Positions 1 through 64,000 of a stretch of DNA of 64,000 nucleotides are shown one piece after another. Made by a program: the position numbers and the translations under genes. The stretch is from an uncultured Chthoniobacter sp. GTDB lineage: Bacteria > Verrucomicrobiota > Verrucomicrobiia > Chthoniobacterales > UBA6821. Below the pieces are notes generated by a model that searched no databases, was not told the DNA's origin, and saw only the letters and a program-made list of their open reading frames with translations. The stretch spans positions 89,107-153,106 of the forward strand of contig CAYOAN010000002.1 of the NCBI GenBank assembly GCA_964402065.1, read 5' to 3'. Numbering within the stretch: the first letter of the stretch is position 1; every line of letters begins with the position of its first letter.

Positions 1-1035
1 ACGGTTTGTTGCAGCGATAATGATGACGCCATCTTGTGCATCGAAACCATCCATTTCAACGAGTAGCTGATTGAGCGTTTGTTCGCGCTCATCGTGTCCA
101 CCTCCCATACCATGTCCACGATGACGCCCGACAGCATCAATTTCATCAATGAAAATAAGGCAAGGAGCTGATTTCCGTCCTTGTTCAAACATATCGCGAA
201 CGCGAGAAGCACCAACGCCAACAAACATTTCTACAAAATCAGAACCACTAATATTAAAGAAGGGAACGTCAGCTTCACCAGCAATGGCGCGAGCAAGTAA
301 GGTTTTGCCGGTTCCAGGAGCGCCAATCATGAGGACGCCTTTAGGAATACGACCTCCTAGTTTTTGAAATTTTTTAGGATCTTTTAAGAATTCAACCAGC
401 TCCTGAACTTCGTCTTTAGCCTCTTCGACACCGGCAACATCTTTAAAAGTAATTTTATTTTTCTCACGAGCTAACATCTTTGCTTTGCTTTTTCCAAAGC
501 CCATGGCGCTCTTTCCTGCCATTTTGATTTGAGATCGAAAAAAGAAGTAGAGGACTAGGAGGAAAAGTACAATCGGAAGAAAGCTCATTACAGAGGAGAG
601 GAAGAGATTGGACTCTGAACGAGGTGTTACAGTAATGCCTGCTGCTGTGAGTTCTTTATCAAGTGTTGTGCCATTGAAAGGCATGTAGACGGTGGTCTTA
701 AAAGGAGAAGCAACTTCTTCGTTCTTCGTTTTTCCAAGTTTTCGATAGAACCCACTAAGCGTTTGAGTATTCTTCCCTTCTTCAATTAAAAGCTCGAGGG
801 GCTTGTCTGTTGTCGAAATAATTTTTCCTGTTTTCAGTAGCTCTTCAAATTTAGGGAGAGTGATTTCTTCGGCTGGAGTGAAGTTATTTCCACGGAAAAA
901 GAAGGCTCCTGCAATGAGGGCCACTGCAATCACAATAAAGACAAGTCCGCGCCAATTTATGGCATCATTAGGATCTTTGTCTCCTTTTGGAGAAGGATTG
1001 CTGTTGAGAGAAGGGTTTTGATTTAGGTTAGACAT
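1..1035 (-). CDS. ftsH: ATP-dependent zinc metalloprotease FtsH, N-terminal 345 codons (remainder lies beyond the left edge)
   Basis: Hand translation of the minus strand from ATG at 1035-1033 gives MSNLNQNP..., two hydrophobic segments, Walker [19 protein letters not shown], Walker [12 protein letters not shown] and ...VIIIAATNR ending at position 1. It is not in the ORF track because there is no stop codon in the window. Confidence 0.9.
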
Positions 1036-1073
1036 TAGTTTAGATTCTCAACGTTACAAGAAATCTAGTCGAA

Positions 1074-1841
1074 ATGCAAATAGTCAAACAGTCTCTCGTT
1101 CTCTCCATTCATGATGTTACCTCTAGTACGCAAGCCGTGGTGCAAGAGATGTTGAATGATTTAAAGCAGTGTGGAGTTTCTTGCTGTTCGCTTCTCGTAG
1201 TACCTCACTATCACAATAAAGAATCCTTAGCGGCAGCTTCAACTTTTGTAACATGGCTGCACGAAAAGCAAATAGAAGGGCATGAAATAGTCTTGCATGG
1301 ATGGTCTCATCTGCGTCCTTCGAAGATGGGGGAAAACTTGTGGAAGCGTTTAATGACGCAGCACTATACTCGTGGAGAGGGAGAATTTTATGATCTGAGT
1401 TATGAGGATGCTTGTTTTAAATTAAGAATGGGAAAGGAAGAATTTAAAAAAGCAGGTTTTGACTTGGAAAAAATTTCAGGCTTTATTGCTCCCGCATGGT
1501 TGTTGAGCAATGAAGCAGAAAGAGCCGTTGCTCAAGAAGGATTTTCTTACACGACGCGGCTTCATGGGGTGGTTGACTTGCGTTCGAGCGAAATCATTTT
1601 TTATCGCACTCAAAGCATGGTTTATAGTGTTAGTTCCTTCTGGAGAAGATGCGTTAGCCTCGTTTGGAATGAAATCTTATTTCGTCTTGCAGGGCGCCAG
1701 GCTTGGTCACTGCTTCGGATAGGATTGCATCCTCCAGACTGGACGCATTCTCGAGTTCGGAAGCACGCCTTAGCGGCTGTAAGCAGAGCCATGATCAAGC
1801 GTGTTCCGATGACTTATCAAAAGTGGATGAGCAAAATTTAA
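1074..1841 (+). CDS. DUF2334-like polysaccharide deacetylase family protein
   Basis: 255-aa ORF. The N-terminal LSIHDVT motif and the HGWSH motif resemble the DUF2334 / divergent deacetylase fold as I recall it. Confidence 0.5.
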   Translation: MQIVKQSLVLSIHDVTSSTQAVVQEMLNDLKQCGVSCCSLLVVPHYHNKESLAAASTFVTWLHEKQIEGHEIVLHGWSHLRPSKMGENLWKRLMTQHYTRGEGEFYDLSYEDACFKLRMGKEEFKKAGFDLEKISGFIAPAWLLSNEAERAVAQEGFSYTTRLHGVVDLRSSEIIFYRTQSMVYSVSSFWRRCVSLVWNEILFRLAGRQAWSLLRIGLHPPDWTHSRVRKHALAAVSRAMIKRVPMTYQKWMSKI

Positions 1842-1883
1842 CTGTGCAGTATAGCTAACATTGTTGGGTTGCTCATTTTTTAT

Positions 1884-3470
1884 TTAAAAAAATGATGAAA
1901 TCAAAAACTTGATGAGTGCAATCAGACTTAGCATCACCAAGCTCAGCTTAGCAGCTTTAAAGAAGAGCTCTTTTGATTGATTATAATAGGATTTGCTTGC
2001 TTCCCTGTTGAACTTCCATGCTGCATAGTGCTCATTCCATGCAGCCTTATCATAAGAGTCAGCCTCTTCACGTTCTCTTACAGTAGCAGTAACGGCCTGA
2101 GTTTCCAAATTTTCTGATTGAATGAGAGCGTTTTTTTCATTTTCTGATATGCCACGCTGAGCTGCCTCCAGGAAGAGATCTATTGTAAAAGAAGCCCTCT
2201 GTTCTGCTTGATCATAACGCTCAGCTGTTTCAAGATCTCCATTTGCTCTTGCAGTAGCACTCTGAAGATTAAAGTTTCCTGATTGAGTCCAGGCCTCTTT
2301 TTCATTTTTTGATATGTCACGCTGAGCTGCCGCATTGAACTTCCTTGCTGCACAAGCAGCTTTCTGTGCTGCTTCCGCATAACGGTTAGCCGTTTCAGGA
2401 ACTCCATTTGCTATTGCAGTAGCACTCTGAAGGTAAAGGTTTCCTGATTGAGTCCAGGCCTCTTTTTCATTTTTTGATATGTCACGCTGAGCTGCATCTT
2501 TGAACATCTCTGCTGCACAAGAAGCTCTCTCCGCTGCCTGATGATAAAGGGTAGCCAGTTCAGGATTGTTGGCAGAAGCTAAATAAACTCGCTCAAAAGT
2601 ATTAGCATATTGATATATTGCTCCTAAGTAGGAGTTTGTTGTTTTTATGAGTCTTGCTTCAGCAAATTTTGCCTCTGCTACTTTTTCTGCATAAGAGACC
2701 TCGTCACTAATAGCTTCTTTAGTCTTTTGTAGGGTTTCTTCAATGTCAGTAGCTAGATTGTTTTGGGACCTTTCGTTCAGAGCATCTAGAGTTCCTAGGT
2801 GTGTACAAAGGTCCCTGACCTTTTCAGCTCGTTGCATAAGCTTGCTAATGTTGTTTTCAACAATGGGCATCTGCTTTGTAATTAGACGAACAAAAGCATT
2901 TTCATTCAAGCGTAACGCAGCTTCGAAAGGTACTGGCGTAGGAATAGAACCTTGTTTCCTTGCCAGTATGTTAGTTTGTTCTGCTATAAAAGCTGCTTTA
3001 TAAGAAATTGCATGACGCACAATTTGTATGGCAGCAGCTAATCCTAACTTCACTTTTTCATTGCAACTCAGTTTGGATTCCTGCTCATACCTTGCTCTTT
3101 TTCCTTCTAGGTTATGGTTCCAAAGGTAACTGACAATCTCTAGGCTTGGGCCATTGTCTACAGTAAGAATGGATGATCTTGCCTCAAAAAATCTTGGGTT
3201 TAGGCCACTTTTTTCGGCGAGTTTGTTTTCAGTTGCTGCAGCACAAATTCTGCCTGTTGAAAATGGCACCATTTGATTCCCTTCTACGGTTGTAGGCTTA
3301 TCTTGCTCCTCATCTAGCCCAACCTGGCCGTCCTCTTGAGAAAGATTGGAGTTGTCTGTGTCGCGTCTTTTGTCTATTTGAGGAACTTTTTCAGCTTCCT
3401 CTGGTGCATTTCCTGGTGCATTTTTTGGGTCAAAGCGAAGAGGCATTCCAGATATTTCTTCTAGTGACAA
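1884..3470 (-). CDS. Tail-anchored repeat protein of unknown function
   Basis: 528-aa ORF with a TTG start at 3470; an alternative ATG lies at 3446. The N-terminus is acidic and low-complexity. Four 55-aa repeats span residues 271-490. A single hydrophobic helix (LSLVMLSLIALIKFLISSFF) sits at the extreme C-terminus. Confidence 0.6.
   Translation of the reverse strand: MSLEEISGMPLRFDPKNAPGNAPEEAEKVPQIDKRRDTDNSNLSQEDGQVGLDEEQDKPTTVEGNQMVPFSTGRICAAATENKLAEKSGLNPRFFEARSSILTVDNGPSLEIVSYLWNHNLEGKRARYEQESKLSCNEKVKLGLAAAIQIVRHAISYKAAFIAEQTNILARKQGSIPTPVPFEAALRLNENAFVRLITKQMPIVENNISKLMQRAEKVRDLCTHLGTLDALNERSQNNLATDIEETLQKTKEAISDEVSYAEKVAEAKFAEARLIKTTNSYLGAIYQYANTFERVYLASANNPELATLYHQAAERASCAAEMFKDAAQRDISKNEKEAWTQSGNLYLQSATAIANGVPETANRYAEAAQKAACAARKFNAAAQRDISKNEKEAWTQSGNFNLQSATARANGDLETAERYDQAEQRASFTIDLFLEAAQRGISENEKNALIQSENLETQAVTATVREREEADSYDKAAWNEHYAAWKFNREASKSYYNQSKELFFKAAKLSLVMLSLIALIKFLISSFF
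2001..2660 (-). repeat. Coding tandem repeat with a 165-bp (55-aa) period, about 4 units; units 2 and 3 (2166-2495) are near-identical
   Basis: The string gattgagtccaggcctctttttcattttttgatatgtcacgctgagctgc occurs at 2281 and again at 2446. At protein level AAQRDISKNEKEAWTQSGN recurs exactly 55 aa apart. Confidence 0.85.
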
Positions 3471-3852
3471 AAGCGTTAATAAAAAAGAAGAAGGAGAGAG
3501 TTTTTCAGTTTCATTTGTTGCGCATAAGTTAAGTCAAAGCTAGGGCGTAGGCTAACTTTTTTTAACAATAGCAATAACAGTAGGTAGTGGAGTCCTCCAA
3601 AATTGCTTTTCAAAATGTTACTCCGTGTAATCTGAACGAACAGCGCCTGAAAGCCGAAGGTGCGAAGTCGGCTTGCTTGCTTTAAACAAGGGGAGGAGAT
3701 TGAAAAACGGTCATTGCCTGTTGGACTCTCACCCCGTAACCTCTCTCTACCCCACCAGAGATATGTTGAACTATATTATTTTGGATCAGATAATATAGCG
3801 TCTTCTTTTCTGCTTGTTACGCTTTTATGATTTAATCTCTTTTTTTATAACT

Positions 3853-6249
3853 ATGGCAAAAGTTGACCTTCATCTTCACACGCTACACAGCAAGCGTTCT
3901 TCAGAATGGCTTTTGAGAAGGTTGGGCGTTCCTGCTAGCATGTCCGAGCCACGCGAGTTATACAAAAAACTTCGCCGAGCAGGCATGGATTTTGTCACTT
4001 TTACTGATTATGACTCGATTGAAGGATGTCTGGAGATTGCCGATCTTGATGGAGTCTTCCTCAGCGAACAAGTGAGCACGATTTTTCCTGAAGATGGATG
4101 TCACGTAACATTGCTTGTTTGGAATATTACAGAAGAGCAACATCGGATGATTCAGCAGCTCAAAGAAAATATTTATGAGTTGCAGCAATACTTAGCAGCA
4201 CAAGAGATCGCTCATGGAGTAGCAGCCCCTGCTGTGGGATTAATTGATCAATTGCAGCCATCTCATTTGATGAAACTGGCACTCCTTTTTCAACATTTTG
4301 AAGGGATTAATGGGCGCCGACCAACTTTATTAAATGAAGTAGCTCGTTTTTTCTTCACGCTAACTGCTGCTGATATTGAGCGTTTTGCTGCACAAACAGG
4401 AATGGCTCCAACGCATTTAGAGCCTTGGAAAAAATACTTTTTTGGAGGCTCTGATGATCATAGTGGCCGTATGATGGGAGCTGCTTACACTATTGTTCCT
4501 TCTGCGACAACAGCTGCTGAATTTTTTCAACAATTCCAACGAGGTCAGGGGACGCCTCATGGACAAGACGGAACGCCATTAGCTATGGCATTGGATACGT
4601 ATCAAGTTGCTTTTTCTTTCGGACAAGACCGCTTGCGAGGAAAAACTGATAGTTTGGGCCTTCAATTTCTTTCAAAGGCTTTTGAACGGTTTATAGAAGG
4701 GCGTGATCCTACGGTTTTTTCAGCTGGTGAAAAATGGAATTTTCTTTTGCATGGAGTCATGAGTGGAAAAATTTTTGAGCTGGCTCGCTCCGGAAATCGC
4801 TCGCTTTGGAAAGAACTCTCAGCGTCACTTTCCACCAAATCAATGAAAGCAGAGTTAGCACGTCAAATTGAAGGGATTGATGATCCAAGTCGACGCGCTT
4901 TTGGAATAGCTAATCTTTTGGCAAGTCGCTTAGCTTACCGTTTTGTGATGCAATTCATCGCGCAATTGAAAGAAGGTAAATTCATGGAAAGCTTGCAGAT
5001 GGTCGGTCCCGTTGTGCCACTCTTAGCAATGTTGAGCCCTTATTTTTATGCATTCCATCGTGCTCCTCTGCGGCGTTTGAGTGAAGCTGGAAGGGCCTTG
5101 AGGGGCGATCTTCCTGTAACGTTGCGCCATCGCCGTTCGGCTTGGTTTACCGACACGCTCGATGATATCAATGGCGTTTCTACTACTATTCAAAAGATGG
5201 CTTCTGCCACCACAGCGCTTGGCTATGATTTAACAGTGATGGTTTCTCGGGAGCAGGTTGCTGATTTAAATATTCCCTGTAAAAATTTTGATCCTGTTGG
5301 CACGTTTGAATTGCCGGAATATGAATTGCAGCGCCTCAGTTTTCCGCCAATCTTACCCATTATTGATTACCTAGAACGCGAAAAGTTTACAGAAGTCATC
5401 ATCAGTACTCCAGGTCCTGTTGGCCTTGCCGCGTTTTTCGCAGCTAAATTACTAGGGCTGCCAACGATCGCTATTTATCATACTGATTTTCCTCAGTATG
5501 TGCGGATGTTAACTGAAGATGGATTCATGGAGACTCTGACATGGAACTTTATGCACTGGTTCTATTCGCAGATGGATTTGATTTATGTCAATTCAGATCA
5601 TTATCGTCGTGGTTGGATGGAGCGAGGCGTTGCTGAAGAAAAAATTCGTATCCTACCTCGCGGACTCGACACGGTCTTTTTTCATCCCCAAAAACGAGAC
5701 CTGAACTTTTGGACAAAAAGAGGATTGAAAACTGGAGAAGTAGGAGCGCTGTACGTTGGGCGCATTTCGAGAGAAAAGAATCTAGATCTCCTCGCCGCTG
5801 CTTTTCGAAGGCTGTTAACACGTGGAGTTAAAGTTCGGCCCCTTTTTGTTGGAGATGGGCCTTATCTTTCAACGATGAAAGAGCTCCTGCCAGAGGGAAT
5901 TTTTATGGGAAGTTTGCAGGGGGAAAAACTTGCAACAGCTTATGCTTCTGCTGACTTTTTTGTTTTTCCGAGCACCACTGATACTTTTGGCAATGTGGTG
6001 ATTGAGGCTCAAGCCAGCGGTCTTCCTACGATTGTTTCCAATGTTGGAGGGCCAAAAGATCTAGTAGGACACGAGCAAGATGGACTCGTTACAAAGGCTC
6101 TTGATTTGGATGTGCTGACTCAAGCAATACAACGTCTGGTCGATGATGAGCCACTTCGAAAGGCTTGGAGCCTTGCTGCACGTGCACGTGTGAGTGAACG
6201 CAACTGGGAGAGGGCTGCTCAGCAATTTTGGGAAGAGCTTTCAGCATAG
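3853..6249 (+). CDS. Fusion protein: N-terminal PHP-like phosphoesterase domain plus C-terminal GT4 (group 1) glycosyltransferase
   Basis: The N-terminus MAKVDLHLHTLHS carries the PHP HxH motif. The C-terminus GDGPY...FVFPSTTDTFGNVVIEAQASGLPTIVSNVGGPKDLV is typical of GT4. The ATG at 3853 is preferred over the TTG at 3814. Confidence 0.75.
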   Translation: MAKVDLHLHTLHSKRSSEWLLRRLGVPASMSEPRELYKKLRRAGMDFVTFTDYDSIEGCLEIADLDGVFLSEQVSTIFPEDGCHVTLLVWNITEEQHRMIQQLKENIYELQQYLAAQEIAHGVAAPAVGLIDQLQPSHLMKLALLFQHFEGINGRRPTLLNEVARFFFTLTAADIERFAAQTGMAPTHLEPWKKYFFGGSDDHSGRMMGAAYTIVPSATTAAEFFQQFQRGQGTPHGQDGTPLAMALDTYQVAFSFGQDRLRGKTDSLGLQFLSKAFERFIEGRDPTVFSAGEKWNFLLHGVMSGKIFELARSGNRSLWKELSASLSTKSMKAELARQIEGIDDPSRRAFGIANLLASRLAYRFVMQFIAQLKEGKFMESLQMVGPVVPLLAMLSPYFYAFHRAPLRRLSEAGRALRGDLPVTLRHRRSAWFTDTLDDINGVSTTIQKMASATTALGYDLTVMVSREQVADLNIPCKNFDPVGTFELPEYELQRLSFPPILPIIDYLEREKFTEVIISTPGPVGLAAFFAAKLLGLPTIAIYHTDFPQYVRMLTEDGFMETLTWNFMHWFYSQMDLIYVNSDHYRRGWMERGVAEEKIRILPRGLDTVFFHPQKRDLNFWTKRGLKTGEVGALYVGRISREKNLDLLAAAFRRLLTRGVKVRPLFVGDGPYLSTMKELLPEGIFMGSLQGEKLATAYASADFFVFPSTTDTFGNVVIEAQASGLPTIVSNVGGPKDLVGHEQDGLVTKALDLDVLTQAIQRLVDDEPLRKAWSLAARARVSERNWERAAQQFWEELSA

Positions 6250-6258
6250 TTTGTAGAA

Positions 6259-7593
6259 ATGAGACTCGACAGCAAAAGCATACCTGCGGTGTGGCAGCCA
6301 CCGGATCAATTGTCGTCAGCCCCATCAGGGAACGTCTCGCGGGGGCAGGCGAGGTGCATTCTTTTTCTCATTACGTTGGGTTCCATTTTAGAATATTACG
6401 ATTTTGGGATTTTTATTTATTTGGCTCCCTTTATTGGAAAGAGCCTCATTCCAGCAAGCAATGAGTGGCTTAATTTGTTGCTAAGTTATACGATTTTTGC
6501 GGCTGGAGCATTGTTTCGCCCCTTGGGAGGTGTTGTGTTTGCTCATCTTGGTGATACACGTGGGCGTAAACATACTTTTGTTTACACTATTTTGGTAATG
6601 GCTCTTCCAACATTTTTAATCGCTTGTATTCCCGGTGCCATCAAGATTGGAGCGTGGGCGACGGTTTTGTTGATAGGATTGCGCATTCTTCAAAGTCTTG
6701 CATTAGGAGGCGAGTTGCCTGGTTCTGTCATTTTTGGGTATGAGGCTTCAAGTTCAGAGCGTAAGGCGTTCAATACGGCGGTGATCGTGATGGGGACAAA
6801 TATAGGTCTTTTAGCTTCGTCCCTTGTTTGTATGGTTCTCATGAAGCCTTATTGGAATAATGGAGAGAGTTGGCGCTTGGCTTTTGCGCTCGGAGGAATA
6901 TTGGGATTTGTGAGCTATGGCTTGCGTCGCACCCTTGTCGAAACCCCCACATTTTTGGAATATAAGCGACTTCTTCAGCGAGAAACTGTTCCTATAAAAC
7001 TGCTTTTCCAACAACATAAAAAGCCACTCTTGCAGCTCATTGGGATTGGTTTTCTTTTTTCGAGTAGCATTGCCGTTTTTACTTACTATATCCCGAATTA
7101 TCTCTCGACCTTCTATCATTTCCCTTTGGAGCAATTGATGAAGTTTAATTCGTACACCATCTTTATTTTTATGATTGGCTCGCTATGCGCTGGAATTTTT
7201 GATCAATGGTTGGGAAAAAAAGTTTTCTTGGTTCTTTTTATTGGTATTGCCGGAGCCTCATTGATGCTGTTTTTGAATTATAGTGTCTTAAGCATTCATC
7301 AAATTTTTTTCTGGCATAGCCTTCTTTTATTAGTTGTTGGGGTGCTTTGTGGGCGTTTTCCTGTGCTAGTAAGTTCCTTTTTTCCTGTCTCAGTGCGTTA
7401 CACAGGAGTTGCTATCGTTTGGAATATTAGCATTGGGATCATTACTGGATGCACACAGATGCTCTTAACATGGCTAGTCAAAGTAACCGGTCTTGTGTGG
7501 ATTCCCGCTCTTTACATTTGTTTTTTTGCCATGCTTGCAATCGTTTCGTTGCTCACGATTCAATCTCGACAGTTAGTCGAATATCAAGAGTGA
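6259..7593 (+). CDS. MFS transporter, metabolite:H+ symporter (ProP-like MHS) family
   Basis: 444 aa with about 12 hydrophobic segments. It carries the motif LGDTRGRKHTFVYTILVMALPTFLIACIP, which is typical of MHS family members. Confidence 0.8.
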   Translation: MRLDSKSIPAVWQPPDQLSSAPSGNVSRGQARCILFLITLGSILEYYDFGIFIYLAPFIGKSLIPASNEWLNLLLSYTIFAAGALFRPLGGVVFAHLGDTRGRKHTFVYTILVMALPTFLIACIPGAIKIGAWATVLLIGLRILQSLALGGELPGSVIFGYEASSSERKAFNTAVIVMGTNIGLLASSLVCMVLMKPYWNNGESWRLAFALGGILGFVSYGLRRTLVETPTFLEYKRLLQRETVPIKLLFQQHKKPLLQLIGIGFLFSSSIAVFTYYIPNYLSTFYHFPLEQLMKFNSYTIFIFMIGSLCAGIFDQWLGKKVFLVLFIGIAGASLMLFLNYSVLSIHQIFFWHSLLLLVVGVLCGRFPVLVSSFFPVSVRYTGVAIVWNISIGIITGCTQMLLTWLVKVTGLVWIPALYICFFAMLAIVSLLTIQSRQLVEYQE

Positions 7594-7824
7594 AGAGAAT
7601 TGAGGGTTGAAATTTATTTTTTTAAAGCTACATTCATTGCGCCCTGTGATGTCCGAGATACCGGTATTATTGCTCCTGAACCTATGTAACATACTTACGG
7701 AAGCTTTAAAAATCGAGTTAATGACATGCCTTTACTGGACTTCAGCAATTCGAGTGACAGTTTCCACCTTACCTTTACGGAACGGGTTAGCATCCTTAAC
7801 GGCATTGCGGGGTATTTTTTTTTG

Positions 7825-8415
7825 CTAGTAAAGCAACGTAACCATCTTGTCAAATGTTGCTGTCTCCTCTTTGACTAGTGTTTCTGGACCTGTCATCTTG
7901 ACATATACGTCACCTTGAGGACTTTCAAGAATAGCTCCACGTAAAGCATAATTAGGACAAGATTCTGTTGGTCCCCCTGGCATTCCGTTAGCAAAAGTAC
8001 CGCTAGCAGAGACAAAGGTGATTGTTGTTTCCATTGCCTTTTGAGAAGTTGTCACAGCTGTTACAGGGGTGCCATCTTTTGAAGTGAACTGAGCCGCCCA
8101 ACGATCAACATTGGCCTGTACTGTTCCTCCTTGACCTGGTCCAAAATAAAAAAAAGTGACGAGTGCCGTTGTCCCATTTTTTCCTAAAACTATTAATTGT
8201 GCCTTGCGCATCGAGGATGTCGGATTTTCCCATTTCCAGGTTGCAGGGCGTGTGAAAGAAAAAGCGCCAACTTTAAATTTTGTAGGTGCTAAGGAAATAC
8301 CCGACGCAGTTGTTGCTGGTGTTGCTTCGGAAGAGGGAGCTGCTAATAGAGCTGAAGAGAGGAGGCTCAATGTGAGATAAAAGATAATCAAAAGATCAAA
8401 GCGCATAAAAGGCAT
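7825..8415 (-). CDS. Secreted hypothetical protein
   Basis: 196-aa ORF with an N-terminal signal-like segment (LLIIFYLTLSLLSSALLAAPSS). I recognise no catalytic motif. Confidence 0.6.
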   Translation of the reverse strand: MPFMRFDLLIIFYLTLSLLSSALLAAPSSEATPATTASGISLAPTKFKVGAFSFTRPATWKWENPTSSMRKAQLIVLGKNGTTALVTFFYFGPGQGGTVQANVDRWAAQFTSKDGTPVTAVTTSQKAMETTITFVSASGTFANGMPGGPTESCPNYALRGAILESPQGDVYVKMTGPETLVKEETATFDKMVTLLY

Positions 8416-8702
8416 GCTATGGGAGAGCTTTTACTTATTCAAGTCCATCCATTGAGTTGCAGCGTTAAAAGCACATAGAGGCGAAAATAGTCATTTTTTC
8501 TCTTAGCGGGAGTGACGCTCTTTCATTCAACACATTAAGCTTCGGTAAGAAGGTTGAAGGATTTTTCTAACATAAAAGAAAAACATTACTGCAAGAATGA
8601 GAGAAGGAACTTTGTCCTGAAAATTTTTTATAGCAATCCTTTCAGAGTTAGCCCGAGGATCAACTAGGAGCGCTGAGAAAGGATGCTAAAACCAGGATGC
8701 TA

Positions 8703-9914
8703 TTAAACAGCGATTTCTAATTCTTGTTTAGGGCCAAAGAATTCAAAATGAATCTGGCTTTCTGGGATGCCCCAAGTTAGAAGGTGTTGGTAGATGTGAG
8801 CCATAAAGGGCTTGGGGCCGCAAAAATAATAATCGGCATCATGGTTAGGTAATAATTCCTCTAATAAAGCTGCATCAATAAAACCTTCACTATGATGAGG
8901 GCGACTTATACGGTCTTCGGCAGTTGCCTCGCTATAACGATAATGAATTTTAATAGCGGGATATTGATCTCCTAAGTCATTAACAAGTTTTCGAAAGGCG
9001 TGGGTTTGACCGTTCAAGGCTCCATGAATAAAATAAATGGGGCGCTGAGGATACTGCTGAACTGAATTCAGGAGCATGCTCAGGATAGGAGTAATTCCAA
9101 TCCCTCCTGAAAGAAAAACGAGAGGATGCGTCTCGGATTTTGAGTTGTCTAAAATAAACTCTCCACAAGGAGGCGCTACTTCAAGGATGTCGCCTTCTTT
9201 AATTTGGTGATGAAGGATATTGGAAGCAAAGCCTTCTAATTCTCTTTTAACGCTAATGCGGAAGTGATCCTCTCCTGGCATGTTGGAAATGCTATAATTA
9301 CGCATTGTTGTTCCCGTGTTGGGATGGGGCACTCTTATTGTTAGGTATTGTCCTGGCTTAAATAAAGGAACGCCTTCGCCAGAGGCTGGTTTTAGGTAGA
9401 AAGAAGAGACCGTTTCACTTTCTGGAACTATTTGAACAACGCGGAAAAATTTGAAATCCTTCCATCCGTTTTTTTCTTCAAGTTGACTCGTGTAAATTTG
9501 TTGCTCCCTAGCAATGAGAATTTCTGCCAAGAATTCATAGGCTTCTTTCCAAGCATTGATAACCTCATCGGTTGCCCCATCGCCTAAGACTTCTTTTATA
9601 GACGCAAGGAGATTTGCTCCAACAATTGGGTAGTGTTCTGGTAAAATGCGATACGAAGCATGTTTTTGTGCGATGAGTTCAACGGCTCCTCCTAAGAGTT
9701 CTAGGTGATCAATGTTTGCTGCGTAAGCACAAATAGCAGCCGCTAATGCTTTTTGTTGAAGACCTGCTCGCTGATTGGAAGGGTTAAAAAAGGGAGCCAC
9801 TTCAGGATTATGAGCAAACATTCTTTTGTAAAAATGTCGTGTTAGGGTTTCTCCATGTTCTTGTAAAACAGGAGCAGTGGCTTTAATCAGGTCAATGGTT
9901 GATGCTTTTAACAT
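8703..9914 (-). CDS. hmp: Flavohemoglobin (NO dioxygenase)
   Basis: 403 aa. The globin N-terminus reads MLKASTIDLIKATAPVLQEHGETLTRHFYKRMF. An FAD-binding RNYSIS motif and an NAD-binding LSGGIGITP motif follow. Confidence 0.9.
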   Translation of the reverse strand: MLKASTIDLIKATAPVLQEHGETLTRHFYKRMFAHNPEVAPFFNPSNQRAGLQQKALAAAICAYAANIDHLELLGGAVELIAQKHASYRILPEHYPIVGANLLASIKEVLGDGATDEVINAWKEAYEFLAEILIAREQQIYTSQLEEKNGWKDFKFFRVVQIVPESETVSSFYLKPASGEGVPLFKPGQYLTIRVPHPNTGTTMRNYSISNMPGEDHFRISVKRELEGFASNILHHQIKEGDILEVAPPCGEFILDNSKSETHPLVFLSGGIGITPILSMLLNSVQQYPQRPIYFIHGALNGQTHAFRKLVNDLGDQYPAIKIHYRYSEATAEDRISRPHHSEGFIDAALLEELLPNHDADYYFCGPKPFMAHIYQHLLTWGIPESQIHFEFFGPKQELEIAV

Positions 9915-9967
9915 AATAAAAGATCATCAATCAAAGCTGTCACAGTGACGAGATTCAGAAATTTCAA

Positions 9968-9985
9968 TTGTGACTTAAATCACAA
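9968..9985. promoter_or_regulatory. CRP/FNR-type palindrome TTGTGA-N6-TCACAA in the hmp / crp-family divergent intergenic region
   Basis: ttgtgacttaaatcacaa is a perfect inverted repeat. Its centre lies about 62 nt from the hmp ATG and about 30 nt from the regulator ATG. Confidence 0.5.
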
Positions 9986-10005
9986 ATTGGCAACATTTAT
10001 CAATA

Positions 10006-10767
10006 ATGACTCGACCTTTAGAAGCTGTAATCGATTTTAAAAAAGCGGCTATTCAATATTCTCTTTCTCAAGCTTTGATTTTTCAGCAATTGCCGCCAGC
10101 TGATTTAGAGCGTATTGCCAGCTATACAACTCTTCGTGGCTTGGCGCGGCATGAATATCTTTTTCGCCAACATGATCCTGTTTTTGGATTTTTCATTGTA
10201 AGATCAGGCCTTGTTAACGTGCATCGAATCAACGCCGATCAGCAAGAACAGGTTGTTCACCTCATTCATCCAGGAGAATCTTTTGCAGAACGAGCGTTGA
10301 CCTCGCTCTCGGGTTACCCTGTTCATGCTCGTGCAGTAGAAGAGAGTGAAGTTATTGTCATCCCAAGTGAGGAATTTAAACAGCACCAAAAAGAGAGTCC
10401 AGATCTTGCATGGGGGATGATTTCTTCTATCGATAAACATCTTTGCTCTCTGGTAACGACCTTAGAGGGGCTACAACTTAAAGATGTTGAATTGCGATTA
10501 CTTCACTGGCTTTTGCAGCATGTCTCTTCACATCAATCAACTGAGGCTATAGAAGTTTTTCTTGAAATAACAAAGAAAGAATTAGCAGCGACACTTGCTA
10601 TCTCGCGTGAGACCTTATCACGACTTTTAAAAAAGCTTCAAAATGCCAGTATGATTAAAGTGAAGCTGCGCTCAGTAATTATCCTGAATCCATCATGGTT
10701 ACATGATTATTTTCAGAAAAGACGCTTGCACCTCAATGCTGCGAATGATGCTTGTTTAGAAGCATAG
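10006..10767 (+). CDS. Crp/Fnr family transcriptional regulator
   Basis: 253 aa with a cNMP-binding-like beta-roll region and a C-terminal HTH (ITKKELAATLAISRETLSRLLKKL). It has no N-terminal Cys cluster, so it is not a classical oxygen-sensing FNR. Confidence 0.85.
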   Translation: MTRPLEAVIDFKKAAIQYSLSQALIFQQLPPADLERIASYTTLRGLARHEYLFRQHDPVFGFFIVRSGLVNVHRINADQQEQVVHLIHPGESFAERALTSLSGYPVHARAVEESEVIVIPSEEFKQHQKESPDLAWGMISSIDKHLCSLVTTLEGLQLKDVELRLLHWLLQHVSSHQSTEAIEVFLEITKKELAATLAISRETLSRLLKKLQNASMIKVKLRSVIILNPSWLHDYFQKRRLHLNAANDACLEA

Positions 10768-10802
10768 TGGAGGGAAAAAGTCCATTTGCATCTATTAGAT
10801 CG

Positions 10803-12617
10803 ATGAGCTGCACAGGAATACTTTTAATGTTAGAGAAACGACCTTTCTTATTAAGTTTAGTTGTTGTCTCGTTAATGGGGTATAAGTTCTCGACTTTAGG
10901 GCACCATGATGTTCAGCAGAAAACCAACTGTGTTAAGAGTAATACGGTAATCGCTCACTTAACGCAGGGGGTGTTGCCGACAAAACAAAAAAATGATGAG
11001 CAGCGGTCAGCACGCTCCTTTGCACGCATTCCTTCTCCTCTTAATCGCCCATCAGAGGAAGAACTATTGATTTTTCATGAAGCAAAGGTGCTGGAATCAG
11101 CAGAGGTCGAGGGTCCAGAACCAGGACAAAAAACACGAATACGCCTTTTAAAAATTCCTAGCAAATATCCACTGCTTCGAACGGAGGAAATTATCGATAC
11201 AAAAAATGATAGTGTCTGTTCACGTGCTGAGATGGCAGCTGATCATTTTTTGGTGACATTGGCTCCAAGTGAAGACCCTAAAGATTTTTTTAGTAAAATG
11301 GGAGAGCGAGTAGCGTCGATGACACGAATCAGCGAAGAAGCGCTGCTTTATCGTGTTGACCTTGCTTCAACCTCGTTGCAAGGGCTTCCAGAGGCTTTAC
11401 AGGAAAGCGATCAGCTGGCTTGTGGAATAGGGGAGCCTGATTTAATGATTCACGGAAGAGATGCCGCAACGACGGTTACGCCTAATAATAAACTCTATGC
11501 GTGTCAATGGGCTCTATTAGGAGATCGCGACTATTTACAGCATCAAGTTTATGAAACTGATGGAAGTGTTTCGATTCCTCCTCCTTGGCATAAGATTTCT
11601 ATTGCTTATGGAATCAATGCTCCAGCCGCATGGCGTATTAGAACTGATGCCTCTTCAGTTATTGTTGCTATTGTCGATTCAGGTATTCGATACACTCATG
11701 AATCTTTAGCAGCCAATATCTGGAATAATCCTTTTCCTTCTGCTAAGAACGATCTTCATGGTTGGAATGCTGTCAATGATAATGGCGATCCGATGGATGA
11801 TGGAGTTATCGGTCATGGGACACGTAATGCCGGCATTATTGGAGCTGTTGGCAACAATGGTATTGGAGTGTGTGGAGTTGCTTGGAAGGTGCAGCTCATG
11901 GCTTGCAAATACTTGAATCAATTTGGAAGTGGTTTTATATCAGATGAAATTGTCTCTCTGGATTATGCGCGCATACATGGAGCACAAATCATTAATGGTA
12001 GTTTTGGTAGTTTGTTTTGGAGTTGGGCTGAATATGCAGTTTACAAGCGCCTTCATGATGCAGGTTTGATTGTTGTCTGTGCTGCATTAGAAGGATATTC
12101 AAACGGTAACCAATGGCCTGTCAATCTTAGTACAGAGGTTCTTAATTATCCTTGTGATTATCAATTTGACAATATTGTGAATGTGACAGCTCTTTCTCGA
12201 CAAGGTGAACTTTGTGACTTTTGCAATATTGGACCTGCTACGATTGGTCTGGCGGCTCCTGGAGAGTGGATTCTGTCGACATCAAATGAATCAGACTCTG
12301 CTTGTAGCGTGAGAAGTGGCACATCTTATGCAGCTCCTTTTGTGACAGGGGCGTTGGCACTTTTACAAGCACAATTTCCGAATGAATCCTATCAAGAGCT
12401 CATTGCACGTCTTCTTCGAAATGTTACTCCCGTGCCAGCTCTTAAAGGAAAAATTATTACCGGAGGGACACTTAATATTGCAAAAGCATTGATGGGATCA
12501 ACACCAACAAAAGATGCATTTTATCATCCTCAAGAAAGTTGGGGGAGTTGGATGCAGTCATTCAATCAGTCAAGCGACAACTGGAGTTTTTCAGCTTGGT
12601 ATGGATCTGATTGGTAG
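10803..12617 (+). CDS. Subtilisin-like serine protease (peptidase S8) with an N-terminal membrane/signal segment
   Basis: The catalytic triad contexts are VAIVDSGI (Asp), HGTRNAGIIGA (His) and SGTSYAAPFVTGALALL (Ser). I prefer the ATG at 10803; the ORF track's TTG at 10752 would overlap the regulator gene. Confidence 0.8.
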   Translation: MSCTGILLMLEKRPFLLSLVVVSLMGYKFSTLGHHDVQQKTNCVKSNTVIAHLTQGVLPTKQKNDEQRSARSFARIPSPLNRPSEEELLIFHEAKVLESAEVEGPEPGQKTRIRLLKIPSKYPLLRTEEIIDTKNDSVCSRAEMAADHFLVTLAPSEDPKDFFSKMGERVASMTRISEEALLYRVDLASTSLQGLPEALQESDQLACGIGEPDLMIHGRDAATTVTPNNKLYACQWALLGDRDYLQHQVYETDGSVSIPPPWHKISIAYGINAPAAWRIRTDASSVIVAIVDSGIRYTHESLAANIWNNPFPSAKNDLHGWNAVNDNGDPMDDGVIGHGTRNAGIIGAVGNNGIGVCGVAWKVQLMACKYLNQFGSGFISDEIVSLDYARIHGAQIINGSFGSLFWSWAEYAVYKRLHDAGLIVVCAALEGYSNGNQWPVNLSTEVLNYPCDYQFDNIVNVTALSRQGELCDFCNIGPATIGLAAPGEWILSTSNESDSACSVRSGTSYAAPFVTGALALLQAQFPNESYQELIARLLRNVTPVPALKGKIITGGTLNIAKALMGSTPTKDAFYHPQESWGSWMQSFNQSSDNWSFSAWYGSDW

Positions 12618-12763
12618 GTGAAAAACTCCGCAATTTCCAAGTAATTTGGCTGTGATTGAGTTAAAAACAATTCGCTTTTATGCTTCGCTGATAGTTCAAA
12701 CTAGCTGTGTTCTCATTACATCACAGTATCATGAGAGGTAACGCGTTGTCTTCGGAGTTGTCG

Positions 12764-12926
12764 TATAGTGTATGAAATTGAAAAAGGCACGCCATAAGCT
12801 TGCTCTTTTTCCTTAGGACTGCGTTCTCAGATCTTACGTTATCTTCGGATAACGTAAGATCTTCGGCTTTGTCCTAAGAAAAAATGTCGGCGCTTCTAAC
12901 ATGCTCTCTTTAAGTTAAGGAGCTAT
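12764..12926. mobile_element. MITE-like palindromic repeat, family A, copy 1
   Basis: It aligns along its length with the copies at 37605-37766 and 44022-44198. It contains a perfect 15-bp stem with a TTCG loop at 12828-12861. The right terminal repeat is degenerate. Confidence 0.6.
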
Positions 12927-12933
12927 CGTACTA

Positions 12934-12974
12934 AAAAAAGAAAGGACTGCAATGATGCAGTCCTTCGCTTTTTT
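12934..12974. terminator. Bidirectional rho-independent terminator between the convergent protease and rpsI genes
   Basis: The stem aggactgca / tgcagtcct closes an atga loop. An A-run lies upstream and tcgctttttt lies downstream. Confidence 0.6.
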
Positions 12975-12993
12975 GATAGATTTTATATACAGT

Positions 12994-13431
12994 TTAGCGT
13001 TTCGAGAACTGGAAGCGCTTACGAGCACCAGCGCGGCCTGGTTTGTTACGCTCACGACGACGAGGATCGCGGGTTAGGAGGCCATTCTGTTTTAAAATAG
13101 GACGGTGCTCAGCGTCGATTTCATTGAGAGCGCGAGCAATAGCAAGGCTCAGTGCACCTGCTTGGCCATTGAGACCACCACCATGAGTTTTAACCACAAC
13201 GTCGTAAGTCTTAATGGCGTTCACTGTTTCAAATGGCTTCAGAACTTTATTCTGCATTGAAACTGTTGTGAAGTAGTCAGAAAAATCACGACCGTTAACG
13301 CGGATTTTTCCAGAGCCGCTAGTCAGACGAATGGTTGCTACTGCAGTTTTGCGTCGGCCTGTAGTAGTAATTTTATCTGCCTTAGTGAGAGCTTTAGGAG
13401 CTTTAGAAGGAGTGGCTGTGTTTTCGGACAT
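12994..13431 (-). CDS. rpsI: 30S ribosomal protein S9
   Basis: The C-terminus reads ...GLLTRDPRRRERNKPGRAGARKRFQFSKR, the S9 signature. Confidence 0.95.
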   Translation of the reverse strand: MSENTATPSKAPKALTKADKITTTGRRKTAVATIRLTSGSGKIRVNGRDFSDYFTTVSMQNKVLKPFETVNAIKTYDVVVKTHGGGLNGQAGALSLAIARALNEIDAEHRPILKQNGLLTRDPRRRERNKPGRAGARKRFQFSKR

Positions 13432-13459
13432 GGGAAAAAAGAAAAAAGTTTAGGGATGT

Positions 13460-13882
13460 TTAAGCTGCTTGTGGATTTTGCATCTCATGAGGATGCTCTG
13501 AGCCGCTATAAACGCGAAGTTTTCTATAGATTGTTGCCCCTAAACGATTGTGAGGAATCATTCCTTTGACAGCTTTTTCGATAAGTAGTTCCGGACGGCG
13601 TTCGCGACGTTGACGGAATGTTTCTGACTTATGGCCTCCAACAAATCCCGAGAAGCTCATATAAGTTTTTTGAGTTTCTTTTTTGCCTCCGATTTGAACC
13701 TCAGCTGCGTTGATCACGATAACGTAATCACCAGTATCAACGTGAGGAGTGAAAATAGCTTTGTTTTTACCACGAAGGAGATTGGCTGCTTTGACAGCAA
13801 CATGGCCTAGGTATTGATTTTTAGCATCGATGATCCACCATTGGCGTTTCACCTCATTAGCTTTTGCAGAGAAAGTCTTCAT
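13460..13882 (-). CDS. rplM: 50S ribosomal protein L13
   Basis: MKTFSAKANEVKRQWWIIDAKNQYLGHVAVKAANLLRGKNK... is typical of L13. The gene is adjacent to rpsI, as in the conserved operon. Confidence 0.95.
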   Translation of the reverse strand: MKTFSAKANEVKRQWWIIDAKNQYLGHVAVKAANLLRGKNKAIFTPHVDTGDYVIVINAAEVQIGGKKETQKTYMSFSGFVGGHKSETFRQRRERRPELLIEKAVKGMIPHNRLGATIYRKLRVYSGSEHPHEMQNPQAA

Positions 13883-13946
13883 TGAAATTTACGGAATACG
13901 GGAAAGAGGGAATAAGGTAGACGAAAATGAAACCATGTCAAGTTCT

Positions 13947-14372
13947 TTATTGAGATGGAAGTTGAGGTTTTTTGGGAGGATCAATTTTAATGACGGGCAA
14001 AGGAATTCGGAGCTGCAATTGCTGATCAAGGTACACTTCAATGTGGTAGACGCCAAAGCGTTGAAATTGGAGGCTTCCAAAAAAGTGAACATTAGTAGCG
14101 TTAGCACTCATATGCTGAAGACTAAAATTAACAGAGGCTTCTGCAATCGGTTTTTCTTCTTCGGTGTCGACAATAACTGTGCGTTGAGAAAAATTGCCAA
14201 GCCCGCCACACCAACGTGTCCAAAAGCAGAGTTTAAAAAAACCGATTGGAACTGTTGGGGTAGGGATGGCACTTAAGACGCCAACCAATGTTTGCTGTCC
14301 GCTCATTTCGGCGCGCACATCTTCGCAGAGAAGAGCTGCTTGAAGGTCAGGTAAAATAGTTTCGGTATTCAT
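13947..14372 (-). CDS. Conserved hypothetical protein (possibly DUF6941-like)
   Basis: 141-aa ORF with no hydrophobic segments. The LLCEDVRAEMSGQQTLVGV pattern resembles a family of unknown function that I recall only loosely. Confidence 0.5.
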   Translation of the reverse strand: MNTETILPDLQAALLCEDVRAEMSGQQTLVGVLSAIPTPTVPIGFFKLCFWTRWCGGLGNFSQRTVIVDTEEEKPIAEASVNFSLQHMSANATNVHFFGSLQFQRFGVYHIEVYLDQQLQLRIPLPVIKIDPPKKPQLPSQ

Positions 14373-14581
14373 AAAATCTCGTTTTAAATGCTACTCTTGA
14401 GGCACAGGGCCGTGTCGCTACGGCGTGTTAGGATGCTCATATGCACACGCTGCAGACCTGCTTTATTATTTCTTGTTTTGCATTCACAGTAGCGTGTTTG
14501 AATGAGACTCTGGGCATGTGATAGCAGCACTATTTTTCATATTTTATTCTTCAAAAGATCGTATTTGCTACAGGTTGTAGG

Positions 14582-15439
14582 TTACAGGAAAAAATAGTTG
14601 AGGAAAAAAATAAAGACAGATGCCGTAAGGCAGTAGAATCCAAAAAACTTCCAGCGCCCGCCTTCGAGCCAGCGAGAGAGCCAGCGTAAGGCAAGAAGCC
14701 CTGCAAAAAAACTAAAGACCATACCGACGAGGCTTTGGAAGAAGAGATGATGCAAGGGACCGTCGCTGCTGAACACATGAGCGTGTAGAAGTCGATGTAC
14801 TTCTTTTGCAATGACAACAGGAGTGAGAATCACAGCGAGAGCAAAACTAAATTCTTCAATCTTTTTTTTAGAAAGACCAAGAAGTAATCCTGTTGAAATA
14901 GTAGAACCAGAGCGCGAGAAGCCACGAAATGGAAGACAGAGACCTTGAACCAGTCCGATCAAAAAAGCTTGTTTGGAAGAGAGAGAGGAGGATGGTGCTA
15001 CTTTCTCTTCGCGATTTCCCGCATAAATCATGAAGAGACCGATTGCTGCAAGTGCTGTTGCAATCAAGGGAAGATTGGAAAAAAGCATTTCAATTTCAGC
15101 GTGAGGAGTGCCGCGTAAGAAGATTTTTTCGATGATAATTTTTAATCCGAGGCCAACGATGCCAGTGCACATTGTCGCTAAGAGTACTTGCTTTGCAAAA
15201 GACCATGCCGTTGCTGAAGAGGAAAAATAGTCCCGTTTCCATCCCTTCCAAAAATACGCAATTACAGCAAACATTGTTCCTGTATGAAGCATGACAAGAA
15301 GTAGGGTCATTGTAGGAGCCGAAGGATCAAGGCCCATTAATTTTTCTGCAACAATGACGTGAGCAGAACTCGAAACGGGAAGGAGTTCGCAAGCTCCTTG
15401 GATGATAGCGAGAATGAGGATTTGAAAGTAGGTCAACAT
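14582..15439 (-). CDS. uppP: Undecaprenyl-diphosphatase
   Basis: The N-terminus QGACELLPVSSSAHVI and the motif FRGFSRSGSTISTG are BacA/UppP signatures. The protein has multiple TM segments. Confidence 0.9.
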   Translation of the reverse strand: MLTYFQILILAIIQGACELLPVSSSAHVIVAEKLMGLDPSAPTMTLLLVMLHTGTMFAVIAYFWKGWKRDYFSSSATAWSFAKQVLLATMCTGIVGLGLKIIIEKIFLRGTPHAEIEMLFSNLPLIATALAAIGLFMIYAGNREEKVAPSSSLSSKQAFLIGLVQGLCLPFRGFSRSGSTISTGLLLGLSKKKIEEFSFALAVILTPVVIAKEVHRLLHAHVFSSDGPLHHLFFQSLVGMVFSFFAGLLALRWLSRWLEGGRWKFFGFYCLTASVFIFFLNYFFL

Positions 15440-15582
15440 GATTGAAGGATGAAGTAATGAGTAATGGAGTGATTGCTATTTTTAAAAGTTTTATTTCTCT
15501 AAGATGCCATTCTGTTAAAATAAAAAAATCAAAAGTCGATAACATTATATCGTATCTATCACTCATAACTCATTACTTTTTT

Positions 15583-16740
15583 ATGGTCTATCTCGATTAC
15601 AATGCCACCACACCCTTATGCAAAGAGTCTTGGGAAGCGATGGTTCCTTGGTTGCAGCCAGATCAAAAAAATTATGGAAACCCTTCAAGTATTCATGCGT
15701 TGGGACGTTCTGCTCGTGCTGCGATTGACGACGCTCGTGATCAATGGGCTCATTGGCTTGGCGCTAAATCGCACGAAATTATTTTTACAGGTGGAGGAAC
15801 GGAGAGTGATAATCTTGCAATTATTGGGCTGGCTAGACGGCATCAACATCACGGTCAACATCTGATTACAGCATCGACAGAGCATCATGCCGTATTGCAT
15901 GCAATGAAATTTCTGGAGAAGTACGAAAATTTTAAAGTGACTTATCTTCCTGTTGACCACGATGGTTTGATCAACCCTGAGCAACTTCGTGAAGCTTTAC
16001 GTCCGGATACAATTTTAGTTTCGATCATGCAGGCCAATAATGAGACGGGAACGATCCAGCCGATTGCAGCATGTGCGGCGCTTTGCCGTGAAAGAAATGT
16101 TTTATTTCACACCGATGCTGTTCAAAGTTTTGGAAAAATTCGATCATTGCCAAATGCGCTTGGCGTTGATGCCTGGTCGATAGCAGCTCACAAATTTTAC
16201 GGGCCAAAAGGAATTGGATTGCTTTGGGTGCGCTCTGGAACCTCAATCCAAAGCCTTCACCATGGCGGTGCTCAGGAAGGAGATCGGCGTCCAGGGACAG
16301 AAGATGTAGCCTCAGTAGTTGGAATGACTGCGGCTGCAGCAGTAGCGCTGAGAGAACTTGCCGAGGGAAAAGAAGTCGTGCGTGAGCTAGCACTACGTGA
16401 AAATCTTTGGGAAGGAATTCAAAAAATTTATCCTCAAGCTATGCGACATGGTTCTCCAGAAAAGACCCTCTGTAACACGCTCAACGTCAGTTTTCCGGGA
16501 TGTGATGGAGAGACGCTGCTCATGGCTCTTGACCTAGAAGGAATTTGTCTTTCCAGTGGCTCTGCTTGCATGGTTGGTTCAATACAAGCTTCACATGTGC
16601 TCGAGGCGATGGGAGTTAGTGTAGAAGAAGCACAGCGAGCCGTACGATTTTCTTTGGGACGTGGAACGACACAAGAGGAAATTGTAACAACAATAGCAGC
16701 CTTACAGCGAGTGCTTGGACGACAGAAAAAGCTAGACTAA
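15583..16740 (+). CDS. Cysteine desulfurase (NifS/IscS class)
   Basis: MVYLDYNATTPL..., the PLP lysine context SIAAHKFYGPKG and the catalytic Cys context LSSGSAC are all present. The ATG at 15583 is preferred over the 47-codon upstream extension in the ORF track. Confidence 0.9.
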   Translation: MVYLDYNATTPLCKESWEAMVPWLQPDQKNYGNPSSIHALGRSARAAIDDARDQWAHWLGAKSHEIIFTGGGTESDNLAIIGLARRHQHHGQHLITASTEHHAVLHAMKFLEKYENFKVTYLPVDHDGLINPEQLREALRPDTILVSIMQANNETGTIQPIAACAALCRERNVLFHTDAVQSFGKIRSLPNALGVDAWSIAAHKFYGPKGIGLLWVRSGTSIQSLHHGGAQEGDRRPGTEDVASVVGMTAAAAVALRELAEGKEVVRELALRENLWEGIQKIYPQAMRHGSPEKTLCNTLNVSFPGCDGETLLMALDLEGICLSSGSACMVGSIQASHVLEAMGVSVEEAQRAVRFSLGRGTTQEEIVTTIAALQRVLGRQKKLD

Positions 16741-16751
16741 AACGCTCGGAG

Positions 16752-18047
16752 TTATAAGACGCCCACGTTTTGTAGCTTGGCTTCCACGTGCTTGAAGTGT
16801 CGTTCTGGAGCACAGATTTTTTCTAACTCCTCAGGGGAGAGGTGAGTGCTAATCTCAGGCTCTTCACGGAGGGATGTTGCAAAGGGTATGCCTTCTTTCC
16901 AAGTCCGCATGGCTGCTCGTTGAACGGCTTCATAGGCTGTTTTGCGGGCGAGACCACGATCCGTAAGTTCTAATAAAACAGCTTGGCTTCCATAAAGGCC
17001 GCGGGTGATTTCCATGTTGCGGGCCATATTTTCGGGATAAACATGGAGTCCTTCTACGAGCTTAGTGAGGAGGTGTAACATGTAGTCTAGAAGCGTGCAT
17101 GAGTCGGGAAGAATGATTCGCTCAACGCTGCTATGGCTGATGTCTCGTTCATGCCAGAGAGCTACATTTTCCATGGCTGCCTGAGCATTGCCGCGCAAGA
17201 CCCGCGCCAGGCCGCAGAGGCGCTCGCCTGTGATAGGGTTACGCTTGTGAGGCATAGCAGAGCTGCCTTTTTGGCCTTCATGAAAGTGCTCTTCGACCTC
17301 GAGGACTTCTGTTCGTTGTAAATGACGAAATTCCGTTCCCCAGCGATCAATGCTACAGCCAATAAGGGCAAGTGTCGTGACAAACTCAGCATGGCGGTCG
17401 CGTTGGAGAATTTGTGTCGAAAGAGGTGAGGGGTGTAATCCTAATTTTTCACAAACAAAAGCTTCAACTTGCGGATCGAGGTGAGCATGCGTGCCGACAG
17501 CGCCACTCAATTTTCCCACAGCGACACGATGCCGTGTTTGTTGAAGGCGTTCAATAGCACGACTGAATTCATCATACATCAGCCCTAATTTCAGCCCAAA
17601 AGTGATTGGCTCTGCATGAATACCATGGCTTCGTCCAATCATCGGCGTGAGCCGGTACTCCTTCGCTTGTCTGGCAATAGCTTGTTGAAGCTCGTTCAAG
17701 TCTTGTAAGAGAAGGTCAATGGAAGCTGTCATTTGAACTGCTAGGGTCGTATCGAGCAAGTCAGAAGAAGTAAGGCCACGATGAATCCAGCGTGCAGGTT
17801 CGCCAACGTGAGACGCAACATTTTCTAAAAAGGCAATGACATCATGATTTGTTCGTCTTTCAATTTCTTTGACGGCTTCTAGCGAAAAAGTACCTCGCTC
17901 ACGGATTGCCTTAGCATCTTCTTTGGGCATAATTCCAATTTCTGCCATCGCTTCACAGGCGAGGGTTTCAATTTCGAGCCAAATTTCACACTTGCGCTGT
18001 TCTGACCAAAGAGCACGCATTTCAGGTAAGCTATAACGTTCAATCAT
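16752..18047 (-). CDS. purB: Adenylosuccinate lyase
   Basis: It has the fumarate-lyase family signature GSSAMPHKRNP and a typical PurB N-terminus, MIERYSLPEMRALW. The ATG at 18047 follows the GTG at 18050. Confidence 0.92.
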   Translation of the reverse strand: MIERYSLPEMRALWSEQRKCEIWLEIETLACEAMAEIGIMPKEDAKAIRERGTFSLEAVKEIERRTNHDVIAFLENVASHVGEPARWIHRGLTSSDLLDTTLAVQMTASIDLLLQDLNELQQAIARQAKEYRLTPMIGRSHGIHAEPITFGLKLGLMYDEFSRAIERLQQTRHRVAVGKLSGAVGTHAHLDPQVEAFVCEKLGLHPSPLSTQILQRDRHAEFVTTLALIGCSIDRWGTEFRHLQRTEVLEVEEHFHEGQKGSSAMPHKRNPITGERLCGLARVLRGNAQAAMENVALWHERDISHSSVERIILPDSCTLLDYMLHLLTKLVEGLHVYPENMARNMEITRGLYGSQAVLLELTDRGLARKTAYEAVQRAAMRTWKEGIPFATSLREEPEISTHLSPEELEKICAPERHFKHVEAKLQNVGVL

Positions 18048-18186
18048 CACAGGATTATCTTTGAAGGAAGCTTTCGTGAAAAGAGTTTTATAAAAAATGA
18101 AGCAAAAATTTTCAGGGTTGCCTTTGATCTAGACATGCAGTTCAATGTCGAACCTTTGGAGTTTTTTTCTCCCCCTATCCCATTTT

Positions 18187-19434
18187 ATGATTCAATTTAA
18201 AAGGTTTCTGTTGGTTTGTTCTCTTTTTACTAGCACGGTGAGCGCGTTCCCTCCTATGTGGCAAGGCGGATACACTCCAATTTCTGACAAAAAGGAAGAA
18301 GACAATTTCTTTGAAACATATGGTGATCTGGGTGCATCAGAACAGACCGCAATGAATCGCAGGCTAGCTGATGCAACGTTGACATCAGATCTTTCAAGTG
18401 AAAGAGCAACTGACAATCCGATGTTAGCAAGAGCGCAACAAGAGTTGTCGTCAAATGTTGATGGCCGTTCAATTCAACAGTTGATTGAAGAGGCTCAGAA
18501 GGCGATACAAAAATGGAACAAGCGTTCTTTAAGGATCATGGAGTTAAGTCCTCAAGATGGAGAAGGGCTCCTGAAAGAAACAACAGGTGACATAGAATAT
18601 TGGCTTGAGCAAGGAAACAAGGCTTCTTTATTGATTGAAAAAAATAAAGCAACAGGCGAGCAAAATACTGAATTGTTAGAGTGTTTAGTTAAAGTAGCTC
18701 GTGAAGCTGTGAATGCAGCGAATGCCGTTGCCAAAGCTTATATACCTACAATTGATCATCAACAAAGCAAGAGCGCTAGTTTAGTTGGTCAACCTCTTAA
18801 CCTGGAGAATGCTAAACAGACAAAAAAAGAGACAAGTTTACGAGGGAAAATCTCCTATCAAGGTGGCATAATAACAGACGATCAACAGGAAGATGAGGTT
18901 CAGAGAATGGGGCTGAGGAAGGGATCTTTTAATACTACTGCCATGAGCATTCCTGCTCTAAATAAACCTATAGAGGCAACGATGCGAGAGGACATATTAG
19001 AGAGCTGGGCACCTGGTGCTGAAATCAGATACGATAAATCAACGGGGAAATATGTGAGCAATAATGTGAGCCCAACAGGTATTCTGCAGACAATTGTCAG
19101 GACACTCTCACGTACTTTAAAAGAGCGTGCTCAATCTCGAGAAGCTGTTAATAAAATTTCTCAGAGCTATGGTCCTGAAAAAGGAGCCCGTTTTCAGCAA
19201 TGTTTTTCTGTTCGTCTTAAAAAGACGATGGGATCACCGTTGACGCCTAGTTTAATAAAAGCAATTGAGTACGATTTAAATCAAGAAGATCAAAGGAGTC
19301 AGGGTGAGAGTGAACTAATAAGCAGTATTCATGAAATCGAAAAATTTTTTGCTGAATGGGAATGGGAGAGAAACACGGCTGAGCGTACGAGAGAGCATCC
19401 CTACAATCGCATTCCAAACAATGGTAGAAAGTAA
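18187..19434 (+). CDS. Secreted hypothetical protein
   Basis: The start MIQFKRFLLVCSLFTSTVSAFPP looks like a Sec signal peptide; the ORF track start at 18145 is also possible. The rest is hydrophilic and helix-rich. A C-terminal module is shared with the ORF at 51000-52331. Confidence 0.6.
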   Translation: MIQFKRFLLVCSLFTSTVSAFPPMWQGGYTPISDKKEEDNFFETYGDLGASEQTAMNRRLADATLTSDLSSERATDNPMLARAQQELSSNVDGRSIQQLIEEAQKAIQKWNKRSLRIMELSPQDGEGLLKETTGDIEYWLEQGNKASLLIEKNKATGEQNTELLECLVKVAREAVNAANAVAKAYIPTIDHQQSKSASLVGQPLNLENAKQTKKETSLRGKISYQGGIITDDQQEDEVQRMGLRKGSFNTTAMSIPALNKPIEATMREDILESWAPGAEIRYDKSTGKYVSNNVSPTGILQTIVRTLSRTLKERAQSREAVNKISQSYGPEKGARFQQCFSVRLKKTMGSPLTPSLIKAIEYDLNQEDQRSQGESELISSIHEIEKFFAEWEWERNTAERTREHPYNRIPNNGRK

Positions 19435-19728
19435 AAATTAATACGTTCACTCAGAATTTGCGATGCCGTAAATTGTAGTAGGAGCAGGCAAGAGAATAAA
19501 GAAGCGCTAATTGAAATCTCGTGGCCAATTGCAGTAAGCAGCTCCTACGGGTGAATGTACGGTCGCTAGTAGTTCAACTTTCGTAGTAACGATACGTGCT
19601 AAAAATTGTTGCAGTAAATAACAACAATAAACTGCGAGCTTGTAGTTCCATGAAGTTCTTCTTTTAAAAGACCAAATGACTTTATTGAGAGTGATTGTTA
19701 TCTCTAAGTATGCTTTTTCTCAAGAGAT

Positions 19729-20640
19729 TCAAACGCCGGAAATCATGGGAACGATTGATGATGAGTCTTTGCCAAGCCATGTTTTAAAACAGAGAGCTCC
19801 CTGTAATTGAAGCATGGAGAAGCCATCAGCTGCATGAGCTCCAGAAGCTCTTGCGGCTTGGATTAGTGGTGACGCTTTTTTCCCATAAACAAGATCGTAG
19901 AGATAATGTCGCGGTTGAAAAAATGTTGAAGGAATAAGTGAAGTAGCATCTTGATCCAAAAATCCTATGGGTGTTGCGTTGACAACGAGATCAACAGCAG
20001 GCATAGCCCGCTGAAGAGAAGCTTTGTCGAGGCCAATAGGTTCTACAAGAAGACCAGGTCTGAGCTGCAAAAGTTGTCTTGTTTGCTGTTGAAGTATATC
20101 AGGGGTGCGGCTAGACAAAAAAAGTTGGCTGCAGCCTTCCATAGCCGCTTGCATTGCTAGTGCGCGACCGGCTCCACCACTAGCTCCCAGCAAGAGGACG
20201 GAGCGATCACGAAGAGAAAAATTCCATTCTTCTTTTAATGCTGCAACAAAACCAGGTCCATCTGTGTTGCTTCCAAAAAACTTCCCATTGCGAATCGCTA
20301 CCGTATTGATTGATCCTAACAAGCGAGCGTGCTCTGTGACTTGATCAACAAGAGAGAGCGCTTCCTGCTTGTGAGGCATGGTTATATTGAATCCAAGGAA
20401 ATGCTTTTTTCGAAGCAGATCAAAGGCAGCTTGAAGTTCCTCGCTCCTTACATCAATAGCAACATAGGACCAGGGAAGATTTAACTGTTTGATTCGTGCA
20501 TTATGAATTTCCGGAGATCTGGAGCCCTTTACAGGCATGCCTAACAGAGCAAGCCGAGGTTGTGGCTCAAGGCGATGTAGTAAAGAGATAGGATCTGCGA
20601 GATCAGCAAAGGAAAAATGAGACACCCCCACTTTTTTCAA
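19729..20640 (-). CDS. aroE: Shikimate dehydrogenase
   Basis: It carries GMPVKGSRSPEIHN, NITMPHKQ and the NAD(P)-binding LLLGASGGAGRA motifs. Confidence 0.8.
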   Translation of the reverse strand: MKKVGVSHFSFADLADPISLLHRLEPQPRLALLGMPVKGSRSPEIHNARIKQLNLPWSYVAIDVRSEELQAAFDLLRKKHFLGFNITMPHKQEALSLVDQVTEHARLLGSINTVAIRNGKFFGSNTDGPGFVAALKEEWNFSLRDRSVLLLGASGGAGRALAMQAAMEGCSQLFLSSRTPDILQQQTRQLLQLRPGLLVEPIGLDKASLQRAMPAVDLVVNATPIGFLDQDATSLIPSTFFQPRHYLYDLVYGKKASPLIQAARASGAHAADGFSMLQLQGALCFKTWLGKDSSSIVPMISGV

Positions 20641-21959
20641 CCTATTTTTTCGATGGCATCACGAAGTCGACTTACTGTTTTGTCGCGACCCAACACTTCA
20701 AACATTTCATAAAGACCAGCGCCAACAGAACGTCCGCTAACGGCAACGCGAGCAGGGTGGATGAGTTCACCAGTCTTAACGCCTAAACTAGTTGCCGTTT
20801 CTTTAAGGCTGGTTTCTATGATAGGTGCAATCCACTCTTCTAAGGTGCTGAATGAGTCAGCAAGCGCTTTCAAGCGATCTCCAGCGCCAGGAGTTCGTAG
20901 TGATTTTTCAACAGCTGCTTCATCGAATGGAAAATCATTAGTAAAAAAGCAACGAACCCACTCAGGAAGGTCTTGAAGCATTTTGACTTTAGGCTTTACG
21001 ATTTTAAGAACTTTTTCGACATAGTTCCAATCGTCACACTGAATACCTGCTTTTTCTAAAATTGGAACGGCAAGCTCTGCATAGCGCCCAAGATCCATAT
21101 GCAGTAAATATTGCCCGTTCATCCAAAAACATTTGTCTTTATCGAAGGAAGCGCTACGACGATTGATTTGGGGAAGATCAAAAAGTTGGATGATTTCTTG
21201 AATATCTAGAATTTCACGATTGTCTTTGGGGGACCAGCCTAACAAGCAAAGGTAGTTGCGAAGCGCTTCTGGAGCATATCCTTCTTCGGGATAAGTGCCG
21301 ACACTCGCACCTTCATCACGCTTGCTCATTTTTGTTCCGTCACGATTCAGGATGAGCGGCATATGTGCAAACTGAGGAGGCTCTGCGCCTAGGGCTCGAT
21401 AGAGTTCCATGTGTTTTGGCGTATTAGAAAGGTGATCTTCGCCGCGGATAACATGGGTGATTTTCATCGTGATATCATCAACAACATTCACAAAATGAAA
21501 AATCCACGAGCCATCAGGACGGCGCAAGGTCATATCAGGATGGGTTCCAGGATTAGTAAGATCAAATTCGATATTGCCGCAGATCAAATCTTTCACGAGT
21601 ACTTTTTCACGAGGTGAGCGAAAGCGAATGGCTCCTTGATCTTCATAGAGATGGCCCGCTTTTTGTAACCGCTCTAAATATTCTTCATAAATCGCATTGC
21701 GCTCGCTTTGGTAGTAAGGACCATAAGAGCCTCCTTTTTGCGGGCCTTCATCCCAGTCGATGCCGAGCCAATGAAGACCTTTGAAAATAATTTCTTCGGC
21801 TTCACGTGTGTTGCGATTGTGATCGGTATCTTCAATACGAAGGACAAAAGTACCAGCGTGCTTTCGAGCGTAAATCCAGTTGAAAAGTGCGGTGCGCGCA
21901 CCTCCAACGTGAAGAAGGCCTGTAGGTGAAGGAGCAAAACGAGTGCGAATAGAAGACAT
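20637..21959 (-). CDS. gltX: Glutamyl-tRNA synthetase
   Basis: MSSIRTRFAPSPTGLLHVGGARTALFNW carries the HIGH-type motif, and KMSKRD is present. It overlaps aroE by 4 nt. The ATG at 21959 is preferred over 21986. Confidence 0.92.
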   Translation of the reverse strand: MSSIRTRFAPSPTGLLHVGGARTALFNWIYARKHAGTFVLRIEDTDHNRNTREAEEIIFKGLHWLGIDWDEGPQKGGSYGPYYQSERNAIYEEYLERLQKAGHLYEDQGAIRFRSPREKVLVKDLICGNIEFDLTNPGTHPDMTLRRPDGSWIFHFVNVVDDITMKITHVIRGEDHLSNTPKHMELYRALGAEPPQFAHMPLILNRDGTKMSKRDEGASVGTYPEEGYAPEALRNYLCLLGWSPKDNREILDIQEIIQLFDLPQINRRSASFDKDKCFWMNGQYLLHMDLGRYAELAVPILEKAGIQCDDWNYVEKVLKIVKPKVKMLQDLPEWVRCFFTNDFPFDEAAVEKSLRTPGAGDRLKALADSFSTLEEWIAPIIETSLKETATSLGVKTGELIHPARVAVSGRSVGAGLYEMFEVLGRDKTVSRLRDAIEKIG

Positions 21960-22048
21960 GGAAAAAATAGGGTGAGAGAGGATCATTGAAGCCGTTTTGG
22001 CTTTTCAATGACATCATTTTTTGATTATCGTCGGCAAATTTTACAAAA

Positions 22049-23041
22049 ATGAATTTAAAAAAACAATACAATGAAACAGATGGGCCGTGGCAGGATGTGT
22101 TGGAGCATTTTTTTCAGCCTTTCGTAGAACTTTGCTTTCCGCACTGGGTTGAAAAGATCAACTGGAATATTCCTTATAAGGTTCTTAAGGGAGAATTTCC
22201 TGCAGATCAAGGAAAGCAGATTTGTGATATGCTTTTTGAAATCGAAATGAAAAACGGGGTGAAGCGTCTTGCGCAATTACATTTTGAAATTCAAGGACAG
22301 AAACAAGACGATTTTGCATTTCGAATGTTAAGCTATAACATGACTATTTATAGAAAACATCGAAAACCTGTCATTAGTACGGCTATTTTTTTAGATGATG
22401 ATCTTTCTTGGAGACCTAGTTCTTTTGAACAAGATGATCCTTTTACTGGAACACCTTATCATCACTTTTCTTTTAATATGCTAAAGATTGTTGATTATAA
22501 AGGTAAAGAAGGGGCGCTAAAAAAAGAAAAAAATATTTTTTCTTTAGTGATCTTAGCTCAACTAGCGATCATGGACGCTCGGGACAATCAGGATCTGAGA
22601 AGGATGCATAAATTAGCTCTTGCCAAAAAACTATTTAATAGCGGCTATAATAAGGAAGATGTTTCCAACTTGTATAAGTTTATTGATTGGCTTATAAAGC
22701 TAAATTCAGAGCATATGAAAACTTTCGAAAAAGAAATTGTAGAAATTGCTGGAAAAGAATCATGGATGGATTGGGATCCAGTTTATGTAAGCACTTTTGA
22801 GCAAGTTGGAATTATGAGGGGTATGGAAAAAGGTATGCAGCAGGGTATGCAGCAGGGCGTAGAGAAGGGTAAGCTTGAAGCCTTGCGATCTACCTTGGAT
22901 CGACAACTAAGGCGCCGTTTTCCGAAAGATATTACAGCGCAGCATCTTTATTTAATCAACAAAGCAGATTTTGAAACGCTTGCACAATGGGCTGAGAACC
23001 TTGTTGTGGCTGATAGTGTTGAGGATATTTTTAAAAGATAA
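22049..23041 (+). CDS. Rpn family recombination-promoting nuclease / putative transposase (PD-(D/E)xK) with a DUF4351-like C-terminus
   Basis: The N-terminal WQDVLEHFFQPFVELCFP...LFEIEMKNG...HFEIQGQKQ pattern is present, followed by a C-terminal helical region ending ...ADFETLAQWAENLV. Confidence 0.7.
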   Translation: MNLKKQYNETDGPWQDVLEHFFQPFVELCFPHWVEKINWNIPYKVLKGEFPADQGKQICDMLFEIEMKNGVKRLAQLHFEIQGQKQDDFAFRMLSYNMTIYRKHRKPVISTAIFLDDDLSWRPSSFEQDDPFTGTPYHHFSFNMLKIVDYKGKEGALKKEKNIFSLVILAQLAIMDARDNQDLRRMHKLALAKKLFNSGYNKEDVSNLYKFIDWLIKLNSEHMKTFEKEIVEIAGKESWMDWDPVYVSTFEQVGIMRGMEKGMQQGMQQGVEKGKLEALRSTLDRQLRRRFPKDITAQHLYLINKADFETLAQWAENLVVADSVEDIFKR

Positions 23042-23077
23042 ATGATCCTCGCTAATAAATTTTAAGAATAAATTTCT

Positions 23078-23530
23078 ATGAACTTGACCGAACAAATTGA
23101 TCACGATCTTAAAGAAGCAATGAAAGCTCGTGATGCTTTCAAACTTGGAACCTTACGCATGCTTAAGTCTGCGTTGAAATATAGTGCTATTGAGCAAGGT
23201 GGAGCTTCTGCAACACTTTCAGATGCGGATGCCATGACTGTTATCCGTAAACAAGTCAAGCAACGAGAGGATGCAATTCTCAGTTTTGAACAGGGTGGTA
23301 GGCCAGAACTTGCAGAAAAAGAGAAATCTGAGATAGCTCTTCTCAAGATTTATCTTCCGCAGCAGCTGTCTGAAGAAGAGCTTCAAGTTCTCGTGAAAGA
23401 AGCAATTGCCGAAGTAGGTGCCACGTCAAAAGCTCAAATGGGAGCTGTCATGAAGGCGTCTCAAGCAAAGGCTGCAGGTCGTGCTGATGGTCGACAGTTG
23501 AGTGCTGTTGTGCAGCAGCTTTTGCAATAG
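23078..23530 (+). CDS. GatB/YqeY domain protein
   Basis: MNLTEQIDHDLKEAMKARDAFKLGTLRMLKSALK is typical of the YqeY family. Confidence 0.85.
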   Translation: MNLTEQIDHDLKEAMKARDAFKLGTLRMLKSALKYSAIEQGGASATLSDADAMTVIRKQVKQREDAILSFEQGGRPELAEKEKSEIALLKIYLPQQLSEEELQVLVKEAIAEVGATSKAQMGAVMKASQAKAAGRADGRQLSAVVQQLLQ

Positions 23531-23532
23531 GC

Positions 23533-24225
23533 ATGTTTTCAAGAGCCGCGATCATTGTCGCAGCAGGATCAAGTCAGCGTTTTGGTCAGGACAAGTTGAT
23601 GAGCCTGGTTCAAGGGCGACCGCTGATCATTTATTCCCTTGAAGCGTTCGCTGGCATTTGTTCAATAGAAGAAGTTGTTCTGGTTGTTGCGCAGGATCGT
23701 AAAGATTCTTTTTTTCAGCTGCTAGAGGAAATGCTTCCTCTAGAGTTGAGAAAGAAAATCAAGATTGTTTCTGGCGGAAAAAATCGTTACGAATCGGTGC
23801 GGCAAGGCCTCCAAGTTCTTCCTTCAAAAATCGAATGGGTTGCAATTCATGATGGGGCACGCCCATTGATTTCTCAACCTATGATTGATCTGGCTTTTGA
23901 AAAAGCCTCCGAACATGGAGCTGCTGCACTAGCTGTTCCCGTTACAGACACGCTTCATCGAGCCTCTGCAGATTTGCTTGCGGAGACAACTGTAAATCGA
24001 GAAAATCTTTGGGCCATGCAAACACCTCAAGTCTTTCGCAAGGTTGATCTCATGTGTTTAGAAAGTCAGGAGAGTCAAAAAGGTCCCACGGATGAAGTTT
24101 CAGCTTTATTACAACATAAAAAAGAAACTTACCTTGTTGAAAATCGAGAGCCTAATATCAAGGTAACTTATCCTTCCGATCTCAAAATAGTTAACGCGCT
24201 CCTGTCAGTCTCTCGCAAGCCATAA
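23533..24225 (+). CDS. ispD: 2-C-methyl-D-erythritol 4-phosphate cytidylyltransferase
   Basis: It has [16 protein letters not shown] at the N-terminus and later AIHDGARPL. Confidence 0.88.
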
Positions 24226-25075
24226 CAGTGTTTTGCATTAACATGGCAATGGTCATTGGGCCAACTCCTCCAGGAACAGGCGTGATGGCAGTACAGTGTT
24301 CTGCAACACTTTCAAAGTCGACATCACCTACGAGTCGATAGCCTGTTGACAAAGAAGAGTCAGCGATGCGATTGATGCCAACGTCAATAACAACGGCCCC
24401 TTCTCGGATGTGCTCCCTGCCTAATGTGTGTGGCCGTCCGAGTGCTGCAATCACAATATCAGCAGAACGGGTGATTTCAGCAAGGTGGCGAGTGCGAGAG
24501 TGAGCAATGGTTACTGTAGCATCTCCTCCTAATCCTTTTTTCAAGAGGAGTAGAGCCATTGGTTTTCCAACAATAAGGCTTCGCCCAACAATAACAATAT
24601 TAGCCCCGCGTGTTTCAATCCCTTGATTAATCAAGAGATGCTGGCAGCCAAGTGGTGTGCAAGGTACAAAGCCGCTTTCATCATCCATTGCTAGTTTAGC
24701 AACATTAACGGGATGAAACCCGTCAACATCTTTACGAGGATCAATGGCTTGAGTGACAGCTTGCTCATCAATATGAGAAGGTGGTGGCGACTGCACTAGA
24801 ATTCCGTGAATGAGAGGGTTGTGATTTAATTTTTCAATCAGCTGAAGAAGCTCCTTCTGTGTAGTGTTTGAAGGAAGTTCAATTTTTTGAGAAAACATGC
24901 CGAGACGTTGGCAGGCTCGATCTTTGTTTCTTACATAGGCTTGAGATGCGGGGTCTTCACCAATCAGAACAACAGCAAGGCCTGGAACGATGCCTCGTTT
25001 TTTTAAGAGAGCGAGACGTTCTAGGAGGGCTTGTTCTACTTGAGTTGCAATTTTTTTTCCATCAATAATATTCAT
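24191..25075 (-). CDS. folD: Bifunctional methylenetetrahydrofolate dehydrogenase/cyclohydrolase
   Basis: It has [10 protein letters not shown]..., [23 protein letters not shown] and [14 protein letters not shown]. Its 3' end overlaps ispD convergently by 35 nt. Confidence 0.92.
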
Positions 25076-25727
25076 CAGCGGATTCGGCATTTGTTTTTAA
25101 AAGTTGCTCCAATTTGATTCGTTCAGGCTCTAGATCGGTTAGCGATGGATCAATCGAGATGTAGTTGTCCGCAATCACTGTAATTTTGGAAAAGGGCCAA
25201 GGAATGGCAAAAGAGTCCCAAGTTTTTAAATGCCAAGCGCGGTGATAGCAGGCATGAAGTGGTAAAATAGGGAAGCCTGTTTTTTGAGCTAAAAAAACAA
25301 CGCCAGGACCTAATGAGTATTTTGGGCCACGAGGTCCATCAGGTGTAATAGCAAGATCGTAACCTTTCTCCAATTTTTCAGTCAGTTCTCGCAATGCTGT
25401 TGAACCACGACGCGAGCTAGAGCCGCGTACGGCACCCATTCCAAGGTTGGCCATGACTCCTGCAAGAATGTCTCCGTCTTTACTTGGGCTAGTTAGCACA
25501 ACGACACCACGACGAGAGAGGTGAGGATAGTGTCTCAAAAATGTAACGGCGATGGCTGGAATTCGGTTGTGCCAAAAAGTTATGAGGAGTGGTTCCTTGG
25601 AGGGGGTTGTGAGAAAACCGGATTTATCGATGACTTCTAGGCGAAGTGTGCGGAACAGCAAACGTGCTATCAGTGCTGCAAGTCCTGCAAGAATGCGTTC
25701 GCGATTGACCTTAAGCATGCCACTCAT
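25062..25727 (-). CDS. DUF374 / lysophospholipid acyltransferase-like protein
   Basis: The FWHNRI...[10 protein letters not shown]...[10 protein letters not shown] pattern is typical of DUF374. Confidence 0.75.
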
Positions 25728-26290
25728 TGTTCCTGCAAATTATTTTCCATACCCCATCGGCATGCGTTGGGGGCCTCTATTCCCAGTTGATCCAGTATAC
25801 GAAAGACAACTGTATCTGCGAGTTCCTCGAAGGTTTGAGGGTTGCTGTAAAAAGAGGGCATGGCAGGTAAGACAGAAGCCCCTGCTTCCATAACAGTGAC
25901 AATATTGCGAGCTTGGATTAGATTCCATGGCGTTTCACGGACGACAAGGATAAGCTTACGGCGTTCTTTTAAAAAAACATCTGCTGCTCGCAGAATGAGT
26001 GTTTCAGCAGTTCCAGATGCAATGCGTCCAATAGTTCCCATTGAGCAAGGAATAATAATCATCGCATCGAAGAGGGCAGAGCCACTCGCAAAAGGAGCCA
26101 TCATTGATTTATCTTGGTATTGGTGCGCTTCTGGTGGGATGGCTAAGCTTCCTAATTCTTGATGAATTACCTGTTTTGCATAACCACTCATCACAAGATG
26201 AAGGTCGTGACCTTTTCCTTGTAGGTGGTGGAGGAAGCGTTGAAGATAGAGAGCTCCACTCGCTCCAGTAGCAGCAATAACAAGACGCAT
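25724..26290 (-). CDS. ubiX: Flavin prenyltransferase UbiX
   Basis: MRLVIAATGASGALY..., PCSMGTIGRIASG and a size of 188 aa all fit UbiX. Confidence 0.9.
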   Translation of the reverse strand: MRLVIAATGASGALYLQRFLHHLQGKGHDLHLVMSGYAKQVIHQELGSLAIPPEAHQYQDKSMMAPFASGSALFDAMIIIPCSMGTIGRIASGTAETLILRAADVFLKERRKLILVVRETPWNLIQARNIVTVMEAGASVLPAMPSFYSNPQTFEELADTVVFRILDQLGIEAPNACRWGMENNLQEQ

Positions 26291-26334
26291 GGTCAGGAGA
26301 TTATAGGTTGTAGTTTTTAGGTTACAGTAAAAAA
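26291..26334 (-). promoter_or_regulatory. Phased heptad leader element (T-run plus five CTNNNNN units) abutting the ubiX ATG
   Basis: The minus strand reads TTTTTTA CTGTAAC CTAAAAA CTACAAC CTATAAT CTCCTGA CC ATG. It is closely similar to the element at 35504-35546. Confidence 0.4.
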
Positions 26335-26555
26335 GAATTGAATTTCTAAAAAAAGAATAGAGGTTGAATCTGTCTCTTACTTATGAAAAAGAAATAAGTG
26401 AGTTGACAAAGTCGACGCCAACGGCAACAGTGGTGAGGTAAATTTTTAAAAAACCAACGAGAACGACTCTCTTTCTTTTTTTGGAGGGAGAGTCGTTTTT
26501 TTACCTTGCTATCATTCTTAACATCCCTTATTCTTTCGGACCAATTTCTTCGGCT

Positions 26556-26912
26556 ATGACTATTATTGAAACTATCGAACAAGAGCACATGAAAAAAGAC
26601 ACCACTCCTTTTGGAGTTGGAGACAGCGTTCGTGTGCATACGCGTGTTATTGAAGGTGAAAAAGAACGCGTTCAGATTTACGCTGGCATTGTCATCGGCC
26701 GTAAAGGTACAGGAATTAACGAAACATTTACGGTTCGTCGTATTTCTTATGGAGAAGGAGTTGAGCGTGTGTTTCCACTTCACTCTCCTCGTATTGCCAA
26801 AATTGAAGTAGAGAAAAAAGGCGCTGTTCGTCGTGCGAAGTTAAATTATCTCCGTCAGCGTAAAGGCAAATCTGCTACGACTGTTAAAGAGCAACAGCAA
26901 AATCACGCCTAA
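26556..26912 (+). CDS. rplS: 50S ribosomal protein L19
   Basis: [47 protein letters not shown]... is typical of L19. An internal ATG of the track ORF that begins at 26481 was chosen. Confidence 0.93.
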
Positions 26913-27049
26913 CTTCTACTAAGACAAGGGACTCAGCTGTTCGTTGATTAACTTGTTGTTGATAAGCTTAGTTTTGAAGCTCTGAGTTTTTTTTGGTTTT
27001 TGCTATCTCTTTAAACTTTCAATAGACGCTGGTAGTGTCTATTTGACCA

Positions 27050-27715
27050 ATGGAAAAGAAATTGTCGCCATTAGCAAAGCAAGCTCCAACATTAGAGCAT
27101 GAGCACGCTCTCTTTTCCAAGGGGATCACTTTGGTTGCCGGTGTTGATGAGGCGGGGCGGGGACCTTTAGCTGGGCCTGTTATTGCTGCTGCTGTTATTT
27201 TACCGAGAGAAATTTCTCCAAAATTGTTACAGCAACTGGAACGACTCAACGATTCCAAAAAATTATCTCCTTCTGTTAGAGAAGGGCTTTTTAAAATTAT
27301 CACTGAGACTTCTGAAATTTCTTGGTCACTAGGAGAAGGGAGTGTTCAAGAAATTGGTGATTTAAATATTTTAAAAGCAACTCATCTTGCGATGAGACGC
27401 GCGGTACTTGCATTAACTCCTGTTCCTGAACATGCGCTTGTAGATGGTCTCCCAGTGCGTGAGTTGCCTGTAGCACAGACGGCACTTGTTGGTGGTGATG
27501 GGCTCTCGATGAGTATTGCAGCTGCAAGCGTCATTGCTAAAGTGACCCGAGATCGTATGATGGAAGCATTGCACAACGAATTTCCACAATATGGATTTTT
27601 GCAACATAAGGGCTATGCTACCGCTGCGCATTTAGCTACACTTCGGCAGCATGGCCCTTGTAAGCATCATCGACGTGGTTTTTCTCCAGTGGATCAAATC
27701 ACTTTTTCATTTTAA
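27050..27715 (+). CDS. rnhB: Ribonuclease HII
   Basis: It has VAGVDEAGRGPLAGPV, LNDSKKLS and GDGLSMSIAAASVIAKVTRD. Confidence 0.9.
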   Translation: MEKKLSPLAKQAPTLEHEHALFSKGITLVAGVDEAGRGPLAGPVIAAAVILPREISPKLLQQLERLNDSKKLSPSVREGLFKIITETSEISWSLGEGSVQEIGDLNILKATHLAMRRAVLALTPVPEHALVDGLPVRELPVAQTALVGGDGLSMSIAAASVIAKVTRDRMMEALHNEFPQYGFLQHKGYATAAHLATLRQHGPCKHHRRGFSPVDQITFSF

Positions 27716-28097
27716 AAAGTATTCATCTCACCTTGCTCTTGGAGCTTGGGGTGAGAGAGTTGCTGCCAAGGAACTAAAGCGCCGCGGTTTTAAAATTCTT
27801 TATCGTAATTACCGTGGACCACATGGAGGAGAAATTGATCTTGTTTGCCGTGATCGAGAGACGCTTGTTTTTATTGAAGTGAAAACGCGCAGTCGTGAAG
27901 CTCATTCACGTCCATTTGATGCCGTCGATCGCAAAAAAAGAAAACTGATTCAACGAGGAGCGCTCGCTTGGTTAAGGCTTTTGGGATTTCCTGATCTTAC
28001 GTTTCGATTTGATGTAGTCGAGGTGATTGCAAGCAAGCAACCAGAAATTCGTGTGATTGAAAATGCATTTTTAATGCCAGCATTTTTTAAATATTGA
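27651..28097 (+). CDS. YraN family (UPF0102) endonuclease-like protein
   Basis: GERVAAKELKRRGFKILYRNYRGPHGGEIDLVCRD..LVFIEVKTR fits the family. The true start is probably downstream of 27651 and may be non-ATG. Confidence 0.75.
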   Translation: MALVSIIDVVFLQWIKSLFHFKKYSSHLALGAWGERVAAKELKRRGFKILYRNYRGPHGGEIDLVCRDRETLVFIEVKTRSREAHSRPFDAVDRKKRKLIQRGALAWLRLLGFPDLTFRFDVVEVIASKQPEIRVIENAFLMPAFFKY

Positions 28098-28167
28098 ATG
28101 AAAGAGTAACAACAAAGAACACAAGAGATAGAAGAGGCTGTTCTTAAGTGTGCGGAGTTTTATCCAT

Positions 28168-29301
28168 TTAGTATGCCGTCATCGAAGGGTCAATTTTTTC
28201 AATCCAGGCCAAGATTCCCCCTTCCACATTGTAAAGCTTGGAAAATCCAGCATTCTGGAGCCACAGCACAGCTTGAGCGCTACGTCCTCCTGATCTACAA
28301 AGGAGCGCTATTTCTTGATCGTGCGGTAGCTCTTGGCAACGAGACAGTAGTTCTCCAAGAGGAATCAGTTGTGATCCCTCGATGTTTGCAATTTCGTATT
28401 CCGAAGGTTCACGTACATCGATGAGTTTGATAGAGGGGTTTTGGTGTAACTTTTGTTGTAGTTCTTCAACAGTCATTACTGGGATTGAAGGAGATTTTTG
28501 ATTCATAGAAATAGCGCAGGAAATTTTTTGTTCAATTAGTTGCGTGATCTTAGGATGAGCGCTGCAGAGGGGACAGAGGGGATTTTTCCGTAGCTGAAAT
28601 TCTCGAAAAGTCACATTAAGAGCATTCCATTGTAAGAGTCGACCGCATAGAGAGGTTCCTATTTTCAAGATCCATTTTAAGGCTTCTGTTGCTTGCAATG
28701 TGCCGATGATACCTGGTACTACTCCTAAGACGCCGGCCTCACTGCAGCTTGGAATAAGGCCTAGAGGAGGAGGCTCTGGAAAAAGACAACGATAACAAGG
28801 ACCTTGTTGATGGGCTTCAAAAAGCGTGCATTGCCCTTCAAAGCGAAAAACAGATCCATAGATCAATGGTTTCTTAAGAAAAAAAGCGAGATCATTAGTA
28901 AGGTAACGCGTAGAAAAATTATCAGAGCCATCGAGAATTACATCATAGTCGGCAGCAATTGTTGCACCATTTGTTGCGGTCAAAAAAGTATCGTATTCTT
29001 TGATTTGAATTTCAGGATTGAGCTCTAAAAGTTTTTTATGCGCACGTGATACCTTTTTTTGGCCAACATCAGCAGTGCTATAAAGAATTTGACGCTGTAA
29101 ATTTGAAATAGCGACATGATCTGGATCAACAATTCCTAATTGTCCAACTCCTGCTGCGGCAAGGTAGAGCGCGGCTGGTGAGGTGAGCCCGCCTGCGCCA
29201 ATGCAGAGAATTTTAGCAGCTTTTAATTTTGTTTGACCTTCAATACCTACTTCGGGAAGAAGAAGGTGGCGAGAATAACGATTTTTTTCTTCGGTATTCA
29301 T
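28168..29301 (-). CDS. ThiF/MoeB-type adenylyltransferase with a C-terminal rhodanese domain (MoeZ-like)
   Basis: It has RYSRHLLLPEVG, GAGGLTSPAALYLAAAGVG, CxxC pairs (CYRC, CPLC) and a C-terminal rhodanese CRSGGRS loop. The ATG at 29301-29299 overlaps the fur-family stop as ATGA. Confidence 0.85.
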   Translation of the reverse strand: MNTEEKNRYSRHLLLPEVGIEGQTKLKAAKILCIGAGGLTSPAALYLAAAGVGQLGIVDPDHVAISNLQRQILYSTADVGQKKVSRAHKKLLELNPEIQIKEYDTFLTATNGATIAADYDVILDGSDNFSTRYLTNDLAFFLKKPLIYGSVFRFEGQCTLFEAHQQGPCYRCLFPEPPPLGLIPSCSEAGVLGVVPGIIGTLQATEALKWILKIGTSLCGRLLQWNALNVTFREFQLRKNPLCPLCSAHPKITQLIEQKISCAISMNQKSPSIPVMTVEELQQKLHQNPSIKLIDVREPSEYEIANIEGSQLIPLGELLSRCQELPHDQEIALLCRSGGRSAQAVLWLQNAGFSKLYNVEGGILAWIEKIDPSMTAY

Positions 29302-29675
29302 GAAACAGCACACTTAGCGCAGGCGCCATAAAGAATAATTTCATGATCCGTAACCTGAAAATCTTTAGGAGCTAATTGATGAATGCCGCTCAAGCATTTT
29401 TCTAATTCAAAAACTCCCTGGCATACGTTACAGCAAAAATGATGATGGTGTCCTTTATGAGCTTCTTCATAATGAAGAGGCTGTCCCGGAAGCTCTACAG
29501 CCTTGATGCTCCCTTCTTCTAACAGTGATTTAAGCGTACGATAAACAGTTGCAATTCCGAGAGAGGGAACTGTTTTAAGAGCTAGGTGATGAATTTCCTC
29601 AATCGTGATTGGCTGATGTTTTTTTTTCAGCACAGAAGTAATGGCTTCTTTTTGTTTAGTCCTGCGAGGAGTCAT
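29298..29675 (-). CDS. Fur family transcriptional regulator (Zur/PerR-like, short form)
   Basis: It has a winged-helix N-terminus (ATVYRTLKSL) and metal sites HKGHHHHFCCNVC...CAKC. Confidence 0.85.
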   Translation of the reverse strand: MTPRRTKQKEAITSVLKKKHQPITIEEIHHLALKTVPSLGIATVYRTLKSLLEEGSIKAVELPGQPLHYEEAHKGHHHHFCCNVCQGVFELEKCLSGIHQLAPKDFQVTDHEIILYGACAKCAVS

Positions 29676-29915
29676 GCCGGTAGATTAGCAGGTTGTTATT
29701 GAGATATCACCGTGAAATTTTAACTTTTAATATGAAAAAAGAGAATTGCTCTCGGTGTCTCTCAATTTTTAACGCATTAAAAAGTATGAACTTAAATGAA
29801 AGCCAAAATAAAAACTCAAAAGCTACTATTTTTTTCTTTTGTATGAAGTTGGATCGAAAAGTCTAAGCAAGCGAGGGAGAGAAACCTCCAGGGTCTTCAA
29901 AAAAGCAGCAACATC

Positions 29916-30887
29916 TTAATAACAAGAAGAGCTGAACCCCAATTTTTCAATCGCTCTACGATGCGGTGAAGGAATGGCAAGGTTTTTCAATTCGTTGCTA
30001 GAAAAGGGATGAAGATTTTTTGGAAGCGTTTCTGTTTCTCGATAGAGCTTCATGGTGATGCGATAGCGAGTGATGGGGTAGGTGATAGAAGTTACGTATT
30101 TTTTGTGTGACAGAACAGAAGTGGAGAGAGGCAAGATCCAGAGGCCCTTCCAGTGAGGTCCTGTTGATTGTTCTAAATAGATACAGTCCTTTTGTTGATA
30201 GAAAATGCGGGACTCCTTTTTTTTGGTGATTGTTGGTTTTGGCTTTTTTCTAGGGAGAGTTGCAGGGGTTTCTGCCAGGCAATGTTGAGCAAGTGGACAA
30301 AGATGGCACTGAGGATTAGCGGCCGTGCAAATCATCGATCCGAGATCCATCAATGCAGAAGCAAAGGCATACCCCCCTTTTTTAGGAAGAATTTTTTGGA
30401 GAGCTAAGACAATGGTTTCTTTTCCTTTTTTAGAGTCAATGGGTTCAGTGATATTGTGCAGACGAGCAATAACACGCATGATATTGGTATCAAGAACGGG
30501 GGCCGGTTGGTCAAAAGCAAAAGCAAGAAGTGCTGTTGCTGTGTAAGGCCCAATGCCAGGAAGATCCAATAAAGCAGGAAGTTCTTGAGGGATTTTTCCT
30601 TGATGTTTGTTCATGATGGCCTGCGCTGCTTGATGCAGTCGGCGTGCCCTAGCGTAGTAACCAAGGCCTTGCCATGCTGCTAAAACTTCAGTCTCAGAAG
30701 CTATGGCAAGATGTTCTAAAGTAGGAAAACGTTTCATCCATTCTCTAAAGCGAGGAGTAATGGTTGCAACGGTAGTTTGTTGCAACATGAACTCCGAAAC
30801 CAAGACGTCATAAGGCGTTGGAGATTGGCGCCACGGCAAGTCGTGACGGCCGTTTTTCCTGAACCAGGTGAGAAGCGTGTGTTGCAT
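29916..30887 (-). CDS. mutY: A/G-specific adenine DNA glycosylase
   Basis: It has LPWRQSPTPYDVLVSEFMLQQTTV, the HhH GIGPYTA and the Fe-S cluster CTAANPQCHLCPLAQHC. The ATG at 30887 is preferred over the hydrophobic upstream extension to 31004. Confidence 0.88.
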   Translation of the reverse strand: MQHTLLTWFRKNGRHDLPWRQSPTPYDVLVSEFMLQQTTVATITPRFREWMKRFPTLEHLAIASETEVLAAWQGLGYYARARRLHQAAQAIMNKHQGKIPQELPALLDLPGIGPYTATALLAFAFDQPAPVLDTNIMRVIARLHNITEPIDSKKGKETIVLALQKILPKKGGYAFASALMDLGSMICTAANPQCHLCPLAQHCLAETPATLPRKKPKPTITKKKESRIFYQQKDCIYLEQSTGPHWKGLWILPLSTSVLSHKKYVTSITYPITRYRITMKLYRETETLPKNLHPFSSNELKNLAIPSPHRRAIEKLGFSSSCY

Positions 30888-30986
30888 GATAGAATAGTAA
30901 GCGCAAAAGAAGATAAAGAGCGCAAAAAATGAAAGAGAATTAAAAATTTTCTGTAGCCTCCAGCAGCGAGACAGTAGGCTCTTCTT

Positions 30987-31889
30987 ATGGCACTTCACTC
31001 TCATACTATCTTACTTACTTTGGCACAAGCTGAGAAGCTTCGTGGTATTTTACAGGAGCGTGGGTTTGATTTTGAAAACAAACCTTATACGCTATTTGCA
31101 GCCAAGAGAGATCGGCTCAATATTGCTGTTTATGAAAAAGGACCCAAGCTGCTCTTGCAGGGACGCGGAATTGAAGATTTTATTACCTTTATTTTAGAAC
31201 CTGAGGTGACGGGGCAAGCCTTGCTTGGATATGAAGAGGTGAGTGCTCCGCATCAGTTTACGCCTCACTTTGGCGTTGATGAGAGTGGTAAGGGCGATTT
31301 TTTTGGTCCTCTAGTCATTGCTGGGGTTTACACTGATGAACGACTCGCTAAAAAATTTAAGGATCTCGGCATTCGAGATAGCAAAGGTATTGGAAGTGAC
31401 AAAAAAATTCGTGAACTTGCAGCTGCTATTAAAAATTCAAAAGCACCCTGGGATCGTATTGTTATTACGCCTCAAAAATATAACCAGCTCTATCAAAAAA
31501 TCGGCAACCTTAATACGCTTCTGGCTTGGGGACATGCACGGGTTTTAGAAAATCTTTGTATCAAAGTCCCTAGTTGTCCAAGAGCGCTTTCGGATAAATT
31601 TGCGAATGAGCGGGTCTTATTGCGAGCCTTGTTAGAAAAAGGAAAGCAGCTTCAAATGGAGCAGCGAACTAAAGCAGAGTCAGACTATGCTGTTGCAGCA
31701 GCTTCTATCCTTGCTCGTGAAGGATTTGTCGACTGGCTTGAATACCGAGGAAAAGAACTTAATGTTGTTCTTTCAAAAGGAGTTTCAACAAAGGTTAAAA
31801 CAACGGCCAGTGAGTTAGTAAAAATTCATGGAACGACAATCTTACCAACGATTGCCAAAATGCATTTTAAGACAGCTTCTGAAATTTGA
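30987..31889 (+). CDS. rnhC: Ribonuclease HIII
   Basis: An N-terminal TBP-like domain (FAAKRDRLNIAVYEKGPKLLLQG) is followed by an RNase H fold (GVDESGKGDFFGPLVIA). Confidence 0.85.
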   Translation: MALHSHTILLTLAQAEKLRGILQERGFDFENKPYTLFAAKRDRLNIAVYEKGPKLLLQGRGIEDFITFILEPEVTGQALLGYEEVSAPHQFTPHFGVDESGKGDFFGPLVIAGVYTDERLAKKFKDLGIRDSKGIGSDKKIRELAAAIKNSKAPWDRIVITPQKYNQLYQKIGNLNTLLAWGHARVLENLCIKVPSCPRALSDKFANERVLLRALLEKGKQLQMEQRTKAESDYAVAAASILAREGFVDWLEYRGKELNVVLSKGVSTKVKTTASELVKIHGTTILPTIAKMHFKTASEI

Positions 31890-31900
31890 ACTCTTTTCAA

Positions 31901-32042
31901 TTTAGAGCGTTTTAAAAATATTATAGCTGATGTAGTGCCAGGAACGAGAAGCGCAGCAACGCAGTGTATATCTCATACGCGAGGTTTCGAGCGCCGGAGT
32001 GAGGCCGCAATAGACGGCTATAAAATTTTTAACATGCTCTAA
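31901..32042. mobile_element. MITE-like palindromic repeat, family B, full copy
   Basis: The terminal inverted repeats are tttagagcgttttaaaaatattatagc and gctataaaatttttaacatgctctaa. One arm recurs at 56868-56921, about 47 of 54 nt identical by my hand alignment. Confidence 0.5.
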
Positions 32043-32067
32043 TACGCTAGATCGTCAGCAGAGCTGC

Positions 32068-32829
32068 TCATTCATACTCGGTAAGATTCCAAATATCTTC
32101 CAAGGCTTGTAGACCATCACTCAAGATTCCAAAACGAGAGTGACCTCCATCAATCCATTCTACGGGAGCTTCGGCGATGTGATAGCCAAAATTTTTTGCG
32201 ATTAAAAGGACTTCTACATCAAAAGCAAAGCCATTGATCATAGAGTAAGAAAAAATAATTTTAGCGACATCACGCCGAAATAATTTGCACCCACATTGCG
32301 TGTCATGAAATAGCGTTAAGCGTTGAGAGCGTAAGAAAAAATTAAAGGCATGACTTAAAAAGCGGCGATGCCACGGTTGCGGATGGATGATCTTGCTCTG
32401 GGGATGTCGACGATTTCCAATTAAGATGTCGTAAGAAGGGGTGGCTTGAAATTGTTCTAATAATTGAGCAATACAATGCGGAGGGACGCTCAAGTCTGCA
32501 TCAATAAAAAGAATGATTTCACCCTGAGCTTGTTCAACGCCATAACGAACAGCGCGTCCTTTTCCTCGTCCATGCGTATCAATAATTGGTTTAATGCGAG
32601 GATCTCTTTCTGCCAATTCACATACCAAAGAACTTGTTGCATCCGTTCCTTGAATAATGGGAATGATTTCTAGTGAATCATGTCGAAAAAAATCTTGAAG
32701 TCGCTTGATCGTCTGTGGCAAACGCTGCTCTTCGTTTCTAGCTGGAATAAGGATGGAGAAGAAGGGAGGGTGAGTAACAGAAGAAAAGTTTTGGTCCATA
32801 CCTTGTATTTGCTTAAAAAGTGGTATCAC
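32068..32829 (-). CDS. Family 2 glycosyltransferase (dolichyl-phosphate beta-glucosyltransferase-like)
   Basis: It has FSILIPARNEE, ILFIDADLS and QCGCKLF motifs. It starts 1 nt after the ABC ATPase gene stop. Confidence 0.8.
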   Translation of the reverse strand: MIPLFKQIQGMDQNFSSVTHPPFFSILIPARNEEQRLPQTIKRLQDFFRHDSLEIIPIIQGTDATSSLVCELAERDPRIKPIIDTHGRGKGRAVRYGVEQAQGEIILFIDADLSVPPHCIAQLLEQFQATPSYDILIGNRRHPQSKIIHPQPWHRRFLSHAFNFFLRSQRLTLFHDTQCGCKLFRRDVAKIIFSYSMINGFAFDVEVLLIAKNFGYHIAEAPVEWIDGGHSRFGILSDGLQALEDIWNLTEYE

Positions 32830-32830
32830 C

Positions 32831-33667
32831 TTACATCGAGTTGATAGTGGGGAGTCGCTTCAGTTTTTTTTCAAGAGTTGGAATACAGGCGAGCAACGCT
32901 TTGGTGTAGGGGTGTTGAGGAGTTTGTAACACTTTTTCTGTGGGGCCTTGTTCTACAATGGTGCCATGTTGCATGACAGCAACTTGGTTGGCGAGATCTC
33001 GGACAATTGCAAGATGGTGAGTAATCAAGATCATGGTCATTCCAAGTTCTTTTTTTAACTCACGCAATAATGTCAAAATTTGTGCTTGAATCGTGACATC
33101 CAGAGCGGTTGTTGGTTCATCTGCAATCAAAAGATCTGGTTTAGCGGAAAGAGCCATTGCAATCATGACGCGCTGTTGCATGCCTCCACTCAATTGGTGA
33201 GGATACGCTCTGAGGCGATCTTTGGGATGCGTGATTCCAACCATGTCTAGCCAGTGAATAATTTCATCATCGAAGTCTTGTACATCTGGACGATGAAGTT
33301 GCAACATCTCCCTCATTTGATTTCGAATCGTATAAACTGGATTCAGGGATGTTGAGGCTTCTTGAAACACATAAGCAATCCGACCGCCGCGATATTTTTG
33401 TAATTCCTTTTCAGAAAGTGCTAATAAGTTTTTTCCTTCAAAGCGAATCGTCCCTCCTTGATAAACTGCAGGTGGAGAAGAGAGAAGGCGTGTGATAGCA
33501 AGAGCAGTAGCGCTTTTTCCACTGCCGCTTTCCCCAACAAGGGCCAATATGTCGCCATGTTGTAAACAGAAAGAGACATTTCGCACTGCAGGAACAATGT
33601 GTCCTTCCGTTGAAAATCCAATATTGAGATTTTCAACTTCTAAAAGTGGCGAAGAAGATAATTGCAT
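32831..33667 (-). CDS. Peptide ABC transporter ATP-binding protein (DppD/OppD-like)
   Basis: Walker A GESGSGKS, signature LSGGMQQR and Walker [13 protein letters not shown] are present. The ATG at 33667 was chosen. Confidence 0.88.
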
Positions 33668-33674
33668 GAGATTT

Positions 33675-34544
33675 TTATTTTTCTCCCGCTTCTCGCAAAG
33701 AATCACCGACGAGATAGAAAGCAAGAGCCGTGAAAAAGATGGCAAAGCCTGGAAATAAAATCAACCACCAGGCTTCAAGGAGATAAGTTTTTCCGTCAGC
33801 AATAATATTTCCCCAGGTTGCTTGAGGGGGTTGAACTCCAAAACCAAGAAAACTCAAACCTGCCTCAGCTAAGATTGCCTCAGGGATTCCTAAAACAGCG
33901 GTAATCAAAATGACACCTATCGCATTAGGAAGAATGTGTCGTAGAATAATCGTAGAAGATTTTAGACCAAGAACTCGAGCGGCCTGAATATATGTGGTTT
34001 CTCGCAGAGTGAGGAATTCTCCGCGAACCAGGCGCGCTGTTCCTGTCCAGCTTACAAGGCCAATAACAGCCACAATATTAAAGAGGCTTGGACCAAGCAG
34101 AGCAACAGCTGTTAAAATGAGAAAAAAAGTTGGAAAGCAGAGAAAGGCATCGACAAGTCGCATGAGACATTGGTCCACTTTTCCTCCGAAATATCCTGCG
34201 ATCGATCCAATAACAATACCAATTGAAAGCGAAACAATGACAGCAGTGAACCCAACTGTTAGTGAAATTGGGGCTCCATGAAGCATTCGCGAAAAAACAT
34301 CGCGGCCTAAATGATCTGTTCCTAACCAATGAAGGCGGCTAGGTGGAAGTAGTTTTTGAGCAAGGTTGGTAGTATTAGGATTCATCGGCCACGGCAGTCC
34401 AAGCCGGCTGAAAAAAAGCGTTATAACTGCAAGAATTATTAAAAAAAGAATGACGCCAAGTGCGCAGAGAGCGATTTTATTTTTATAAAAACGCTTCCAA
34501 AGGCGCAACGAAGGAGATTCAAAAATAAATTGATTCATGTTCAC
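33675..34544 (-). CDS. Peptide ABC transporter permease (DppC/OppC-like)
   Basis: It has the BPD transporter EAA-type loop (YIQAARVLGLKSSTIILRHILPNA) and multiple TM segments. Confidence 0.88.
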   Translation of the reverse strand: MNMNQFIFESPSLRLWKRFYKNKIALCALGVILFLIILAVITLFFSRLGLPWPMNPNTTNLAQKLLPPSRLHWLGTDHLGRDVFSRMLHGAPISLTVGFTAVIVSLSIGIVIGSIAGYFGGKVDQCLMRLVDAFLCFPTFFLILTAVALLGPSLFNIVAVIGLVSWTGTARLVRGEFLTLRETTYIQAARVLGLKSSTIILRHILPNAIGVILITAVLGIPEAILAEAGLSFLGFGVQPPQATWGNIIADGKTYLLEAWWLILFPGFAIFFTALAFYLVGDSLREAGEK

Positions 34545-35503
34545 TCAAGTCTAACTCGCGGGTCTACTAAGGCGTAGAGTAGGTCGGAGAAAAGATTTCC
34601 TAAAAGAACCAACGTGGCAACGATCATATTCAGAGTGATTAAAATGGGGTAGTCTCGTTCGAGGACAGCTTGGTATCCCAGTTGTCCCATTCCAGGATAA
34701 GCAAAGATTGTTTCGATAATGACGGAGCCGCTAATGAGGCTTGGAAGGAGCATTCCAAGCCCAGTGATCAGAGGACGAAGAGAATTTCGAAGCGCGTGTT
34801 GATAAAGAACAACTGTAGGGGAGAGGCCTTTGGCGCGTGCAGTAAGAATGTAATTTTCTTGTAATGTTTCGATCATGCTGGAGCGAAGATAGCGTGATTG
34901 AGTAGCAATGCCAGCAAGGGAGAGGACAATCGCAGGCAACATTAAGTGCCATAGTCGATCAAGCCACAAAGTAAGATGATTCGGAAAATCAATGCCGTAA
35001 CTTTGAGTTCCTAAAATGGGAATGCCACTATATTTAATAAGTGTGAGGATGAGTAAATAGGAAATCCAAAATCCTGGCAGTGCAATGAAAAGAAATGAAA
35101 ATAAGGAAAGCAACATGGCTTGCCAGTTTTTCCGATAGAGCGCGCTGTAGAGCCCAAGCAATGTGCCAAAGGAGAGCGAAAAAAGAATCGCTGTTATGTT
35201 TAATGACAAGGTAGCAGGAAGACGAGCTGTGATTTTTTTCATGACAGGAAGATCATCCTTCATGCTTCGCAGTTCTCCCGTGAAAAGATCATGCAGCATC
35301 ATTTTGTACTGTTGGTGCAGGGGGAGATCGAGGTGAAATTTTTTGCGAAAGGCGGCCTTCACCTCCGGAGAAATTTTAGGATTCATTTCACCCCAGGGGT
35401 AAGGACTTCCTGGTGTGAGAGTCATGATGAAAAATGAAATAAAGCTAATGAGAAAAAGCAAAACAATACTGAGACCAAGTCGGCGCAGAATAAAGGCGAG
35501 CAT
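34541..35503 (-). CDS. Peptide ABC transporter permease (DppB/OppB-like)
   Basis: MLAFILRRLGLSIVLLFLISFISFF..., YILTARAKGLS. It overlaps the next permease gene by 4 nt. Confidence 0.88.
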   Translation of the reverse strand: MLAFILRRLGLSIVLLFLISFISFFIMTLTPGSPYPWGEMNPKISPEVKAAFRKKFHLDLPLHQQYKMMLHDLFTGELRSMKDDLPVMKKITARLPATLSLNITAILFSLSFGTLLGLYSALYRKNWQAMLLSLFSFLFIALPGFWISYLLILTLIKYSGIPILGTQSYGIDFPNHLTLWLDRLWHLMLPAIVLSLAGIATQSRYLRSSMIETLQENYILTARAKGLSPTVVLYQHALRNSLRPLITGLGMLLPSLISGSVIIETIFAYPGMGQLGYQAVLERDYPILITLNMIVATLVLLGNLFSDLLYALVDPRVRLE

Positions 35504-35546
35504 CGCGGCAGGTTATAGGCTAGAGATTTTAGGTTACAGGAAAAAA
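35504..35546 (-). promoter_or_regulatory. Phased heptad leader element abutting the permease ATG
   Basis: The minus strand reads TTTTTTC CTGTAAC CTAAAAT CTCTAGC CTATAAC CTGCCGC G ATG. Confidence 0.4.
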
Positions 35547-35611
35547 TACAGGACTAATTTCTATGTTAAAAAAGCATTGTCACTTAGTAAAAATTCCATA
35601 ACATACCGGCC

Positions 35612-37108
35612 ATGGACATTCCTGCTCCAACAATCTCTTCGTTCTCACTCGAAACTTTCGAAAGCTTTATTAAGGACAATCCTGGTGCTACCAATATCGG
35701 TATTTCTGAAGGCCGCATTGTGGAAAGAAATCCTGCAGAAGATCCAGATCAGGTCAGAACAAAAGAAGCTTTTCAACAGGCTCTAGTCGAGAAATATCCA
35801 GATCAAGCAGCGCTCGTTGAGGCAGCTTTTCATGATTTACAAGTTTCAGGAAAAACCTGGAGTGCTCATACCATTAAACAAGTCATCAAGCAAGCAGCAG
35901 AAAATGAAGATAGCTCAGTTTTGAGAGAGGGTGTTAATAGTGACCAAGAAACTTCTCAAGAAAACATTAATCAACTTGCCAGGGCGATTAACGATTATGC
36001 TGATAAAATTGTCGAGCAACTTTCTCCTGAAGAGCAAGGTGCGTTGCAAGAGCAATTGGCAGCTTCCAGTTTGGCGATTGGCGGGGCTGGGTTCGTTGGA
36101 CTAGTAGCTAATCTTTCTACTCCGGAAGCTAATGCTGCGCTAGCGCATCTTATCACAACAATTAGCGCTTCTTTACCCCAAGGCGCAGCTCTTCCAATGA
36201 TGGGAGCGGCCGCTCCATCGGCCCTTGCAACTGGACATGCCGTTGCAGCAAGTCTTCCTGCAACTCATCTTGCAGCCGCCGCCGCTCTCATGGGTAGTGC
36301 TACGACTGTTACTGCTTCTGCTGTTGCCGTGGAGGCGAGTATTGCTGCTGCTGCGCCTGCTATAGCTACATTTATTATTGCAGGAGCTGTTGCTCATCGT
36401 CTTTGGCTCGTGGCACGAAGAGTTCAGATACAAGCTACAGCAGCAGAACATCGTATGAGGCATCTTGAAAATGAAATCATGATGATTACAACGGGTATGA
36501 TTGGCGCTGCCTGTGCTACTATTCCTCCTGCTCAACATGCTTTATTAATAGGTGCCATCATTGGTGGCATGGCAGGACAAAATTTTCTTGATGAAGGTCT
36601 CCTACATAATGCATTCCATACTATCCGAGATGGTGCATTAGGTGCTTATTTATGGGCTCACCCTGAAGTCACTGTTGCTATTGGCCGTGCTTTGAAAACG
36701 TTCTTGTTTTCCGTTGGTAAGGCTGTTGCTTCTGCGTCAGGTGTTTCAAGTGTTGCTAATCCAGTCTCTGCGACAACAACAGTAGGAATAGCTGCGGCAA
36801 CCACCACTACTACCGCGGCAGCAGTCACAACAACAGCAACGGCTGGTGCTGCTTCATCAACTTCAACTGTAGGCTCGACAACGGCTGCACATGTTGCTTC
36901 AACATCTTTCTTGCCTCATTACATTACAGCAATGGTGCCTCATGGTTTGAGCTCCGCGACAGCTACTGTTACCGCTGTTATTGCTGCACATCCGATAGCA
37001 GCTACTGCTATCATCGTTGGGGGAGCCTGTGCTTTAGCTTATCAATATACTTCAGGTTCTTCGAGTTCTACCACTTCTGCTAATACTTCCGAGGATTCAA
37101 CCGCATAA
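35612..37108 (+). CDS. Ala/Thr-rich membrane protein with bilobed hydrophobic domains (Inc-like candidate)
   Basis: 498 aa. About 150 hydrophilic N-terminal residues are followed by several hydrophobic stretches, including ITTGMIGAACATIPPAQHALLIGAIIGGMAG. The tail is Thr/Ala/Ser-rich and low-complexity. Confidence 0.6.
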   Translation: MDIPAPTISSFSLETFESFIKDNPGATNIGISEGRIVERNPAEDPDQVRTKEAFQQALVEKYPDQAALVEAAFHDLQVSGKTWSAHTIKQVIKQAAENEDSSVLREGVNSDQETSQENINQLARAINDYADKIVEQLSPEEQGALQEQLAASSLAIGGAGFVGLVANLSTPEANAALAHLITTISASLPQGAALPMMGAAAPSALATGHAVAASLPATHLAAAAALMGSATTVTASAVAVEASIAAAAPAIATFIIAGAVAHRLWLVARRVQIQATAAEHRMRHLENEIMMITTGMIGAACATIPPAQHALLIGAIIGGMAGQNFLDEGLLHNAFHTIRDGALGAYLWAHPEVTVAIGRALKTFLFSVGKAVASASGVSSVANPVSATTTVGIAAATTTTTAAAVTTTATAGAASSTSTVGSTTAAHVASTSFLPHYITAMVPHGLSSATATVTAVIAAHPIAATAIIVGGACALAYQYTSGSSSSTTSANTSEDSTA

Positions 37109-37113
37109 CCAAT

Positions 37114-37527
37114 ATGAGCACTACCTTCCCTGCATTATCAAAAAATTCAAAACCTCAAGAAATTCAAAATTTTCTCAATGCTGTGGCTCTTGATCTGCAG
37201 CAAAAGAGCCAGGCTCAATTTCACGAGATTACTCAAAAAGAGAACCCTCTTGATGCGACCGTTGGAGCAACTGATGAGCTGATTAATTCTCTTTTTCAAA
37301 AAATATCCACAGAATCATTAGAGCAAGTTGGAATATATTTGATGAGTCATCCTGATGCAATCATTACGGCTACTACAGTAGCGGTTGGAGTTCCTCCAAA
37401 TCCTGTTTCTGTTGGAGTTCTTGGATTGATGATGCTAGCAATGAGCAGCACAACAGCTTCTAATATGGCTGCAGCAGCTTCTAAAAACTTAGAAGAGTTT
37501 ATCAAAACAAATTCGAAGGTTGATTAG
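37114..37527 (+). CDS. Small protein with one bilobed hydrophobic domain (Inc-like candidate)
   Basis: 137 aa. AIITATTVAVGVPPNPVSVGVLGLMMLAM gives two hydrophobic lobes split by PPNP. It starts 5 nt after the preceding gene. Confidence 0.55.
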   Translation: MSTTFPALSKNSKPQEIQNFLNAVALDLQQKSQAQFHEITQKENPLDATVGATDELINSLFQKISTESLEQVGIYLMSHPDAIITATTVAVGVPPNPVSVGVLGLMMLAMSSTTASNMAAAASKNLEEFIKTNSKVD

Positions 37528-37604
37528 GTATACTCCGATCCCTTTTGCTGGGCGCCCTTGTCATTTATCAGGCACAGTAATCAAGAGCGCCGATGTTAGA
37601 ATTA

Positions 37605-64000: not shown

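What the first reader, a model, noticed from the sequence alone, without database searches (positions are those of the whole stretch)
26291..26334. Phased heptad element, T-run plus (CTNNNNN)x5, ending 1-2 nt before the ATG of three unrelated genes
The three leaders, read in gene orientation, are:
- ubiX: TTTTTTA CTGTAAC CTAAAAA CTACAAC CTATAAT CTCCTGA CC ATG.
- Permease (35504-35546): TTTTTTC CTGTAAC CTAAAAT CTCTAGC CTATAAC CTGCCGC G ATG.
- tyrS (61022-61062): TTTTT CTGTAGC CTGCAGT CTGTAAT CTGTAAC CTTTTCG C ATG.

Every unit starts with CT at an exact 7-nt period, and the array is fixed in register with the start codon. The fourth unit of the first two resembles a -10 hexamer (TATAAT, TATAAC) only 9-10 nt from the ATG. 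That would imply leaderless or near-leaderless mRNAs. Alternatively the array could bind a protein that recognises tandem heptads, or it could be a mobile promoter cassette. I know of no described element with this architecture.
Basis: seen in the sequence. Interest (0 to 1): 0.65.

Follow-up and report, generated by a model that had tools for sequence, protein, structure and literature searches.

The report
Tandem-heptad promoter-like cassette at start codons
A 42-base unit (a run of T followed by four or five 7-base repeats) sits at a fixed position directly in front of the start codon of many unrelated genes in one group of uncultured freshwater Verrucomicrobia; it most likely acts as a copied-around promoter that starts the mRNA at the start codon itself, though no experiment has tested this.

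Summary

They belong to a large family confined to a narrow clade of freshwater Chthoniobacterales (Verrucomicrobiota). Seventy of 112 exact hits in a scan of 185,579 species genomes came from 11 such MAGs.

The consensus is AAtTTTTT(C) + CTGTAAC CTGYARC CTGYARC CTGTARC + CTGynnn(C) + ATG. There are four full heptads in 46 of 54 copies. The start codon lies 8-9 nt after the fourth heptad.

That register places a TANNNT hexamer (TAACCT) at -12..-7 relative to the A of ATG in 49 of 54 copies.

My best reading (about 45%) is a self-contained sigma-70-type core promoter for leaderless mRNA:
- the T-run acts as an UP-like tract;
- heptad 1 sits at the -35 position;
- the junction of heptads 4 and 5 is the -10.

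The cassette spreads and is replaced like a mobile promoter.

Rival readings remain open. The array could be a transcribed leader used for start-site selection in this Shine-Dalgarno-poor clade. It could be an operator for a protein that reads heptads. It could be a function-less repeat family.

I found no published description. Mapping of transcript 5' ends would decide the question.

The parts
26328..26334 (-). T-run (TTTTTTA) of the ubiX copy; proposed UP-like A/T tract at about -44..-38
   Evidence: In the family logo T is at 40-47 of 51 at five consecutive positions.
26293..26327 (-). Five heptads of the ubiX copy: CTGTAAC CTAAAAA CTACAAC CTATAAT CTCCTGA, followed by CC (26292-26291) and ATG (26290-26288)
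   Evidence: Orthologous arrays lie before ubiX in VHCR01 (L057) and JAIEQF01 (L059).
26298..26305 (-). Candidate -10 of the ubiX copy: TAATCT (26303-26298, -13..-8) overlapping TATAAT (26305-26300, -15..-10)
   Evidence: Read from the sequence. The junction hexamer is TANNNT in 49 of 54 family members.
25724..26290 (-). ubiX-like flavoprotein gene served by the array
   Evidence: Pfam PF02441, E 2.8e-41.
35540..35546 (-). T-run (TTTTTTC) of the permease copy
35505..35539 (-). Five heptads of the permease copy: CTGTAAC CTAAAAT CTCTAGC CTATAAC CTGCCGC, followed by G and ATG (35503-35501). TAACCT at 35515-35510 lies exactly at -12..-7.
   Evidence: The gene is an ABC permease (BPD_transp_1).
61022..61026 (+). 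T-run (TTTTT) of the tyrS copy, 13 nt after the stop codon of the upstream gene
   Evidence: Identical in three other same-species contigs.
61027..61061 (+). Five heptads of the tyrS copy: CTGTAGC CTGCAGT CTGTAAT CTGTAAC CTTTTCG, followed by C and ATG (61063). TAACCT at 61051-61056 lies at -12..-7.
   Evidence: No array before tyrS in a relative with 91% identical TyrS or in relatives at 58-66% identity.
14567..14594 (-). Truncated copy: TTTTTTC CTGTAAC CTACAAC CTGTAGC. It overlaps the uppP stop codon and is separated from the DUF6941 gene ATG (14372) by a 194-nt insertion.
   Evidence: In VHCR01 (L036) the orthologous array abuts the ATG of that gene.
30947..30986 (+). Degenerate copy: TTTT CTGTAGC CTCCAGC AGCGAGA CAGTAGG CTCTTCTT, then ATG 30987 (RNase HII-like gene)
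47725..47761 (-). Degenerate copy: TTGCAGC CTATAGT CTACGGC CTTTTAG GTTTTCC TG, then ATG 47724 (class-V aminotransferase gene). TAGGTT lies at -12..-7.

Best explanation
The element is a compact, self-contained sigma-70-type core promoter built from tandem heptads. It starts transcription at or within 1-3 nt of the A of the start codon, so the genes it serves are expressed from leaderless mRNA.

**Proposed layout, numbered from the A of ATG**
- AAtTTTTT at about -45..-38: an UP-like A/T tract.
- Heptad 1, CTGTAA(C), at -36..-31: occupies the -35 position. It resembles the TTGTCA/TTGTCC -35 boxes seen elsewhere in this clade.
- Heptads 2-3 plus CTG: an 18-bp spacer.
- TAACCT, spanning heptads 4 and 5, at -12..-7: the -10 element of the TANNNT class.
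- GCnnC(C): a G+C-rich discriminator.
- C|ATG: the start site.

Because the unit CTGTAAC carries both a -35-like and a -10-like word, four copies in tandem create a correctly spaced promoter.

**How it evolves.** The cassette behaves as a repeat family. It has multiplied in a few closely related Chthoniobacterales genomes. Its copies are homogenised or replaced by copying. It is exchanged with other upstream cassettes at orthologous genes.

**Shown versus inferred**
- Shown: the anatomy, the register with start codons, the restriction to one clade, and the turnover.
- Inferred: the start site, the assignment of -35, -10 and UP roles, and the mechanism of spread.
For: **1. Strict coupling to start codons**
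- Of 93 loosely defined arrays in the clade, 42 have their first ATG 7-10 nt after the last full heptad, and 40 of those open ORFs of at least 60 aa. For random positions the figure is 1.4%.
- The distances are 8 nt (30 copies), 9 (15), 7 (4) and 10 (2).
- The same DNA pattern in 42 hits from other phyla is never in register with a start codon.

**2. A -10-like hexamer at the right distance**
- TANNNT lies at the heptad 4/5 junction in 49 of 54 copies.
- The start codon is ATG in 50 of 54.
- In heptad 4, position 4 is T in 48 of 51 copies, against 25 and 31 of 51 in heptads 2 and 3. The CT of heptad 5 is present in 49-50 of 51. None of these positions was imposed by the search.

**3. Fixed geometry**
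- 46 of 54 copies have four heptads plus the tail. This is expected if both ends of the array are anchored at -35/-10 spacing.
- No conserved motif lies upstream of the T-run, so no separate upstream promoter is visible.

**4. Not specific to translation**
- One array abuts the mature 5' end of tRNA-Arg in L014.

**5. The variant in L047**
- A 16-nt hairpin is inserted into the array, yet TAACCT-N6-ATG is kept and TTGTCC appears exactly 17 nt upstream of it.

**6. Independent leaderless-type promoters in the same clade**
- Window gene 35612 has TTGTCA-N16-TAACAT-N7-ATG.
- The family-ii element ...TTTTGTGGCTATTCT-N6-8-ATG is another example.
- Genes without arrays show a NANNNT peak at -12: 53 against about 30 at other offsets.
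- At the aldolase gene (93% amino-acid identity) the window carries the family-ii element where JAIEQF01 carries the heptad array. Both put a TANNNT 6-7 nt before the ATG.

**7. No Shine-Dalgarno to explain translation**
- SD-like words are depleted upstream of starts: 7.6% against 13.3% in random 17-mers.

**8. No sign of a structured RNA**
- Fold z-scores are -0.5 to +0.4.
- Rfam gives no hit.

**9. Conserved at orthologous genes while the flanks diverge**
- This holds for ubiX in three genomes at about 85% amino-acid identity and for five other gene pairs.
- In the window lineage the decaying ubiX and permease arrays keep heptad 1 intact and drift towards TATAAT/TATAAC in heptad 4.

**10. 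Established knowledge (from memory)**
- TANNNT 6-8 nt before the start codon is the hallmark of leaderless genes in Actinobacteria and Deinococcus.
- An A/T tract abutting a TTGTCA -35, combined with a G+C-rich discriminator, is the layout of E. coli rrnB P1.
Against: - **No 5' ends are mapped.** Every functional assignment is inferred.
- **More is conserved than sigma-70 would need.** C1, T2, A5 and C7 are almost invariant in every heptad, including the proposed spacer (heptads 2-3) and the non-critical middle of the -10. Part of this reflects my search pattern. The rest needs either copying or concerted evolution or a reader with a 7-nt period.
- **The -35 match is weak.** CTGTAA matches TTGACA at 3 of 6 positions, and the conserved C at position 1 is not the T that would improve it.
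- **A related heptad family lacks the hexamer.** (YCNTTAC)n occupies orthologous positions in the window. It has no TANNNT at the junction, and its distance to the ATG varies.
- **An alternative -10 exists.** The T-run with its preceding A forms a NANNNT word in 49 of 54 copies. A start site inside heptad 1, with the array as a 34-nt leader, therefore cannot be excluded.
- **Immediate upstream sequence is pyrimidine-rich in other genes as well**.
- **Stop-free arrays occur in frame inside coding regions**. Array formation or insertion therefore does not depend on promoter function.
- **Only one of eight tRNA genes examined has an array**.
Confidence: 0.45

Rival explanations
1. The array is transcribed and forms a leader of about 34 nt. 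The promoter's -10 is the A plus T-run just upstream (nAnTTT), and transcription starts in heptad 1. The unstructured, G-poor tandem heptads then recruit or position the ribosome at a fixed distance from the AUG. This organism does not use Shine-Dalgarno pairing; ribosomal protein S1 or a protein with a footprint of about 7 nt, such as a cold-shock-domain protein, could do the positioning.
For: - SD-like words are depleted upstream of starts, and upstream regions are G-poor and pyrimidine-rich in general. Some Verrucomicrobia are reported to be SD-scarce (PMC10783764).
- A NANNNT word lies in the 14 nt before the array in 49 of 54 copies.
- The related (YCNTTAC)n arrays are often preceded by TANNNT words (TAAACT, TAAAAT, TAACTT), as expected for a leader, and they replace CTGTAAC arrays at orthologous genes.
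- The arrays have no secondary structure.
- Conservation of every heptad, including heptads 2-3, suits a periodic reader.
Against: - Only 20 of 54 copies have a full TANNNT before the array. The key A is present in only 67%, and there is no -35 or extended -10.
- A translational role does not explain the array that abuts tRNA-Arg.
- It does not explain why position 4 of heptad 4 differs from that of heptads 2-3.
- It does not readily explain the fixed count of four heptads.
- No complementarity to the 16S rRNA 3' region was evident. I checked this only against the E. coli sequence from memory.
Confidence: 0.22
2. The array is an operator. A clade-specific DNA-binding protein reads contiguous 7-bp repeats, one dimer per heptad, as the ribbon-helix-helix protein omega does on pSM19035. 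It coats the promoter and start region and co-regulates a large set of housekeeping genes.
For: - The 7-bp periodicity is strict, with the same positions (C1, T2, A5, C7) conserved in all four or five units.
- Four contiguous units is the norm. That matches the minimum array size for full activity of omega on its heptads (PMC9499535).
- The array covers the region where a promoter must lie.
Against: - No candidate protein was identified.
- The heptad sequence (CTGYARC) is unrelated to WATCACW.
- All units are direct repeats.
- Positions 3, 4 and 6 vary freely between arrays but are uniform within an array. That points to copying rather than to a single recognition code.
- The served genes are functionally unrelated.
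- The array is lost or swapped at orthologous genes without obvious consequence.
Confidence: 0.1
3. The arrays are a function-less (selfish or mutational) family of short tandem repeats, comparable to the heptanucleotide STRR repeats of cyanobacteria. They arise or insert preferentially at transcription and translation start regions and are merely tolerated there.
For: - The distribution looks like a burst: 28 strict hits in one MAG, 12-13 in two others, a few in others, and none in 418 kb from more distant relatives.
- Only fragments occur in 58 kb from relatives with 78-84% identical TrpS.
- Within-array homogeneity is strong.
- One array has expanded to at least 9 units (L072).
- Stop-free arrays sit in frame inside genes.
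- Similar (CTGTAAC)n runs exist in unrelated phyla.
Against: - A neutral repeat would not keep a fixed count of four units. It would not keep an 8-9 nt distance to the ATG, or a T at position 4 specifically in heptad 4.
- It would not be conserved at orthologous genes whose flanks have diverged.
- Several array-led genes have no room for any other promoter. The divergent permease/35612 pair has a 108-nt intergenic region, and the tyrS spacer is 54 nt.
Confidence: 0.13
4. The array is a phase-variation (contingency) locus in which slippage changes the number of heptads and switches expression.
For: - It is a tandem 7-nt repeat next to promoters and start codons.
- One expanded array exists (L072).
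Against: - The units within an array are not identical.
- The copy number is fixed at four across orthologues and species.
- Four same-species contigs from different samples carry the identical array.
- The served genes are housekeeping genes.
Confidence: 0.02

Closest known systems
Promoters of leaderless genes in Actinobacteria and Deinococcus-Thermus (-10 TANNNT 6-8 nt upstream of the start codon)
   Same: A TANNNT hexamer at -12..-7 from the A of the start codon. No Shine-Dalgarno sequence. ATG starts predominate. Housekeeping genes are served.
   Different: - Those promoters are unrelated sequences that share only the -10 word.
- Here the entire 42 bp from -44 to -1 is one repeated, 7-bp-periodic cassette.
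- The phylum is Verrucomicrobiota, for which I found no report of leaderless transcription.
Putative mobile promoters / promoter propagation (Matus-Garcia, Nijveen and van Passel 2012; PMC3575422)
   Same: Homologous upstream sequences in front of non-homologous genes within a genome. Gain, loss and swapping occur between close relatives.
   Different: - PMPs were defined as at least 50 nt at 80% identity or more within -150..-50, so a 42-nt element at -43..-1 would not have been detected.
- PMPs have no internal periodicity and no fixed register with the start codon.
Omega (RHH ParB) heptad operators/parS of plasmid pSM19035 (PMC9499535)
   Same: Contiguous, ungapped 7-bp repeats overlapping promoters. 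Four contiguous units is a functional threshold.
   Different: - The consensus is WATCACW, against CTGYARC here.
- Those sites have 7-10 units in mixed orientation; here there are 4-5 units, all direct.
- Those are three plasmid promoters; here there are dozens to hundreds of chromosomal genes.
- No cognate protein is known here.
STRR, the short tandemly repeated repetitive heptanucleotides of heterocystous cyanobacteria (from memory: Mazel et al. 1990)
   Same: Tandem heptanucleotide repeats dispersed in many intergenic copies and restricted to a lineage. My scan also hit (CTGTAAC)n in Nostocales.
   Different: - STRR arrays are near-perfect repeats of variable length.
- They have no known register to start codons; the Nostocales hits here are not next to starts.
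- Their function is unknown.
E. coli rrnB P1 layout: A/T-rich UP element abutting a TTGTCA -35, with a G+C-rich discriminator (from memory)
   Same: AAATTT..C next to (C/T)TGT.A at the -35 position, and a G+C-rich stretch between the -10 and +1.
   Different: - The spacer is 18 bp here rather than 16 bp.
- The spacer is itself made of the repeat unit.
- The transcript starts at the start codon.

Membership tests
Sigma-70-type promoter of a leaderless mRNA | -10 hexamer of the TANNNT class ending 6-8 nt upstream of the first base of the start codon | tested here: met
   Present in 49 of 54 family members. Window copies: TAACCT at -12..-7 (permease, tyrS) and TAATCT at -13..-8 (ubiX).
Sigma-70-type promoter of a leaderless mRNA | Primary transcript 5' end coincides with the start codon | not testable with these tools
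   No transcript data are available. This is the decisive missing test.
Sigma-70-type promoter of a leaderless mRNA | -35 element (TTGACA-like) 16-18 bp upstream of the -10 | tested here: inconclusive
   CTGTAA lies 18 bp upstream and matches at 3 of 6 positions. It resembles the TTGTCA and TTGTCC (L047) boxes of the clade. The tool's consensus scan did not call a promoter in any of the three arrays.
Sigma-70-type promoter of a leaderless mRNA | No Shine-Dalgarno sequence; AUG start codon | tested here: met
   There is no SD in any copy, and ATG is the start in 50 of 54. The absence of SD is clade-wide, however, so it does not discriminate.
Omega-type (RHH) heptad operator | At least 2-4 contiguous, ungapped 7-bp repeats | tested here: met
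   Four to five contiguous units.
Omega-type (RHH) heptad operator | Heptad consensus WATCACW, in direct and inverted orientations | tested here: not met
   The consensus is CTGYARC and all units are direct.
Omega-type (RHH) heptad operator | A cognate RHH protein encoded nearby and autoregulated | not tested
   I did not search for a candidate. The arrays precede unrelated housekeeping genes.
Cyanobacterial STRR repeats | Near-perfect tandem heptanucleotide arrays of variable length, dispersed in the genomes of heterocystous cyanobacteria | tested here: not met
   The host is Verrucomicrobiota. The units are imperfect, the number is fixed at four, and the array is in register with start codons.
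Phase-variable simple sequence repeat (contingency locus) | Copy number varies between close strains or orthologues | tested here: not met
   The array is identical in four same-species contigs. Orthologues in different species keep four units.
Putative mobile promoter (PMP) as defined in PMC3575422 | At least 80% identity over at least 50 nt within -150..-50, upstream of non-paralogous genes | tested here: not met
   The element is about 42 nt long and lies at -43..-1. It meets the concept (shared upstream sequence before unrelated genes) but not the operational definition.
MITE / REP-type miniature mobile element | Terminal inverted repeats or a palindromic hairpin, and target-site duplication | tested here: not met
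   There is no inverted repeat or stable fold (z between -0.5 and +0.4). No duplication is evident at the borders.
Structured cis-regulatory RNA (riboswitch, leader) | Conserved secondary structure or a match to an Rfam family | tested here: not met
   No Rfam match and no structure beyond that of shuffled sequence.

The most novel reading that the evidence does not exclude
The 7-nt periodicity may itself be what is read, or what is made. Two versions are possible.

- A clade-specific factor (a DNA-binding protein, an RNA-polymerase accessory factor, or an RNA-binding protein with a 7-nt footprint) recognises the CT..A..C lattice. It would define a regulon of a hundred or more housekeeping genes whose transcription or translation starts at a fixed distance from the array.
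- A dedicated copying or repeat-generating mechanism installs four-unit heptad arrays at gene starts, and in frame inside genes.

Either version would be a mode of start-site specification, or of promoter genesis, with no described precedent in bacteria.
Probability: 0.2. Interest if true: 0.85.

Novelty: new variant of a known kind. Interest (0 to 1): 0.62.

Why it matters
- **A promoter made entirely of a tandem repeat.** If the leaderless-promoter reading holds, four copies of one 7-bp word supply the -35, the spacer and the -10. That gives a very short mutational path (repeat expansion or copying) from no promoter to a working one.
- **Promoter turnover seen in progress.** The family is gained, homogenised, decays and is swapped for other cassettes between genomes whose proteins are 85-96% identical.
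- **Leaderless expression in a new phylum.** The data point to widespread leaderless expression and independence from Shine-Dalgarno pairing in an uncultured, ecologically common freshwater Verrucomicrobia clade. That bears on gene-start annotation in such MAGs.
- **A possible genetic part.** The cassette would be a ready-made 42-bp part for genetics in a phylum that has almost none.
- **If the rival periodic-reader idea holds.** It would reveal a new way of marking gene starts.

Tried and rejected
- **Structured RNA or riboswitch.** Rejected: no Rfam hits and fold energies equal to shuffles.
- **Three-frame stop insulator.** TAA/TAG at a 7-nt period would cover all three frames. Rejected because heptads 2-3 are often CAA/CAG, and the conserved TAA of heptads 1 and 4 are 21 nt apart, so they fall in the same frame.
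- **Phase variation.** Rejected: fixed copy number and identical arrays across samples.
- **MITE or palindromic element.** Rejected: no inverted repeats.
- **ECF-sigma promoter.** TGTAAC resembles ECF -35 boxes (from memory). Rejected because no CGTC-type -10 lies at 16-17 nt.
- **Pairing with the 16S rRNA 3' end.** I saw no convincing complementarity, but checked only against the E. coli sequence from memory. No 16S gene of this clade was available.
- **More non-coding RNA genes next to arrays.** Rfam scans of 40 loci found only tRNAs. Only 1 of 8 tRNAs has an array.
- **Unbiased sampling of relatives through TrpS homologues**. This gave 58 kb with only array fragments. It is informative about the patchy distribution but added no new canonical copies.
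- **Literature searches.** Searches for the heptad words, for leaderless transcription in Verrucomicrobia and for heptad repeats found no description of the element.
- **A 194-nt insertion in the window.** It separates the truncated array at 14594 from its gene. It has no Rfam match and no significant fold.
Full report
**1. The observation**

On the minus strand, TTTTTTA plus five CTNNNNN units (26334-26293) end 2 nt before the ATG at 26290. On the minus strand, TTTTTTC plus five units (35546-35505) end 1 nt before the ATG at 35503. On the plus strand, TTTTT plus five units (61022-61061) end 1 nt before the ATG at 61063.

Pfam confirms a UbiX-type flavoprotein, an ABC-transporter permease and a class-I (Trp/Tyr) tRNA synthetase. 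Orthologue alignments begin at residue 1, so the start codons are reliable.

- Five phased CT dinucleotides occur 4 times in the window against 0.18 expected.
- The sharper pattern TTTNCTGTARCCTNNARNCTNNARNCT is found 3 times exactly, and once more with 2 mismatches, against 0.00 expected.
- A position-weight scan found three further weaker copies: 14594-14567 (-), 30947-30986 (+) and 47761-47725 (-). The last two also run up to an ATG.

**2. A family restricted to one clade**

Seventy of the matches come from 11 Verrucomicrobiota MAGs, nearly all labelled Chthoniobacterales: 28 from JAIEQF01, 13 from VHCR01 and 12 from JAPLTJ01.

Proteins of these MAGs are 79-97% identical to each other and to the window. 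The nearest named relatives of the window's TrpS are Chthoniobacterales and Terrimicrobiaceae, with Terrimicrobium at 72%.

The family is narrow and patchy.
- No array occurs in 418 kb around tyrS orthologues from other Verrucomicrobia at 58-66% identity.
- A relative with 91% identical TyrS has no array before tyrS.
- 58 kb from relatives with 78-84% identical TrpS hold only fragments.

The remaining 42 scan hits come from Nostocales, Acidobacteriota, candidate-phyla-radiation (CPR) bacteria and others. They are tandem CTGTAAC-like runs that are not in register with gene starts: 3 of 42 have an ORF-opening ATG within 25 nt, and none is in register.

**3. Anatomy**

I aligned 51 copies, anchored only on heptads 3-4 and a start codon. 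The consensus is AAtTTTTT(C) | CTGTAAC | CTGYARC | CTGYARC | CTGTARC | CTGynnn | (C)ATG.

- C1, T2, A5 and C7 are nearly invariant in every unit. Positions 3, 4 and 6 vary.
- Position 4 is T in 48 of 51 copies in heptad 4, but only in 25 and 31 of 51 in heptads 2 and 3. The CT that opens the fifth unit is present in 49-50 of 51. None of these positions was imposed by the search.
- Nothing is conserved upstream of the T-run.
- The number of full heptads is four in 46 of 54 copies. This counts seven cases where the T-run itself was scored as a unit.
- The arrays have no secondary structure beyond that of shuffles and match no Rfam family.

**4. Coupling to start codons**

Of 93 loosely defined arrays in clade DNA, 42 have their first ATG 7-10 nt after the last full heptad, and 40 of these open ORFs of at least 60 aa. 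Random positions give 6% and 1.4% respectively. The distances are 8 nt (30 copies), 9 (15), 7 (4) and 10 (2). Most other values (1-2, 15-16) are the same register shifted by one heptad. The start codon is ATG in 50 of 54.

The served genes are unrelated housekeeping genes. Pfam supports the UbiX-like, permease and Trp/Tyr-synthetase assignments. My provisional identifications of others, such as CoaD, RuvA, DnaE and a PfkB kinase, rest only on N-terminal sequences.

**5. Evolutionary behaviour**

- *Conservation.* Arrays are conserved at orthologous genes while the flanks have diverged. This holds for ubiX in three genomes at about 85% amino-acid identity and for five more gene pairs.
- *Concerted evolution.* Arrays also evolve in concert. 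Position 6 is all-A in 31 and all-G in 25 of 72 arrays. Mean identity between units is 6.13 of 7 within arrays, against 5.40 +/- 0.04 after permutation.
- *Whole-unit replacement.* Orthologues with 96.5% identical proteins carry CTGCAAC-type units in one genome and CTTCAGC-type units in the other (L108 and L017). Units are therefore replaced as a block rather than mutated one at a time.
- *Cassette swaps.* At the DeoC/LacD aldolase gene (93% amino-acid identity), JAIEQF01 has the heptad array. The window has a different repeated element...TGTGTTCTTTGCGTTTTTTTGTGGCTATTCT-CCACTCC-ATG. At uppP and its divergent neighbour, VHCR01 has CTGTAAC arrays where the window has (TCATTAC)-type heptads.
- *Arrays inside genes.* Stop-free variants (CTYCAGC) occur in frame inside genes. 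Two lie in a 638-aa CysN/CysC-like ORF, one of them within a roughly 12-14-residue insertion relative to solved homologues. One lies in the N-terminus of a FolC-like gene.
- *No copy-number polymorphism.* The tyrS array is identical in three other contigs of the same species from different samples. One array has expanded to at least 9 units at a contig end (L072).

**6. Most likely mechanism**

Counting from the A of ATG in the commonest register gives this layout:
- TAACCT (heptad 4 positions 4-7 plus the CT of unit 5) occupies -12..-7.
- The six or seven bases GCnnC(C) form a G+C-rich discriminator.
- C|A is the junction at -1/+1.
- CTGTAA of heptad 1 lies 18 bp upstream of the hexamer, at the -35 position.
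- The T-run covers about -43..-38, where UP-element proximal subsites lie (established knowledge of E. coli promoters).

TANNNT at that distance from a start codon is the recognised signature of leaderless genes in Actinobacteria and Deinococcus (established knowledge). It is present in 49 of 54 copies.

Several observations fit this reading.
- The model explains why the heptad number is fixed: changing it by one unit would destroy the -35/-10 spacing.
- It explains why position 4 is constrained in heptad 4 but relaxed in heptads 2-3.
- It explains why the two decaying window arrays keep heptad 1 intact and drift to TATAAT/TATAAC in heptad 4.
- In L047, a 16-nt hairpin inserted between heptads 3 and 4 is tolerated. 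That copy keeps TAACCT-N6-ATG and gains TTGTCC exactly 17 bp upstream of it.
- One array directly abuts the mature 5' end of tRNA-Arg. This argues for a role in transcription rather than a purely translational one.

The clade also uses this design without heptads.
- Window gene 35612 has TTGTCA-N16-TAACAT-N7-ATG.
- The family-ii element places TATTCT 6-8 nt before several ATGs and 20 nt before tRNA-Leu.
- Genes without arrays show an excess of NANNNT at -12: 53 against about 30.

Classical leadered promoters exist too: TTGACA-N17-TACCTT before rplM and TTGCAG-N17-TACCTT before tRNA-Met, both read. Ordinary sigma-70 rules therefore seem to apply in this organism.

Shine-Dalgarno words are depleted upstream of starts, at 7.6% against 13.3%. 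This agrees with reports that some Verrucomicrobia are SD-scarce (PMC10783764).

All of this is inference from geometry and comparison. No 5' end has been mapped.

**7. What does not fit, and the rivals**

The array is more conserved than a sigma-70 promoter requires. C1, T2, A5 and C7 are held in the proposed spacer and in the non-critical middle of the -10. Part of that comes from my search pattern and from copying, but a reader with a 7-nt period cannot be excluded.

Other difficulties:
- The -35 match is weak.
- The related (YCNTTAC)n arrays have no junction TANNNT, and their distance to the ATG varies, yet they occupy orthologous positions.
- The A plus T-run forms a NANNNT word in 49 of 54 copies. 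Transcription could therefore start in heptad 1, leaving the array as an unstructured 34-nt leader that positions ribosomes in an organism without SD pairing. I rate this at 0.22.
- An omega-like operator (0.10) shares the contiguous 7-bp lattice and the four-unit threshold (PMC9499535). It shares neither sequence, orientation pattern nor context, and no protein is known.
- A function-less repeat family (0.13) fits the burst-like distribution, the arrays inside coding regions and the occurrence of similar runs in other phyla. It does not explain the fixed unit number, the register, the heptad-4 asymmetry or the orthologous conservation.
- Phase variation is essentially excluded.

**8. Comparison with what is known**

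In function the element most resembles the -10-only promoters of leaderless genes. In evolution it most resembles the "putative mobile promoters" of Matus-Garcia et al. (PMC3575422). Their operational definition (at least 50 nt, within -150..-50) would have missed it.

It differs from both in being a single periodic cassette that spans -44 to -1 and is locked to the start codon. It is not an STRR, a MITE or REP element, a riboswitch or a contingency locus; the membership table gives the tests.

Searches of 8 million full texts found no description of it.

**9. Verdict**

I classify the element as a new variant of a known kind: a propagated core promoter for leaderless mRNA, built from tandem heptads. 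There is about a 0.2 chance that the periodicity reflects something without precedent, either a heptad-reading factor or an array-generating mechanism. Interest is 0.62.

Noticed in passing
window 45576-45611 (-), ATG at 45568; about 20 copies in loci such as L012, L041, L051, L081: A second repeated upstream cassette ('family ii'): (TTTGTGTTC)2-3 TTTTGTGG[CT] TAnnnT.
- In the window it lies 7 nt before the ATG of a DeoC/LacD aldolase gene. The JAIEQF01 orthologue carries a heptad array there instead.
- It also sits 20 nt upstream of tRNA-Leu in L041.
- It looks like a strong promoter family made of roughly 10-nt tandem repeats.
   Followed up: partly
window 15556-15582 (+) before ATG 15583; window 15440-15467 (-) before uppP ATG 15439; about 15 copies in loci: A third heptad family, (YCNTTAC)n, for example TCGTTAC, CCGTTAC and TCATTAC.
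- It lies upstream of genes at variable distance from the ATG.
- It lacks a junction TANNNT.
- It occupies the orthologous positions of CTGTAAC arrays in VHCR01 (L036).
   Followed up: partly
window 35577-35611 (+): A classical-looking promoter, TTGTCA-N16-TAACAT, ends 7 nt before the ATG of gene 35612-37108 (no Pfam match). This suggests a leaderless transcript, divergent from the array-led permease operon.
   Followed up: partly
window-wide and clade loci (380 putative starts): - Shine-Dalgarno-like words are depleted upstream of start codons (7.6% against 13.3% in random 17-mers).
- Upstream regions are G-poor and rich in C and T.
- Genes without arrays show an A at -11 and T at -7 signal.
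   Followed up: partly
L053 1894-3810 (-); L195 1813-1860 (+): Stop-free heptad arrays (CTTCAGC/CTCCAGC x4) are read through in frame inside apparently intact genes.
- Two lie in a 638-aa CysN/CysC-like protein. One sits just after the start. The other lies in a roughly 12-14-residue insertion between the P-loop and switch I.
- One lies in the N-terminus of a FolC-like protein.
   Followed up: partly
window 14373-14566 (-): A 194-nt segment separates the truncated array at 14594-14567 from the ATG of a DUF6941 gene. In VHCR01 the orthologous array abuts that ATG. The segment has no Rfam match and a fold z-score of -0.6. Its origin is unknown.
   Followed up: partly
L047, minus strand around rc index 569-640: A 16-nt G+C hairpin (CCCCGCGAAGGCGGGG) is inserted between heptads 3 and 4 of an otherwise canonical array. 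The insertion creates TTGTCC exactly 17 bp upstream of the retained TAACCT-N6-ATG.
   Followed up: partly
L072 (JBIRBD01) contig end: An array has expanded to at least nine perfect CTGTAGC units and runs into the contig end. This indicates occasional repeat expansion, or an assembly break at the repeat.
   Followed up: no
L055, L062, L096, L100 (Candidatus Yanofskybacteria); L065, L075 (Acidobacteriota): Divergent pairs of heptad arrays face outward from a short A/T-rich centre, for example (GGTGTCA)4 GGTTTAA TTTT (CTGTAAC CTGAAAC)2. They occur in unrelated phyla and are not coupled to start codons.
   Followed up: no
L052, L084, L109, L060, L064, L021 (Nostocales): A conserved multi-genome locus, ...acagaattaattacaca...TTT(T/C) CTGTAAC CT(G/T)TAAC CTGTAAC CTnTTCC..., probably an STRR-type repeat context. 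It is unrelated to gene starts.
   Followed up: no
window 12805-12839 (+): A fourth run of five phased CT dinucleotides (CTTTTTC CTTAGGA CTGCGTT CTCAGAT CTTACGT). It has no family consensus, no T-run and no adjacent ATG. It is either chance or a decayed relic.
   Followed up: no
window 26402-26422 (-) and 26467-26500 (+): Terminator-like hairpins with T-tails lie on both strands in the 190-nt region upstream of the ubiX array. This fits ubiX being the first gene of its transcription unit.
   Followed up: no
L020 rc 1649, L051 4253, L080 rc 951, L014 rc 2045: A sub-family of arrays is preceded by ...gaagccctaa(c/t)ttttaC instead of the plain T-run. Several are followed by a hairpin-containing leader before the ATG rather than by the ATG itself.
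   Followed up: no
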